Below are positions 1-64,000 of a stretch of DNA of 64,000 nt, one piece after another. Source of the DNA: Bacteroidota bacterium (GTDB lineage: Bacteria > Bacteroidota > Bacteroidia > Bacteroidales > UBA12077); contig JAYEKP010000083.1 in the NCBI GenBank assembly GCA_034661075.1, positions 220 to 64,219 on the forward strand. The letters run 5' to 3'. A program made the position numbers and the translations under genes. The notes beneath the pieces were generated by a model, which had not been told where the DNA came from, ran no database searches, and saw only the letters and a program-made list of their open reading frames with translations. Within the stretch, counting starts at the first letter, position 1; each line of letters begins with the position of its first letter.

Positions 1-642
1 AGCATTGCCAATCATGTACGTATACAAAAGCAAATACGTAAATATAATCAATTGTACAAATGGTTGAATAATCGTGATATTATTCCCGAAATCCGTCATA
101 CTGCATGTTCAGCAGCTGCAATAACTTATCCGCGTACCCGAATGGATATGGTGCGGGTTGGAATTTTACAGTATGGATTCTGGCCCACTCGCGAAACATT
201 TATTCAGTATATCCATAAAAGAATGGATAAAACAGATCCATTAATGCGCGTGTTGAGCTGGAAAAGTCAGATAATGTCTATTAAAAAAGTTAAAACGGGT
301 GAATTTGTTAGTTACGGAACTGCATATTTTGCTCAAGAAGAAAAAATAATTGCCATTGTTCCTGTTGGCTATTCGCATGGATACAGCCGTTCATTGAGTA
401 ATCAGGGACGTGTAATTATTGATGGACAGAGAGCACCGGTTATTGGAGTAGTAAATATGAATATGCTTATTGCTGATGTAACCCATATACCAGGGGTAAA
501 ACGTGGCGACGAAGTAATATTAATTGGCGTAGACAATGGAATTGAAATTACCCTGGCTTCATTTGCTGATTTTAACAATCAGTTAAATTATGAGTTATTG
601 GCCAGATTACCTATGAACATTCCACGAAAAGTAATAAATTAG
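1..642 (+). CDS. alr: alanine racemase, C-terminal part (5' end lies outside the window)
   Basis: Frame 1 is open from base 1 into the 52..642 ORF. The C-terminal barrel motifs VPVGYSHGYSR and RAPVIGVVNMNM are typical of Alr. Confidence 0.85.
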   Translation, partial: SIANHVRIQKQIRKYNQLYKWLNNRDIIPEIRHTACSAAAITYPRTRMDMVRVGILQYGFWPTRETFIQYIHKRMDKTDPLMRVLSWKSQIMSIKKVKTGEFVSYGTAYFAQEEKIIAIVPVGYSHGYSRSLSNQGRVIIDGQRAPVIGVVNMNMLIADVTHIPGVKRGDEVILIGVDNGIEITLASFADFNNQLNYELLARLPMNIPRKVIN

Positions 643-673
643 CTAAAAAAGAGTTATACTAAAAAAAATAAAG

Positions 674-1744
674 ATGGCGTTCTTAGAACTTGACAGAGAA
701 AAATTGAAATTTAATTTTAATTATTTAAAATCAATTTTAGATAAACATGAAATTAAATTTGGTGTTGTTTCAAAATTACTTTGTGGCAACGAAGACTATT
801 TGAAAGAGTTAATAGATTTAGGAGTAGAACAAATTCTAGATGCTCGAATAGATAATTTGAGAGTAATAAAAAAACTTGACCCTGAAATTGAAACGGTTTA
901 TATTAGGCCTCCAGCGAAAAGAGGAATTAAAAATGTGGTGAAGTATGCCGATATTAGTTTTAATACCGAATTTAGTACGATAAAATTGCTTTCGGATGAA
1001 GCCAAACGGCAGAAGAAGAAACATAAGGTGATGATAATGATCGAGATGGGGGATTTGCGTGAAGGTGTTTTGGGTGAAGAGTTTATTGATTTCTATGGAC
1101 GTATTTTTAGACTACCTAATATTGAGGTGGTGGGTATTGGTACTAACCTAAATTGCCTAAATGGGGTGATGCCCAGCCAGGACAAGCTAGTACAACTTTG
1201 TTTGTATGAGCAATTGGTGGAAGCTAAATTTAGACGTAATATTCCTTATGTTTCCGGAGGTTCGTCTGTTACCCTTGAACTTGTTTTTAAAAACATTATT
1301 CCTGAAGGAATTACGCATTTTAGAATTGGAGAAACTTTGTTTATGGGGAATAACCTGTTTACTGAAGAAGATATTCCTGAAATGAAACACGATATATTTA
1401 AGTTAAATACAGAGATTATTGAATTAACGGAGAAACCAGTTGTTCCAACTGGAGAGATAGGAACAAATGTTGCTGGAGAAGTAAAGTCATTTGACGAAGA
1501 AGATTATGGAAAAACCTCATACAGGGCAATACTAGATGTTGGTTTATTAGATATCGACCCGGAGAATATGACCCCATTGGATGATGGTGTTGAAATTACC
1601 GGAGCCAGTTCTGATATGATTGTTGTTGATTTGGGATCGGAAAAACCAAAATATAAAGTGGGCGATTTAATCCAATTTCGTTTAAGTTATATGGGCGCAT
1701 TAAGCGTGTTGGGTTCTAAGTATATTCGAAAAAAAGTAATTTAA
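674..1744 (+). CDS. alanine/ornithine racemase family PLP-dependent enzyme
   Basis: 356 aa. The N-terminal TIM-barrel pattern KFGVVSKLLCG contains the candidate PLP lysine. ...VKYADISFNTE...MIEMGDLREG resembles the clostridial ornithine-racemase-type family as I recall it. Confidence 0.7.
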   Translation: MAFLELDREKLKFNFNYLKSILDKHEIKFGVVSKLLCGNEDYLKELIDLGVEQILDARIDNLRVIKKLDPEIETVYIRPPAKRGIKNVVKYADISFNTEFSTIKLLSDEAKRQKKKHKVMIMIEMGDLREGVLGEEFIDFYGRIFRLPNIEVVGIGTNLNCLNGVMPSQDKLVQLCLYEQLVEAKFRRNIPYVSGGSSVTLELVFKNIIPEGITHFRIGETLFMGNNLFTEEDIPEMKHDIFKLNTEIIELTEKPVVPTGEIGTNVAGEVKSFDEEDYGKTSYRAILDVGLLDIDPENMTPLDDGVEITGASSDMIVVDLGSEKPKYKVGDLIQFRLSYMGALSVLGSKYIRKKVI

Positions 1745-1791
1745 TATACAATCAAAATAAAGAATGGTATTAAAATTATAAAAAATCAATC

Positions 1792-2073
1792 ATGGTTGAC
1801 AATAAAGATAATGTTCAAAACACAAACAAGTTTAAACAGATTTATACTGATTCTGTTAAAATGGAAATTCTTAAGATTCTTGAAGAGGAAGGTACCTGTT
1901 CATTAGGGCATATTATTCAAAAAATGAAGTTATCGAATGTTACCGGGCCGGAACATATTTTAGAACTTAGAAATATTGGATTAGTTAAAAAAACAGGTAA
2001 TCCACCAACGTTTCAGTTAAATAAAGAAAAATATCAAGAATTTTTAAAACATTTTACCGCTAACCAACGTTAA
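1792..2073 (+). CDS. small winged-helix (ArsR-like) DNA-binding protein, hypothetical
   Basis: 93 aa. The segment ILKILEEEGTCSLGHIIQKMKLSNVTGPEHILELRNIGLVKK looks like an HTH plus wing. Assigned by pattern only. Confidence 0.4.
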   Translation: MVDNKDNVQNTNKFKQIYTDSVKMEILKILEEEGTCSLGHIIQKMKLSNVTGPEHILELRNIGLVKKTGNPPTFQLNKEKYQEFLKHFTANQR

Positions 2074-2254
2074 AGAATAACATATTTATTTTAAAATATT
2101 TTTATAATTATAAAAAAAGTTGCTTCTTTGTACTTTTTTAGTATTGTTATATTTTTTGGGGTTAATACGAGTAACATTTACTACATATCTATATCATTGA
2201 TAACAATCCCATTTTATTTACCGAATTATTAAAGTTTGAAAAGGAGAGGCTGAG

Positions 2255-3115
2255 ATGAGACAATTAAAAATTACAAAATCTATCACCAATCGTGATAGTT
2301 CTTCTCTTGAAAAATATTTGCAAGATGTAGGAAAAGAGGAGATGATTACCGCCGAAGAAGAAGTTGAGCTGGCTCAACGAATAAAAAAAGGAGATCGAGC
2401 TGCACTCGAATGTTTAACCAAAGCAAACTTGAGATTTGTAATCTCGGTTGCCAAACAATACCAATTCCAGGGATTGAGTCTTCCGGATTTAATTAATGAA
2501 GGGAATCTTGGCTTGATAAAAGCAGCAGAACGCTTTGACGAAACCAAAGGGTTTAAGTTTATATCTTATGCTGTATGGTGGATACGTCAATCCATTTTGC
2601 AAGCTATTGCAGAACAATCAAGAGTTGTTCGATTACCTTTAAATAAGGTAGGGTCTTTAAATAAAATTCATAAAGCCTATTCAACTTTAGAACAACAGTT
2701 CGACAGAACTCCAACAGCTGATGAATTAGCTGAATTTGTTGATTTACCAAAAGATAAGGTGGAAGATACACTACAACTTTCCGGTAAACCTTTATCCGTT
2801 GATGCTCCATTTGCTGAAGGGGAAGAGGGAAGCTTGTTGGATGTTATGGAAAATGCCGACTCGCCTAATGCAGATAATACATTACTTGAAGAATCTCTGG
2901 CCAAAGAGGTAGAAAGAACTTTGAGCATTTTACCTGAGAAGGAATGTTTAGTACTTAAGTTTTACTATGGCATTGGAGGTAAAGAATTATCTCTTGAAGA
3001 AATTGGGGTCGAACTTGGGCTAACTCGTGAAAGAGTTCGACAAATTAAAGAAAAAGCCATTCGAAGATTAAGACATTCATCTAAAAATAAGCTTCTTAAG
3101 AAATATTTAGGTTAA
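2255..3115 (+). CDS. rpoD: RNA polymerase primary sigma factor (Bacteroidota short SigA/RpoD)
   Basis: 286 aa. Region 2 ([13 protein letters not shown]), region 3 and region 4 ([27 protein letters not shown]) are all present. Confidence 0.95.
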
Positions 3116-3140
3116 AACTTCTAATCATAAATTTATATAA

Positions 3141-3168
3141 GTCCGCTGGTTTCCAGTGGACTTTTTTT
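3141..3168 (+). terminator. rho-independent terminator after rpoD
   Basis: Hairpin GTCCGCTGG/CCAGTGGAC with one mismatch, followed by a T7 tract. Confidence 0.6.
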
Positions 3169-3248
3169 GTGCTTTTTATTTGAAAAATAAACAAGTGAAT
3201 GGTTTTATTACTAAATTTAGTACATTAAATTTTGTAATTCATTAACCT

Positions 3249-5476
3249 ATGAAAGATAATAGATCAAGCGGTTTTGGTACCGCTCCGGTATTTTTTACCG
3301 CTATCTCAACAATTTTAGGAGCTATTTTGTTTTTGCGCTTTGGATTTGCTGTTGGAACACTAGGTTCATTAGGTGTGTTGGTAATACTCATTGTCGGTCA
3401 CTTTGTTACTATTCCCACAGCATTTGTTATTTCCGAAATAGCTACAAACCAACGAGTTGAAGGTGGTGGCGAATATTTTATCATATCCCGTTCCTTTGGG
3501 TTAAATATTGGTGGCACAATAGGGATTGCCTTATTTATGTCGCAAGCTATTAGTGTCGCATTTTACGTCATTGCATTTACCGAAGCTTTTGAACCTGTTT
3601 TTAACTGGGCACGTGAAACACACAACCTAAATCTCCCACGTCAGGTAATAAGCCTTCCGGCAATGGGATTGCTTGCCTTACTTATCTTGCGTAAAGGTGC
3701 AAATTTGGGAGTTAAAGCATTATATGTTGTTGTAGGCATTTTTGTTTTTTTCCCTTATTTTATTTTTTATTGGTAAAACATCTTATTCTGAAACTGCACA
3801 AGCCGGAATTTCAGGTAATCTAATGCGTAATATGGATGATTTTTTTCTTGTTTTTGCCATTATCTTTCCTGCATTTACCGGAATGACAGCTGGTGTAGGG
3901 TTGTCGGGAGATTTGAAAAATCCTGGAAAATCAATTCCCTTAGGGACTGTCACTGCTACATTATCAGGAATAGTAATTTATTTATTTATTTATTATATTA
4001 AAATTGGTAAAGTCAGCTTCACCCGAGGATTTAATAAATAATCAGCTTATCATGGCTGATATTGCATTATGGGGAAAGATTTTTATTCCTTTAGGATTAG
4101 CAGCCTCAACCATATCCTCTGCGTTGGGTTCTGTTATGGTTGCTCCGCGTACTTTGCAGGCTTTAGGGGTAGACAGGACCTTTCCTTTTCAACGTTTTAA
4201 TCGTATCATGGCTAAGGGGAAAGGAAACTCTAATGAGCCCTTCAATGCTTCGGTAATTACTGTTTTAATTGCTTTTGTATTTGTTGCTCTGGGAGATGTT
4301 AATGCGGTGGCACGGATTATTTCCATGTTTTTTATGGTTACTTATGGTTCCTTATGTTTGATTTCTTTTTTAAATCATTTTGGTTCCTCCCCTTCATACA
4401 GGCCTACCTTCCGTTCGCATTGGATTTTATCCCTTATTGGTTTTGTGTTTTCAATATTTCTAATGTTTAAAATGGATTCGTTGTATGCTTTTTTATCCAT
4501 TATTTTCATGGTAATACTGTATATATATATTAGTAATTATCATAAAGACCGGCAGGGCCTTGAATCGATTTTTCGAAGTGCTTTATTTCAAATAAACCGT
4601 AATTTGCAGGTTTATCTTCAAAAAAATCAAAACATTAAGAAAAAAGAACAGTGGCATCCTTTAGCTGTTTGTGTTACCGAGGCCAGTTCCGACAGAGATA
4701 ATGCGTTCCGATTATTAACCTGGTTATCATATAAATATGGATTTGGTACCTATATTCAATATATTCAGGGGTATTACAGCAGGGCTACTTATGAAGATGC
4801 CAAATTGGCGTTGGATTTATTGATTGAACGGGCCGAATCTCGTAAAAGCCATGTATATGTTGATACTATTGTTTCTCCTTCGTATACATCTGCGATAGCT
4901 CAAATTATTCAGCTACCTGGTATTTCAGGGCTCGAAAATAATATGATATTATTTGAGTATGATAAAAAGGATCCTAAAAATCTCGGGCAAATCGTTGAAA
5001 ATTTTTCTTTAGTACATTCCGGCAACTATGATGTTTGTATCCTTGGTGGTTCAAACAGAGGTGTTAATTATAAAGAAGGAATCCACATTTGGGTGCGTAG
5101 GGTGGATGAAGAGAACTTAAATTTAATGGTTTTATTAAGTTATATCATTTTAGGCCATCCCGACTGGAAAGGAGGAAAGATTAAAATTTTTAATGTGCGA
5201 CGCAAGGGAAAATATGATGAAGCAACAGACCATCTCTTAGAGCTTGTAAAGACTGGAAGACTACCAATTTCTTTGAGTAATGTAGAATTTGTTGATATTG
5301 ATGAAGGAATGAACCTTAAAGAAATTATTAATGAAAAGTCGGTGAAAGCAGGATTGACAATGTTAGGATTTCGTAGTGAACAAATTAAGCACGAAGGGCT
5401 TAAGTTATTTGAAGGGTTTGATGATTTGGGAGATATCCTTTTTGTGAATGCATATAAAATGAAGGAAATAGATTAA
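3249..5476 (+). pseudogene. APC-superfamily / SLC12-like (cation-chloride cotransporter-type) permease with cytoplasmic C-terminal domain, broken by two +1 frame changes
   Basis: Three overlapping ORFs (3249..3776, 3742..4041, 4004..5476) read as one continuous polytopic permease. The breaks fall in a T5/T7 tract (3739-3751) and an (ATTT)n tract (3977-4004). Confidence 0.75.
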
Positions 5477-5492
5477 TGTCTTGATATATTTG

Positions 5493-5508
5493 CACTTAAT
5501 ATTAAGTG
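5493..5508. terminator. palindrome between convergent genes (possible bidirectional terminator)
   Basis: CACTTAATATTAAGTG is a perfect 16-nt palindrome lying between the permease stop and the trmJ stop. Confidence 0.35.
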
Positions 5509-5526
5509 TAACCTGTGAGTATAATT

Positions 5527-6255
5527 TTAATTACCTGGATTTTTGTAAAGTTTTTTGTAAATTTTATTCTCAATGGAAAGAAGTAAATGAATATCAATTT
5601 CACCTAAAAGCATTAAACGTTCTATGATTCGGTTATAGATTGCAGAATCTTCTTTAAATTCGATGGTTGCAAGCAAGTCTTTGGTTTTGTTTTTTAATAG
5701 GATTAATTCAGCCTGATCAACTTTTTGATTAGGCATTTCTTTTTTATCGTAGTTTAACCCGGAAAGGGTGTAAGTATAAATCATTACCGATTGAGCCAGG
5801 TTTAATGAAGGATACGTGGTTTTCATCGGAATGGTGGTGACAATATCACAATGTTTTAATTCCTTGTTGGTTAACCCACTTTCTTCGCGTCCAAAAACAA
5901 TCGCAATATTTTGTATACTATTTGCTTTTGCTTCGATTAATTCATTGATTTTATTTATCGGGTAATAATCTTCGTTTATCCTGCGTTTTTTCGCTGATGT
6001 TCCAATAATCCAGTCGATATCTTTTAACGCTTCTTCTAAAGACAAAAATGTTTCCGCTTTTTCCAGAATTTCCCGGGAAGCGTGAGCAACCCATCCTGCT
6101 TTTTCATCTAAGTGTTCTTTGGTATTCACAAGCCTTAACGATGAAAAACCCATCGTTTTAATAGCCTGGGCTGCTGCTCCAATATTTTCCGGTACTGCCG
6201 GTTCTACAAGGATAAAATGTATTTGCATAATATTATTAAAATCACACTTCGACAT
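5527..6255 (-). CDS. trmJ: tRNA (cytidine/uridine-2'-O)-methyltransferase, SpoU/TrmJ type
   Basis: 242 aa. The N-terminus ILVEPAVPENIGAAAQAIKTMGFSSLRLVN and FGREESGLTNKEL match the SPOUT TrmJ pattern. Confidence 0.75.
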   Translation of the reverse strand: MSKCDFNNIMQIHFILVEPAVPENIGAAAQAIKTMGFSSLRLVNTKEHLDEKAGWVAHASREILEKAETFLSLEEALKDIDWIIGTSAKKRRINEDYYPINKINELIEAKANSIQNIAIVFGREESGLTNKELKHCDIVTTIPMKTTYPSLNLAQSVMIYTYTLSGLNYDKKEMPNQKVDQAELILLKNKTKDLLATIEFKEDSAIYNRIIERLMLLGEIDIHLLLSIENKIYKKLYKNPGN

Positions 6256-6286
6256 CTCGATAATTATCGGAACAGTGAGACAAAAT

Positions 6287-6957
6287 TTATTCGTTTAAAC
6301 TTAACTGATAATTTATCCCATTATTAATAAAACGGTTAAAAGGGTATAAAGCGTTAAAAGTTTCTTTGATTTCATCAGCAAATGTATCTGAGGTAACTTG
6401 TTCTTCGCTTATTTTTTTCATTACCGTATAGTGTTTATATTTAAGCAAATCAATATCTGCAAAGTCTTTAGGAAATCCCTTTGGTGCTGTTTTTAACATA
6501 TCGTCCTGGAGAATTTCTTTAAAATGCTTTTGGAAATTTTTATTTTCTATGATTTGTTTAAACTCATCGGTATTTTCAAAAATTTCTGTCCTAACGGCTT
6601 TTAACCGGTCGGCAGGGGGCATATAAATTGAAAACAGTTATCGGGTTCTAAATGAATATAATATCCGACATAACCTGCATTTCTTCCTCCCTGAGCAATA
6701 AATGCACCGAAATTTGTTTTGTAAGGAGATTTGTCTTTTGAAAATCGAATATCTCTGTTAATTCTAAAAATACATTGTTTGGGTTCAATATTTTTTATGG
6801 AATAATCAAATTGAGCAATATCTAAGATGGATTGTACAATGAGTTGTTCAAATTGTTTTCGCACAATCTGGTAAACAGGTTTATGATCATAAAACCATTC
6901 TTTATGGTTATTTTGTTTTAGCTCACGTAAAAAGTGAAACAGATTTTTACTTATCAT
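6287..6957 (-). pseudogene. DUF2461 (TIGR02453) family protein, split by one frameshift
   Basis: ORFs 6601..6957 (N-terminal part, ...RINRDIRFSKDKSPYKT...YYIHLEPDNCF) and 6287..6622 (C-terminal part) overlap by 22 nt. The break must lie between 6603 and 6638, where there is an A4 run (6631-6634) and a G5 run (6615-6619). Confidence 0.7.
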
Positions 6958-7898
6958 TATTGGCCGTTATCATTTTTTTGTTCAATATACGAATCAATAT
7001 GTCTTTCTTTCTTAGCAGGGAAAATATCATCAATAGTTATTAAAATACCTGATTCTTCTACATTGCCAAACGCTTCATTAATGGTTGTACCAAAGAATTT
7101 CATGGTCGGCGACAAATTCATGTAAGCATTGATAAGTGGTGGAATATTTAAATCAAATTCTCGAATTTTTTTCTGAAGAATGCGATAATTTTCTTTGTAA
7201 GACTTGCCATTAAAAATTTGTTTCATTTTGTCTTCTTCAATATTTGGCAGAATAGGCTTTTTTGCTTTAACCAAATTATTTTCATCTGGAAATTGTGTTT
7301 GAAGAAAATACAAAATAATATTTCTTGCTTCTTTATTAAAGTGAGGATACATGGTAACTTTGCCAAAAAAGTGATTTATTTGAGAATTTTCTACCACAAG
7401 CGCTCCTAATCCATCCCATAAATTATCCAGCGCAAACAAGCCCTTGCGTTCGGCAGCCTTTGATTGAAATTTAGGCTGAATGAATGACCGTCCTAACTCA
7501 ATCATGTAGGGGAGGTACGTTTTACTGAATTCATCGGAAAATGTAAAAAGTTTTGAGGTAGCTAAATTATTAGGGTCGCTTTCGTTACTACAAATATGGA
7601 ACCGATAACCTCCCAGTATTTCTTTTTCTCCCGGGTCCCAGCTTATCAGCTGTTCATAAGGTTCATCCTGGGTGTCAAATTTATCGATATCCATTTCTTT
7701 GCCGGTACCACCACCGGCATTGCGAAACGTTAATTCGCGTAAGCGGCCAACTTCGCGCATAATGTTGGGCGAATTGTTATGATTAATGATGTACAATTGA
7801 TTACCACCATTATTGGTATCGCGTAAAAATTTGTCTGGACTTAATTCTTTTTCTATCAGTCTTCTATCTATTGGGGCAATTACTTCTTTCATTTCCAT
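6957..7898 (-). CDS. glsB: GNAT-fold N-acyltransferase, OlsB/GlsB-like (amino-acid lipid synthesis)
   Basis: 313 aa. It has the ...LRELTFRNAGGGTGKEMDIDKFD... pattern of OlsB-type 'hemolysin-like' acyltransferases. It lies directly downstream of an LPLAT-type acyltransferase, as in the Bacteroides glsB/glsA pair. Confidence 0.6.
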   Translation of the reverse strand: MEMKEVIAPIDRRLIEKELSPDKFLRDTNNGGNQLYIINHNNSPNIMREVGRLRELTFRNAGGGTGKEMDIDKFDTQDEPYEQLISWDPGEKEILGGYRFHICSNESDPNNLATSKLFTFSDEFSKTYLPYMIELGRSFIQPKFQSKAAERKGLFALDNLWDGLGALVVENSQINHFFGKVTMYPHFNKEARNIILYFLQTQFPDENNLVKAKKPILPNIEEDKMKQIFNGKSYKENYRILQKKIREFDLNIPPLINAYMNLSPTMKFFGTTINEAFGNVEESGILITIDDIFPAKKERHIDSYIEQKNDNGQ

Positions 7899-7945
7899 AT
7901 AAAAATTTGGGGATTCAAATTTACGAATAATTTTAAAACCATGAT

Positions 7946-8773
7946 TTATTGGAATGGTTCAATATCTCCTTCAGGTAAACGGTAAACATATTCTTTAAGT
8001 TCCTGAGCCCATTGCTTAGGAGACTTTGATTTGTCAAATTTTTGATAGGGAACGGGTTTTCCAAACGTTAAGGTTATAACTTTATTACGTTGTTTAAAAA
8101 GCTCATTTACAAGGTATAGCATCTCAATATTGGCTTTTATAGCCAATATTTTTCGGATATTGGCAAGGTTATAAAAAAAGTTTGAGTTTCGTCCGTCAAT
8201 ATGCACGGGAACGATATCTCTTTTATGCTGAACAGCTTTGGCAACAAAACTTTTTTTCCATTCCAGGTCAATAATTTTTCCTTTTATTTTACGCGAGCAT
8301 AGTCCGGCCGGAAAATTTAATACCTGAACATCCGATTCGTATGTTTTTTCAATTTTTTTGACATATTCGAGCGACTGCCTTCCATGTTTATTTACCGGGA
8401 TAAAGATAGGGTCCAGATTTTTAAGATTCATCAAAATATCGTTGACTAAGAATTTTATATCCGGATGATATTTACCCACCACATGCGCAAAAACAATCCC
8501 GTCGAATCCACCCAACGGGTGATTAGCAACAAAAATGTATCTTCCTTTTTTGGGGATATTTTCTTCGCCTTTGATAATGATTTTGATATTAAATTCATCA
8601 ATGGCTGTTTGAACAAAATCCAAACCCATTTTACCATCAAAAACAGGAATTAAATCATTAATATCTTTTTGGTGAATCACTTTTTCCAAATAGCGATACA
8701 AAAAGCCGGGAATTAATTTAGCCAGTTTTGGATTCTTATCTTTAAATATTTTTCGTACACTAATTTTTTCCAT
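7946..8773 (-). CDS. glsA: lysophospholipid acyltransferase family protein (GlsA/OlsA-like O-acyltransferase)
   Basis: 275 aa. The HX4D motif is present as NHPLGGFDG, and FPAGLCSR is the second acyltransferase block. Confidence 0.6.
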   Translation of the reverse strand: MEKISVRKIFKDKNPKLAKLIPGFLYRYLEKVIHQKDINDLIPVFDGKMGLDFVQTAIDEFNIKIIIKGEENIPKKGRYIFVANHPLGGFDGIVFAHVVGKYHPDIKFLVNDILMNLKNLDPIFIPVNKHGRQSLEYVKKIEKTYESDVQVLNFPAGLCSRKIKGKIIDLEWKKSFVAKAVQHKRDIVPVHIDGRNSNFFYNLANIRKILAIKANIEMLYLVNELFKQRNKVITLTFGKPVPYQKFDKSKSPKQWAQELKEYVYRLPEGDIEPFQ

Positions 8774-8827
8774 TATGCAGTAATGATAAATTAGTTTCTA
8801 TCTTCAAAATTAAAACAAAAATTTGTA

Positions 8828-10822
8828 CTATAACCCAATTGATTTAAGAAATGCATTTTCATTGGGTTCTCTTCCAAGAAAATTTTTCACAATCTCCATC
8901 TCTTCGGTGGTTGAGCCGCGTTCTAAAACCGTTTTTCTGAGTTTTAGGCCAGTGGCTTTATCCATTATTCCGTTAGCAAGAAAAACCGAAAACATGTCTT
9001 CGGCAAAAACCAGAGCCCATAAATAGCTGTAATATCCGGCGGCATAACCGTTCAGATGCCCGAATCCGGCTTCGAAATGGGTGTTCTCCTGGTATTTATA
9101 GAAGGTTATTTGATTTTGCAGCTCTTTTACCAGCTCTGTAGTTGATTTTTCACCGTTAGGATTGTATTTGTCGTGGAAAGTAAAATCAAGGGTGCCGTAA
9201 AAAATTTGTTGCAATACATGGAGTCCCGAACCTGCGTTTTTAGAGGCAAGCATCTTGTCATGCAATGATTTTGGTAAAACCTCTCCGGTTTTGTAATGTT
9301 TGGCAAATTGTTTCAATGCATCATACTCCCAGGCCCAATGCTCAAATATTTGTGAGGGCATTTCTACAAAATCACGGGCTACATTGGTTCCTGCCTGAGC
9401 AGATAGTTCTGCCCTGGTCAGTAAATCGTGCATTAAGTGCCCAAATTCATGAAATAATGTTTCTACATCGCTATGTAGCATTAATGCAGGTTTATCTTTT
9501 GTTGGCTTAGGGAAATTACATACCAGGCTGGCCGTAGGGATTTGATAACCTTCTTTCATTTTCTTTCCCGGAACAATTCCGAAAAGTGCAGCATGATTAT
9601 ATTTATCAGGCCGTGGAAATAAATCAAGATAGAATCGGGCGATTAATTTTCCCTGCTCCAATACTTCAAAAAATCTCACATCATCGTGCCACACCGAAGG
9701 CTTTTCAACCTCTTTAAACTCTATGTTGTATAGGTGTTGTGCAATGCTGAACAATCCTTTAATTACCTCGTTTAAATCAAAATACTCTTTTAGTTTCTGA
9801 TGGTCGAGTTTATATTTTTCTTTCAGTAAAATATTGTTATAAAAAGCAGCTTCCCATGATTCAATCGTTTGTATGGCCTCATCCTTTTTATGTTTTCTTT
9901 TTATTTCAAGCAATTCCTGGTAATCCTTTTTAGCTTTTTCAGCAACTTTTTCTTTCAATCGGTTTTCAAAATCCCATACATTTTTGGGGTTTTTGGCCAT
10001 CCGGTCTTCGGTTCTGTATTCAGCATAGGTTTTATAACCCAGCAGATGGGCCATTTTTTCCCGTTCAATTAAAATTTGCTTAAGCACATCCAGGTTTTTA
10101 TCTGCCGCAATATTTTTATATTTTCCAGCCAGCTTTTTGCGGGCATCGTCCGATTTTGAATATTTCATAAAGGGAACATACGATGGATAAGCTAAACCTA
10201 TTTTATAGGTTCCGTCATCCTCCTGCCGGTGCTCCTCTTTGTAATCATTGGGTAAACCCTCTATCTCTTTTTCTGTAACGATTAAAAAGTCTTTATGCGA
10301 GCTGATATTGGAATCGAACTGAATGCCTAAGTCAGATAATTTATCTTGTATCTTTTTCAGCTGATTCCTTTTTTCTTTCGGTAGGGCAAAACCGTTTCGT
10401 TCAAACTCTTCGATGGTTTCTTTCAAATATTTTTTTTGCGCTCCCTGTAATTTTTTTGCTTCCTCTGTTTTGGAATAGTCCTTCACCGCTTTATACAAAG
10501 GCTCGCTTAACGCGATTTCGTTAAAAAACTTTTCCAGCACAGCGGTTTGTTTTAAACATTCATCTCTAATATCCTTTTCGGGATGAACAAATGCCAGCAA
10601 CGATTCTAATTCGTATATTTTGGTTAGCTCATTGTATAAATTGTCCAGCGCAAGGAGCGTATTACTGAACGTTTTGGCGTTATCTTTAATGCTATAAATC
10701 GTATGTAACTGTTTATTGGCTTTTTCAGTCCCTTTTTCAACAGCTTCAGCAATGTGATTACTTTGGATGCTTTTAAAATCAATAGTTTTGTTTGGGTTGT
10801 GTAGTATTGGATTTTTTATCAT
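8828..10822 (-). CDS. M3 family metallopeptidase (oligopeptidase / dipeptidyl carboxypeptidase-like)
   Basis: 664 aa. The zinc motif HEFGHLMH is present, with a downstream E in FVEMPSQIFE. Confidence 0.85.
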   Translation of the reverse strand: MIKNPILHNPNKTIDFKSIQSNHIAEAVEKGTEKANKQLHTIYSIKDNAKTFSNTLLALDNLYNELTKIYELESLLAFVHPEKDIRDECLKQTAVLEKFFNEIALSEPLYKAVKDYSKTEEAKKLQGAQKKYLKETIEEFERNGFALPKEKRNQLKKIQDKLSDLGIQFDSNISSHKDFLIVTEKEIEGLPNDYKEEHRQEDDGTYKIGLAYPSYVPFMKYSKSDDARKKLAGKYKNIAADKNLDVLKQILIEREKMAHLLGYKTYAEYRTEDRMAKNPKNVWDFENRLKEKVAEKAKKDYQELLEIKRKHKKDEAIQTIESWEAAFYNNILLKEKYKLDHQKLKEYFDLNEVIKGLFSIAQHLYNIEFKEVEKPSVWHDDVRFFEVLEQGKLIARFYLDLFPRPDKYNHAALFGIVPGKKMKEGYQIPTASLVCNFPKPTKDKPALMLHSDVETLFHEFGHLMHDLLTRAELSAQAGTNVARDFVEMPSQIFEHWAWEYDALKQFAKHYKTGEVLPKSLHDKMLASKNAGSGLHVLQQIFYGTLDFTFHDKYNPNGEKSTTELVKELQNQITFYKYQENTHFEAGFGHLNGYAAGYYSYLWALVFAEDMFSVFLANGIMDKATGLKLRKTVLERGSTTEEMEIVKNFLGREPNENAFLKSIGL

Positions 10823-10947
10823 GATAAAATAATTTAATCGAAAAATGTTGTGGCAAAAATAACAAACCCGATAGTAAAATGTTTAATTTTTGTAACTTTA
10901 TCAAAAGTAAAGCTTTTATGGTACTAATTTTTTAAATTTCTAACTCC

Positions 10948-11745
10948 ATGTTTCTAAAAAAGCCTGTCCAAAAACTAAATCATTCGTTAAAGCTCTCGAA
11001 GATGAAATACCTTTCCGACCAGAAAGGTATTATTAATCGTTATATCAGAGAGAAAGAGGGGTGGGATGAACATAACACCCATTGTATAAATTTTATTTTA
11101 AAATCAGCAGAAAGCAAAGTTAAAGGTAAGGCTGTAATTTTAGGCAGTGGGTGGTTGCTGGATGTTCCTGTAGAGGAGTTGTCCAGGCAATTTGAAGAAG
11201 TTGTTTTAATTGATATCAATCATCCCCCACAGGTAGTAAAAAAAATGGAGCAATATGAAAATGTTCGGCTAAAAAAAGCAGACATTACCGGAGGGTTAAT
11301 TGATTATGTTTTCAATACCATCAAAACCGATAAAAAAGATAAAACGAAAACGCTGCTGACGGCTGGTGAGTTATTTTCTTATTCATTACCTGCTGCAGCC
11401 GATTTTGTGGTTTCACTCAATGTGATGACCCAGTTAAATATTTTGCTTACTGATTATATGAAATCTTCCAAATTATATACCGACGGGGAATTACAACAGT
11501 TTGCCTTGCAGGTACAGGAGTCGCATGTAAATATTTTATCCAAAGAAAAAAGTTGCCTGATAACAGAATATGAAGAAGAACTTTACGATAACGACGGACA
11601 ATTGATTGGCGTAAATCCGTTAATCTTTGTAGATTTGCCCAAAAGCAAACTGGCTGAAACAAAGTGGAAATGGAAGTTTGATTCGGCGATGACTTACAGA
11701 GAAGATGCAAAAACCTGGTTTAATGTTGTTGGCATAGATTTTTAA
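10948..11745 (+). CDS. hypothetical protein, class I SAM-methyltransferase-like Rossmann pattern
   Basis: AVILGSGWLLDVP (Gly-rich loop), VVLIDINHP (acidic end of beta-2) and DFVVSLNVMTQL. The assignment is weak. An alternative start is at MKYLS (10999). Confidence 0.3.
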   Translation: MFLKKPVQKLNHSLKLSKMKYLSDQKGIINRYIREKEGWDEHNTHCINFILKSAESKVKGKAVILGSGWLLDVPVEELSRQFEEVVLIDINHPPQVVKKMEQYENVRLKKADITGGLIDYVFNTIKTDKKDKTKTLLTAGELFSYSLPAAADFVVSLNVMTQLNILLTDYMKSSKLYTDGELQQFALQVQESHVNILSKEKSCLITEYEEELYDNDGQLIGVNPLIFVDLPKSKLAETKWKWKFDSAMTYREDAKTWFNVVGIDF

Positions 11746-11758
11746 ATGTTGGGATAAG

Positions 11759-12592
11759 ATGAAGAATTTTCGCGAAATGGTTGTCACTGACCTTGATGGT
11801 ACATTACTCAATAACCGTGCAGAGGTTAGTTTGCAGGATATGAAAACCCTTTACCGGCTGGGCGAAAAAGGAATAGTACGGGTTATTGCCACCGGAAGGA
11901 ACTTTTTTTCGCTGTCAAAAGTTATTAAAGATAAATTTCCTGTCGATTATATTATCTTTTCCTCGGGTGCAGGTGTTTACGACTGGAAGGAGAAAAAATT
12001 GATGCATTCACAGTATCTTCCTGATTTTGAGGTAAAGCAAATAGCACAAATATTAATCCGGCAGTCGGTTGATTTTATGATACATGAGGTGATTCCTGAA
12101 AATCACAAATTTGTTTACCACTTTTCCGGGAATCATAATCCCGATTTCGAACGCAGGCTACTATTGTATCAAGACTTTGCATTAGCTCTCAACCCCAAAA
12201 CCGAAACCTATAAAAATGCCTGTCAGATAATTGCTGTATTTCCAAACGATGTGTCTCTTTTTGAGCAGATAAAGCAAAAATTCGATGATATAAAAATTAT
12301 TCGTACCACATCACCACTCGATGGAGATTCTATCTGGATGGAAATTTTTCCTAATACTGTTTCAAAAGGGCATGGTGTGGAATGGTTGTGTAAGCACTTA
12401 AAAGTTAATCCACAAAATACAATTAGTGTGGGCAATGATTTTAATGATATTGATATGTTGGAATATACGCGTGAGAAATATATCGTATCCAATGCTCCGG
12501 ATGAGTTAAAAGCTATTTTCCCGGTATGTAAGAGCAACTGCGAAAACGGCTTTACTGATGCTGTAAGCCGTCATTTTGCTTTCCCTTTTTAA
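11759..12592 (+). CDS. Cof-type HAD-IIB family hydrolase
   Basis: DLDGTLL motif I, ATGR motif II and GNDFNDIDML motif IV. Confidence 0.8.
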   Translation: MKNFREMVVTDLDGTLLNNRAEVSLQDMKTLYRLGEKGIVRVIATGRNFFSLSKVIKDKFPVDYIIFSSGAGVYDWKEKKLMHSQYLPDFEVKQIAQILIRQSVDFMIHEVIPENHKFVYHFSGNHNPDFERRLLLYQDFALALNPKTETYKNACQIIAVFPNDVSLFEQIKQKFDDIKIIRTTSPLDGDSIWMEIFPNTVSKGHGVEWLCKHLKVNPQNTISVGNDFNDIDMLEYTREKYIVSNAPDELKAIFPVCKSNCENGFTDAVSRHFAFPF

Positions 12593-12635
12593 ATCACAAT
12601 ATTTATTAAATTGATGTAGAATTTAATATAATCTG

Positions 12636-12658
12636 CCGAGCCGTTTCAAGCGGCTTGG
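12636..12658. terminator. hairpin between convergent genes
   Basis: CCGAGCCG / CGGCTTGG (one G-U pair) with a 7-nt loop. There is no clear U tract. Confidence 0.4.
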
Positions 12659-12675
12659 TGGATGAGATCAAAATA

Positions 12676-13149
12676 TCATGAATAAAAAGCCTTTATCCCG
12701 GGGTAGTACAATTTTTCACGGGCTACATTTTGCGAAAAGATATAATATTTTACTTCAGCAATGGTACATACTTCATTCTTATCGTTAAGCAATTCGGCAT
12801 AAATTGTGGCAATTTTTTTTGAATGTTCCTGTAATTTAGCGCGAATCGTTATTGGTTTTTCGCTCGTATGGACTGCTTTTTTAAATTTTACATCGATATT
12901 AGCCGTTAAGCCCGCAGTTTTCAGTTTCACATTAATCACCCAGGCAGAAATTTCATCCAGCATAGTGGTTTGTATCCCACCGTGTAAGATGTTACCATAC
13001 CCGTGAAACTGAGGTTTTGGTTTCCACGGGGAAATAATCCATTCACCATCTTCAAAAAAATCCATTTGCAGGCCTTGTTCATTTTTAGGCGAACAGCCAA
13101 AGCAGTTGTATCCGGGAATATTGCTATAGGGGTTTGCAATTTTTTTCAT
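12676..13149 (-). CDS. PaaI-family hotdog-fold thioesterase
   Basis: 157 aa. CFGCSPKNEQGLQMDF followed by HGGIQTTMLDE is typical of PaaI/YbgC-like hotdog proteins. Confidence 0.6.
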   Translation of the reverse strand: MKKIANPYSNIPGYNCFGCSPKNEQGLQMDFFEDGEWIISPWKPKPQFHGYGNILHGGIQTTMLDEISAWVINVKLKTAGLTANIDVKFKKAVHTSEKPITIRAKLQEHSKKIATIYAELLNDKNEVCTIAEVKYYIFSQNVAREKLYYPGIKAFYS

Positions 13150-13164
13150 AAAATAAATGTAATT

Positions 13165-13641
13165 CTAATAATATTCAAAAGAACGGCCGGTGATAGATTC
13201 TACCGGTACTTTAATAACCAAAATATTGTTAACAGCTGGTTTGGAATATTCAAACTCTCGGTCGGAAAAGTTTTTCATCAGGATGTTTAATCCTTTCATC
13301 TTTTCTTCGTAGTCTTCAACAAAAAGTGCGTGTCCGTGCACAAGTACTCCGCGATAAGCATATCGCCATGAGCAGGCAACATGTTCGTGACGGGCAAAAA
13401 TTTTATGGTCGGTATCAAACTCAAGACAAACTTTGTTATTTCGTTTTAGAATATCAATTTTTTTTCCTTCTTTGGCACAATGTAGCCAGATGGTTTGGTC
13501 TTCGTAACCAAAGTTCATCGCTAAAACATACGGGCTATCTCCATCAACCATACCCACCCGACAAACTTTACACTTTCTTATGACGGCCTCAAGATCGTCC
13601 ATTCCTACAATGTCCTGAATTGCTTTATCTCTTTTTACCAT
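13165..13641 (-). CDS. pyridoxamine 5'-phosphate oxidase family (flavin-binding split-barrel) protein
   Basis: 158 aa. CRVGMVDGDSPYVLAMNFGYEDQTIWLHCAKEGKK is the pattern of COG3467/Nim-like proteins. Confidence 0.6.
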   Translation of the reverse strand: MVKRDKAIQDIVGMDDLEAVIRKCKVCRVGMVDGDSPYVLAMNFGYEDQTIWLHCAKEGKKIDILKRNNKVCLEFDTDHKIFARHEHVACSWRYAYRGVLVHGHALFVEDYEEKMKGLNILMKNFSDREFEYSKPAVNNILVIKVPVESITGRSFEYY

Positions 13642-14064
13642 AATTGCTGTATTTTAAATTACTTCGAGAAATAAAGATAAAAGAAAATTCGTTTTTAATC
13701 ACCATCAATGTTTTAAAATTATAAGTAAAAGCAGGGATTTTTTTAATGCGCCAGGATTATTGTACATTCAATAAATTGTTTAAAACCATATCGATACCGA
13801 TAAATTAAAGGATAAGGATAATCAGGGCTGGATGCATTTAACCTGTTAGTTTATATTTCAGTGGTGAAAGAATACCGGAAAGTAGTGGAGAAAATTGGAG
13901 ATGCATACCGGACTGGTAAAGAACTGCTTTAACGATGCGGGCGAATATATTGCCTGTAAAATAAACAATTGCAAGGTTTCTTGTGTTATACTAAATCGAT
14001 ATCTTTTAGGTTGATTATAAATGATTTATTCAATACCTTTATCCTTCATTAAAAATTTAAAATC

Positions 14065-14799
14065 ATGAAAAATATAATATTATCACTACTGGCGTTTAGT
14101 TTTACCATGATGATGGGAAATGCACAAGATTTACAGACAGATGTCTTTCAAACCGATAAAGCCGAATTAAAAATCCAGTTTGTTCAGCATGGTTCTATTT
14201 TCTTTGAATATAATGGGAACGTGATTCATGTTGATCCGGTTTTAAGGATGGGCGATTATGAAAATTATCCTAAAGCAGATTTAATATTAATAACCCACCA
14301 TCATGGAGATCATCTGGATCAGAATGCGATTGAATTGCTGAAAAAAGAGAATTCAAAAATTGTGCTTACCCAGAAATGTAAGGAGATGAGCGAGTATCTT
14401 ACCGATGTTATTGTAATGAAAAATGGAGATGTTTTAAATATTAACGAGCTGGAAATTGATGCTGTCCCTGCATACAATATAAAGCATAAGCGGGAAAACG
14501 GAGACCCATACCATATTAAGGGAGAAGGAAACGGCTATGTTATTCAGTTTAGCAACAAGAAAGTATATGTAGCCGGTGATACAGAAAATATCCCTGAGAT
14601 GAAAACACTGCAAAATATTGATATTGCATTTTTACCTATGAATCTTCCTTATACCATGACACCAGAAATGGTAGCTGATGCTGCCAGAATGTTTAAACCA
14701 CAAATTCTTTATCCCTACCATTACGGTGATACTGATACTTCAAAATTGGTTGAATTGTTGAAAGATGAAGATATCGAGGTGAGAATTAAAAAAATGTAA
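14065..14799 (+). CDS. secreted MBL-fold metallo-hydrolase
   Basis: N-terminal signal peptide, the HHHGDH metal motif, and a later D/H motif (AGDTE...YPYHYGD). Confidence 0.8.
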   Translation: MKNIILSLLAFSFTMMMGNAQDLQTDVFQTDKAELKIQFVQHGSIFFEYNGNVIHVDPVLRMGDYENYPKADLILITHHHGDHLDQNAIELLKKENSKIVLTQKCKEMSEYLTDVIVMKNGDVLNINELEIDAVPAYNIKHKRENGDPYHIKGEGNGYVIQFSNKKVYVAGDTENIPEMKTLQNIDIAFLPMNLPYTMTPEMVADAARMFKPQILYPYHYGDTDTSKLVELLKDEDIEVRIKKM

Positions 14800-14850
14800 A
14801 ATTTTGTTTCCCACAATGAATATTTGATTATAACATTTTTGTTATTAGAA

Positions 14851-15951
14851 TTAAAATTTTTGGAATTGTACTTCATACAAATGAGGCCATCGTTTGCCGG
14901 TAATAAAAATGCGATTCTTTTTTTTGTCGTAAGCGATTCCATTGAGAACATTGTCATGTTCATTTCGAAATCCTTCAGGAATTACTTTTCGGCAATCGAT
15001 TCGTTGTTTTACTTTTCCTGTTTTCGGGTCGAAAGCAATAATCTCTTCTTGTAAAAATATATTGGCATACACCAAACCATTAATATATTCAAGTTCATTT
15101 AGGTTTCGAACAGGGCCTTCATGGTCGTACACTTCAACTCTACCAATTTCGGTAAAATACTCTGGTTCTAAAAAATAAATGGTTTGTGAGCCGTCGCTCA
15201 TAATTAGTTTTTTCCCATCGGTGGTAATGCCCCATCCCTGGGTTGGATATTGTAGTGTATTGATTAACGTAAAGTTTTCTTTATCGTAAACAAATCCGGT
15301 TTGTGAGGTCCAGGTTAGCTGGATGATTTTATCTCCAAAAGCACTTATACCCTCGCCAAAGTATTTGGCAGGGAGACTTAAACTTTGTATCAATTCTCCT
15401 GTTTCGAGGATTACTTTTCTTAATGATGATTCACCCTTTTGCCCGGTTCCTTCATATAAAATTCCATGGTCATAAAAAAGTCCCTGGGTATAGGCTTTGG
15501 TGTCGTGTGGGTATGTATTTACAATGCGGCATTCGTACAGTTCGGGTTTTATATCTGATTTAAAGCGTAGTTTAAGTGTATAAGAATCAATTTTTTTGGC
15601 TTGGGCATATGCCGTTATTTGCAGTGTATTATTACCGGTTTTCAGGCCATGGGTATCCCATGAAAAATCTAAATTTTCAGTCCATAAAGTGGCCTGGGTA
15701 TTTTCTGATTGGATGATAATGGAATCGACGTTTTGTTCGATATCTTTTAAAGCGATATCAATTTTTACCATGTCGCCCAGAGTAAATAATTCGCCAGCTC
15801 TGGGTGATTTTACTTCAATTACAGATACTCTTTTCGTAAACTCGTCGGTTTTAATTTCTTTTTTTTCCTGTTGTTGTTTTTTGTTTTGGCAGGCGTTTGT
15901 AGCTAAGAGAAAGCTTATTATTATGATGATGAGTGTTAGTACTTTGTGCAT
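14851..15951 (-). CDS. glutaminyl-peptide cyclotransferase (beta-propeller type) lipoprotein with an N-terminal Ig-like domain
   Basis: Lipobox LLATNAC. The C-terminal roughly 240 aa (YPHDTKAYTQGLFYDHGILYEGTGQKGESSLRKV...) match plant/bacterial glutamine cyclotransferase. Confidence 0.8.
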   Translation of the reverse strand: MHKVLTLIIIIISFLLATNACQNKKQQQEKKEIKTDEFTKRVSVIEVKSPRAGELFTLGDMVKIDIALKDIEQNVDSIIIQSENTQATLWTENLDFSWDTHGLKTGNNTLQITAYAQAKKIDSYTLKLRFKSDIKPELYECRIVNTYPHDTKAYTQGLFYDHGILYEGTGQKGESSLRKVILETGELIQSLSLPAKYFGEGISAFGDKIIQLTWTSQTGFVYDKENFTLINTLQYPTQGWGITTDGKKLIMSDGSQTIYFLEPEYFTEIGRVEVYDHEGPVRNLNELEYINGLVYANIFLQEEIIAFDPKTGKVKQRIDCRKVIPEGFRNEHDNVLNGIAYDKKKNRIFITGKRWPHLYEVQFQKF

Positions 15952-15963
15952 TTTATATATTGT

Positions 15964-16392
15964 TTAACTGGTAAGCGTTCGTTTTAATTTTTGCCAAAAT
16001 GAACGTTTGGATGCAGGAATTTTTTCCATCTGTTTATTAATATCATCATCAAACAGTTCGGGATTTAGCATTTGCCAAACGGCGCTCCATCCGGGGAAAC
16101 CGCCAAGATTCCTGTCATCAATATAAATATCGGCATTAATTTTACGGCTGATAGAATCGTCAAAAATTTCTTCGGGATAATTTTTATTAACGGCATAGAA
16201 TTCAATGCCATTTTTTTTGCAAAACTCAACCGCTTCTTCAAGTTCTTTTCCTGCTCTGAATGTCCACAAAATCAGAGAAACTCCTTTGTCCTGCAGCGCT
16301 TTGAGCGTCTCGAAAGCAAAAAGTTTGGGTTTCCCTATTTCCGGGTATTCGTGGTCGACAATGGTGCCGTCAAAATCTACTGCAATTTTCAT
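15964..16392 (-). CDS. small HAD-superfamily-like protein, hypothetical
   Basis: The N-terminal DFDGT nucleophile motif (MKIAVDFDGTIVD) is present, with a DD near the C-terminus (IYIDDR). Confidence 0.45.
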   Translation of the reverse strand: MKIAVDFDGTIVDHEYPEIGKPKLFAFETLKALQDKGVSLILWTFRAGKELEEAVEFCKKNGIEFYAVNKNYPEEIFDDSISRKINADIYIDDRNLGGFPGWSAVWQMLNPELFDDDINKQMEKIPASKRSFWQKLKRTLTS

Positions 16393-16447
16393 AAAAATGT
16401 TTTTAGGCTATCGACAAAAATAGTGATTATTTTCGGGCAAAAGAATT

Positions 16448-17524
16448 TTACCTGTTTTTTCTGTTAAAAGTGTATCGCAGGCTAAAAATATTAGAATATA
16501 GAGCAATCGATTGGTCGCCAATGTCTGTTAAGGCATAATCAATGCTAAACCCGTAAATATTTATGCCTATTCCGAAGTTAGGCTGTAAGGTTAATGATTT
16601 TGAACGGTCGAAATTTTCTATTCGCTGAAAGTTTCCCACCCCAAAGCGTACGAATACCAGTTTACGATAATCAATTTCAATTCCCATGTGAGGATCAATG
16701 CTCACCGGATCGCCTTCGATAAGTACACGACGTTGCCCGTCGAAAGTAAAATCTGCATCCACCTCAACCATGGCGCTAAAATCATTGTAAATGTTAAAAT
16801 CTCGCGAAACGCCCAGTAGTAATTTAGGTAAGGTAATTTCCAGTGCATTTTCGGGTGCAAAGTTAAAGATACTGTCCTGTACTTCCACTAACAGCTCATC
16901 TTCGTTAAAACTCCAGGCATTAAATGTAGAGGTTATATCGCGGGCTAAAAGGCCAAATCGCCAGTTGTTTTTTTGATACTGTAACCCGGCATCCAGTCCA
17001 AATCCCCAGGCATTTGCAAACTGGCCAATGTTACGATAAATAACCTTAACACTGGCTCCGTATGAGAGATTGGGAATTGGTGATTTGCGGGCATATGAAA
17101 TCATAAATGCATAATCGGCAGCCGAAAACTTTGAGATGCGCCCGTAATCAATATTTCCATCTTTATCAATTAAATCGGTGGTGTTGGGAATATCATCCAC
17201 ACCAAAACGAATAAATGTTGCTCCCAGCCAGCTGTTGGTGTCTAAATCCATTGCTGCTCCGGCGTAATCATATTTAGCTATTCCGGCAAAATATTCGGCA
17301 TGCATCAGGCTGGCATCCATACTGTTTTCAATGGAGGTAAGGCCGGCCGGGTTCCAATATCCCGAGGTAACATCATTTACATTAGCTACCGTTGAGTTGG
17401 CCAGGCCTAATGAACGGGCACCTACTCCAATGGATAAAAATTCGTTGGAATATTTAGCTGTTTGGCTTAATAGTGGCATGGTAAACAACAGCAATAAAAA
17501 AAAAGTCAGATATCTTTTTGCCAT
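16448..17524 (-). CDS. beta-barrel outer-membrane protein, PorV/PorQ-family-like
   Basis: Signal peptide starting at MAKRYL (start 17524). The N-terminal block GVGARSLGLANSTVANVNDVTSGYWNPAGL, alternating beta-strand pattern and C-terminal aromatic residue support the call. Family assignment is from memory of the PorV/PorQ signature. Confidence 0.5.
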   Translation of the reverse strand: MAKRYLTFFLLLLFTMPLLSQTAKYSNEFLSIGVGARSLGLANSTVANVNDVTSGYWNPAGLTSIENSMDASLMHAEYFAGIAKYDYAGAAMDLDTNSWLGATFIRFGVDDIPNTTDLIDKDGNIDYGRISKFSAADYAFMISYARKSPIPNLSYGASVKVIYRNIGQFANAWGFGLDAGLQYQKNNWRFGLLARDITSTFNAWSFNEDELLVEVQDSIFNFAPENALEITLPKLLLGVSRDFNIYNDFSAMVEVDADFTFDGQRRVLIEGDPVSIDPHMGIEIDYRKLVFVRFGVGNFQRIENFDRSKSLTLQPNFGIGINIYGFSIDYALTDIGDQSIALYSNIFSLRYTFNRKNR

Positions 17525-17656
17525 CGATGTAAAAATAATTACTCTTCTTGTAAAATAAGTAAAAATCAAAATCTTATTTTAATCCTTTAGGGCAGAACTA
17601 TAATTTTTAACTTATTTTTGTATAAAAAATTGTACGAATATAATTAAATATTATCT

Positions 17657-18406
17657 ATGCGTTTTTCTATCAAAAGATATATTCCGAATTTTATTACCTC
17701 ATTAAATTTACTTTCAGGATGTTTATCTATTGTGTTAGCCTTTGAAGGATATTTGTTGCTGGCTGTATACATGATATTTTTATCAGCGCTATTTGATTTT
17801 TTTGACGGGATGACCGCCCGGTTATTAAAAGTCTATTCTGAAATTGGGAAACAACTCGATTCATTAGCCGATGTGGTTAGCTTTGGAGTAGCTCCTTCGG
17901 TTATTGTATTTTCTATGATGAAAAATATTATTTATGATTCACTTTATCTTCCTCCATTAGAAACTTTATCTTTTACAGCGATTTTATTTCTGATATCTCC
18001 TTTCCTTATTGCTGTATTTTCAGGTATCAGGCTGGCTAAGTTTAATGTTGATACCAGACAAAATGATTCATTTATTGGCCTTCCTTCTCCCGCCAATGCT
18101 CTGTTTTTTGTTTCGTTATATATTATTACTTTGGTAAGTGATAACCAACTGATCAATCATTTAATCCAAAACAAAATATTTCTTTTAGTCTTAATCCTTA
18201 TTTTTTCTTTACTTTTAATTGCAGAATTTCCTATGTTTTCGTTAAAGTTTAAGAATCTGGGATTACGAGGGAATAAAATTCGTTTTATTTTTATTGGATT
18301 ATCTGCTATTTTATTAATATTATTGCAGTCAATAGCAGTGCCCGTTATTATTATATTATATATTTTATTATCAGCAATAAATAATTGGATTTATAACTTA
18401 GATTAA
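17657..18406 (+). CDS. pssA: CDP-diacylglycerol--serine O-phosphatidyltransferase
   Basis: CDP-alcohol phosphatidyltransferase motif DFFDGMTAR...GKQLDSLADVVSFGVAP. The protein is polytopic. Confidence 0.85.
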   Translation: MRFSIKRYIPNFITSLNLLSGCLSIVLAFEGYLLLAVYMIFLSALFDFFDGMTARLLKVYSEIGKQLDSLADVVSFGVAPSVIVFSMMKNIIYDSLYLPPLETLSFTAILFLISPFLIAVFSGIRLAKFNVDTRQNDSFIGLPSPANALFFVSLYIITLVSDNQLINHLIQNKIFLLVLILIFSLLLIAEFPMFSLKFKNLGLRGNKIRFIFIGLSAILLILLQSIAVPVIIILYILLSAINNWIYNLD

Positions 18407-18417
18407 TACTTACCATA

Positions 18418-18672
18418 ATGAAATTTTTAGCAGAAATAAACGTAATGCCATTAAAAGCATTATTAGACCCTCAAGGAAAGGCTGTAACCCATAGTATGAA
18501 AAATATAGGTTTTAATGAAGTGTCGAATGTAAGAATTGGCAAACATATCACCCTTGAAATTGAAGCCAAAAGTAAAGAAGTTGCTATGGAAAGAGTAAAT
18601 GAAGCTTGTAACAAGATTCTTTCCAATCCGGTTATGGAAGGGTATGATTATACGCTTAAAGAAATAAAATAA
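18418..18672 (+). CDS. purS: phosphoribosylformylglycinamidine synthase subunit PurS
   Basis: 84 aa. ...VMPLKALLDPQGKAVTHSMKNIGF...VRIGKHITLEI is the canonical PurS pattern. Confidence 0.85.
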   Translation: MKFLAEINVMPLKALLDPQGKAVTHSMKNIGFNEVSNVRIGKHITLEIEAKSKEVAMERVNEACNKILSNPVMEGYDYTLKEIK

Positions 18673-18675
18673 CGA

Positions 18676-19797
18676 CTATCTCGTTTTATCTTTTTTTGAG
18701 GCGGCAATTTTATTCATTACTTCCGTTTGTTTTTGAATAGATTCTTTGTGAACCAACTCAAGTAATTTTTTGATAAAATCTTCGGATAATCCCAGTTCTT
18801 TACCCTGCTTTAGCCGTGTGGCAATAATTTTTCCCCATCGCCGTAACTGGAGGATAGTTACTTCGTTTTTGCTTTTATATTTCCCTATTTCTCCAACAAT
18901 ATCCATTCGTTGTGAAAGTAATTCAAGCATTTGCTGATCGATGGAATCGATCTTATCACGCAAACTTTCTAACACGCTGATGAATTCGTTATTTTTTACC
19001 GATATTGATCTGAATATAAGTTTATTCAGTAAATCATTCAACTGCTTGGGCGTTAGTTGCTGATTCATATCACTCAATGCAGCTGTAGGATTGATGTGTG
19101 TTTCAATCATCAAACCATTCATATTTAAATCCATGGCTTTTTGGGCTATTTCAGGAATAAACTCTGTATTACCTGCAATATGACTGGGATCGCAAATAAT
19201 AGGTAAGCTGTGGTACCTACTTTTTAATTCAATAGGGATTTCCCATTTGGGAATATTACGCAGGGTAGTGGCTTCGAAAGGATAGAACCCCCGATGAATA
19301 GCAGCCAGTTTATGAATCCCTGCTTTATGGAAACGTTCCAAGGCACCAACCCATAATTGAATATCCGGGTTTATCGGGTTTTTTACCATTACCGGTTTAT
19401 CGTATCCTTTTAAACTATCAGCCAGTTCCTGCACAGAAAAAGGGTTGGATGTTGTACGTGCACCAATCCATAAGATATCAATATCATATTTGATGGCCAG
19501 TTTAACATGCTCCGGATTAGCTACCTCGACAGTAGTTAGAAGTCCTGTTTCCTTTTTAACCTGTTGCAGCCATTGGAGTCCCTGTTCGCCAACACCTTCG
19601 AAATTTCCGGGCCGTGTACGTGGTTTCCAAATACCCGAGCGGAAAACATTTACTTTGTCCAGTTTAGCAATTGCATGGGCTGTTTGCATAACCTGCTCTT
19701 CGCTTTCAGCGCTGCAAGGGCCTGCAATGAGTAAGGGTGTGTTTTTAAGCCCGGGATACCATTGTTGTATCGGTTTGATATTTTTGAGTTTTGTCAT
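18676..19797 (-). CDS. bifunctional 3-deoxy-7-phosphoheptulonate synthase / chorismate mutase
   Basis: The N-terminal roughly 270 aa are KDSA/AroG-like (GPCSAESEEQ...DPSHIAGN). The C-terminal roughly 90 aa are a type II chorismate mutase helix bundle (LRDKIDSIDQQMLELLSQRMDIVGEIGKYK). Confidence 0.85.
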   Translation of the reverse strand: MTKLKNIKPIQQWYPGLKNTPLLIAGPCSAESEEQVMQTAHAIAKLDKVNVFRSGIWKPRTRPGNFEGVGEQGLQWLQQVKKETGLLTTVEVANPEHVKLAIKYDIDILWIGARTTSNPFSVQELADSLKGYDKPVMVKNPINPDIQLWVGALERFHKAGIHKLAAIHRGFYPFEATTLRNIPKWEIPIELKSRYHSLPIICDPSHIAGNTEFIPEIAQKAMDLNMNGLMIETHINPTAALSDMNQQLTPKQLNDLLNKLIFRSISVKNNEFISVLESLRDKIDSIDQQMLELLSQRMDIVGEIGKYKSKNEVTILQLRRWGKIIATRLKQGKELGLSEDFIKKLLELVHKESIQKQTEVMNKIAASKKDKTR

Positions 19798-19853
19798 TTT
19801 TATCGGTTCATTCGATAAATGTAATGGTTTTTATCTGGGATATTCCAAACCGA

Positions 19854-19973
19854 TTATTCATCTTTAGCCAGTTGATCATCAAGTTTTTTCACTGCAAAAA
19901 CCGATAGCTTGTAGCTTACCCAAATAAGTACCGGCCAACTGATGAGCCAAAGAATTTCTGTTAAATATATCAT
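19854..19973 (-). CDS. unlisted 39-aa single-TM small protein directly downstream of cydB (CydX-like candidate)
   Basis: Hand translation gives ATG at 19973-19971 and TAA at 19856-19854: MIYLTEILWLISWPVLIWVSYKLSVFAVKKLDDQLAKDE. It has a hydrophobic core and charged tail, lies 20 nt after the cydB stop, and is on the same strand. Confidence 0.4.
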   Translation of the reverse strand: MIYLTEILWLISWPVLIWVSYKLSVFAVKKLDDQLAKDE

Positions 19974-19993
19974 AAATTTTGCTGTTTTTAGAA

Positions 19994-21124
19994 TTAATAA
20001 ACATGGATATCCTCACCCATTTCTTCTTTATTAATTTTTTTGTTATTAATTGATTTCCATGCATACCATATATACGCAGCAACCAAAGGAACCATTAATG
20101 AAACATAACTCATCGCAGTTAAAGTGTACTTGCTTGATGAGGCATTTTCAATGGTTAATGAGCTTTGTAAATTAAATGTTGAGGGATAAAAGGCGGTATG
20201 GTTAAACCCGGCAACCAGAAATAATGCAAAAACGGTTAATATGGTACCGGGCCCGGCATACCATATCCCGTTGGAGCATGCTTTATGAATCGATTTTCCT
20301 ATACCAAACAAAACCAATAATACCCCTGCAATAAAAAGGATTGCTACTACAGGCATCTGTAAAAAATTATGCAGATATTTATTAGGCTCCATAAATACCT
20401 CTTTCGTTTCCGGATGATAGGCAAAACCATCGATAAACAGCAGCCATATAACAAAAGTCAAAAAGAAAATTACAAAAAGTATTGCATTATATACTAACTT
20501 CTTTTTTGCACGCGAGATCATATCCTCTTCATCAATATTATTTATAAAATAAAGGATCCCTAGTGTTCTGGCCAGGAAAAAAACGGCAAACCCGAGTGAA
20601 AGGTTATGTGGGTTTAATGCCAGTTCTAACCCTCGGGCTGAACCTTCCCAGAAGGATGAGTTCATGTCATTGACATAAAATTCCGATCCGGTAAAAAAGG
20701 TTGCTACAGCAGTTCCCAGCAAAATAGTTCCCAGTGCACCATTAATAAAAAGGAATGTTTCATAGGTTTTTGCCCCTAAAAAATTATTTGGTTTTGATCT
20801 GTATTCGTAAGAAGTAGCTTGAATAATAAAAGCAAAAAGGATAAGCATCCATACCCAGTAAGCCCCTCCGAAATTAGTGGCATAAAACAGCGGGAACGAT
20901 GCAAAAAAGGCACCTCCGAATGTTACCAGGGTGGTAAATGTAAATTCCCATTTTCGGCCTAAAGAGTTTACCAGCATGCGGCGCTCGATATCTGTTTTGC
21001 CTAAAGTGTAGATTAGTGTTTGACCGCCCTGAACAAAAAGCAGGAATACAAGCGTTGAGCCAAGTAGTGAGATTATAACCCACCAATATTGTTGTAATGC
21101 AAAGTGTGATAATGTTTCAAACAT
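19994..21124 (-). CDS. cydB: cytochrome bd ubiquinol oxidase subunit II
   Basis: 376-aa polytopic protein immediately following cydA with a 1-nt gap. Confidence 0.9.
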   Translation of the reverse strand: MFETLSHFALQQYWWVIISLLGSTLVFLLFVQGGQTLIYTLGKTDIERRMLVNSLGRKWEFTFTTLVTFGGAFFASFPLFYATNFGGAYWVWMLILFAFIIQATSYEYRSKPNNFLGAKTYETFLFINGALGTILLGTAVATFFTGSEFYVNDMNSSFWEGSARGLELALNPHNLSLGFAVFFLARTLGILYFINNIDEEDMISRAKKKLVYNAILFVIFFLTFVIWLLFIDGFAYHPETKEVFMEPNKYLHNFLQMPVVAILFIAGVLLVLFGIGKSIHKACSNGIWYAGPGTILTVFALFLVAGFNHTAFYPSTFNLQSSLTIENASSSKYTLTAMSYVSLMVPLVAAYIWYAWKSINNKKINKEEMGEDIHVY

Positions 21125-21125
21125 T

Positions 21126-22691
21126 TTAATGTCCTCCTTCTTTATGTCCGATTTTTATTTGTTTGGTCATGATTTTTATTTCTGCAATAAGCAGTGCTGT
21201 AAAAATGATAGCAAACAGCCAGAAGGTAATTTGCACGGCGCTGGCATCAATATTTGATACGGCAGCAACTGTAGGCAGTAAGTCCTGGATGGTCCATGGC
21301 TGCCGGCCTACTTCGGCCACAATCCATCCCGACATACTGGCAATGTAAGCTAATGGGATGGTAAATATTGCCAGTCGTAAAAGCCATTTTTTGGTTTCCA
21401 GCTTGTTTTTATAAATTAAGTATAGTACAACCATAAATAACAGCACAAAATAAAATCCTAAAGCCACCATAATGTGAAAACTGTAGAAGGTTAACGGGAC
21501 ATTTGGAATAATACTTTTGGGATTGTTTAAAAATCCGTATCCAAAATACTGGAAATTTTCTCTGAAAACTTTTAAGGATTGCTCTTGAATCGTATCGTTA
21601 CCATTTTCTTTGGCTTCTTTATATTCAGCTAATGCATTAATGGATAGTTTTCCTTTTTCAATTTTTTCTGTAGCTGAAATAGCTGTTCGGGTTTCTCCAT
21701 TTTCATCGGTCATCGGATACCCCCCCTCAATCAAATTTTTTACTCCCGGAACAAAAGCATTGAAATCTCGGTAACCTAAAAATGAAAGTAATTTTGGAAT
21801 TTCAATTTTAAACACATAATCATCTTTATCATCATCGTATTCTTTGCCTGGTGTAGGCACTCCGATCATAATTAAACCGGCACCTTCAGAACCCTCATAT
21901 AATCCTTCCATGGCAGCCAGCTTCATGGGTTGTTTTTGGGCCACCTGGTACGCAGAACCGTCGCCGGTATATATCAGAAATAAGCTACTTAGCAAACCAA
22001 AAACTCCGGCAATAATCATACTGCGCTTAGCCATTAATTGCTCCCGGCCTTTTAGTAAAAACCAGGCACTCACTCCAATAACAAAAATTGATGCTAAAAC
22101 AAATCCGGAAGTTATGGTATGTAAAAATTTATTTACAGCGACCGGAGATAAAAAAACATCCCAAAAATTCAGCATTTCATTTCTTGCCGTATCAGGATTA
22201 AAATGCATCCCTATCGGATGCTGCATCCATCCATTGGCTACTAAAATCCACAGAGCGGATAAATTAGCTCCAATGGCTACCAGCCATGTGGATATCAGAT
22301 GAAATTTTTTACTTACTTTATTCCAGCCAAAAAACATTACGGCAATAAAAGTAGACTCGAGGAAAAAGGCCATGATACCTTCAATAGCTAATGGAGCACC
22401 AAAAATATCACCCACGAACCAGGAGTAATTGGACCAGTTGGTACCAAATTCAAATTCAAGAATTATTCCCGTTGCTACACCAATAGCAAAGTTTATTCCG
22501 AATAGGGTCATCCAGAATTTGGTAGCTTTTTTCCATTCAGGGTCGCCTGTTTTTACATAAATGGTTCCCATAAACGCTATGATAAAGGTAATACCAAGCG
22601 TTAAAGGAACAAACAACCAGTGATACATGGCTGTTAAGGCAAATTGTGCCCTCGACCAGTTTACCAACGCAAAATCAAGATTTTCAATCAT
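21126..22691 (-). CDS. cydA: cytochrome bd ubiquinol oxidase subunit I
   Basis: 521 aa. Contains ...MYHWLFVPLTLG..., a Q-loop region and GWIVAEVGRQPW. Confidence 0.95.
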   Translation of the reverse strand: MIENLDFALVNWSRAQFALTAMYHWLFVPLTLGITFIIAFMGTIYVKTGDPEWKKATKFWMTLFGINFAIGVATGIILEFEFGTNWSNYSWFVGDIFGAPLAIEGIMAFFLESTFIAVMFFGWNKVSKKFHLISTWLVAIGANLSALWILVANGWMQHPIGMHFNPDTARNEMLNFWDVFLSPVAVNKFLHTITSGFVLASIFVIGVSAWFLLKGREQLMAKRSMIIAGVFGLLSSLFLIYTGDGSAYQVAQKQPMKLAAMEGLYEGSEGAGLIMIGVPTPGKEYDDDKDDYVFKIEIPKLLSFLGYRDFNAFVPGVKNLIEGGYPMTDENGETRTAISATEKIEKGKLSINALAEYKEAKENGNDTIQEQSLKVFRENFQYFGYGFLNNPKSIIPNVPLTFYSFHIMVALGFYFVLLFMVVLYLIYKNKLETKKWLLRLAIFTIPLAYIASMSGWIVAEVGRQPWTIQDLLPTVAAVSNIDASAVQITFWLFAIIFTALLIAEIKIMTKQIKIGHKEGGH

Positions 22692-22920
22692 TATCTGTAT
22701 TTTTAGGTTTTGTAAGTTGTTCTAATACATATTCGCTTTTCTCTTCTTCTGTATCAAATTTTTCATTCAAGAAATTTTTAAAAAAGAAAAGTTTCAAAAT
22801 AACAAACATGATAAAAAGTTTTATCAGGATTAAAGCCCATAATTTTTTACCTATGGTCATGTTTTTAAAACCTTCGTAGTAGAAAAAGAAAATGCGTTTA
22901 AAAATATTTTTCCTCTTCAT
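22684..22920 (-). CDS. DUF4492-like small membrane protein preceding cydA
   Basis: The likely start is MKRKNIF (22920). It has one or two hydrophobic helices, overlaps the cydA start by 8 nt, and occupies the position typical of the Bacteroidota DUF4492-cydAB arrangement. Confidence 0.55.
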   Translation of the reverse strand: MKRKNIFKRIFFFYYEGFKNMTIGKKLWALILIKLFIMFVILKLFFFKNFLNEKFDTEEEKSEYVLEQLTKPKNTDND

Positions 22921-23016
22921 GGATGCAAATAAAGAAATTACTACATACCAAAGATAAAAAAAATACGAAAATGACAATAGCGAGCAATCAAAGAATAAAA
23001 TGGAGCTTTATAAAAG

Positions 23017-23649
23017 TTAATTATATTCTTTAGCATCGGAGAAAACATGGATGAACCCTTTTTGTGCTTCCACAGCAGAGTCTTCGGAAGTTAGAATATA
23101 ATAATAAATTCCCGGGCTAACCATTGAACCTGATGTATTTCGTCCGTCCCAAACAATAATAGGTGCTTTTGTTTTAAAAACCAGTGTTCCTGTGCGGCTA
23201 AAAATGGAAATTTCTAAAGGAATAACACCGTTTGCTTTAACAATAAACAAGTCGTTTATGCCATCGTTATTTGGCGTAAAAACATTGGGTATTTTCAGGG
23301 TATCCTGAATAGAATTAGTTCTAGTTTCGCTATATACTGTGGCAGAATTTTTATCGGTAACATCTAAAGTAAAAGAATAAGTTCCGGCAGCATCGAAAAA
23401 GAATGAAGCTGAGGGTAAATAATTTTCGAAAGTGGTTACGTCGCCTGTCCAGTTAAAAACGTAGTCAGCAGTATCGGAAATTACAAAATCGGTTGTGTCG
23501 CCTGCCAATATTTTTTGTGCCTGGCATTTTACTTTAAAGCTGGCAGCAGTGTTCATAAATTTAAAGGTAACATCATCAACCTGTGCAAACCCATTAACTG
23601 ATAAGGTTAACAAAAACAGTATATAAATAAAAAGTTTCTTTTGTGTCAT
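23017..23649 (-). CDS. small secreted PKD-like protein with T9SS type-B (gliding-motility-associated) C-terminal sorting domain
   Basis: Signal peptide, then the C-terminal block IPNVFTPNNDGINDLF...VWDGRNTSGSMVSPGIYYYIL. Confidence 0.75.
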   Translation of the reverse strand: MTQKKLFIYILFLLTLSVNGFAQVDDVTFKFMNTAASFKVKCQAQKILAGDTTDFVISDTADYVFNWTGDVTTFENYLPSASFFFDAAGTYSFTLDVTDKNSATVYSETRTNSIQDTLKIPNVFTPNNDGINDLFIVKANGVIPLEISIFSRTGTLVFKTKAPIIVWDGRNTSGSMVSPGIYYYILTSEDSAVEAQKGFIHVFSDAKEYN

Positions 23650-23696
23650 TAAAAATCATTTATTCACGTAAATATATAAAATACCCTTTTATAATC

Positions 23697-24800
23697 TTAA
23701 ATTTTTTGGGTTATTTTTTTCACCAGCTTAAAATTATTAAAAAATTCTTTTAAAAACACCCTTATTATGGTGTAAGTGGGTATGGCTAGTATCATTCCGG
23801 TTATCCCGAACATGCTTCCAGCCATCAGTAGAATAATAAATATCTCCATGGGGTGTGCATTTACACTACTGGAGTATATAACCGGCTGAAATACAATATT
23901 ATCGATTATCTGAACAATGATAAATACAAGTGTCATCCACCCCAGTAAGGGAAGTAATTCGGTATAGAAAGGAAGCTCTAAATGGGTGGCTAAACCCATG
24001 ATTAATCCTAAGCTTGCCCCTATTATGGGACCTAAATATGGGATTACGTTAAAAATACCTACTACGAGCCCGGTTAACAAAGCATCAGAAAATTCTAATC
24101 CAACAATGGTTAATCCTGTGGATACCAGCAGAATGATGCATGTAATTTGTACAATAATACCTATAAAGTACCTTGTTAATAACTTTTTTATTGATTGAAG
24201 TACTCGTTCGAAGTTTTTCAAATATTTATCCGGAACAAATAAAAAAATGCTTTCATAAAACAGGCCTTTATCTTTTAAAAAGAAAAAGGTCATAAATGAA
24301 ATAGAAAAAGCAGCAATAAAAATATTACCCAGTAAACTAGCCATTGAACTGAAGAAACCAGACAATAATGATATATTTAAAACAGACATTAATTTTTCCG
24401 TTAAGTATTGTTCAATGGGTTGATCCGTAAGAGTATGGATATTAAATTTTAATAATAGCTGTTCGATTTGATCGATGGGACCCTGAAATTTTATCATTAA
24501 GGCATTTGCATCGAGGGTTGATATTTCTTTAGCCTGATCCGCAATTAAAGGAATGAAAACGCGAAAAGATGAAAAAATCATTATCCACATTACAATCAGC
24601 GTAATGAGTGCAGAAATAGCTCTTGGGAATTTTATTTTAAAGATATGTAGCTTATCAATGAAATCAACCAAAGGCCTTCCGATAAGTGAGAGTACTCCTG
24701 CAATAAGAATGTAGGCTACGATAGATTTAAAATACCATAATATAAAACCAACGATGGTAACACCAATAGCAATAAATAAATATTTTAGTTTTCCATTCAT
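23697..24800 (-). CDS. AI-2E family transporter (PerM/UPF0118)
   Basis: 367-aa polytopic protein with a conserved ...VIPYLGPIIG... block. Confidence 0.8.
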   Translation of the reverse strand: MNGKLKYLFIAIGVTIVGFILWYFKSIVAYILIAGVLSLIGRPLVDFIDKLHIFKIKFPRAISALITLIVMWIMIFSSFRVFIPLIADQAKEISTLDANALMIKFQGPIDQIEQLLLKFNIHTLTDQPIEQYLTEKLMSVLNISLLSGFFSSMASLLGNIFIAAFSISFMTFFFLKDKGLFYESIFLFVPDKYLKNFERVLQSIKKLLTRYFIGIIVQITCIILLVSTGLTIVGLEFSDALLTGLVVGIFNVIPYLGPIIGASLGLIMGLATHLELPFYTELLPLLGWMTLVFIIVQIIDNIVFQPVIYSSSVNAHPMEIFIILLMAGSMFGITGMILAIPTYTIIRVFLKEFFNNFKLVKKITQKI

Positions 24801-25019
24801 AGTTAAACTTTAGGGCAAAAAAAGCATCTAATGGGATGTTTTATTAAAAATCTGTACAAACCTTTTTACCTAATAAATCATAATTATTCAAAAATAGTTG
24901 AAAAGAGAATATTTTTGAATATGTCAGGCTAAATTAAGTTTTTTTTGCAGATTATAAAATTAAACCATCATTTTGGGGATATAAAAACTTGCTTAAATAC
25001 AAAATAAAATAAAAAATTT

Positions 25020-25940
25020 ATGTTTCAATCACATTTGGGTGAATTTGCTGCCTTGCTAACGGCTGTTTTTTGGACTATAACGGGAATTGCTTTTGAGTCG
25101 GCAGGGAAAAAAGTAGGTTCATTGTCTACTAACCTTATCAGGCTTTTTATGGCCTTTTTCTTTATTGGATTTTATGGTTTAATTATCCGGGGAGCTTTTA
25201 TACCACTCGATGCTTCAGTTCATAATTGGCTTTGGCTTTCGTTATCCGGGCTTGTTGGATTTGTTATTGGTGACTTGCTTTTGTTCGAAGCTTATGTAGT
25301 TATTGGTTCTAGGGTTTCGATGTTAATTATGTCGCTAACTCCACCGATTACAGCTTTTATTGGTTGGTTAATTATGGACGAAGTTTTGACGACGCAAAAT
25401 ATAATTGGAATGGTTTTAACGATAACCGGTATCGTTTTAGTTGTGATAGAAAGGAAATCAAATAAATTGGGCGAATCGTCCAGGAAAAAAAAGAGGCTTA
25501 ATTTTTCTTATCCTATTGCCGGACTTTTGTTGGCTTTTGGAGGTGCCGTAGGGCAAGGTACAGGTTTGGTATTAAGTAAATTCGGAATGCAGAATATGGA
25601 CCCTTTTGCAGCCACTCAAATAAGGGTTATTACTGGATTTATAGGTTTCTCTATTTTATTTATTGTCCTAAAACGATGGAAAAAGGTATTTGAAGCCATT
25701 AAAAATAAAAAAGCCATGAGCAGGGTAGGGATTGGTGCCTTTTTTGGCCCGTTTTTGGGAGTGTCTTTTTCATTGCTAGCCGTTAAACATACAACAACAG
25801 GTGTTGCATCTACTATTATGGGAATTGTGCCTGTATTAATTATTCCTCCGGCTGTACTTTTTTTTAAGGAAAAAGTTACCCTGAAAGAAATTGTAGGGTC
25901 AGTTATCGCTGTAGGCGGTGTTGCTTTATTCTTTTTGTAA
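25020..25940 (+). CDS. DMT superfamily (EamA-like) transporter
   Basis: 306 aa, about 10 TM helices arranged as two EamA-like halves. Confidence 0.8.
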   Translation: MFQSHLGEFAALLTAVFWTITGIAFESAGKKVGSLSTNLIRLFMAFFFIGFYGLIIRGAFIPLDASVHNWLWLSLSGLVGFVIGDLLLFEAYVVIGSRVSMLIMSLTPPITAFIGWLIMDEVLTTQNIIGMVLTITGIVLVVIERKSNKLGESSRKKKRLNFSYPIAGLLLAFGGAVGQGTGLVLSKFGMQNMDPFAATQIRVITGFIGFSILFIVLKRWKKVFEAIKNKKAMSRVGIGAFFGPFLGVSFSLLAVKHTTTGVASTIMGIVPVLIIPPAVLFFKEKVTLKEIVGSVIAVGGVALFFL

Positions 25941-25973
25941 ACGATTTTTTGTAAATTGCTCAAAAATCGTTTT

Positions 25974-26474
25974 ATGAAGAAATTTGTATATGTTGTTTTT
26001 CTTGTATTACTTTTTGGATGTAAGTCTGTAAATGAAACAGCAGAGGTTGATTATGAGAAAATAAGTAAGGAAGAGTTTCTTGAACAGCCATTTGGTTTCC
26101 CGGAAGATATTGAAAGTTTTTCGGAGAATACATCTTCAAAATTCAGTACCCAGAAATTATTACGAAAGAATAAACACTATCCCGAGAAAACAGATACCAT
26201 TTATCAATTTAGGTACAGGAAATCAGAGATATTTTTTTACAAAACGCATTTAGGACAGGAGTTCTTACTTGCAGGAAAGATTTTAAACAAACAAATTGTC
26301 TTAACAAATGATATAAAAGTAGGTTTATCAAAGGAAGATTTTCAAAACCGATTTTCAAATCCATTTAATATGACCACTGATACCCTCGAAATGATTGGTG
26401 ACGGAACAAAATATACCTTTATTTTTGAAGATGATAAGTTGCACCGAATAAATATTGATAACTATTTTGATTAA
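25974..26474 (+). CDS. hypothetical lipoprotein
   Basis: Start at MKKFVYVV and lipobox LLFGC. No recognisable domain. Confidence 0.4.
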   Translation: MKKFVYVVFLVLLFGCKSVNETAEVDYEKISKEEFLEQPFGFPEDIESFSENTSSKFSTQKLLRKNKHYPEKTDTIYQFRYRKSEIFFYKTHLGQEFLLAGKILNKQIVLTNDIKVGLSKEDFQNRFSNPFNMTTDTLEMIGDGTKYTFIFEDDKLHRINIDNYFD

Positions 26475-26479
26475 TTCTG

Positions 26480-27142
26480 CTATGAATTAAATTCGGCAAT
26501 CACTGTTAGTGAACCCTGGGTTTTTTCGCCAAGTTTGACTTTTACTTTTGCATCGAGCGGTAAAAAAACATCTAAGCGGGAGCCCAAACGGATAAATCCC
26601 AGTTCACCATTTTGTTTTACTTTTAAATCTTTATGGGCATAAGATATTATTCGCCGTGCTACGATTCCTGCAATTTGTCGCACTAAAATCTGACGTTTTT
26701 TATCATCTTCAATAACTACCGTTGTTCGTTCATTTTCAGTAGATGATTTGGGCAAACGGGCTACATAATATTTACCGGGATGGTATTTAAAATATTTGAT
26801 GATCCCTCCAATAGGAAACCAGTTAATATGAATATCCCATATCGACATAAAAATAGAAACCTGAATCCGTTGGTCTTTAAAATATTCGCCTTCATTTGTT
26901 TGTTCAACAGCTACAACTTCTCCGTCAGCCGGAGCGAATATTTTTTTGTCATCAACAATTACTTTTCGGCGAGGATTTCTGAAGAAGAATCCTACAAAAC
27001 TATATAGTAAAACAGTTACAATAACAGTTATCCAGTTGTAAATTGTATTACTTCCAACCAGATAGTATACTCCCAGGTTAATCCCTATTAAAAAAATAAA
27101 GAGTATAACAAGTATAGAAATACCTTCTTTATGAATTTTCAT
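26480..27142 (-). CDS. psd: phosphatidylserine decarboxylase family protein (short membrane-anchored type)
   Basis: 220 aa with an N-terminal TM pair. LGSR near the C-terminus sits at the position of the self-cleavage G-S motif. Adjacent to cdsA. Confidence 0.75.
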   Translation of the reverse strand: MKIHKEGISILVILFIFLIGINLGVYYLVGSNTIYNWITVIVTVLLYSFVGFFFRNPRRKVIVDDKKIFAPADGEVVAVEQTNEGEYFKDQRIQVSIFMSIWDIHINWFPIGGIIKYFKYHPGKYYVARLPKSSTENERTTVVIEDDKKRQILVRQIAGIVARRIISYAHKDLKVKQNGELGFIRLGSRLDVFLPLDAKVKVKLGEKTQGSLTVIAEFNS

Positions 27143-27173
27143 TGGATATTGTTTTGATACAAATTTAAGAATT

Positions 27174-27983
27174 TTAATAAATTAATTGAAGAAAAATATA
27201 AAACACAGGCAAGGAAAATAAGATAGCATCAAAACGATCTAATATACCACCATGTCCAGGTAACATTTTCCCAGAGTCTTTTTTGTCGTGACTGCGCTTA
27301 AATGAAGACTCAACCAAATCACCATAGGTTCCAACAACCGAAACAATAATAGCTGTTATTACCCATTGCATCAGATTTAATTCCGGAAATATCAAAGAGA
27401 TAGGATAGGATGCAATGGTTGTAAAAATTACTCCCCCAATAAATCCTTCCCATGATTTTTTGGGAGAAATACGTTCAAACAATCGATGTTTGCCAAATGA
27501 TATTCCGAGAATATAGGCAAAAGTATCGAAAATCCATGTTAGCATAAAAAAGCCTAAAAGAAGTTTCCAATGGTAATTTCCATTTTCAAAAACCATGTAA
27601 TTAGTTAATGATAAGGGTAAAGCAATGTAGATAATCCCAAGTAATGTAAAACCTACATCAGCCAGTTTTTTTTCTGATTTACGATATAGTTCAGAAATAA
27701 AGATTCCTGCCGTTAGAATAATTAAAGGAAGAAATACTTTTGATCCGATATTTTGGTTAACATAAAAAAAGTTAGCTGCAAAAGTTATTGCCCCTATAAT
27801 AATTCCGTATAATTTTTGAGGTTTATAGTTTTCTTTTTCGGCCAATGAATAAAATTCATACATCGAACAGATAATTATTAGTTCGAATAATATGAAAAAA
27901 CTAATTTTATGAAAAATAATAGCACCAATTACAAGTGTTAAAAAAACAATTCCTGTAATGGTGCGTTGTATTATGTTATTCAA
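27174..27983 (-). CDS. cdsA: phosphatidate cytidylyltransferase
   Basis: Signature SSFKRSHDKKDSGKMLPGHGGILDRFD. Confidence 0.9.
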   Translation of the reverse strand: MNNIIQRTITGIVFLTLVIGAIIFHKISFFILFELIIICSMYEFYSLAEKENYKPQKLYGIIIGAITFAANFFYVNQNIGSKVFLPLIILTAGIFISELYRKSEKKLADVGFTLLGIIYIALPLSLTNYMVFENGNYHWKLLLGFFMLTWIFDTFAYILGISFGKHRLFERISPKKSWEGFIGGVIFTTIASYPISLIFPELNLMQWVITAIIVSVVGTYGDLVESSFKRSHDKKDSGKMLPGHGGILDRFDAILFSLPVFYIFLQLIY

Positions 27984-28003
27984 GATACTTGGGATTTATC
28001 TGG

Positions 28004-30157
28004 TTATTCATTCTTATTTTTTTCCTCAGCATCTCCTTTTGCTGATTGATCTTTTTTGTTTTTGTCTTCTTCTTTTATTTCTTCTTTCTGATCTTTATCT
28101 TGTTGTTCTTTGCCGTTTAATTCATTTAATAACTCTTTCTTTTTTTCTTTTCGTTTTTCAGCCAGTTCTTCTCTCTTTTCCTGAGCTGATTTCCATGGCC
28201 TTTTCCCAAATATTTTTTCCATGTCTTCGGTAAAGATAACTTCTTTTTCAAGCAGCTGTTCGGCAAGTTGGGTTAATCCCTTTTTATGTTTTTTAAGTAT
28301 TTCAAAAGCACGGACATAAGCTTCTTCAATTAAATCTTTAACTTCCTGGTCAATTAACTCAGCTGTTTTTTCACTATATGGTTTGGTAAATGACATTTCG
28401 TTTTGTCCGGTAGAATCGTAAAAACTAACATGGCCTACTTTTTTGCTCATGCCAAAATAGGCTATCATTGCATAGGCTTGTTTGGTAATTTTTTCCAGAT
28501 CGTTCATGGCTCCGGTGGATACTTTTCCAAACATTAACTCTTCAGAAACACGGCCCCCTAATGCGGCACACATTTCATCAATTAGCTGATCGCGGGTAGT
28601 AATTTGTCTTTCTTCGGGCAAATACCATGCAGCACCTAAAGCTCGTCCGCGTGGGATAATGGTAACTTTTACCAGCGGGCTTGCATGTTCGAGCAACCAG
28701 CTTACCGTGGCATGGCCTGCTTCGTGGAAAGCAATGGTTCTTTTTTCTTCTTTAGAAATGATTTTACTTTTACGTTCCAGTCCTCCAACAATACGGTCTA
28801 CGGCATCAAGAAAATCTTGTCGTTCAACTACCTTCTTGCTTTTTCGTGCTGCAATTAAAGCCGATTCGTTACAAACATTGGCAATATCGGCACCGGAAAA
28901 TCCCGGAGTTTGTTTCGCCAGAAAATCAACATCTAAATTGGTTTCTAATTTTATTGGTTTTAGATGTACTTTAAAAATTTCTTTTCGCTCGTTAATATCT
29001 GGTAGTTCCAGATGTACCTGCCGGTCGAAACGTCCGGCACGTAATAAAGCACGGTCAAGAATATCGGCACGGTTGGTAGCGGCCATGATGATTACACCCA
29101 CATTGTTTCCAAAACCGTCCATCTCGGTTAATAGCTGGTTCAGGGTGTTTTCGCGTTCGTCATTAGAACCAAAATTAGGATTTTTTCCTCGAGCCCGGCC
29201 TATAGCATCAATCTCATCAATAAAGATAATACAGGGTGCTTTTTCTTTAGCTTGTTTAAAGAGGTCGCGAACCCTGGAGGCGCCAACTCCAACAAACATT
29301 TCAACAAAATCGGATCCAGACATGGAAAAGAATGGAACATTTGCTTCGCCCGCAACTGCTTTTGCAAGCAATGTTTTTCCGGTTCCGGGAGGTCCTACGA
29401 GTAATACTCCTTTAGGGATTTTTCCCCCTAAATCGGTATATTTTTTTGGTTTCTTCAAGAAGTCAACAATCTCACGTACTTCAACCTTTGCTTCTTCCAG
29501 TCCGGCAACATCTTTAAAATCAATTTTAATATTACTTTCCTTATCAAATAGTTGGGCTTTTGATTTTCCTACACTAAAAATATTACCTCCAGCACCACCA
29601 GGCCCTCCGCCTTTCGACATTCTGCGAACAATAAAAATCCAAATAGCCAGAATAATGAAAATAGGTAATAACCAACCAATAATATCACGCAAATAGTTGG
29701 GTTGTGTTTTGTAACTCACTTCAATATATTCGCCATCCAGGTATTTGTCTTGTGCTTCTCTTAACCATCGCTCAAAGTATTCGATAGACCCAATGGTAAA
29801 GAAAAAGTGAGGGCCATCTTGCGATACGCTGGAAAAGCTATTGTCAAATAAATCTTTATATCGCGCATCATTCAGACGGTCTTTTTTAATATAAATATTT
29901 GCTTTCTCTTTATTGATTACCTCAATTTTTTCTACATCTCCGTTCTTGAGCATATCGCGCTCAAATTCCTGCATGGAAATTTCTTTAGGCCCGGGAGAGA
30001 AGCTAAATAGTTGAAGCCCAATTAAAGTTAAAGCAATCAATCCATAAACCCAATAAATATTAAATTTGGGTTTTCCGCCTTTATTATTGGTGTTTTTTGA
30101 ATTGTTATTGTGTTTATTTTGATTGTTATTGTTTAACGATCCTTTATTATCTGTCAT
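28004..30157 (-). CDS. ftsH: ATP-dependent zinc metalloprotease FtsH
   Basis: Walker A GPPGTGKT, SRH region and HEAGH zinc motif. There is an N-rich N-terminal tail and a K/E-rich C-terminal tail. Confidence 0.97.
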   Translation of the reverse strand: MTDNKGSLNNNNQNKHNNNSKNTNNKGGKPKFNIYWVYGLIALTLIGLQLFSFSPGPKEISMQEFERDMLKNGDVEKIEVINKEKANIYIKKDRLNDARYKDLFDNSFSSVSQDGPHFFFTIGSIEYFERWLREAQDKYLDGEYIEVSYKTQPNYLRDIIGWLLPIFIILAIWIFIVRRMSKGGGPGGAGGNIFSVGKSKAQLFDKESNIKIDFKDVAGLEEAKVEVREIVDFLKKPKKYTDLGGKIPKGVLLVGPPGTGKTLLAKAVAGEANVPFFSMSGSDFVEMFVGVGASRVRDLFKQAKEKAPCIIFIDEIDAIGRARGKNPNFGSNDERENTLNQLLTEMDGFGNNVGVIIMAATNRADILDRALLRAGRFDRQVHLELPDINERKEIFKVHLKPIKLETNLDVDFLAKQTPGFSGADIANVCNESALIAARKSKKVVERQDFLDAVDRIVGGLERKSKIISKEEKRTIAFHEAGHATVSWLLEHASPLVKVTIIPRGRALGAAWYLPEERQITTRDQLIDEMCAALGGRVSEELMFGKVSTGAMNDLEKITKQAYAMIAYFGMSKKVGHVSFYDSTGQNEMSFTKPYSEKTAELIDQEVKDLIEEAYVRAFEILKKHKKGLTQLAEQLLEKEVIFTEDMEKIFGKRPWKSAQEKREELAEKRKEKKKELLNELNGKEQQDKDQKEEIKEEDKNKKDQSAKGDAEEKNKNE

Positions 30158-30178
30158 TCTTTTTATTCTCCTTTAAAA

Positions 30179-30562
30179 TTATTTTACAACATCTTTGTAA
30201 TGGGTAAGCTTTGCATCTGCCCATAAATCTTCCAGTTTATAGAAATTTCGATATTCATGCTGGAAAATATGAACAATTACATCGGCGTAATCGAGCAGTA
30301 CCCATGTAGCGTTTTCAAGGCCTTCCTTATGCCAGGCTTTTAATCCCAGTGTTTCTCTAACATTTTCTTCTACAGCGTCTGCCAGTACTTCTACCTGGGT
30401 GTTCGAATCTCCATGACAGACAATAAAATTGTTACAAAATGTATTTTCAATATTAGTTAAGTCTAAACTTACAGGGTCTTTTCCTTTTTTCTTATGTATC
30501 CCTTCAATTATTGCATCTATTAACTCTTCCGTACTATAATCTTTTGCTTGTTTATTTATCAT
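30179..30562 (-). CDS. rsfS: ribosome silencing factor RsfS
   Basis: 127 aa. ...FIVCHGDSNTQV...WVLLDYADVIVHIF is the RsfS/IojAP pattern. Confidence 0.9.
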   Translation of the reverse strand: MINKQAKDYSTEELIDAIIEGIHKKKGKDPVSLDLTNIENTFCNNFIVCHGDSNTQVEVLADAVEENVRETLGLKAWHKEGLENATWVLLDYADVIVHIFQHEYRNFYKLEDLWADAKLTHYKDVVK

Positions 30563-30812
30563 TAAAATTTATTTTTTGACAAAGGTAATGATTTTACATT
30601 ATAATTTTAAAACTCTGTTTGTGTTTAAGTTATTGTTTGTTCAGTTTATCAAAAACCATTCCTTTTAAAACAAAAAGAGCATGCTTTGGTTTGGTGCGTA
30701 AAAATGGCATTTTTTTACGAAGTAAAGATGATTTTATATAAGAATTTGTCAGTTTTTTTACTATATTGTCATTGTTTTGTAATTTCGTTCTATTTTTATA
30801 AAAATTTTTGGA

Positions 30813-31553
30813 ATGAAACCCTGGGATAAAATTATAACATTACCTTCGGCCGATTCAACAAATTCTTATGCTGCTCAATTATTACAATCGGAAAATATTG
30901 AGGAGGGAACTATTGTTTATACATACGATCAAAAGGCAGGACGAGGGTTAGGACAAAATACGTGGGAGAGCGAGAAAGGGAAAAATCTTACTTTTAGCAT
31001 CATTTTACTTCCTCATTTTTTATCCATTCAGCATCACTATATGCTTTCGAAAGTTATTTCATTGGGACTTTTTGAATATGTTTCCTCAAAATTGGCTGAT
31101 ATAAAAATTAAGTGGCCTAATGATATCTATTATAAAGATAAAAAATTAGCCGGCATACTTATTGAAAATAGTATAAAAGGCTCAATGATAAATTATTCTG
31201 TTGCAGGCATTGGGTTGAATCTGAATCAAGAACAATTTTTTAGCAATGCCCCTAATCCGGTTTCTTTAAAACAGATAACAGGGAAAAATTATTCTATTGA
31301 AGATGAATTGGTGTCTGTTAGGCATCACATTAAAAAAAATTACCAGAAATTACAATCCGGACACATGAATGAAATCAACCGGAAATATATTGAAAGTTTA
31401 TATCGTTTTAATAACTTTTATATGTTTCGTTGGAATAACCGGATTTATCGTGCAAAAATAACCGGAGTTAATGAGTACGGGCATTTGCAAATTTTAACCT
31501 CGGAGAACGAGACAAAAGAATTCGAAATTAAAGAAATTGAATTTTTAATTTAA
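30813..31553 (+). CDS. birA: biotin--[acetyl-CoA-carboxylase] ligase (no N-terminal HTH)
   Basis: QKAGRGLGQNTWES and KWPNDIYYKDKKLAGILIE motifs. Confidence 0.85.
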   Translation: MKPWDKIITLPSADSTNSYAAQLLQSENIEEGTIVYTYDQKAGRGLGQNTWESEKGKNLTFSIILLPHFLSIQHHYMLSKVISLGLFEYVSSKLADIKIKWPNDIYYKDKKLAGILIENSIKGSMINYSVAGIGLNLNQEQFFSNAPNPVSLKQITGKNYSIEDELVSVRHHIKKNYQKLQSGHMNEINRKYIESLYRFNNFYMFRWNNRIYRAKITGVNEYGHLQILTSENETKEFEIKEIEFLI

Positions 31554-31561
31554 CCTACAAA

Positions 31562-31990
31562 TTATTCTTCTTTTACTTTTTCGTTAAAAAAAGTAACCAT
31601 ATGATCAACCAACGAATCGATTCCTGTTTGCAGGTGTTTCCCCACCATCATTTTCATCATGGGATTGAGTTGGGCATCAATTGTTAAACGAATAGCGGTT
31701 GTGTTTTCTTCCTGCTCAATAGGTTTAAGCTGAATCCAAAAACTAAATCCAAAAGGAGCTTTCTCGTCGCTGGTTATTTTAATTAATTTATTAGGTTCTT
31801 TTTCAATGGTTTTGAGTCCGGCTTCACCAATTCCTTCCATCTTGAATTTACACCGATCTTCTGTTGCTTCAAAATCTGAAATTTTATCTTTAGGAATTAT
31901 ACTTTCTAAATTTCTGAAATCAGATAGAAAATCAAAAATTAACTGGTCCTGCTTATTTATTTTCCCAATTTTGCTGGTATACTTGCTCAT
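31562..31990 (-). CDS. SRPBCC/START-like hypothetical protein
   Basis: 142 aa with a length and beta-alpha pattern compatible with the SRPBCC fold. Weak assignment. Confidence 0.35.
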   Translation of the reverse strand: MSKYTSKIGKINKQDQLIFDFLSDFRNLESIIPKDKISDFEATEDRCKFKMEGIGEAGLKTIEKEPNKLIKITSDEKAPFGFSFWIQLKPIEQEENTTAIRLTIDAQLNPMMKMMVGKHLQTGIDSLVDHMVTFFNEKVKEE

Positions 31991-32016
31991 TTCTTTAATT
32001 TTTAATTACCACAGTT

Positions 32017-32649
32017 TTATTTACCCCACACTTCAGGGTTCTCTCTCCACTGGTTTAATGTTTCCAAATCAGATTCTTTGATATATCCGGTTTGTAGTGC
32101 AAATTGTAATAGTTGATTGTAATTTGACAATGTCTTTAATGAAATATTTGCTTTTTTAAAGTTGTCTTCGGCTATTTTAAAACCATAGGTAAAAATAGCC
32201 ACCATTCCAATTACTTTGATATTCTGGTTACGAAGTGCCTCAACCGCTTTAAGGCTGCTTTTGCCGGTTGAAATCAGGTCCTCGATTACGACTACTTTTT
32301 TTCCTTCCGGAATTTCTCCTTCAATTTGGTTTCCTAAGCCATGCTCTTTAGGTTTTGGGCGAACATACACAAAAGGAAGGTTTAAGGCATCGGCTACCAG
32401 GGCTCCAATAGCAATAGCTCCGGTTGCTACCCCGGCAATAAAGTCGGGTTTGTCAAATTTTTCAGTAACCACCTGTGCAAAATTTTCCTTAAGGAGATTT
32501 CTAATTTCAGGATATGATAAGGTTTTTCTGTTGTCGCAGTAAATTGGAGATTTCCAGCCTGAAGCCCAGGTAAACGAATTTGCTGGTTGCAACTTTATTG
32601 CTTTAATTTGCAATAACGATTGTGCAACTTTTTGTTCTAAATGTTTCAT
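32017..32649 (-). CDS. pyrE: orotate phosphoribosyltransferase
   Basis: PRPP-binding loop VVVIEDLISTGKS, and SGWKSPIYCDNR. Confidence 0.92.
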   Translation of the reverse strand: MKHLEQKVAQSLLQIKAIKLQPANSFTWASGWKSPIYCDNRKTLSYPEIRNLLKENFAQVVTEKFDKPDFIAGVATGAIAIGALVADALNLPFVYVRPKPKEHGLGNQIEGEIPEGKKVVVIEDLISTGKSSLKAVEALRNQNIKVIGMVAIFTYGFKIAEDNFKKANISLKTLSNYNQLLQFALQTGYIKESDLETLNQWRENPEVWGK

Positions 32650-33277
32650 GCCGCAAATGTATAAAGTTTTTTATAATCAAAGAATCGTTTTTTTTGTTGA
32701 TTATGCTAACCATCTGGAAGAAAATGCAAAAATTATTAAACATTTTTTCAAAAATAAATCTTTGCTCCAGCAAGTTATTGATGAATTTGTCAACAATGAG
32801 AATATTCAAATACTGTATATTATTTATTCTGATATAGATTTTGTTTTTAATCAGTTTAGATCGTTTTTTACCATTATAGAAGCAGCTGGAGGGTTGGTAA
32901 AGACTCCGGATGAAAGATTTTTAGTTATTTTTCGAAGAGGAAAGTGGGATTTGCCTAAAGGAAAATTGGAAAAGCCTGAACCACCAGAAAAAGGAGCCTT
33001 ACGGGAAGTAGAGGAGGAATGTGGAATTACCGGCTTGTATATAAAAAAACAGCTTGTAATAACCTGGCACACTTATAATCTAGGAAATCAGCCTATTTTA
33101 AAGAAAACGTATTGGTATGAGATGGCTCATAGTGGAAATGGAAAATTAAAACCGCAGATTGAAGAGGAGATTACTTTAGTGCAGTGGATGACAAAAAATG
33201 ATCTTCCTCAAATAATCAGTAACACTTTTCCTTCGATTATTGAGGTATTACAATCGGGAGGAGTAATTACTTCATAA
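32648..33277 (+). CDS. NUDIX hydrolase with N-terminal extension
   Basis: Nudix box GKLEKPEPPEKGALREVEEECG. The true start may be Met-4 (32657). Confidence 0.75.
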   Translation: MPQMYKVFYNQRIVFFVDYANHLEENAKIIKHFFKNKSLLQQVIDEFVNNENIQILYIIYSDIDFVFNQFRSFFTIIEAAGGLVKTPDERFLVIFRRGKWDLPKGKLEKPEPPEKGALREVEEECGITGLYIKKQLVITWHTYNLGNQPILKKTYWYEMAHSGNGKLKPQIEEEITLVQWMTKNDLPQIISNTFPSIIEVLQSGGVITS

Positions 33278-33283
33278 GAAGCT

Positions 33284-34690
33284 TTAAAGATCTCCAGCAT
33301 CCTTTAATATTTGGAAAATATATTGTTCTAAATTTTCGTCGGGTGCCGGTGCTGGCGACATAGAAAGTTTCCCTTCTTTATCGATAAAATAATAGGTTGG
33401 GAAAGCCCTGATATCATAATCTTTAAACACCTCGGGCTGATTACCATAATGGAGAAAAGTATAACTGTAACCTTTTTTTTCCACAAACCTTTTCATGTGG
33501 GGTAGGCTTTCGTCCATAGAAATAATTACAATTTCATAATGATCTTTGTGTAATTCGTTGAGCCGTTCTAACTTATCAAATTCCTGAATGCAGGCATAAC
33601 TAACGGTAGTACAAAATCCGAGGTAAACATATTTTCCTTTAAACGAATCGAGCGAAACCAAGCTGCTATCTTTTGTATATAAATTAAAAGCAGGAGGTTT
33701 AAAGCCAACCATAAGTTTGGTAACTTTAGATCTTATGTTTTGTGCTATTTTATGGTGTTCCGGAATGTTGGTTTGCATTGCTAAAGAATCTAAAACAACC
33801 AACATGGCGTTGCGCGAAAAATCATCATTGTAAAATTCATCGTGCAAACACTTTAAAATTACCAGTTCTTTAAGTGTATCATTGTTTAATACAGAATCCT
33901 GGCCTAAAGTGTTTTTTAATGCAGTGATACTTTTTTGTTCATTTATATCTTTATAAATTTTTTTGCCATAATGGGTGCGTCCAAAATATTGAAAATATTC
34001 ATCATAAACCTGATTAAATAGTTCCATGTAAGCCGGATTGTGATAAAGAACTTTGTTATTAAGATAATAGGTGTTCGAAATGCTTTTTGTTTTTTCCTGG
34101 TATGAAAGATGTCTGAAAGAGGCAAATCGGTATGTTTTGAAATCATTAAAAAAAGGATGATGAAAATCGGTAAATAATGAATCTGCTTTGTTTAACTCAT
34201 GGTCTACATTCAATTTTTTTGATTTGGAGTAGATTAGATATGCATTGTCATTCATCATTTTGCTGTACACTTCATCGAAAAAGGCCAATTGATAATTTAG
34301 TTCATTTTCCGATGTTTCTTCAATTCCAAGATGATATATTACAGGCTCAAAATAAGGATTTAACTCATCAATAAGTTTTTTTTTCTGTATCTCAGGAAAT
34401 AATAATTTATATTCTTCCCCCGGTTCTATAAAAACATATGCTTCGTAAATGCCCAGGTGCAAAAAAACATAAGTAGTTTGTTTTATATCAAAAGTGCAGG
34501 TAAATTCTCCGTTTTCGTCGGTAATTGTTGAGCAAAGTTTTTTTTCCGTATAGGTAATTTGATCATCGTAGGTAAAAAAAGAAATTTTTTTTTCCGGGTA
34601 TTCGGCTATATTCCCTTTTAATACAACCTGTTTACCTTGTGTAAACAAAGGGACAATAATGAAAAACAGAGAAAGAAACTTAACCCACAT
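33284..34690 (-). CDS. secreted TlpA/redoxin-like thioredoxin-fold protein with a long N-terminal domain and a non-canonical active site
   Basis: The C-terminal roughly 130 aa (FKGKYVYLGFCTTVSYACIQEF...AFPTYYFIDKEGK) align to the TlpA pattern FWASWCGPC...P, but read SYAC instead of CxxC. Confidence 0.55.
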   Translation of the reverse strand: MWVKFLSLFFIIVPLFTQGKQVVLKGNIAEYPEKKISFFTYDDQITYTEKKLCSTITDENGEFTCTFDIKQTTYVFLHLGIYEAYVFIEPGEEYKLLFPEIQKKKLIDELNPYFEPVIYHLGIEETSENELNYQLAFFDEVYSKMMNDNAYLIYSKSKKLNVDHELNKADSLFTDFHHPFFNDFKTYRFASFRHLSYQEKTKSISNTYYLNNKVLYHNPAYMELFNQVYDEYFQYFGRTHYGKKIYKDINEQKSITALKNTLGQDSVLNNDTLKELVILKCLHDEFYNDDFSRNAMLVVLDSLAMQTNIPEHHKIAQNIRSKVTKLMVGFKPPAFNLYTKDSSLVSLDSFKGKYVYLGFCTTVSYACIQEFDKLERLNELHKDHYEIVIISMDESLPHMKRFVEKKGYSYTFLHYGNQPEVFKDYDIRAFPTYYFIDKEGKLSMSPAPAPDENLEQYIFQILKDAGDL

Positions 34691-34691
34691 T

Positions 34692-35171
34692 TTATTTATT
34701 TTTAAGAAAATTTTTAATATTTATTTTAGCGGGAATAAATTTGCTTGCATCGCCTCCATGGCGCAAAATATCGCGAACAATAGATGAATTAATCGGGGTA
34801 TGTTCGGGCATGGTAAGAAAAAACACCGTATCAATTCCATGCGACATTGCTTTGTTTACTTGTGCAATGGCTCGTTCATATTCAAAATCAGCCGATGTAC
34901 GTAGTCCCCGTAAAATATAATTGGCATTGAGTTTTTTACACAAGTCAATAGTAAGGCCTTCAAAGTGAGTAATTTCAATGGTGGGATTGTCTTCAAAAAC
35001 CTGGTTTATGAATTTAATCTTATCATTTAATGAAAAAAAAGCATCTTTCTGGGCATTATAGCCAATGGCAATATATATTTTATCGAAAAGTTTAGAAGCT
35101 CGGTTAACAATGGATTCATGGCCAACAGTAAATGGATCAAAGGATCCCGGGAAAACGGCTATTTTATTCAT
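34692..35171 (-). CDS. coaD: pantetheine-phosphate adenylyltransferase
   Basis: AVFPGSFDPFTVGHESIV (the T/HxGH motif), 159 aa. Confidence 0.93.
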   Translation of the reverse strand: MNKIAVFPGSFDPFTVGHESIVNRASKLFDKIYIAIGYNAQKDAFFSLNDKIKFINQVFEDNPTIEITHFEGLTIDLCKKLNANYILRGLRTSADFEYERAIAQVNKAMSHGIDTVFFLTMPEHTPINSSIVRDILRHGGDASKFIPAKINIKNFLKNK

Positions 35172-35222
35172 TATTTTTATTTTTAGTAATCATTATTGTT
35201 ATTTATTGAATATGCAACAAAC

Positions 35223-36002
35223 TTATAACAAATGTTTGAAATAATCAGGTGCTTTTATTAAATGTGAACCATACCATGAAAATATTTTACCATCGACACG
35301 TTTAATAATTGTGTTAGGGAAAATTTCATTAAACTGATGAACATGTACATCTTTAAACGAATAGGGTTCGGATGATAGAAATATATAATCCGGATTTTGT
35401 GTTTCTATTTCTTGTATAGTTATTTCGGGATACCGGTTTTTTCTGTCTGCAAAAACATTGTCTAAACCAGCTAATAAAAGCATGTGATGAATATATGTAT
35501 CATTATTAATTGTCATGTAAGGATTTTTCCAAATTAAGTATGCGACTCTTTTTCTTTTTGTTGCCGGGATTTGTAACTCGCTAAATTTATTTTTTATACT
35601 TTTTATAAGGTTATCTGCATTTTCTTTTTGATGAGTAATAATACCAATATCCTGAATTAAAGTAAGCGCATCAGTAAAATTTTTAACATCACTTACATAC
35701 ACTTTACAATGATTCATGAGGAATTCAACTTGTTGTTTATTGTTTTCCTCTTTTGAGGCGATGATTAAGTCCGGATTTAGGGCTAAAATTTTCTGTATGT
35801 CTATGTCTTTAGGCCCTCCGATTTTTGGTTTTTGCGTTACTTCTTTTTTAGGATAAATACAATAATTGGTAATTGCGGCTACTTCTTTGTTTAAACTTAA
35901 ATCGAATAATAATTCTGTAATGGAAGGTACCAGGGAAACAATTGCTTTGGATTTAGTGTTATCTATATTACGGCCAGTTTGATTTTTTGAAATCATCATC
36001 AT
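35223..36002 (-). CDS. helical-backbone (TroA/BtuF-like) substrate-binding protein, no obvious signal peptide
   Basis: IVSLVPSITELLFDL...DLIIAS...PDYIFLSSEPY is the pattern of class III periplasmic binding proteins. The N-terminus is hydrophilic. Confidence 0.6.
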   Translation of the reverse strand: MMMISKNQTGRNIDNTKSKAIVSLVPSITELLFDLSLNKEVAAITNYCIYPKKEVTQKPKIGGPKDIDIQKILALNPDLIIASKEENNKQQVEFLMNHCKVYVSDVKNFTDALTLIQDIGIITHQKENADNLIKSIKNKFSELQIPATKRKRVAYLIWKNPYMTINNDTYIHHMLLLAGLDNVFADRKNRYPEITIQEIETQNPDYIFLSSEPYSFKDVHVHQFNEIFPNTIIKRVDGKIFSWYGSHLIKAPDYFKHLL

Positions 36003-36122
36003 TATTTTTTGTTTTTTTAAAATAATGGAAAAACAAATCGTAAAGCAAATTTATCGTGTAAAACTTGATTTTATGGCAAAAAATTAATAATATATTTGAA
36101 TTAATAAAAAAATATAAAGGAT

Positions 36123-36686
36123 ATGAAAGAGAAGAAAGAACAAGAAAGAAAAGATTATGAAATAAGAGCAGAAATTATTGTTAAACAACTACTATCCAAA
36201 ATTTATGAGCTTGAAGCTAAGGCATTGGAAACAAAGCTAAATGCTGAAAAAAACATGAAGGAAGTAGATGAAAGGCTCGATTCGCTAAAAAAACAAAGAG
36301 AAGAACTGGAGCAAAAATTTGATCAATTAAAGAAAGCCGGCCAGGATAAATGGGAATCGTTGGTAATGGAATTTGAAGAATTTTTAGCTGAAGTAAATAA
36401 TGATAAACAAGTATTTTACGAAAAAGCAGAGTTGTGGATCCAGGATGCTACAAAAAAAATCGATGAGCTGGAAGAAAAAGCTAAACATGCCAGCGAAGAT
36501 TTAAAGGTGAAGATTAATGATCAAATTGAACATATTAAAGAATATAAGCAATCGTTAGAAAAAAAGTTTGCTGACATGAAAAAATCACAAGATGGGAACT
36601 GGCATAAAATGAAAGATGGGATTGAAGAAGGTTTAACCAAGGTAAAAGATTCTATCGATAAGGCTTTTGATTATATGCGAAAGTGA
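36123..36686 (+). CDS. K/E-rich coiled-coil hypothetical protein
   Basis: 187 aa with heptad-like charged repeats throughout. The ORF ends at a strong terminator. Confidence 0.4.
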   Translation: MKEKKEQERKDYEIRAEIIVKQLLSKIYELEAKALETKLNAEKNMKEVDERLDSLKKQREELEQKFDQLKKAGQDKWESLVMEFEEFLAEVNNDKQVFYEKAELWIQDATKKIDELEEKAKHASEDLKVKINDQIEHIKEYKQSLEKKFADMKKSQDGNWHKMKDGIEEGLTKVKDSIDKAFDYMRK

Positions 36687-36698
36687 TAAATACAAAAT

Positions 36699-36720
36699 AG
36701 GGAGCTACTTAGAGCTCCCT
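36699..36720. terminator. bidirectional hairpin terminator
   Basis: AGGGAGCT-ACTTAG-AGCTCCCT is a perfect 8-bp GC-rich stem between convergent genes. Confidence 0.6.
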
Positions 36721-36743
36721 GTTCTTTAGTTTTTTATAATAAA

Positions 36744-37280
36744 TTAATAGCTTTTTATTTCAAGGCTACCGAATACAACATCCCCTTTAATATAAATATG
36801 GTTGGTATCCTTTCTGAAAAGTTCATTTTCGTATCGGCCTGTTCCAAAAGCAGCGGTATTTCCATTAGGTAATTTTGCCGAAGCAAAAGCTGCATCCGTT
36901 TTTATTTTTAACGGTGTGTTTTCATTAATTTTTACCACAGAACTTCCAAAAATGGTGTTGATTTTTATTTCTTTTGAGCCTTTCGTTAAGTCAATGTCTC
37001 TTAAATCAATAATCGTACTTCCAAAAATTACACTATATTCTTTAAAATTTTCATCCAGCCCTTGCACCTTGCTTTCGCTAAAGATTGTTGTCTCTTCGTC
37101 GGCTTTACCAGACGAAAAATTGTAGTTTCCAATAAGAATTTTAATACCAATAAAGATAAAGAAAAAGGCAATAATAAATTTTATCAGCGGGAAATCGATG
37201 TTGAACACAACACGAATTACTATTCCTAAGCCAATAAGAATGAGTAAAATTCCCCAAAAAAGACCTGCTCCCATTTTCAT
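36744..37280 (-). CDS. membrane protein with LiaF-like (DUF2154) C-terminal domain
   Basis: Two N-terminal TM helices, then a beta-rich C-terminal part with GS(T/S)xxD/K repeats (IFGSTIIDL, IFGSSVVKI, VVFGSLEIK). Confidence 0.45.
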   Translation of the reverse strand: MKMGAGLFWGILLILIGLGIVIRVVFNIDFPLIKFIIAFFFIFIGIKILIGNYNFSSGKADEETTIFSESKVQGLDENFKEYSVIFGSTIIDLRDIDLTKGSKEIKINTIFGSSVVKINENTPLKIKTDAAFASAKLPNGNTAAFGTGRYENELFRKDTNHIYIKGDVVFGSLEIKSY

Positions 37281-37319
37281 TTGTTTATTATTTATAATTC
37301 AATTGTCAGATGGAACCGC

Positions 37320-37369
37320 ATGATGTAAAATAATCATTGCTGTGTGTTTTAACGATTATGTTACATCAT
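37320..37369 (-). terminator. long imperfect hairpin downstream of lon
   Basis: ATGATGTAAAATAATCATT (37320-37338) pairs with AACGATTATGTTACATCAT (37351-37369), 19 bp with 2 mismatches. Confidence 0.45.
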
Positions 37370-37442
37370 ACTTGTTTCATAATTTTAAGAATTACACATC
37401 TGTTTAACAGATAAATTTAATGAATAAAAATTATTTGTCAAG

Positions 37443-39911
37443 TTATTCATTAATTTTTAATGGTTTTTTTACCCTCTCTTTTAGAAGCGCAATATTTAAA
37501 ACATCCATAATTTCTTTTACAAAATGGAAGTTTAATCCTTTTAGATAAATATCTTTAATTTTAGCAATGTCCTTTTTATTTTCTTCTGACAAAATAATAT
37601 CGGTAATATTAGCACGTTTAGCTGCAAGGATTTTTTCTTTAATACCACCAACAGGCAATACTTTACCACGAAGGGTTATTTCGCCTGTCATAGCTATTTT
37701 GTTTTTCACTTTGCGTTGTGCAAAAATAGAAGCAATAGATGTTGCCATGGTAATTCCTGCCGACGGGCCGTCTTTTGGAATTGCTCCTTCGGGTACGTGA
37801 ATATGTATGTTCCAGTTTTCGAAAGCCGATTGTGGTATTTCTAATTCATCGGCATGCGATTTAATATACTCTAAAGCAATTACAGCCGATTCTTTCATCA
37901 CTTCGCCCAAATTGCCGGTAAGGGTTAATTTCCCTTTTCCTTTACTTAGGCTACTTTCAATAAATAAAATTTCACCCCCTGCTGCAGTCCAGGCTAATCC
38001 GGTAACAACACCCGCAAAATTATTGCCCTGATATTTTTTTTTTGAAAATTCGGGGAGGCCTAATATTTCTTTAGTATCACTAATGCTTAGTGATTTGTTA
38101 AATTTTTCTTCCAATGCAATTTTTCGTGCAATATTACGAATAACTTTTGCCAGGGTTTTATCTAAGGTTCTTACCCCCGATTCGCGAGTATGATTTTCGA
38201 TAATATATTCGAGCACTTTTTTGCTAAATGAAACCTGTGATTTTTTTACGCCATGCGCTTTTAATTGTTTTGGTATTAAGTGTCTTTTAGCAATTTCAAT
38301 CTTTTCTTCTACAATATAACCACTAATATCAATCATTTCCATCCTGTCGCGTAATGCAGGGCTAATGGTTGATAAGGTATTGGCAGTTGCCACAAACATT
38401 ACGTTTGAAAGATCGAATTCCAGTTCCAGGTAATTATCATGGAAAGAACTGTTTTGCTCAGGGTCTAAAACTTCGAGCAGCGCCGAAGCCGGATCGCCAT
38501 GAAAATCATTACTTACCTTGTCAATTTCATCGAGAATAAAAACAGGGTTTGCCGATTTTGCTTTTTTAATGTTTTGAATAATACGGCCTGGCATGGCCCC
38601 GATATAAGTTTTTCGGTGCCCCCGGATTTCTGCTTCGTCGTGTAATCCTCCCAACGACATTCTTACATATTTCCGATCCAGTGCTTTAGCAATAGATTTT
38701 CCAAGCGATGTTTTGCCAACTCCCGGAGGACCATACAAACAAAGAATCGGCGATTTTAAATCACCCTTTAGTTTTAAAACAGCCAGATATTCTAAAATAC
38801 GGTCTTTAACTTTCTCCAATCCAAAATGATCTTCATCCAAAATTTTGTAAGCTCTTTTTAAGTCAAAGTTATCCTGGGTAAATTCGTTCCATGGTAAGTC
38901 AAGCAATGTTTGCAAATAATTAAGCTGAACAGAATATTCGCCCGTTGCAGGATTTAACCGGTGCATTTTTTTAAGCTCTTTGTTAAAAATTTCGGCTACC
39001 TCTTTGTTCCATTTTTTATTTTTAGCCCGTTTCTTTAACTCTTCAATTTCCTGGTCAATAGGGCTTCCTCCCAGCTCATCCTGAATGGTTTTCATTTGCT
39101 GGTGTAATAAGTATTCTCGTTGCTGCCGGTCTAAATCGGTTTTTACTTTGCTTTGGATATCATTTTTAAGTTCCAGCATTTGTACTTCTTTACTTATCAG
39201 TTCAAGAAGCTGTATTGAGCGTTGTTTTAGATCTTCAATTTCAATAAGTTTCTGTTTTTCTTTAATCTCGATATCACTGTTAGAGCAAATAAAATTTACC
39301 AGGAACTTAGGGTTTTCAATATTTTTTACCGCAAATGACGTTTCGGGCGGAATATGGCTGGATAGCTTGATAATACGCAAAGATAAATCTTTCAATGAAC
39401 CAACAATAGCCTCAAATTCGCGACTATCATCTTTTGGTAGCGCATCATCAAGCAATGTAACGGTTGCTTTGTGAAATGGTTCATCTTGAACCATTTTATT
39501 AATTTTAAAACGCTGGCGTCCCTGGATAATAACAGATGTACTTCCATCGGGCATTTCAAGTACTTTTAGAATATGCGCAACGGTCCCTGTTTTATAAATA
39601 TCCTTTTCTTCAGGTTCATTTACTCTGGCATCTTTTTGGGCTACGGTACCAATAATTTTGTCTCCTTTGTAGATATCATTAACCAATTTTATTGATTTCT
39701 TTCGACCTACGGTAATGGGCAAGATTACTCCCGGGAAAAGAACGGTATTTCGTAAAGGTAGAATTGGTAGTTCTTTGGGCATTTCAGATTTTTTCATATC
39801 CACATCATCTTCATCATCTGAAATTAAGGGAATAAAATCTCCATCGGCCTCCATATCCCCTGCAAAGAAAATATTCATGTTTTTATTTCTGAATTCATAT
39901 TTATCACTCAT
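37443..39911 (-). CDS. lon: endopeptidase La (Lon protease)
   Basis: 822 aa. Walker [10 protein letters not shown] and protease Ser motif [14 protein letters not shown]. Confidence 0.97.
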
Positions 39912-40044
39912 ATACTAAATTCCTATGTTAAAATGGTTTTAATGTAAAGACAAAATGGCAGTACACATAATAAATTTATTAGGATAATAGAATTAGCAAT
40001 CACTATGCCAAAAGTTTTTAATGCAAAATTTTGGCAGCAAAAAT

Positions 40045-41232
40045 TTAATACATTCTGTATTTTGAAGTTTTTTCGAAGATATAGCTTAGTATTTTTTTCT
40101 CTTTATCATCTAAAATTTTATTCCTGCGTTCCATAACTTTTTCAGCTACTTCAAATGCTTTATCCAATCCATAAATAGTAAACCCTTGCGCTCCACCCCA
40201 TGAAAAGGAAGGAATAAAATTCCGCGGAAATCCACCGCCAAAGATATTGGCGTTAACCCCAATTACGGTTCCGGTATTAAACATGGTATTTATAGCGCAT
40301 TTGGAATGATCGCCCATAATTAAACCACAGAATTGCAAGCCGGTCTTAATAAATCGTTCTTTTTCATAATTCCACAAACGTACTTCTGTATAATTGTTCT
40401 TAAGGTTTGAATTGTTCGTATCGGCTCCCAGGTTACACCATTCTCCAATTACGGAGTTTCCTAAAAATCCATCGTGTGCTTTATTGGAATATCCAATAAT
40501 TACAGCGTTATTAATTTCTCCACCTACTTTTGAATAGGGTCCAATGGTGGTGGGCCCATATATTTTGGCTCCTATTTTAACTACGGCATGTTCACATAAA
40601 GCAAATGGCCCCCTTATGATGCTCCCTTCCATAATTTCTGTATTTTTTCCAATATAAATAGGCCCTTTTGAGGCATTTAGGGTGGCAAACTCAATTTTTG
40701 CTCCTTCTTCAATAAAAATATTTTCTTCTGCTAATATGTTATTTGAGTTGCTTAATGGCTTTGATTTTTTATTTTTAGTAATAAGATTAAAATCTGTTTT
40801 TATATTTATCTCATTTAGCTTAAAAATATCCCAAGGCCATTCAATAGAAATAAATTCCGACGAAAAATTTTTCTTTTCAAAACTTTCTATTGAAAAAGGA
40901 TTGAAATTGGGAAGCTGATCTTTGTTTATTTTTAGTGCCAGTATCTTTTTGCCTGCAACCAAAGCTTTATTGGTGTCAAGTTGTTGGATTTCTTCAATGA
41001 GATTTTTATTGGGTATTACCGAACCATTGATGAGTATATTTTCAGTGGCAACCTTTATGGTATACTTTTCGGAGAGATAATCTTCTGTTTTATAGGATAC
41101 CGGGCTTTGAAGCATTTTTTCCCATTTTTCTTTTAGGGTAAGAATTCCAGTTCTTATTTCGCCAACAGGTTTGGTAAAAGTAAGTGGTAATAAGTTTTGC
41201 CAGCTTTTATCGTCGAATAATATGTAATTCAT
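40045..41232 (-). CDS. putative sugar nucleotidyltransferase with left-handed beta-helix domain (GlmU-like)
   Basis: Start at MNYILFDD. The C-terminal hexapeptide repeats (IG.N..I) resemble the TIGR03991-type family. Confidence 0.65.
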   Translation of the reverse strand: MNYILFDDKSWQNLLPLTFTKPVGEIRTGILTLKEKWEKMLQSPVSYKTEDYLSEKYTIKVATENILINGSVIPNKNLIEEIQQLDTNKALVAGKKILALKINKDQLPNFNPFSIESFEKKNFSSEFISIEWPWDIFKLNEINIKTDFNLITKNKKSKPLSNSNNILAEENIFIEEGAKIEFATLNASKGPIYIGKNTEIMEGSIIRGPFALCEHAVVKIGAKIYGPTTIGPYSKVGGEINNAVIIGYSNKAHDGFLGNSVIGEWCNLGADTNNSNLKNNYTEVRLWNYEKERFIKTGLQFCGLIMGDHSKCAINTMFNTGTVIGVNANIFGGGFPRNFIPSFSWGGAQGFTIYGLDKAFEVAEKVMERRNKILDDKEKKILSYIFEKTSKYRMY

Positions 41233-41323
41233 AGGTAAAAAGTTTATGAAGTTTCCATACAAATTTAAACAAAAAAAGCTCCGATTGTCGGAGCTTTCAA
41301 TATTTTCTTACGTGTATGATGAT

Positions 41324-41581
41324 TTATTTTTTTACATGCTTTTTATATTTGTTCATGTACTTATCTACACGTCCGGCAGTATCAACAAGTTTCATCTTAC
41401 CTGTATAAAATGGGTGAGAGGTATTTGAAATTTCAACTTTAATTAATGGATATTCAACACCATCTTCCATTTTAATGGTTTCTTTTGATGGTGCAGTAGA
41501 TCTTGTAATAAAAGTCTCACCATTCGACATATCTTTAAAAACCACCAACCTGTAATTGTCCGGATGTATTCCTTTTCTCAT
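41324..41581 (-). CDS. rpmE2: 50S ribosomal protein L31, type B
   Basis: [15 protein letters not shown]...HPFYTGK. It lacks the CxxC zinc motif, so it is type B. Confidence 0.9.
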
Positions 41582-41640
41582 TGTAAAACTCCTTTATATT
41601 ATGCAATACGATTAACTACAAAATTAAACTTAATGGTCTG

Positions 41641-41648
41641 CAAAATTA
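41641..41648 (-). promoter_or_regulatory. Bacteroidota -7 box (TAATTTTG) upstream of rpmE2
   Basis: The reverse complement reads TAATTTTG and matches the TAnnTTTG consensus, about 60 nt upstream of the start codon. Confidence 0.35.
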
Positions 41649-41696
41649 ATTATTGTTATCAAAAATACAAAATAATACAACTCTTTTTTGTCGAAA

Positions 41697-43169
41697 TTAT
41701 TTCAAAGCGAACCAATTATCGAGATTATGCTTTTGTTTTCCTACAAATTTATGATGAATAAATTCATTGTTATGCTTATTATAATGATAATCTTTAATCC
41801 ATTTTTGATGATTTTTTGCAATCTCCGCTACAGCATTTATAATATAATCGATTTCCTGGTTACTTGTTGTAGGATGAATGGACCATCGTATCCACCCAGG
41901 TTTTTGCGATAAATCTCTATGATTGATTAGTTCGGTAATTTTGCGTGAATAATTATGGGTGACATTTAACAGATAATGGCCATATGTTCCGGCACAAGCA
42001 CAACCGCCTCTCATCTGTACTCCATATCTGTCGCTTAACAATTTAACCACCAGGTTATAATGTACATCTTCGATATAAAATGAAAGTGCACCTATTCGGT
42101 CCATTACATTTTCGGCTAGAATTTTAACCCCGGGGATTGCCTTTAGCCCTTTAAAAGCTCTTGGAATAAGTTCTTTTTCTCGTTGTTCCATATTTTTAAC
42201 TCCAATATTGTCTTTGAGCTCAACGGTTAAAGCAGATCTTATGGCTTGTAAAAATCCAGGTGTCCCTCCATCTTCTCGTGATTCAATATCATCAATATAT
42301 TTATATTCACCCCAACGATTGGTCCAATCAACGGTACCTCCGCCAGGATTATCGGGAGCTTTGTTGTTGTATAAGTTCGAATCAAAGATCATGATACCTG
42401 CGGTTCCCGGGCCACCTAGGAACTTGTGAGGAGAAAAGAAGATAGCGTCCAGTTTCTCCATCGGATCTTTCGGATGCATGTTAATTTCTACGTAAGGAGC
42501 AGAAGCTGCAAAATCGACAAAACAGAGTCCATCAAATTCGTGCATTAATTTAGCTAATTTATAATAGGGTGGTTTAACACCGGTAACATTTGAGGCTGCT
42601 GAAAATGAACCAATTTTTAATTTTCGGTCTTTATATTCTTCAAGTTTCTCGCGCAATTTTTCCGGATCAACCAGTAAGTTTTCATCGGGTTCAATAATTA
42701 CAACATCACAATAGGTTTCGTACCAGGAGGTTTGGTTGGAATGATGTTCCATGTGCGTTAGAAAAACAACCGGGCGTTCCATTTCTTTTAAACACTTCTT
42801 ATTTCGTAAAAGACCACATCCTTTCAACCCTAAAATTCGTTGTAATTTATTGATTACAGATGTCATTCCGAATCCTGCCTGGATTAATACATCATTAGGC
42901 CCTGCATTTACATGCTTTTTAATTAATTTTTGTGCATGATGATAACTATGTGTCATTAAAGTCCCTGTTTCGCTAGTTTCGGTATGTGTATTCGCAACGT
43001 AAGGGCCAAATTGCTCAAGCATTTTACGTTCAATAGGTTCATAAAGTCTTCCGCTGGCAATCCAGTCGGCATAAATTATTTTTTGTTCACCGTAAGGTGA
43101 GTTGTAAGTTGCATTAAAACCCACAATATTTTTCTTAAAGGGTTCGAAATGTTTTTCTAATGAACTCAT
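41697..43169 (-). CDS. aminotransferase class V-fold PLP-dependent enzyme (cysteine desulfurase/selenocysteine lyase-like)
   Basis: Start at MSSLEKHF. FFSPHKFLGGPGTAG contains the PLP lysine motif. Confidence 0.75.
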   Translation of the reverse strand: MSSLEKHFEPFKKNIVGFNATYNSPYGEQKIIYADWIASGRLYEPIERKMLEQFGPYVANTHTETSETGTLMTHSYHHAQKLIKKHVNAGPNDVLIQAGFGMTSVINKLQRILGLKGCGLLRNKKCLKEMERPVVFLTHMEHHSNQTSWYETYCDVVIIEPDENLLVDPEKLREKLEEYKDRKLKIGSFSAASNVTGVKPPYYKLAKLMHEFDGLCFVDFAASAPYVEINMHPKDPMEKLDAIFFSPHKFLGGPGTAGIMIFDSNLYNNKAPDNPGGGTVDWTNRWGEYKYIDDIESREDGGTPGFLQAIRSALTVELKDNIGVKNMEQREKELIPRAFKGLKAIPGVKILAENVMDRIGALSFYIEDVHYNLVVKLLSDRYGVQMRGGCACAGTYGHYLLNVTHNYSRKITELINHRDLSQKPGWIRWSIHPTTSNQEIDYIINAVAEIAKNHQKWIKDYHYNKHNNEFIHHKFVGKQKHNLDNWFALK

Positions 43170-43280
43170 AGGAGCGGTTTTTTTATTAGGATGGTAAAAA
43201 TAGAACAAAGCAGTAAATTTTTAAAATAAAATTAGCTATAATTTAGTATTTGAATGATTTGCCACGTGGAGTTTATAATA

Positions 43281-43306
43281 TAAAAAAATCCGGGTTAACC
43301 CGGATT
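43281..43306 (-). terminator. rho-independent terminator of the BI-1 family gene
   Basis: AATCCGGG-TTAA-CCCGGATT is a perfect stem. On the minus strand it is followed by a T7 tract. Confidence 0.7.
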
Positions 43307-43326
43307 AGTAATATTGTGAGTGATTG

Positions 43327-44094
43327 TTAATCTCTGCTGGCAAATTTGGATAATAATCTTAGTAGTTCAATGTAAAGCCATATAAGCGTTACCATTAATC
43401 CAAATGCAGCGTACCATTCCATAAATTTAGGTAATCCTGCTTCGGAACTTTTGGCAATAAAATCAAAATCAAGAACCAGGTTCAGGGCTGCTATACCAAC
43501 TATTACCAAACTTATACCAATCCCTAAAATTCCGTTGCTGTGGATGATTAAATTGTTTACACCAAAAAAGGATAAGATTATAGAGATAAAATATACTAAT
43601 GCAACCGCACCGGTAGCTGCTATAACTCCTGCGCGGAATTTTTTAGTAACTTTAATCATACCTGTTCGGTATCCTAGTAGCAAAATGAACATTGTTCCAA
43701 AAGTGAGCGCAATAGCCTGGATAACAATGCCCGGATAGGAGGCTTCGAAAAATGCCGAGACAGCACCTAAGAATAAACCTTCCAGAATGGCATAAATGGG
43801 TGCAGTAATATATGCCCAGCTACGTTTAAAAATGGTAATTAAAGCAGCTATAAAACCACCAATGCCCCCAATTGCAATCCATTTGGAAACCAGTGCAGAT
43901 CCTGCTTCGATATTTGTTGCTCCAAAAAACATATTCCATGTATACAGAGCTCCTACAATAACAAGCAATAACATGGCAACCGACTTGTTGATCGTTCCGT
44001 TTAATGTCATGGTTTCGGTGTACGTTGTTGCATAAGACCTGCTATTAAAAGCCGTTTTCGATAAAACCGGGTTAGATGATCTTGCGATATTCAT
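43327..44094 (-). CDS. Bax inhibitor-1/YccA family membrane protein
   Basis: Start at MNIARSSNPVL. It has seven hydrophobic segments, a C-terminal ...YIELLRLL... and a basic tail. Confidence 0.8.
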   Translation of the reverse strand: MNIARSSNPVLSKTAFNSRSYATTYTETMTLNGTINKSVAMLLLVIVGALYTWNMFFGATNIEAGSALVSKWIAIGGIGGFIAALITIFKRSWAYITAPIYAILEGLFLGAVSAFFEASYPGIVIQAIALTFGTMFILLLGYRTGMIKVTKKFRAGVIAATGAVALVYFISIILSFFGVNNLIIHSNGILGIGISLVIVGIAALNLVLDFDFIAKSSEAGLPKFMEWYAAFGLMVTLIWLYIELLRLLSKFASRD

Positions 44095-44179
44095 AATTTC
44101 TCTTTTTTGTTTTTTTCTTTTTATCAAAATATATACCTAAGATATTTGTGTGATATTTACTGTCAAAATGTCTTTAGAA

Positions 44180-45526
44180 TTATATTACAATGATTTGATG
44201 GTCGATTAAAATAAATAGAATTAATAAAACGGAACTGTAAAATATATACCATTTTAGGGGAATATATTTTTTCGGTTTAATCCCTAATTTGAAGTAGTTG
44301 TAAGCCACTAAAATAATTTTAGATAAAAAGTAGGTCCCAATCGTTGCTACAGCTACTCCTGTTACTCCGTATTCTTTAACAAACCAGAGGCTTAAAAAGA
44401 TATTGACTAGGACTTCAAAAATGGAAACATACAATATCGTTCGAGTCTTTTTTAATCCGATAAGAATGGTGTGAGGAAATACCAGACGACTGGCAATAGC
44501 CAATAAGTAAACCACAAAAACGTCAGCACTACGGGTAAACTCTTCGTTAAAAACAAAGTGATAAATAGGTTTGGCAAATAACAACATAACAATGGTTAAC
44601 GGATACATAGAATGCATTATTCGCAGTGATTTACGTTTTAGAACATCAAGCGACTCAAGCACCTTTTTTTTGGTGGAAAATTCGGTGAGCATGGCCGAGC
44701 TTAAACCTGCCGCAAGCATTACCACAAATGGTAATTCCTTGGCTCCATAACGGAAAATAGCAAATCCATCAGCAGAATAATGTATAGAGACTACCAAACC
44801 ATCGATGTATTGTGCCGAACCACTAATTAACGTGCTAAAAATTAAAGGGGTTGCCAGGAAAAGAATCTCTTTCATATAAGAAAAAGATAATTTTATTTCG
44901 GCGTAATTATAAATTAACGTTAGCAACCAAATATTCCTTACAATAGAAACAAAGACCAAACCACGCAATGCCCAAACAATATTATATCCTAATAAAACCG
45001 GAGCCAGAACGGCTACCAGTTGTAAAGTGTAAGTGATGTAGGCGTAACTTATGGTGTTGCCCGATTTATTTTGAACCATGTAAATGTATTCGACCAGGCA
45101 GGCCGGGCTACTTAAGAAAATATACCAAAGCGTAACATTTAAAAGCGGTGCTTTCCCTTTAATACCAAATACCGAAAAGTTATTTTGTACGGCCAGTCCA
45201 ATAAAAAAAACAATTACACTGAAAACCAGTAAAAGTACAAAGATGTTAAAAATCTCAGGAGATTTGGAAAAGTTGCCATCCAGCTGTCCGCCAAATGTTT
45301 TGTTTTTTCTAAATAACGATAAAAAGGACTGAATTAAACCAGTTACCCAAAAGAATGTAGCAAAACTGGCCATAAATACAGATATTTCAAACAAACCGAT
45401 TTGTTCTTTTGATAGTCCTATTTTTGTAAAAACTATGGATATAATTAAAAAAGTAACAAACCGTAGAATGTTAAAAACCTGTAACCCGGCAATGTTATTA
45501 ACGTTTCTTTTAGGAGCTAACCACAC
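44180..45526 (-). CDS. MOP-superfamily oligosaccharide/polysaccharide flippase (Wzx-like)
   Basis: 448 aa with about 12-14 TM segments. Assigned from topology and general sequence pattern only. Confidence 0.6.
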   Translation of the reverse strand: MWLAPKRNVNNIAGLQVFNILRFVTFLIISIVFTKIGLSKEQIGLFEISVFMASFATFFWVTGLIQSFLSLFRKNKTFGGQLDGNFSKSPEIFNIFVLLLVFSVIVFFIGLAVQNNFSVFGIKGKAPLLNVTLWYIFLSSPACLVEYIYMVQNKSGNTISYAYITYTLQLVAVLAPVLLGYNIVWALRGLVFVSIVRNIWLLTLIYNYAEIKLSFSYMKEILFLATPLIFSTLISGSAQYIDGLVVSIHYSADGFAIFRYGAKELPFVVMLAAGLSSAMLTEFSTKKKVLESLDVLKRKSLRIMHSMYPLTIVMLLFAKPIYHFVFNEEFTRSADVFVVYLLAIASRLVFPHTILIGLKKTRTILYVSIFEVLVNIFLSLWFVKEYGVTGVAVATIGTYFLSKIILVAYNYFKLGIKPKKYIPLKWYIFYSSVLLILFILIDHQIIVI

Positions 45527-45630
45527 ACCAATAATATTTTAAAATTTAAGGGGCAAAAATACATGTAAACAATTGAATAAAAAATATTTTAACTTTTTTT
45601 AAATGATTAGTGGAATAAATTCTCACGTTT

Positions 45631-45663
45631 TTTGTATAAAATAAAATTTCTTGTTTATATTTG
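45631..45663 (+). promoter_or_regulatory. Bacteroidota-type promoter (-33 TTTG, -7 TATATTTG) for the tRNA-His locus
   Basis: TTTG at 45631-45634 and TATATTTG at 45656-45663, with a 21-nt spacer. The tRNA-like sequence starts 13 nt downstream. Confidence 0.5.
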
Positions 45664-45675
45664 CAGTCCTAAAAT

Positions 45676-45804
45676 GGTGGATGTAGCTTAGTTTGGTGCC
45701 GAAAAATTTGAAATCTTTGATTTCATTCATTTTCCGAGCATTCTCGAAAAACCAGCAAAGCAAAGCTTTTAGGTTTTTCGGAATTAGAGCACCGGATTGT
45801 GGTT
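45676..45804 (+). pseudogene. tRNA-His 5'-half copy (acceptor 5' strand, D arm, anticodon stem 5' strand plus GTG loop), interrupted in the D loop and lacking the T arm and 3' acceptor strand
   Basis: 45676-45697 GGTGGATGTAGCTTAGTTTGGT and 45784-45804 TTAGAGCACCGGATTGTGGTT differ from the intact gene at 45837 by only three substitutions and one 1-nt indel. No 3' half is present. Confidence 0.6.
45699..45781 (+). other. structured roughly 87-nt insert inside the tRNA-His-like D loop
   Basis: The closing helix CCGAAAAA/TTTTTCGG encloses three hairpins: TGAAATC-TTT-GATTTCA (45709-45725), TTTTCCGAG-CATT-CTCGAAAA (45730-45750) and AAAGC-AAA-GCTTT (45757-45769). Confidence 0.45.
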
Positions 45805-45836
45805 AGAAGTAAACCTTAAGTTCTTAAATATTATAT

Positions 45837-45911
45837 GGTGGATGTAGCTCAGTCGGTTAGAGCACTGGATTGTGGTTCCAGGGGTCGTGGGTTCGAGTCC
45901 CATCTTCCACC
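45837..45911 (+). tRNA. tRNA-His (anticodon GTG) with encoded G-1
   Basis: A manual cloverleaf gives G-1, acceptor GTGGATG/CTTCCAC (one T-T mismatch), D arm GCTC/GAGC, anticodon arm CTGGA-TTGTGGT-TCCAG, T arm GTGGG-TTCGAGT-CCCAT and discriminator C. Confidence 0.92.
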
Positions 45912-45918
45912 CAACTTC

Positions 45919-45942
45919 AAGCTCCTGACAAGGAGCTTTTTT
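45919..45942. terminator. terminator hairpin after tRNA-His, abutting the stop codon of the convergent trmH-family gene
   Basis: AAGCTCCT-GACA-AGGAGCTT followed by a T6 tract. Confidence 0.7.
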
Positions 45943-46738
45943 ATTGCTTAAAATCTCGTTGTCGCATAGCCTCAAAAACCAGAATGGCTGTTGAGGTTGA
46001 AACGTTTAATGAGTCGATGGCTCCACGCATAGGGATAATAATTTGTTCATCGGTATTTTTTAGCCATTTTTCGGTTAGCCCGAATGCTTCAGTGCCCATA
46101 ACAATAGCCGTTGGGCCTTTATAATCTTTTTGATGATAATTTTCAGTAGCTGTTAACGAAGCGGCATACGTTTTAATTTTATTTTCTTTAAGCCATGTAA
46201 TAGCTATATCAGAAGAACATGCGACAACCTGAGTAGTAAAAACACAGCCAATACTCGACCGAATCACATTCGGATTATAAATATCGGTTAATGGATCGGA
46301 AATAACTACCGCATCAACATGGGCAGCATCAGCAGTGCGTAATATGGCTCCCATGTTGCCCGGTTTTTCAACCGACTCCAACACAATAATTAACGGATTC
46401 TTTTGTAACGTAAGCTCATTTAATGTAAGATATTTTGGTTCGCCCAGCGCAATTAACCCTTCGGTAGAACCACGATAGGCCAGTTTTTTATAAACATCAA
46501 GGCTGATTTCAAAAATCGAAGATATTGGATGGAAACGTTTAATAATTTCATCTTCGGATATAATTTCCGCACAAAAAAAAATTGATTTTATTTGCATACC
46601 GGATTGTAGTGCCAGCGTTATTTCTCGGAGTCCTTCAATAACAATAAGGTTTTGCTTCTTACGCTCCGATGATTTTTGTTGTAATCTCAGAATATTTTTA
46701 ATTTTCGGATTTTGGACGCTGGTAATTTGTTCGGCCAT
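45941..46738 (-). CDS. TrmH/SpoU family RNA 2'-O-methyltransferase
   Basis: 265 aa with an N-terminal substrate-binding domain plus SPOUT motifs (LESVEKPGNMGAILRTADA, IIPMRGAIDSLNVS). Confidence 0.85.
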   Translation of the reverse strand: MAEQITSVQNPKIKNILRLQQKSSERKKQNLIVIEGLREITLALQSGMQIKSIFFCAEIISEDEIIKRFHPISSIFEISLDVYKKLAYRGSTEGLIALGEPKYLTLNELTLQKNPLIIVLESVEKPGNMGAILRTADAAHVDAVVISDPLTDIYNPNVIRSSIGCVFTTQVVACSSDIAITWLKENKIKTYAASLTATENYHQKDYKGPTAIVMGTEAFGLTEKWLKNTDEQIIIPMRGAIDSLNVSTSTAILVFEAMRQRDFKQ

Positions 46739-46871
46739 AATTTTACATTAAATGGTTTTTTATTTTGCTAAAATATAGAATAAAAAGGTTAATTCCATAA
46801 CAAAATTCATACGTTGGATACAATGAAATCAGCAAATAATTAATATCTTTAGATTTCCAATAAGATTTTTA

Positions 46872-47385
46872 ATGATTGAATACAAAAATATTACGCTGCG
46901 TAACTGGCAGCCCAAAGATATCCGTTCGTTGGTAAAAAACGCCAATAATAAAAAAAATATGGGATAATTTGAGGGATGAGTTTCCTTATCCCTATACAGA
47001 GATGGCTGCAAAACAATGGATTGAGATTGCAAACCGGGAAAAACCATTAAGAAATTTTGCCATTGTATACAAAGAAGAAGCAGTAGGAGGGATAGGAATT
47101 AATATTTTAACCGATGTATTCAGAAAAAATGCGGAAATTGGTTACTGGGTGGGCGAAAAATACTGGAACAGTGGCATTGCAACTAATGCTTTAAAAGCAA
47201 TGACTGCTTATACTTTCGAAAATTTTGAGGTGGTTAGAATTTTTGCTCATGTATTTGAGAATAACATTTCGTCCATAAAAGTTTTGGAAAAGTGCGGATT
47301 TCTGCACGAAGCCAAATTAAAAAACTCAATCATTAAAAATAACCAACTGCAGGATTGCTATATTTATGCTTTATTAAAATCGTAA
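46872..47385 (+). pseudogene. GNAT (RimJ/RimL-like) N-acetyltransferase with a frameshift in an A8 run
   Basis: From ATG 46872 the frame reads MIEYKNITLRNWQPKDIRSLVKNANNKK and then stops. The +1 frame continues IWDNLRDEFPYPYTEMAAKQWIE... (ORF 46969..47385). The junction lies in A8 at 46950-46957. Confidence 0.75.
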
Positions 47386-47404
47386 ATTGTTATTATTATT
47401 TAAC

Positions 47405-48466
47405 ATGGCCAGAAAACTTTTTTTATTTGTTACAATTTTTTTTGTATCTATTCAATTGTGGCCGCAGGACAAAACTTTAGTGCTTGTGCATCCTACCGAA
47501 TATAATTTAAAACTTTTTACTTTTCTTGTTCATCAGGAGATCGTTAAGGTGGATGATTTAAAAATTATTGGGGTTTACCATGAAAAAGAGGCTTACGATT
47601 ATTCCCGTTCTATTTCATTGGTCGAAGAAAATACGGAGCTTCCTATCGTTTTAATAGAGGTGCATGACGATATCTATGTAAATAATCTTTATCAAAAAAA
47701 TAGCTGCACAGCATTTTATACAGAGATTTTTAACCGGAGCGATGGAATACTTTTTATGGGAGGGCCTGATTTACCTCCTGAGACTTACAATGAGCCCATG
47801 AACTTGTTGACCCGAATGACCGACCCCTACCGGCATTATTTTGAGGCATCTTTTTTGTTCCATCTAATTGGTGGCGGCCAAAACCCGAAGTTTGTGCCTT
47901 TACTTGAAAAGAAACCGGATTACCTGATTTATGCCATTTGCCTGGGCATGCAAACTATGAATGTTGCCGCAGGAGGTACTTTAGTACAGGATATTCCTTC
48001 GGAGATTTATGACTTGTATTTGGTTGAAGATATTTTAAACCAGGATAATCATCAGCAACACCGAAATTATAATAATCATTTATGGGTGGATACCACATTG
48101 TTCTCTGGTAATTTTCATCCAATTAATATTTTGGATACTAAACCTTTGGTAGGTGATTATTATCAAAATAAACAACCACTTGTTTACAGTAACCATCATC
48201 AGGCGATAGAGAAATTAGGGAAAGGCCTTAAAGTAATTGCCACCTCCGTTGATGGTAAAATTATTGAAGCCATAACCCATCAGCAATATCCAAATGTGTT
48301 GGGCATTCAGTTTCATCCTGAAGGAACATATTTGTACAATACGAAACTTAAATATCGTAAAACTCCAGAGGATGAAGTTAAATCAGGCAAAAAAATTCTT
48401 GAAGAAAATAATAGTTATCATTTTCATTTAAAGTTTTGGGAAACTTTTTCTAAAAAAATGAGGTAA
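47405..48466 (+). CDS. secreted class I glutamine amidotransferase-like / peptidase C26 (gamma-glutamyl hydrolase) family protein
   Basis: Signal peptide from MARKLF. Nucleophile elbow AICLGMQ and GIQFHPE His motif. Confidence 0.7.
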   Translation: MARKLFLFVTIFFVSIQLWPQDKTLVLVHPTEYNLKLFTFLVHQEIVKVDDLKIIGVYHEKEAYDYSRSISLVEENTELPIVLIEVHDDIYVNNLYQKNSCTAFYTEIFNRSDGILFMGGPDLPPETYNEPMNLLTRMTDPYRHYFEASFLFHLIGGGQNPKFVPLLEKKPDYLIYAICLGMQTMNVAAGGTLVQDIPSEIYDLYLVEDILNQDNHQQHRNYNNHLWVDTTLFSGNFHPINILDTKPLVGDYYQNKQPLVYSNHHQAIEKLGKGLKVIATSVDGKIIEAITHQQYPNVLGIQFHPEGTYLYNTKLKYRKTPEDEVKSGKKILEENNSYHFHLKFWETFSKKMR

Positions 48467-48632
48467 ACAAAAGAATATTTGGAAGAGATAAAAAACATAT
48501 TACACCTTACAATGCTGAAAAAAACAATATTTTTAAAAGGGAAAGGATTTGTTTTTGTAAGAATCTGATTCCTTTGGCATTATATTTGTTTTTAAAAATT
48601 ATATTTATTTTAATCATTAAAACCCAATCGTT

Positions 48633-49537
48633 ATGAAGAATTATTTTTTACCATTAACCCTGATTGCTCTTTTTTCTTTTCTATTCGTTAGTTGTGAAAA
48701 AGAGGAAGCTCCTGATGCTGCTTTTAGTGCATCTGAAGGCTCATCAATAAATACTGCGATAACTATTAATTTTACGGATAACTCATCAAATAGCCCTTCA
48801 GATTGGCTATGGACTTTCGAAGGAGGAACGCCTGCTACATCAACCGAAAAAAATCCTACCGTTACGTATACCACCTCCGGTACTTTTGATGTTACCCTTG
48901 AGGTAACCAATGACGGAGGATCAAATCAAGTTACGATGACGGACTATATTAATATTGTAAAATTTAATAATCCTACGCATACAGATATTGATATTACGAT
49001 AAACAGTAAAGATAAAACGATTCCTGTTGATGATTATGTATTATTTGCAAGTATTGACAATACTACTGTAAATATTGATGCAGAAACTCATGGAGCATCA
49101 GGTCCCGGGGATATAATTGGATTGTCGATTACCTGGGAAGGATCTGCTGATCTTAATGAACATAGTGCATGGAACTTGAATGTTAGTTCAGATTTTGTAT
49201 TTTTTATGTAACCAATTCAGGAACAGATAATCTTACACCATTTTATGTTAACTATGATACAACTGACGAATCTGAAGATAATATTATAATAGCAAACGAT
49301 GGGAATCCCATTCCAACGGGTTACTATTCTGCCAATTCAGGAATGGAAGTAAGAGCTTATTTTGAATCATCTCCTACGACTTATGTTCATTGGGATGAAG
49401 GAAATCATTTTACATTACCCTGGGAAGTAAATCAATATAAAAACTTAGGAAATACTAATAAAACAACAAAAGAACCCGAAAAAGAGAACGTCTTGGATCC
49501 TAACGTTGGAAACATTTATCAAACCGGAGTCAAATAG
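48633..49537 (+). pseudogene. PKD-domain lipoprotein, interrupted by a frameshift in a T6 run
   Basis: Lipobox FVSC and a PKD domain (FTDNSSNSPSDWLWTFEGGTPATSTEKNPTVTYTTSGTFDVTLEVTNDGG). The ORF stops at 49211, but the -1 frame is open from 49196 through 49537 and includes ORF 49343..49537. The junction lies in T6 at 49200-49205. Confidence 0.6.
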
Positions 49538-49587
49538 TTTTTTTACAAGTAAACATATAAGCTGCCTTTGTTTTAGAGGCAGCTTTT

Positions 49588-50814
49588 TTATGTTATCGAT
49601 TTTTCAATAATTTTTAGCATTACTTTCACGGCCTTTTCCATCGATTCAAGCGGGATAAACTCATATTTGCCATGGTAATTATGTCCCCCGGTAAAAAGAT
49701 TGGGGCAGGGGAGTCCCATATACGATAATCTTGCACCGTCGGTACCTCCGCGGATGGGTTTAACGTCTGGTGTAATTTCAAGGTCTAGCATGGCTTGTTT
49801 TGCATTCTCTACAATATGCATCACGGGTTCCACTTTTTCGCGCATATTGTAATATTGATCTTTTAGTTCAAGAGTAGCCACTTCCTCATTATATTTCTGA
49901 TTGGTTAGTGCAACAATATTTTTTATTATTTCTTTTTTATGTTCGAACTGCTGCTGGTTGTGATCGCGAATAATGTATTGTATTTCTGCATTTTCAACTG
50001 TGCCGTTAAATCTTATGATATGAAAAAAACCTTCATAATCCTGGGTTAGTTCAGGCCGTTGCTCCAGGGGTAACATATCATTCATTTCTGCAGCAACTAA
50101 AATGGCATTAATCATTCTTCCACGAGCATACCCGGGATGAATATTTCGGCCTTGAATTTTTATTTTTGCCGAGGCGGCATTAAAATTTTCATATTCCAGC
50201 TCTCCCAATGGGCCCCCGTCTAGTGTATAAGCATAATCGGCACCAAATTTTTGTATATCAAAATGATCTACTCCTTTCCCAATTTCCTCGTCGGGAGTAA
50301 AAGCCACTTTTATGGTACCATGTTTTATTTCCGGATTATTGATGAGGGTTTCAATAGCGGTCATGATTTCGGCAATACCGGCTTTATCATCCGCGCCAAG
50401 GAGGGTATCACCACTGGCTGTGATTATGGTTTGTCCGGTATAATTTTTTAGTTCGGGAAAATCTTTAACCGAAAGACAAACATTCAACTCTTTATTAATG
50501 GAGATATCTTTTCCATCGTAATTATCAAAAATTTGAGGTTTAACATCTTTGCCGCTTATATCGGGGGCAGTATCCATGTGTGCAAAAAAACCAATCACCG
50601 GGATATCCTTTTTTATATTCGATGGCAAGGTAGCGGTAACATACCCATAGTTGTCCAGTTCCACTTCAGCTAAACCTAAGTTTTTTAATTCTTTTTCAAG
50701 CAATCGGGCTAAGTCCAATTGTTTTTGTGTGCTTGGATAAGTTTTGGAATTTTCGTCCGATTGGGTATCGATTTGTATATATCTTAAAAAACGGTTTAAA
50801 ATTATATCTTTCAT
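49588..50814 (-). CDS. pepT: peptidase T (tripeptide aminopeptidase)
   Basis: Start at MKDIILNRFLRYIQIDTQS. M20B motifs HMDT, GADDKAG and FTPDEEIG. Confidence 0.9.
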   Translation of the reverse strand: MKDIILNRFLRYIQIDTQSDENSKTYPSTQKQLDLARLLEKELKNLGLAEVELDNYGYVTATLPSNIKKDIPVIGFFAHMDTAPDISGKDVKPQIFDNYDGKDISINKELNVCLSVKDFPELKNYTGQTIITASGDTLLGADDKAGIAEIMTAIETLINNPEIKHGTIKVAFTPDEEIGKGVDHFDIQKFGADYAYTLDGGPLGELEYENFNAASAKIKIQGRNIHPGYARGRMINAILVAAEMNDMLPLEQRPELTQDYEGFFHIIRFNGTVENAEIQYIIRDHNQQQFEHKKEIIKNIVALTNQKYNEEVATLELKDQYYNMREKVEPVMHIVENAKQAMLDLEITPDVKPIRGGTDGARLSYMGLPCPNLFTGGHNYHGKYEFIPLESMEKAVKVMLKIIEKSIT

Positions 50815-50853
50815 ACACAATGTTATGTTATAAAGTTTCTTCAAACAAAATAC

Positions 50854-52755
50854 TTAATAAGCCCGTAAATTTTTTCCCTCAATAAAGTTGATAAACGATT
50901 TGTTGACCACTTTGTTTCCTCCCGGAGTGGGATATTTGCCGGTAAAATACCAATCGCCGGTATCGTTAGGGCATGCAGCATGTAAATTTTCAATGGTTTG
51001 GTAAACAATCTCAATGTCGGCATGGAGGTTTTTGGATTTTAGCATTTCAGCAATTTTTGCAGAGATTTGTTCAGGAGTAAAGGGTTTGTAAATTTCTTTT
51101 ACATAATTTACAATTTGTTCTTTAGGCAGGTTTTCCTGAGCCTTTGATTTTTTATACACTTCATTAATAATATTTTCTTTCCCCGACTCTTTGAGTAAAG
51201 CAATTGCGGCTCTAAAAGCAACAAAATCGTTTAACTTGGCCATGTCAATACCATAACAATCCGGATAACGAATTTGGGGAGAGGATGAAACCACAATAAT
51301 TTTTTTTGGTTTTAAACGGTCGAGAATTTTCAAAATACTCTCTCTTAGGGTTGTCCCCCTTACAATGGAATCGTCTATTACTACTAGTGTGTCAATATTT
51401 TCTCGAACGGTGCCGTAAGTAATATCATAAACGTGCCCTACCAGGTCGTTTCGTCCTTTATCCTGCGCAATAAAAGTTCTGAGTTTAATATCTTTAATGG
51501 CAATTTTTTCTACGCGGACTTTTTTCGACATAATCTTATCATACGATTGTTCGTTAAGCTTGCTGCCCAGTTTTAATATTTCTTTTCGTTGTTCTTTTAA
51601 AAGATAACTTTTAAGTTCGTCCACCATTCCATAAAAAGCAGTTTCTGATGTGTTGGGGATGAAAGAAAAAACGGTGTTTTCCAAATCATGGTTAATGGCT
51701 TGTAATATTTGGGGTATCAGTAATCTGCCCAATTGTTTTCTTTCCTGATAAATATCTTTGTCACTTCCTCTGGAAAAGTAGATTCTTTCAAACGAACAGG
51801 AACTTCGTTTTTGAGGTACGCGGATCTCTTCATTTAATATGCTGCCGTCTCGTTTAATAATAAGAGCTCCTCCAGGTGTTATTTCTTTTATCGATTCGGC
51901 CTTAACATTCATCACTGTTTGTATTACGGGCCTTTCGGAAGCAACAACCACAATTTCTTCATCTTTATAATAAAATCCGGGCCTTATCCCCCAGGGATCA
52001 CGCATAACAAAAGCATCTCCATGGCCTATCATTCCTCCAATAGTGTATCCGCCATCCCAATCTCTGCTTGCTTCTTGCAATACTTTGCCCAAATCAAGAT
52101 TTTGGGCAATAAGGGTAGAGATTTCTTTATTGGTAATCCCTTCGTTTTTATATTGCCGGAAAAGGTATTGATTTGCTTCGTCGAGAAAATGGCCTACTTT
52201 TTCCAGTACAGTAACCGTATCTGAATACTCTTTGGGATGTTGGCCTAGGTCAATAAGCACTTTAAATAACTCGTCTACGTTGGTCATATTAAAGTTTCCG
52301 GCCATAATAAGGTTCCTGGATTTCCAGTTATTTTCTCTCATAATGGGCTGTACAAATTCAATATCATCACCTCCGAAAGTTCCATAGCGTAAGTGTCCAA
52401 AATATAATTCAGCGGCGGAAGGTAAATTTTCTTTTGCCCATATCGGATCTTTTAGTAAATCAGGATTTTTTTCTTCAATAATTTCGTGGTAGTTATTTAC
52501 TTCTGCAAACACTTCTTTTATGGGAGAATCTCCATTTGAGCGAAATCGGTGAATGTATTTTTTGCCGGGAGACAGATCAAATTTTAAGGTTGCCAGTCCG
52601 GCGCCGTCTTGCCCACGGTTGTGTTGTTTTTCCATCAGTAAATACAGCTTTTGTAAGCCGTACATCCACGAGCCGTATTTAGACTGGTAATATTTGAGAG
52701 GTTTTAATAACCGGATAAGTGTAATACCGCATTCGTGTTTAATCTGGTCGCTCAT
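50854..52755 (-). CDS. purF: amidophosphoribosyltransferase (long Bacteroidota type)
   Basis: An N-terminal propeptide followed by CGI (HECGITLI) marks a class II glutaminase. The C-terminal PRT loop is VVIDDSIVRGTT. Confidence 0.88.
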   Translation of the reverse strand: MSDQIKHECGITLIRLLKPLKYYQSKYGSWMYGLQKLYLLMEKQHNRGQDGAGLATLKFDLSPGKKYIHRFRSNGDSPIKEVFAEVNNYHEIIEEKNPDLLKDPIWAKENLPSAAELYFGHLRYGTFGGDDIEFVQPIMRENNWKSRNLIMAGNFNMTNVDELFKVLIDLGQHPKEYSDTVTVLEKVGHFLDEANQYLFRQYKNEGITNKEISTLIAQNLDLGKVLQEASRDWDGGYTIGGMIGHGDAFVMRDPWGIRPGFYYKDEEIVVVASERPVIQTVMNVKAESIKEITPGGALIIKRDGSILNEEIRVPQKRSSCSFERIYFSRGSDKDIYQERKQLGRLLIPQILQAINHDLENTVFSFIPNTSETAFYGMVDELKSYLLKEQRKEILKLGSKLNEQSYDKIMSKKVRVEKIAIKDIKLRTFIAQDKGRNDLVGHVYDITYGTVRENIDTLVVIDDSIVRGTTLRESILKILDRLKPKKIIVVSSSPQIRYPDCYGIDMAKLNDFVAFRAAIALLKESGKENIINEVYKKSKAQENLPKEQIVNYVKEIYKPFTPEQISAKIAEMLKSKNLHADIEIVYQTIENLHAACPNDTGDWYFTGKYPTPGGNKVVNKSFINFIEGKNLRAY

Positions 52756-53710
52756 TGTTTTGTTTCTGTTTATTCATTTCTATTACTTTTTCAGCAATAT
52801 GGCCTGATGTTAATCCATATTTTTGCATGAGTTCTTCCGGTTTCCCGGATTCGCCAAACTGATCGTTCATGCCAATCATTTTAACTTTTACAGGATGCTC
52901 TTTGACCAGTACCTCGGCAACAGCACTACCCAGTCCTCCATAAATCTGATGTTCTTCGGCTGTTACAATTAATTCTGTTTCTTTAGCGGCTTTAATAATT
53001 ATATCCTCATCAATGGGTTTAATGGTGTGGATATTAATGACCCTTACGTCAATATTGTGTTTTTCGAGCTGGTATGCAGCTTGTAAAGCTTCCCATACCA
53101 GGTGTCCTGTAGCTATAATGGTAACATCTTTTCCATCTTTAAGCAATTGCCCTTTGCCCACTTCGAAAGGTAAATCTTCCGTTGTAAAATCAGGGACTGC
53201 TTCCCGGCCAAAACGAATATATGCCGGCCCGTTAACTTGCTCAACCGAGGCAATGGTTGCCAGTTTCGTTTGCGTGGCATCGCATGGTGAAAGGACGGTC
53301 ATGTTAGGCAGTACCCGCATAATGGCAATATCTTCTAAAGCCTGATGAGTAGCTCCATCTGGGCCTACTGATATTCCGGCATGTGCACCGCCAATTTTTA
53401 CCGGAAGGTTATTATAACAAATCGATATTCTAACTTGGTCGGTGGCCCGTAAAGCCGAGAAAACACCATAAGTGGTTGCAAAAGGAATTTTACCACCCAG
53501 GGCAAATCCTGCCGCTGCTCCCATAATATTTTGTTCGGCTATGCCAAACGAGAAAAATCGGTTAGGAAAAGCTTCTTTAAAAAAGTTAACACTTACAGAA
53601 GAGGTGATGTCTGCACCTAAAGCAACAACATTTGGATATTTCTCGCCTAAAGACTTTAGTCCTTCGCCAAATCCGAAACGTGTGGGTTTTAATTGCTTTA
53701 AGGTAAACAT
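52739..53710 (-). CDS. transketolase, C-terminal (pyrimidine-binding) subunit
   Basis: 323 aa. FGIAEQNIMGAAAGFA and GPDGATHQALEDIAIMR. Confidence 0.9.
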   Translation of the reverse strand: MFTLKQLKPTRFGFGEGLKSLGEKYPNVVALGADITSSVSVNFFKEAFPNRFFSFGIAEQNIMGAAAGFALGGKIPFATTYGVFSALRATDQVRISICYNNLPVKIGGAHAGISVGPDGATHQALEDIAIMRVLPNMTVLSPCDATQTKLATIASVEQVNGPAYIRFGREAVPDFTTEDLPFEVGKGQLLKDGKDVTIIATGHLVWEALQAAYQLEKHNIDVRVINIHTIKPIDEDIIIKAAKETELIVTAEEHQIYGGLGSAVAEVLVKEHPVKVKMIGMNDQFGESGKPEELMQKYGLTSGHIAEKVIEMNKQKQNNERPD

Positions 53711-53716
53711 TGTTTT

Positions 53717-54550
53717 TTATTGATTTTGTTCCAGTTCTTGAATAAACGCATCAACCTGTTCGGGTTTAGGTGGTTTTCCGTGCCAGCGATAATCATCTTC
53801 AATACTTTTTACTCCTTTTCCCATGTGGGTTTTAGCCATTATTACCACAGGCCCTTTTTCCCAGTCTATAGCTTTTTTGTAGGTGGCAATAATCTCTTTA
53901 TGCTTATGCCCGTTACACGATAACACTTTCCAACCAAATGATTCGAATTTATCTTTGAGCGGTTCAACTTCCATTACGTCTGAATTTTTTCCGTCTATTT
54001 GCACATAATTTCTATCGACCAAAGCCACCAAATTATTCAATTGGTAATGCGAAGCACTCATGGTAGCTTCCCAAATGGCTCCTTCTTGTAACTCTCCATC
54101 GCCGTGAATAGAAAATACATTCCATGTTTTTTTATCCATTTTTTCGGCTAAAGCTAAACCAACAGCTACCGATAATCCTTGCCCCAGTGATCCGGCTGAT
54201 AATTCGATCCCGGGCAGTCCGTGTTCTTTGCCCGGATGGCCCTGTAAACGTGAGCCTAATTTGCGCAATGTCATTAATTCTTTTGGATTAAAATAACCGC
54301 TATGTGCAAGCGCAGCATAAAATACCGGGGCAACATGGCCAATGGACAAGATAAGGCGGTCGCGATGATCCCAATCTGGTATATCGGGTTTATGATTTAA
54401 GATATTAAAATACAGGCAGGTAAAAATATCAGCCAGCCCTAATGAGCCACCCAAGTGCCCAGAGCCAGCTTCGGCTAAACTCCGCACAACATCTTTGCGT
54501 ATCTCCAAAGAAATTTTTTTTAACGCTTGGATATTATTAATTACAGGCAT
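53717..54550 (-). CDS. transketolase, N-terminal (TPP-binding) subunit
   Basis: 277 aa. GSGHLGGSLG, GHVAP and the GDGELQEG TPP motif. Confidence 0.9.
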   Translation of the reverse strand: MPVINNIQALKKISLEIRKDVVRSLAEAGSGHLGGSLGLADIFTCLYFNILNHKPDIPDWDHRDRLILSIGHVAPVFYAALAHSGYFNPKELMTLRKLGSRLQGHPGKEHGLPGIELSAGSLGQGLSVAVGLALAEKMDKKTWNVFSIHGDGELQEGAIWEATMSASHYQLNNLVALVDRNYVQIDGKNSDVMEVEPLKDKFESFGWKVLSCNGHKHKEIIATYKKAIDWEKGPVVIMAKTHMGKGVKSIEDDYRWHGKPPKPEQVDAFIQELEQNQ

Positions 54551-54562
54551 AAAGCAAATATT

Positions 54563-55033
54563 TTATTCTTCAAGTGAAGGATAATTTATTTCATCAGGAA
54601 CAATAAAAGCTGCCGGGAAATAATGTTTTATACGCTTAAATTTTTTCATAGCATCAATCTTTGTTCTAAAATCGCCCACGTAAACTTTAAAATAGGGATT
54701 ATCATATTCTCTGTAAACTGGAATATCAGGAAACTTATCAAAAAAATCGACTTTAACTTTTTGCGAATTTTCCCGGGCATCACTTCCAATATCATTAAAA
54801 ATACGAATTCTATATCCCGGTACACCAGCTTTTCGTTTATTTTGCTCGATATGATTGTATATTAAATTATTCACTCTAATATCTTGCGAAATAGTAACAT
54901 CTCCGCTGCCCGGTTCATCTTTTTCAATTCGTGATAAAATATCGGTGCCTGCGGATGAAATTTGGCTATAACCATGAATAACCGGTAAAAGCAACAATAA
55001 AATTGAATATATTAGCCTGCTACAATTTTTCAT
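54563..55033 (-). CDS. SPOR domain-containing protein
   Basis: Signal peptide, then a C-terminal roughly 75-aa block (GYRIRIFNDIGSDARE...YFKVYVGDFRTKIDAMKKFKRIK) typical of SPOR domains. Confidence 0.65.
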   Translation of the reverse strand: MKNCSRLIYSILLLLLPVIHGYSQISSAGTDILSRIEKDEPGSGDVTISQDIRVNNLIYNHIEQNKRKAGVPGYRIRIFNDIGSDARENSQKVKVDFFDKFPDIPVYREYDNPYFKVYVGDFRTKIDAMKKFKRIKHYFPAAFIVPDEINYPSLEE

Positions 55034-55217
55034 GTGTTTATTTTTTTATTGTTTTTAAGGTCAAATGCCTGCCTGTCCTCCTCCGGCGGATAAATTCGGC
55101 AGACAGGTAATCGCATAATTAAAATAATCATTTTGTTTGGTATGTAAATGTTATGCTTATTTCATAATTTTTTAGATTTTATAAAGCAAAATTAATCAAT
55201 TTTTATCAGAAAAGAGG

Positions 55218-55676
55218 TTACCAACTGACCCTATGTTTTTCATCAACATCAATTGTTTTTATGTATAGAAACGAACGGGCTTTTACTTTTCCTGTTATTT
55301 GAATTTCAAGATTTTTCATATTTCTTAATCTATACATCGATAATGCGCCTGAAAGAAAATTCGAAAGTTCTAATTGAACCGGGAAGGTTTGAATATTATC
55401 AAATTTCGAAGGAATCACAATTTTTTCAGGATTGGTCATTATCCCCAAATGCTTTCCATTAATAGAAATATCGAAATCCATATCAATAATTTTGATTTTA
55501 AAGTTTCCCGGATTGGTTACCGGAAGTTCTAGCTCAAGGCCTACAAGATTATTTTCTATACTTTTTAAGCGAACATCTTTGATATCTCCAATCTGAAGTT
55601 CTTTAACCGAAGAGCATCCGGAGATTAAAAGTATTAATAAGAGGATGCTAACTATTTGATTTATTGATTTGCTCAT
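55218..55676 (-). CDS. LEA_2/NDR1-like lipoprotein, hypothetical
   Basis: Lipobox LISGCSS. The beta-sandwich pattern (VGLELELPVTNPGNFKIKIIDMDFDISINGKHLG) resembles LEA type 2 domains. Confidence 0.4.
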   Translation of the reverse strand: MSKSINQIVSILLLILLISGCSSVKELQIGDIKDVRLKSIENNLVGLELELPVTNPGNFKIKIIDMDFDISINGKHLGIMTNPEKIVIPSKFDNIQTFPVQLELSNFLSGALSMYRLRNMKNLEIQITGKVKARSFLYIKTIDVDEKHRVSW

Positions 55677-55688
55677 TTTTTTATTTAT

Positions 55689-57179
55689 TTATTGTTGCCA
55701 GCCTTTTGCTTTTTCCACAGCTTTTTTCCATCCATTATATAATTTTATTCTTTTTGTTTCTTCCATAAACGGATGAAAAACCTTTTCTATTTTTCTTTTA
55801 TTAATAATTTCTTCCATTGACCAGAAATTTGTTGCCAGGCCGGCTAGCAAGGCAGCTCCCAGTGCAGTTGTTTCAACATTTTTCGGGCGAATAACATCAA
55901 CATTTAGGATATTGGACTGAAACTGCATTAAAAAATTATTTACCGATGCTCCACCATCAACATTAAGGGCTTTTAACCGGATTCCCGAATCTTTTTCCAT
56001 GGCTTTTAACACATCCATGGTTTGGTATGCCAAAGATTCAAGGGTTGAACGAATAATATGTTTATCGGTAACTCCCTGGGTTAATCCAAGAATGGCTCCA
56101 CGGGCATACATATCCCAGTAAGGAGCCCCAAGTCCGGTGAAAGCAGGAACAACATATATTTCCTCGGTATCTTCTGTTTCGTTCGCAATTTTTTCTGTTT
56201 GGTTGGCTGACTGGATTAAATGTAAGGCATCGCGCAACCATTTAATAGCCGCTCCGGCAATAAATACACTCCCTTCCAGCGCATAATTTATTTTATTGTT
56301 TATTCCCCAGGCAATGGTTGTGACCAGTCCTGAATGCGACTCTACCATTTTTTCGCCGGTATTCATTAACATAAAACATCCTGTACCGTAAGTATTTTTT
56401 GCGGTTCCTTTACTAAGGCATGTTTGCCCAAAAAGTGCAGCTTGCTGATCTCCTGCAATTCCAGATATGGGTATTTCGGTGCCCAAAATTTTTGGGTCAG
56501 TTACACCAACAATTTCAGAAGTACCTTTTACTTCGGGTAAAATATGTTGTGGGATTGCAAATAGGTCCAGCAATTTTTTATCCCATTGTAGGGTGTGGAT
56601 ATTAAACAGCATGGTTCGCGAAGCATTGGAATAGTCGGTAATATGTAATTTGCCCCCGGTTAGTTTCCAAATCAGCCAGGTATCGATGGTTCCGGCAAGA
56701 ATTTCGCCTTTTTCTGTTTTTTCTTTAACGCCCGCAATATTTTGTACTATCCAATGGATTTTTGTTGCTGAGAAATAGGAGTCGATAATTAAACCGGTAT
56801 TTTTTTTGATGTACTCACTCCATCCCTGGTTATGGAGTTTTTTACAAAAGTCGGCCGTTCGTTTATCCTGCCAAACAATAGCATTGTATACTGGTTTTCC
56901 AGTTTTTTTATCCCATAAAATAATAGTTTCGCGTTGATTAGCAATTCCTATAGCTGCAATTTCTGTAGGTTTAACATTTGATTTTTGGATAAGGGTTTTT
57001 GCTGTATTTATTTGCGATTCCCAGATTTCTTTGGGATCATGTTCAACCCAGCCGGGATGAGGGTAATATTGATTAAACTCTTTTTGCTGAACAGCTATAA
57101 TCAGGGCATTTTTATCAAAAAGTAACGATCTGGAGCTTGATGTTCCCTGGTCGAGAGATAATATAAATTTTTTTTGCAT
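55689..57179 (-). CDS. glpK: glycerol kinase
   Basis: Start at [21 protein letters not shown]-family motifs are present throughout, including [10 protein letters not shown] and [14 protein letters not shown]. Confidence 0.97.
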
Positions 57180-57281
57180 AGTTAATTTAATCAAGGCTTA
57201 AATTTACAATTTTAAATTGTAAGGATAAAAAAAACGGCTATTCCCAATATTGAAACAGCCGCTGACAAATATTTTTAAATA

Positions 57282-58025
57282 TTATTCCATTGCTGCTGCA
57301 ACCTCATCCGTTAGTTCAAGGTTATGATAAACATTTTGTACATCGTCATCATCTTCAAAAGCATCGATCATTTTCATTACTCTTAATGCTGCATCTACAT
57401 CCAGTGCTTTTGTATCATTAGGAATTCTTTGCAATCCTGCATTTTCTACTTCAACACCTAATTCATCAAGTTTTTTCTGGACGTTCCCAAAATCTTCTTT
57501 TGCAGTGGTAATTGTGATTATATCATCTTCTATTTCAATATCCTCAGCACCGGCATCTATCACTTCCAGTTCAAAGTCATCTAAATTAATATCCTCATTT
57601 TTTAGGACGGTAAAAATGCTCTTCGTTTCAAAAAGGAAAGACAACGAACCATTTTTTCCCAGGCTCCCGCCATATTTAGTAAAGATAGCTCTTACGCTGC
57701 TTACAGTGCGGTTTCGATTATTGGAAAGGCAATCCACATAAACGGCTATTCCATTGGGAGCATATCCTTCAAAGGTAATTTCTTCAAAGTTTTCGCCTTC
57801 TTTATCTGCTTTACTAATGGCTCGTTCAACATTGTCTTTAGGCATGTTTACCCCTTTGGCATTATTCATGGCCAGGCGTAATCGTGGGTTTGCTTCCGGA
57901 TCGGGGCCGCCTTCTTTTACTGCTACAGAAATTTCTTTTACAATTTTGGAAAACATTTTGGAGCGCTTTGCATCGGCAGCTCCTTTCTTTCTCTTAATGG
58001 TTGACCATTTACTGTGACCTGACAT
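57282..58025 (-). CDS. YebC/PmpR family DNA-binding transcriptional regulator
   Basis: MSGHSKWSTIKRKKGAADAKRSKMFSK is the canonical N-terminus. Confidence 0.93.
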   Translation of the reverse strand: MSGHSKWSTIKRKKGAADAKRSKMFSKIVKEISVAVKEGGPDPEANPRLRLAMNNAKGVNMPKDNVERAISKADKEGENFEEITFEGYAPNGIAVYVDCLSNNRNRTVSSVRAIFTKYGGSLGKNGSLSFLFETKSIFTVLKNEDINLDDFELEVIDAGAEDIEIEDDIITITTAKEDFGNVQKKLDELGVEVENAGLQRIPNDTKALDVDAALRVMKMIDAFEDDDDVQNVYHNLELTDEVAAAME

Positions 58026-58240
58026 ATTAATAAATATTAACTGTTAATACTTTATTGAAAATAGGAGGGTAAAAATACTAAAAATTAAAAAGCCTGTAAA
58101 AGAATATGATAAATATTTATGCAGATATGATTTCTTAAAATTTATTTCAGACATTTTTGTCTTTTTCTGTTAAAGAATATTTTTTTGATAACAATTGGCA
58201 TTTAAATTTTAATAAATTTGCAGAAATTAAATATAGTACG

Positions 58241-59611
58241 ATGGTTGAAATGAATAATACGGAAAGAAAAGAAGGATACCCTAAGTTATATATAGAAACC
58301 TATGGTTGCCAAATGAATATTGCCGACAGTGAAGTTGTGGTTTCTGTATTGCAAGATAAGGGGTATACGGTTACAGAAGATATAAATGATGCCGATGTTA
58401 TTTTAGTAAATACTTGTTCGATTAGGGAAAATGCTGAGCAACGTGTGTGGGGCCGTTTAGACGTTTTTAAGCAGATTAAGAAGAAAAAACCTTCCATTAA
58501 AATAGGTGTAATTGGTTGCATGGCAGAACGTTTAAAAGAAAAGTTAATTGAAGAAGAAAAAACGGTAGATTTGGTTGTTGGCCCCGATGCTTACAGGGAA
58601 TTGCCATCATTGCTCGAGGATGTTGAGTCCGGACAAAAGGCCGTGAATGTTATTTTGTCGAAGGAGGAGACTTATGCGGATATTAATCCTGTTCGGTTAG
58701 ATAAGAATAAAATTTCTGCATTTATATCCATCATGCGAGGCTGTAATAATATGTGTTCATATTGTATTGTCCCTTATGTTAGAGGTGCTGAACGTAGCCG
58801 CGATCCTGAATCCATTATGAACGAAGCACGTGATTTATTTGAAAAAGGATATAAAGAAATAATTTTAATTGGGCAGAATGTTGATTCATATCACTGGAAA
58901 GTGGAGAATCATGAAAAATCGGTAACTTTTGCCCAGTTATTAGAATCTGCAGCTAAAATAAGCCCGGATTTGCGTATTCGATTTTCAACTTCCCATCCCA
59001 AAGATATGTCGGATGATGTATTGTATGTAATGGCTATGTACAATAATATTTGTAATCATATTCATTTACCGGCACAATCGGGAAGTACACGAATATTAGA
59101 AAGAATGAATCGTGGGTATACCCGGGAATGGTATATGGATCGAATAAAAGCTATAAAAAGAATTTTACCTGATTGTGCGATCACTACTGATTTAATGACT
59201 GGATTTCCAGGGGAAACCGAAGAGGATCATCAGGAAACCTTGAGTTTAATGAGGGAGGTAAATTATGATTTAGCCTATATGTTTAAATATTCTGAACGAC
59301 CCAGAACATACGCCGCAAGGCATTTAAAAGATGATGTAAAAGAGTCGGATAAAACAAGGCGACTTACCGAGATTATTGACTTGCAAGGAGAGCTTTCTGC
59401 AAAAAGTAAAAAGAATGATCTGGGAAAAGTTTTTGATGTATTGATTGAAGGTGTTTCTAAAAAATCCAAGGATCACTTTTTTGGACGTAATTCGCAAAAT
59501 AAAGTAGTTGTTTTTCCGCGATTAAATTATAGGGTGGGAGATTATGTAGAGGTTGAAATTATTGATTGCACTTCCGCAACGCTAATTGGAGAAGTTGCTA
59601 CAAAACATTAA
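58241..59611 (+). CDS. miaB: tRNA-2-methylthio-N6-dimethylallyladenosine synthase
   Basis: The ATG at 58241 is preferred over the upstream TTG (58157). UPF0004 domain ([10 protein letters not shown]), radical-SAM motif [11 protein letters not shown] and a TRAM domain. Confidence 0.92.
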
Positions 59612-59628
59612 TAATAAATTTTTAATAG

Positions 59629-59660
59629 AAAACGAGGTGTTTTTTTCACCTCGTTTTTTT
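59629..59660. terminator. bidirectional rho-independent terminator (miaB / STAS gene)
   Basis: AAAACGAGGTG-TTTTTTT-CACCTCGTTTT is a perfect 11-bp stem flanked by A and T tracts. Confidence 0.75.
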
Positions 59661-59964
59661 ATGCTATTTCAAAAATATGTTCGAGTTCAACGAGCTTAAT
59701 TAATTCCTTTATCTCGTCCGACACATTCATAAATTTAAAGGTTGAGTTATTTATTCTCGAGACCCTGTAAACTTTTAATAAAGTTTCAAATCCTGCACTA
59801 TCAATAAAATTAATCCCCGAGAAGTTTATTAATAATTGGGTTCCCGGATTAGTTACAATGGGTAAAACTTTTTGCTCAATTTCAGCAGCGTTTAAAATGT
59901 TTAATCTTGAAACATTATAAAACGAAACAATGTATTTGTTTCTGAGATGATCAACGGTTAACAT
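59659..59964 (-). CDS. STAS-domain protein (anti-sigma-factor antagonist-like)
   Basis: 101 aa. INFSGINFIDSAGFETLLKV carries the conserved phosphorylatable Ser context DSAG. Confidence 0.7.
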   Translation of the reverse strand: MLTVDHLRNKYIVSFYNVSRLNILNAAEIEQKVLPIVTNPGTQLLINFSGINFIDSAGFETLLKVYRVSRINNSTFKFMNVSDEIKELIKLVELEHIFEIA

Positions 59965-60248
59965 AATATCCTTTGGGTTTTTAAATATTATGTTGCGAAT
60001 GTAATATGGGAATATTAAAATGTGTATTAATTTAATGTTAAGTTATCAACAATTTTAGTTGATATTATTCACCAGGGAATGAGAAAACAAAGAATATTTG
60101 AAAAATTAAATATAAAGTAATGATTGAACTTCTTTAGTAGGTGTTTGTTTTTTTAGTGAAAAGAAAGGATAGGGTATTTTAATTTAAAATCATCTTATAG
60201 TTAGAATGCCAATAAACAAATTAAAGTAAAACTAAAATTTATAAAGCT

Positions 60249-61208
60249 ATGAAAACAATTATTAAAATTATGATGGGTTTAATGGTATCGGCTTTGATGA
60301 TGACCACAATCAGTGCTCAACCCAAATCAGAAATACCCACCGAAAAAGAAAACAAAATGAATTGGGCAGATGCCGATACATTGTACACTTTTCAATATCA
60401 TGAAGATTCTGATACATGGATATTTTTTGAAAGAGAGATCAGACGATTTAATGATAAAGATCAACCTACTGAAAATTTTGTTCAGGCCTATGATGCTGAT
60501 AATCAGTGCTGGGTAAATTATTTGCGTGTAAATTATACTTATGACGAACGAGGGAACGAAATTGAGGCCATTACTCAGCGATGGGATGAAAATTTTAAAA
60601 ACTGGGTAAATGCGCAATTAAAAAGTGTTAATTATAAAGGAAATAAAAGAGAGGAGATTTTGTTTCAGGAATGGAAAAAAACAACCAATGAGTGGTTTAA
60701 TGTGATGAAGTATTTAATCACTTATAATGATGATGGTGAACAATATGCTGTTACTATTAATCTGTATAATGGAGCCACGAATCAATGGGATAATTACAAA
60801 CGTTTTTTAATGGATTTTGAAGATCCTTTTACTCCACCTACCAGTGTTATTGTAGAAAACTGGAACACCAGTCAAAAAAACTGGGAAACAGAAGGTAAAT
60901 ATATGATGCAATACAACGGACGTGGAAATAAAACCGAAGAAATTCGATTAACGTATAACAATAGTATGCGGACTTTTATCGAAGGAATGAAGTTTAATAT
61001 GAGTTATGACAAGAAAGGAAACCTGATTGAATATGTGGAGAAGAAATACGATATTGTTCGAAAAACCTGGATTAATTACAATAAATATTTAGCTTCTTAT
61101 AACGAACAGCAAAATATGACTGAAAAAATTGAATTTAGCTGGGATAAAAATTCAAATGATTGGGTTGAAACCGATAAGTTTAAATTTTCAACAGACACAA
61201 GTATCTGA
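60249..61208 (+). CDS. secreted protein built from about 8 tandem 30-aa W/Y/N-rich repeats, hypothetical
   Basis: Signal peptide (…TTISAQP). The recurring unit is W-(V/I/F)-N-x5-7-Y-(D/N)-x2-G-N-x2-E, for example CWVNYLRVNYTYDERGNEIE, NWVNAQLKSVNYKGNKREE, TWINYNKYLASYNEQQNMTE. Confidence 0.5.
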   Translation: MKTIIKIMMGLMVSALMMTTISAQPKSEIPTEKENKMNWADADTLYTFQYHEDSDTWIFFEREIRRFNDKDQPTENFVQAYDADNQCWVNYLRVNYTYDERGNEIEAITQRWDENFKNWVNAQLKSVNYKGNKREEILFQEWKKTTNEWFNVMKYLITYNDDGEQYAVTINLYNGATNQWDNYKRFLMDFEDPFTPPTSVIVENWNTSQKNWETEGKYMMQYNGRGNKTEEIRLTYNNSMRTFIEGMKFNMSYDKKGNLIEYVEKKYDIVRKTWINYNKYLASYNEQQNMTEKIEFSWDKNSNDWVETDKFKFSTDTSI

Positions 61209-61230
61209 TAATATCATTAAACAAAAATAG

Positions 61231-61259
61231 AAAGGTGCCCTCGTTTGGGCACCTTTTTT
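61231..61259 (+). terminator. rho-independent terminator (also downstream of the convergent aspS)
   Basis: AAAGGTGCCC-TCGTTT-GGGCACCTTT followed by T6. Confidence 0.75.
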
Positions 61260-61330
61260 AACATCATCTTTTCCAAAGTATTGAACTTTGGAAGAGATTT
61301 GCCATAAATATTTGGACAGCTCCTTTGTAT

Positions 61331-63082
61331 TTATTTCTGTACAATTTTTAGCGAGAGTTCTTTCAACTGCGTTTCATCTATTTTAGATGGCGAATCAATC
61401 ATCACATCGCGTCCGGCATTGTTTTTTGGGAAAGCTATAAAATCCCGAATGGATTCGGAGCCACCAAAAACAGAACACCACCGATCGAACCCAAAAGCAA
61501 TGCCACCATGAGGTGGAGCGCCGTATTTAAAAGCATCTAAAAGGAATCCAAATTTCTCTTCTGCTTCTTTTTTGGAAATACCTAATGCATTAAACATTTT
61601 TCTTTGTAGGTCTCCTTCAAATATTCGAATGGAGCCACCACCAATTTCAACACCATTTATTACAAAGTCATATGCATTGGCTCTCATTTTCCCGGGATCC
61701 GAGTCAAAAAGTTTAATATCTTCTGCTTTGGGTGAAGTAAAAGGATGGTGCATGGCAAAATAACGTTGTTCTTCTTCGTCCCATTCGAGCAATGGGAAAT
61801 CAATCACCCAGCAAGGAGCAAATTGATCTTTATCGCGCAAACCTAGCCTTTCACCCATCTCCAGGCGTAGAACATTTAAAGCATATAATGTATCCTTTTT
61901 ATTTCCGGCAAGCACTAACAATAAATCTCCCGGTTTGGCATTCAATTGTTCTGCCCATGTTTTTAAATCTTCCTGCGAATAAAATTTATCTACCGATGAT
62001 TTAAATGTTCCGTCAGGATTACACTTCACATAAACCAACCCTTTGGCACCTACTTGTGGTTTTTGTACAAAAGCAGTAAGCTCATCGAGTTGTTTTCGTG
62101 AATATTCGCCACATCCTTTGGCATTAATAGCGCCAATATACGCAACACTATCAAAAACTTTAAATCCTTTTCCTTTAACCAATTCAGAAATTTCTGAAAT
62201 TTTCATGTCGAAACGCAAATCCGGTTTATCGATACCATAATATTTCATGGCGTCGTCGTACGAAATACGTGGATAAGGCTCGTTAAAGGTTATGCCTTTA
62301 ATTTGGTAGAAAAGATGATTTGCTAATCCTTCAAAGGTTCTTAGAACATCCTCCTGGTCTACAAAAGACATTTCGCAATCTATTTGGGTAAATTCCGGTT
62401 GACGGTCGGCACGTAAATCTTCGTCACGAAAACATTTTACGATTTGAAAATACCGGTCGAAACCTGAAATCATTAATAGCTGTTTAAAGGTTTGTGGTGA
62501 TTGGGGCAAAGCGTAAAATTCTCCGGGATTCATCCTCGAAGGAACAATAAAGTCGCGTGCTCCTTCGGGGGTTGATTTAATGAGATAGGGTGTTTCAATT
62601 TCCATAAATTTAACACTATCGAGATATTTTCGAATCTCTTGTCCCATCCGGTGCCTTAGTTCAAGATTTTTACGTACAGGTTCTCTTCGAAGGTCGAGAT
62701 AACGATATTTCATCCTTAACTCATCCCCACCATCGGTTTCGTTTTCAATGGTAAATGGAGGAATCTCCGATTGATTTAATATATCAAGTTTTTCAACCTG
62801 AATTTCGATTTCGCCGGTGGGCATTTTCGGGTTTTTGCTGCTTCGTTCAACAACCTTCCCTTCAATTTTAATTACAAATTCTCTTCCTAAAGATCTGGTT
62901 TTGTTTTTAAGCTCATCGGTTGTATTATCGTCAAAAACTAATTGTGTTAAACCATACCGATCGCGTAAAGTAATAAAAGTCATTCCTCCTAAGTTACGGA
63001 TTGTTTGGATCCATCCACTTAAAATAACCTTTTGTCCTACATTGTTTAATGTTAATTCACCACAAGTATGAGTCCTGTACAT
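61331..63082 (-). CDS. aspS: aspartate--tRNA ligase
   Basis: 583 aa. [10 protein letters not shown], class II motifs ([16 protein letters not shown] and GGIAFGFDR) and the GAD insertion. Confidence 0.97.
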
Positions 63083-63282
63083 AGCTGCAATTTTTCTGTT
63101 GTTAATTATTTCAGAATGCGAAAATAGGATTTTATTTTCTTTTTAAAAACCTGATTTTTATAAACAGCTTATTTTTAATAAAATATAGTTCTTTAATTTT
63201 TTGAAATTAATCTTTTAAGGGATATTTTAGTCTATATTAATAAATATGAATTATTTTTGAAGTATAAACATCATTTTAATCG

Positions 63283-63726
63283 ATGGATTTATATTCTGAT
63301 GAATATTTTATGAAGGAGGCTTTAAAAGAAGCCCAAAAAGCATTGGATAAAAACGAAGTACCCATAGGTGCTGTAATTGTTTCCAACCATCAGATTATTG
63401 CCCGTGCACATAATTTAACCGAAACGCTAAATGATGTTACTGCTCATGCCGAAATGCAGGCAATTACGGCTGCTGCCAATTATTTAGGAGGAAAATATTT
63501 GACCAATTGTACTTTATACGTGACCCTTGAGCCATGCGTGATGTGCATTGGAGCTTCTGCCTGGGCTCAACTTTCCAAAGTGGTTTTTGGAGCACCCGAT
63601 CTTAAAAAGGGATATACCCGCTATGATTCCAAAAAGATGACTCATCCCAAAACAGAAATAGTATCGGGAGTGCTTAAGAACGATTGCAGCAGGGTTATCC
63701 AGGATTTTTTTAAAAACAAAAGATAA
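63283..63726 (+). CDS. tadA: tRNA adenosine(34) deaminase
   Basis: HAEMQAI and TLEPCVMC zinc-binding motifs, 147 aa. Confidence 0.9.
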   Translation: MDLYSDEYFMKEALKEAQKALDKNEVPIGAVIVSNHQIIARAHNLTETLNDVTAHAEMQAITAAANYLGGKYLTNCTLYVTLEPCVMCIGASAWAQLSKVVFGAPDLKKGYTRYDSKKMTHPKTEIVSGVLKNDCSRVIQDFFKNKR

Positions 63727-63836
63727 AAAAGTGATGTAAATCACCCTAAAATAAAGTTAAGATCACCAATTAGGAATTGTTAATATCAAAAAATCATACC
63801 AATTTTGTAAAAAATATTTTTAAAATTTAAATTATC

Positions 63837-64000
63837 ATGAAAAGAATATTGTTATCTGTATTTATTATTTTATTCATTACGAAGTTTAATTATGCGCAGG
63901 TAGAGATGTCAAAAGCTCAGGCTATGTTTTCTTATAATTTTACCAAGTTTTTTGATTGGCCATCATCCGAAAAACAAGGTGATTTTGTTATGGGCGTTTT
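63837..64000 (+). CDS. YfiR-like / DUF4154 family periplasmic protein, N-terminal fragment (runs off the window)
   Basis: ATG at 63837, a signal peptide, then MFSYNFTKFFDWP, which resembles the DUF4154 N-terminal block. Confidence 0.5.
   Translation, partial: MKRILLSVFIILFITKFNYAQVEMSKAQAMFSYNFTKFFDWPSSEKQGDFVMGV

Follow-up and report, generated by a model that had tools for sequence, protein, structure and literature searches.

Upstream of the tRNA-His gene in the 64,000-nucleotide stretch of Bacteroidota DNA analyzed here (the window) lies a second, incomplete tRNA-His, split by a structured insert. What is this partial copy, and how did it come to lie between a tRNA gene and its promoter? 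The preliminary description of the locus offered two possibilities: a small non-autonomous element that entered one member of a tandem tRNA pair, or a tRNA-like leader that affects tRNA-His. The parts of the locus are the following.

45631–45663, + strand: Bacteroidota-type promoter, with −33 TTTG at 45631–45634 and −7 TATATTTG at 45656–45663
45676–45696, + strand: segment a, the left direct repeat, a copy running from G-1 through the acceptor 5' strand and D-stem 5' strand into the early D loop
45697–45740, + strand: module hairpin HP1 (DNA MFE fold, match to covariance model R1, covariation in helices 1–2)
45741–45784, + strand: module hairpin HP2 (DNA MFE fold, R1 match, pattern match, comparison with the consensus)
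45785–45804, + strand: segment b', a copy extending from the later D loop through the D-stem 3' strand and anticodon-stem 5' strand to the GTG loop
45805–45836, + strand: spacer of 32 nt without a promoter motif, the slot taken by a GIY-YIG ORF in long tRNA-Pro units
45837–45912, + strand: intact tRNA-His(GTG) with G-1 encoded (ARAGORN; Rfam tRNA, 66.4 bits)
45919–45944, + strand: intrinsic terminator, with an 8-bp stem (45919–45938), a 4-nt loop and a T run

Alignment to the intact gene confirmed that a copy of the 5' part of tRNA-His (45676–45804, corresponding to positions −1 to ~39) begins 13 nt past the promoter and that its homology ends directly after the anticodon loop, with the T arm and 3' acceptor strand absent. 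The left part of this half-copy (45676–45697) differs from G-1 to ~20 of the intact gene (45837–45858) by two substitutions and a 1-nt indel, and the right part (45785–45804) is identical to positions ~21–39 (45859–45878) at 19 of 20 sites; T13 and C28 are among the substituted positions. The insert that splits the D loop is real and structured, as first described, with a size of 88 nt (45697–45784, one ambiguous T at each end) rather than ~87 nt. Intact tRNA-His follows ~54 nt past the module and 32 nt past the half-copy, in line with the ~30 nt noted earlier; the right direct repeat consists of the first 22 nt of this gene. It is the only tRNA called in the window (45838–45912, by ARAGORN and the Rfam tRNA model). 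The half-copy received no tRNA call from ARAGORN or Rfam RF00005, even at E ≤ 10.

The −7 element at 45656–45663 is the sole TAnnTTTG within 45560–45850, in agreement with the proposal that tRNA-His has no promoter of its own. This promoter is kept in relatives with and without the insert and is the native tRNA-His promoter. The terminator was likewise found where it had been placed, as a stem from 45919 followed by a T run, and it is conserved in relatives with compensatory changes. Neighboring genes are housekeeping genes (aminotransferase, BaxI-like, membrane protein, SpoU methyltransferase, GNAT and peptidase C26 family), and neither an integrase, whose absence had already been remarked, nor another mobile gene is found among them.

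The tRNA-His locus in related genomes

Relatives were recovered through the flanking SpoU protein from uncultured Bacteroidales genomes, in 17 of which tRNA-His adjoins SpoU. An exact look-up of the SpoU protein returned one short Logan contig, which ends inside tRNA-His. Comparison of the locus gave a divided result for the proposed unit: it recurs in three relatives (L002, L018 and L014), whereas 13 of the 17 syntenic loci have a plain promoter-tRNA arrangement. One relative, L004, carries an exact empty site, and none of the 17 loci holds a large integrase-bearing element between two tRNA-His copies.

The units in these genomes have changed in different ways. An internal deletion has removed 45 nt of the insert in L002, where the pseudo-anticodon now reads AAG, and the anticodon-arm part (b') has been lost in L018. 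The locus in L014 is inverted relative to SpoU, and the half-copy there fits that genome's own tRNA-His variant. Half-copies of the window and L002 carry the same derived substitutions, and the 3' part of the spacer, AAGTTCTTAAA(A)TAyTAwA(T), is common to the window, L002 and L018.

In a rough SpoU tree, L018, the window, L002 and L004 fall together and L014 falls elsewhere. The high identity of the half-copy had been taken as an argument against an ancient, decayed duplicate. This argument does not hold: derived changes are shared, and the flanking SpoU proteins of three genomes that have the unit in common are just 75–83% identical. Identity to the intact gene is thus no sign of youth. The pattern at the locus fits a single old gain that was followed by decay and, once, by precise loss, with a further gain or transfer in addition. 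The stems of the module are compensated across the window, L014 and L018, which could mean that structure has been selected, rather than that the insertions were separate events.

A family of palindromic double hairpins

We searched metagenome contigs with a degenerate pattern taken from the conserved 3' hairpin and retrieved at least 120 loci; about half of the matches listed were clearly homologous to the insert. The preliminary description had reasoned that many copies of the insert would indicate a MITE-like repeat. Many copies do exist, as a family in metagenomes, but the 64-kb window holds only one: no second module was found there with the R1 model, a repeat search or a 3-mismatch pattern search.

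The module consists of two abutting mirror-image hairpins around a central GGATCC dyad, with one bulged base in each. Its consensus reads (G)TCCCGA - variable stem-loop - TCG(A/T)GGA, followed by TCC(T/A)CGAAAAAC - variable stem-loop - GTTTTTCGGGA-T. At the level of the basal stems the family follows the pattern (T)xCCGA / TCG(N)Gxx and TxC(N)CGA / TCGGxA, and the window stems, TGCCGA..CCG(A)GCA and TTC(T)CGA..TCGGAA, agree with it and have one bulged base each. Within the window, HP1 has the basal stem TGCCG/CG(A)GCA with its bulged base and the upper hairpin GAAATC-TTT-GATTTC; HP2 has the basal stem TTC(T)CGAAAAACC/GGTTTTTCGGAA, with AAAGC-AAA-GCTTT as its upper hairpin and a single T at the end. 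Relative to the family consensus, TCC/GGA in HP2 has become TTC/GAA, a change compensated on both sides. The ends of the window insert, TGCCGAAAAA and TTTTTCGGAA(T), are inverted repeats, for which the family consensus is TCCCGA...TCGGGA.

Membership in this family was assessed with a covariance model, R1, seeded with 25 metagenomic copies, the window and its orthologues being left out. R1 matched the window with 73.4 bits on the + strand (45697–45784) and 82.7 bits on the − strand (45696–45783), with E ~1e-13; the match spans model positions 1–88 of 88 and is the sole match in 64 kb. When folded in isolation as DNA, the window module forms precisely two hairpins, 45697–45740 and 45741–45783 (z = −3.9). 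This fold, together with the independent R1 match, indicates that the module is not a chance structure.

The insert had been drawn by eye as a closing helix around three hairpins. The covariation check favors two abutting hairpins instead. Across the 25-sequence alignment, both partners vary in 22 of 36 pairs, and 95.5% of cells are paired, compared with 79% in shuffles and at most 60% when the partners are slid. The four-way junction fits 94% of cells and is broken where the two-hairpin fold is compensated. Covariation and the DNA MFE fold thus both favor two hairpins, with the junction as an alternative conformer only.

Does the family behave as RNA or as DNA? Under selection for an RNA structure, G.U pairs should be accepted on one strand and A.C pairs avoided there. 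The stems of 56 distinct modules contain 1546 Watson-Crick, 18 G.U and 17 A.C pairs. The two mismatch types are equal and very rare, from which we conclude that the module is a palindrome at the DNA level. R1 matches every family copy on both strands, so that the strand-specific pairing signature of a structured RNA is missing, and a reading of the module as an RNA motif was rejected on these two grounds. The two-fold symmetry of the module, and its occurrence in either orientation relative to the tRNA, agree with DNA-level complementarity; orientation is not fixed, being inverted in L172 and ambiguous in the window.

Rfam 15 gave no credible match besides tRNA for the window copy at E ≤ 10, and none at E ≤ 0.1 for five consensus-like copies (L105, L128, L172, L212 and L096). 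In viral contigs the module pattern had 0 matches, and nothing therefore points to a phage origin of the module.

Units at tRNA genes and a small GIY-YIG nuclease

Where do modules sit? Among the loci retrieved we counted 94 non-overlapping modules, 43 of which lie no more than 450 nt upstream of an intact tRNA, with 11 more having a tRNA 5' flank at a contig end. Thus 54 of the 94 are inside a 5' partial tRNA copy, and the other 40 are in short intergenic regions. Seven tRNA types host such units (Pro, His, Met, Ile, Phe, Arg and Asp). The upstream flank repeats the opening 17 or 21 nt of the tRNA that follows; from that very point in the D loop b' continues, ending at ~28–42 in nearly all units (~64 at tRNA-Arg, L150). 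The window unit fits this pattern of a, module, b', spacer and intact tRNA, which is seen in 43 other units; its a spans tRNA positions 0–17/21 in that comparison, and its b' spans 20–41.

Several observations bear on mobility. Units often stand in tandem, in arrays of two or three, and near-identical copies with different flanks were found in one metagenome sample. Intergenic copies are flanked by direct repeats averaging 3.24 nt, as against 1.67 ± 0.25 in permutations; these repeats vary in length and offset and often lie within arrays of 7-nt periodicity. No target-site duplication was seen at the tRNA D-loop sites. Some pseudo-copies carry other small hairpin inserts (L190, L168 and L199).

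Units at tRNA-Pro are longer (~380 nt), and a GIY-YIG ORF of 87–90 aa fills their spacer slot. This ORF lies between module and tRNA-Pro in 19 matches from 17 loci and belongs to Pfam PF01541 (E = 1.2e-15). It starts ~20 nt past the module and ends within the tRNA 5' segment, with its stop codon in the D loop, so that the tRNA 5' end supplies the codons for its C-terminus, FRGIAQ(S/P)G. Look-ups with the protein as query, independent of the DNA pattern, again gave the order module, ORF, tRNA-Pro; among the loci found in this way are tandem units, a GC-rich variant of the module and a direct repeat of 88 nt. As the module always stands ~20 nt before the start codon in these look-ups, module and GIY-YIG gene are likely to travel together.

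The cassette nuclease comprises only a catalytic domain of ~90 aa, in the UPF0213/Slx1 branch, with no DNA-binding domain. Its nearest solved proteins are UPF0213 (1zg2, E = 1e-4; 1ywl, E = 3e-4) and Slx1 (6seh, E = 0.056). The small GIY-YIG group as a whole is large, with 5,843 cluster representatives at E ≤ 1e-3, and in 37 of 169 homologues the ORF call runs into tRNA-like sequence. Distant members, too, are flanked by tRNA direct repeats and hairpins (L209–L212): at tRNA-Ser in L212 a 40-nt 5' direct repeat accompanies a double hairpin of another kind, placed in the anticodon loop (z = −8.1), and at tRNA-Met in L209–L211 a 29-nt 3' direct repeat lies beside a TCCCGA...TCGGGA hairpin. The hairpins at these four loci differ from the module, and R1 did not match them.

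No GIY-YIG ORF occurs in any frame of the 64-kb window, and no tRNA-His unit with such an ORF was found among the 169 retrieved homologues; the link between short and long forms is therefore one of architecture. A separate arrangement was seen in P0161, where the GIY-YIG ORF call reads through a whole upstream tRNA-His. The possibility that short forms are simple deletions of the long tRNA-Pro forms was rejected, as short forms keep positions 31–39 and long forms stop at ~30. The relation between the two forms is among the least secure steps of our account.

Origin and meaning of the tRNA-His unit

Taken together, these findings suggest, with a probability of roughly 0.65, that the feature in the window is a slowly decaying copy, devoid of genes, of a small selfish DNA cassette of Bacteroidota that targets tRNA genes. 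Such a cassette would comprise a hairpin module in the loop of a partial 5' tRNA copy, a spacer or ORF, and a second tRNA 5' segment, which joins the resident gene and thereby keeps the tRNA intact. The order promoter, a, module, b', spacer, a-b-c is what would result if a circular or donor copy integrated by recombining within a. From there, unequal exchange between the two copies of a would lead either to tandem arrays or to precise loss of the unit, and both outcomes were observed. Judged by their architecture, the tRNA-Pro units with a GIY-YIG gene may be the autonomous form and the window copy a short form. The hairpins are probably the cis site for the structure-specific nuclease of autonomous relatives, which is the weakest step of this proposal. 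At the window locus, the single promoter would transcribe pseudo-half, module, spacer and tRNA-His as one precursor, and RNase P would cut 5' of G-1 at 45837, discarding a leader of ~160 nt. We saw no evidence that the element serves its host.

The idea of a tandem pair survives in part. On this account a MITE-like palindrome entered the D loop of a dispensable upstream tandem tRNA-His, whose 3' half was later deleted, and the GIY-YIG genes at tRNA-Pro are unrelated secondary insertions. A small non-autonomous element belonging to a large repeat family is indeed what we found, and the intergenic modules with short flanking repeats (40 of 94) establish that the module exists without tRNA parts. 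The tRNA sequence is cleanly interrupted by the insertion, the upstream copy at tRNA-Arg, reaching ~64, resembles a more complete duplicate, and the other hairpin inserts in pseudo-copies indicate that such copies can collect them. The scenario itself does not account for the recurrence or for the nuclease gene at tRNA-Pro. Duplication, insertion and deletion would have to recur at all seven tRNA types with ends almost always in the anticodon stem or loop, and the fixed distance of ~20 nt between module and GIY-YIG start extends even to the divergent GC-rich form. Moreover, a complete tRNA with a module in its D loop beside a separate intact copy was never seen. We give this account a small but appreciable chance of being correct.

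The other early suggestion, a functional tRNA-like leader RNA that modulates the processing, folding or expression of tRNA-His, for example through competition for the 3' acceptor strand or binding of RNase P or HisRS, is unlikely. It would make sense of the promoter common to half-copy and tRNA, of the stems compensated among the window, L014 and L018, and of the MFE fold of the precursor, in which the pseudo 5' acceptor strand pairs with the real 3' acceptor strand. It is disfavored by the absence of a G.U excess among ~1580 pairs, by R1 matches on both strands and by the large deletions in which carriers differ (half of the module in L002, b' in L018). Plain promoter-tRNA loci in most relatives, and modules at non-tRNA intergenic sites in either orientation, also stand against it.

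A partial tRNA duplicate beside an intact tRNA is the classic signature of integration, and the anticodon loop, where the homology ends, is a known crossover position. The unit might thus be the leftover att site of a phage or integrative element once present at tRNA-His and since lost; tRNA fragments from element integration are treated in general terms by van der Gulik et al. (doi 10.1101/2022.07.05.498093). We consider this very unlikely, as the window unit duplicates the 5' half, upstream and just 32 nt away, with no 3' segment duplicated and no integrase or mobile gene in the neighborhood, and as an att site leaves the D-loop module and its family unexplained. The absence of the module pattern from the viral contigs scanned also speaks against it. 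An interrupted or split tRNA gene, with the insert as an intron-like D-loop sequence or the half as one part of a split tRNA, is hardly credible: the insert is clean in the tRNA loop and its two-fold symmetry and two bulges superficially resemble a bulge-helix-bulge, but a host copy without a 3' half could not be spliced into a tRNA, an intact gene lies next to it, Rfam gave no intron or ribozyme match, and the palindromes are of DNA.

The selfish cassette that we favor can also be set against known systems. Phages, ICEs and islands that target tRNA genes with tyrosine integrases likewise leave an insertion bracketed by a partial tRNA repeat with the intact tRNA preserved; one repeat boundary can lie in the anticodon loop, and loss restores a plain gene. 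The cassette differs in duplicating the 5' rather than the 3' part, in its size (160–380 bp, not kilobases), in having no integrase and, if any gene, a GIY-YIG gene, and in the palindromic module within the displaced copy. Folded single-strand recombination sites (integron attC sites and the attP of CTX phage) may offer a parallel to the module, in that structure is conserved more than sequence and extrahelical bases stand at fixed places in imperfect hairpins, and cassettes also form arrays downstream of one promoter. Here no involvement of an integron integrase or Xer was seen, the sequence motifs differ (RYYYAAC/GTTRRRY is absent), and no more than one nuclease gene is carried as cargo.

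Free-standing GIY-YIG homing endonuclease genes, such as that of SegB in the tRNA gene cluster of phage T4 (PMC2330249), are similarly small, selfish and patchy nuclease genes by or in tRNA genes. The long units, by comparison, lie in the chromosome between tRNA repeats, are tied to a hairpin module and encode a catalytic domain only; the window copy has no ORF. Like REP/BIME, REPINs and the MITEs or PATEs of IS200/IS605, the modules are short, multicopy, intergenic hairpin palindromes with bulges that act at the DNA level and are probably mobilized in trans. They differ from these in their mirror hairpins with a GGATCC dyad, in their strong preference for the loops of tRNA copies (54 of 94), in a nuclease that is GIY-YIG and not HUH (RAYT/TnpA), and in that no regular target-site duplication was seen. 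The structure-specific nucleases UPF0213/YhbQ and Slx1 were the best sequence matches of the cassette nuclease among solved structures.

The element would therefore appear to resemble tRNA-targeting integrative elements and homing genes, and in its short form REP/MITE repeats, while lacking defining features of each. The combination of a tRNA 5' copy, a module and a nuclease or spacer was not described in the full-text literature searched, and the early remark that no described element matches the locus stands for Rfam as well. The family is apparently undescribed and widespread in Bacteroidota, and the window instance is an ordinary decaying copy of it.

For tRNA-His in the window the consequence is small, since the gene probably has a junk leader of ~160 nt, predicted to be removed by RNase P. 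The family matters more widely. It shows how a tiny selfish element can settle, time and again, in tRNA genes that are essential and single-copy and yet leave them functional, through duplication of the 5' rather than the 3' part, and it explains partial tRNA sequences and ORFs reading into tRNA genes, which confuse annotation and break assemblies. It also links a large and uncharacterized set of small GIY-YIG proteins, through the physical position of their genes, with tRNA genes and with one particular palindromic DNA structure. To our knowledge, the function of bacterial UPF0213 proteins has not been established, and the literature searched describes no link between them and hairpin repeats or tRNA genes. 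As a pair of DNA hairpins, the module is a concrete candidate substrate for UPF0213/YhbQ-type nucleases. We tentatively raise the possibility, which on present sequence comparisons falls well short of even odds, that the module and its ~90-aa UPF0213/Slx1-like nuclease constitute an undescribed class of miniature mobile element, in which the nuclease would act on symmetric hairpin or junction DNA, home into tRNA loops, heal the target with a tRNA 5' segment and leave ORF-less hairpin derivatives, such as the window copy, across Bacteroidota genomes. If true, this would give bacterial UPF0213 proteins a function.

GIY-YIG ORFs beside tRNA-Met and tRNA-Ser genes

Among the loci fetched from other genomes or metagenomes (L-numbers), GIY-YIG ORFs were found beside tRNA-Met and tRNA-Ser genes:

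L211:402-830 (likewise L209 and L210), GIY-YIG ORF, hairpin and repeat of the tRNA-Met 3' end
L212:268-741, tRNA-Ser(CGA) cassette

In L209-L211, an intact tRNA-Met is directly followed by the GIY-YIG ORF, 3' of which lie the hairpin GTCCCGATACAGAATCGGGA and then a 29-nt repeat of the tRNA-Met 3' end; L210 carries two such ORFs in tandem. This layout is the 3'-side counterpart of the idea of a tRNA-flanked GIY-YIG cassette. In L212, the ORF is flanked on both sides by a 40-nt direct repeat of tRNA-Ser(CGA) positions -1 to 35. Two abutting hairpins (z = -8.1) that differ from those of the double-hairpin module occupy the anticodon loop of the left copy. The AAAACCG of tRNA-Ser comes next, and R1, our covariance model of the module, gave no match to this pair.

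The small GIY-YIG protein family comprises 5,843 cluster representatives (E <= 1e-3). The N-termini of many of the small ORF calls (P0020-P0169) come from translation of tRNA T arms (..GSNP.., ..RVRISP.., ..WFES..), and the C-termini of others are translated tRNA 5' ends (..VAQPG, ..GVEQPGSSPG, ..GEVAEWSKAA). Translated tRNA was present at the start or end of 37 of the 169 retrieved calls, and one (P0161) spans a whole tRNA-His.

Modules and hairpin repeats at other loci

L087:1995-2295 (also L139, L167 and L201), pseudo-tRNA-Ile copies with the module
L128:1701-1776 (-), Rfam match to RF00029, Group II catalytic intron (62 bits)
L098; L105:1040-1110 (-); L141; L202:1330-1362, second small hairpin repeat, (t)ccgccttcgccaaggcttcggcgg(a)
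L180:7028-7098; L192:1198-1270; L093/L096/L186; L140:985-1049, module copies away from tRNA genes

Downstream of the module-bearing pseudo-tRNA-Ile copies lies a tRNA-Ile(GAT)/tRNA-Ala(TGC) pair, an arrangement typical of rRNA operon spacers. The intron match shares its contig with tandem tRNA-Pro units. Hairpins of the second type recur immediately upstream of tRNA-Pro units, and a third type, CCTGCCTGCCGACAGGCAGG, lies within pseudo-tRNA segments of L190, L168 and L184. The non-tRNA module copies are enclosed by arrays of 7-nt periodicity, the words of which vary by genome (cacccgg, tcatcgt, cagtctt), some being similar to the module's terminal heptamer, GTCCCGA.

The putative tRNA-His leader in the window

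Window 44180-45526 (-), membrane-protein-like ORF of 448 aa, divergent from the tRNA-His promoter

This ORF had no Pfam match at E <= 1e-3. Only one other contig, L001 (Logan contig SRR26901925_58313), encodes an identical SpoU methyltransferase, the neighbour of tRNA-His. It ends inside tRNA-His, at the equivalent of window 45865, where the assembly may have broken because this part of the tRNA is duplicated.

When the putative precursor (window 45664-45915) is folded to minimum free energy, the acceptor 5' strand of the upstream copy pairs with the 3' acceptor strand of the real tRNA-His. Therefore, as modelled, the leader could compete with correct tRNA folding.
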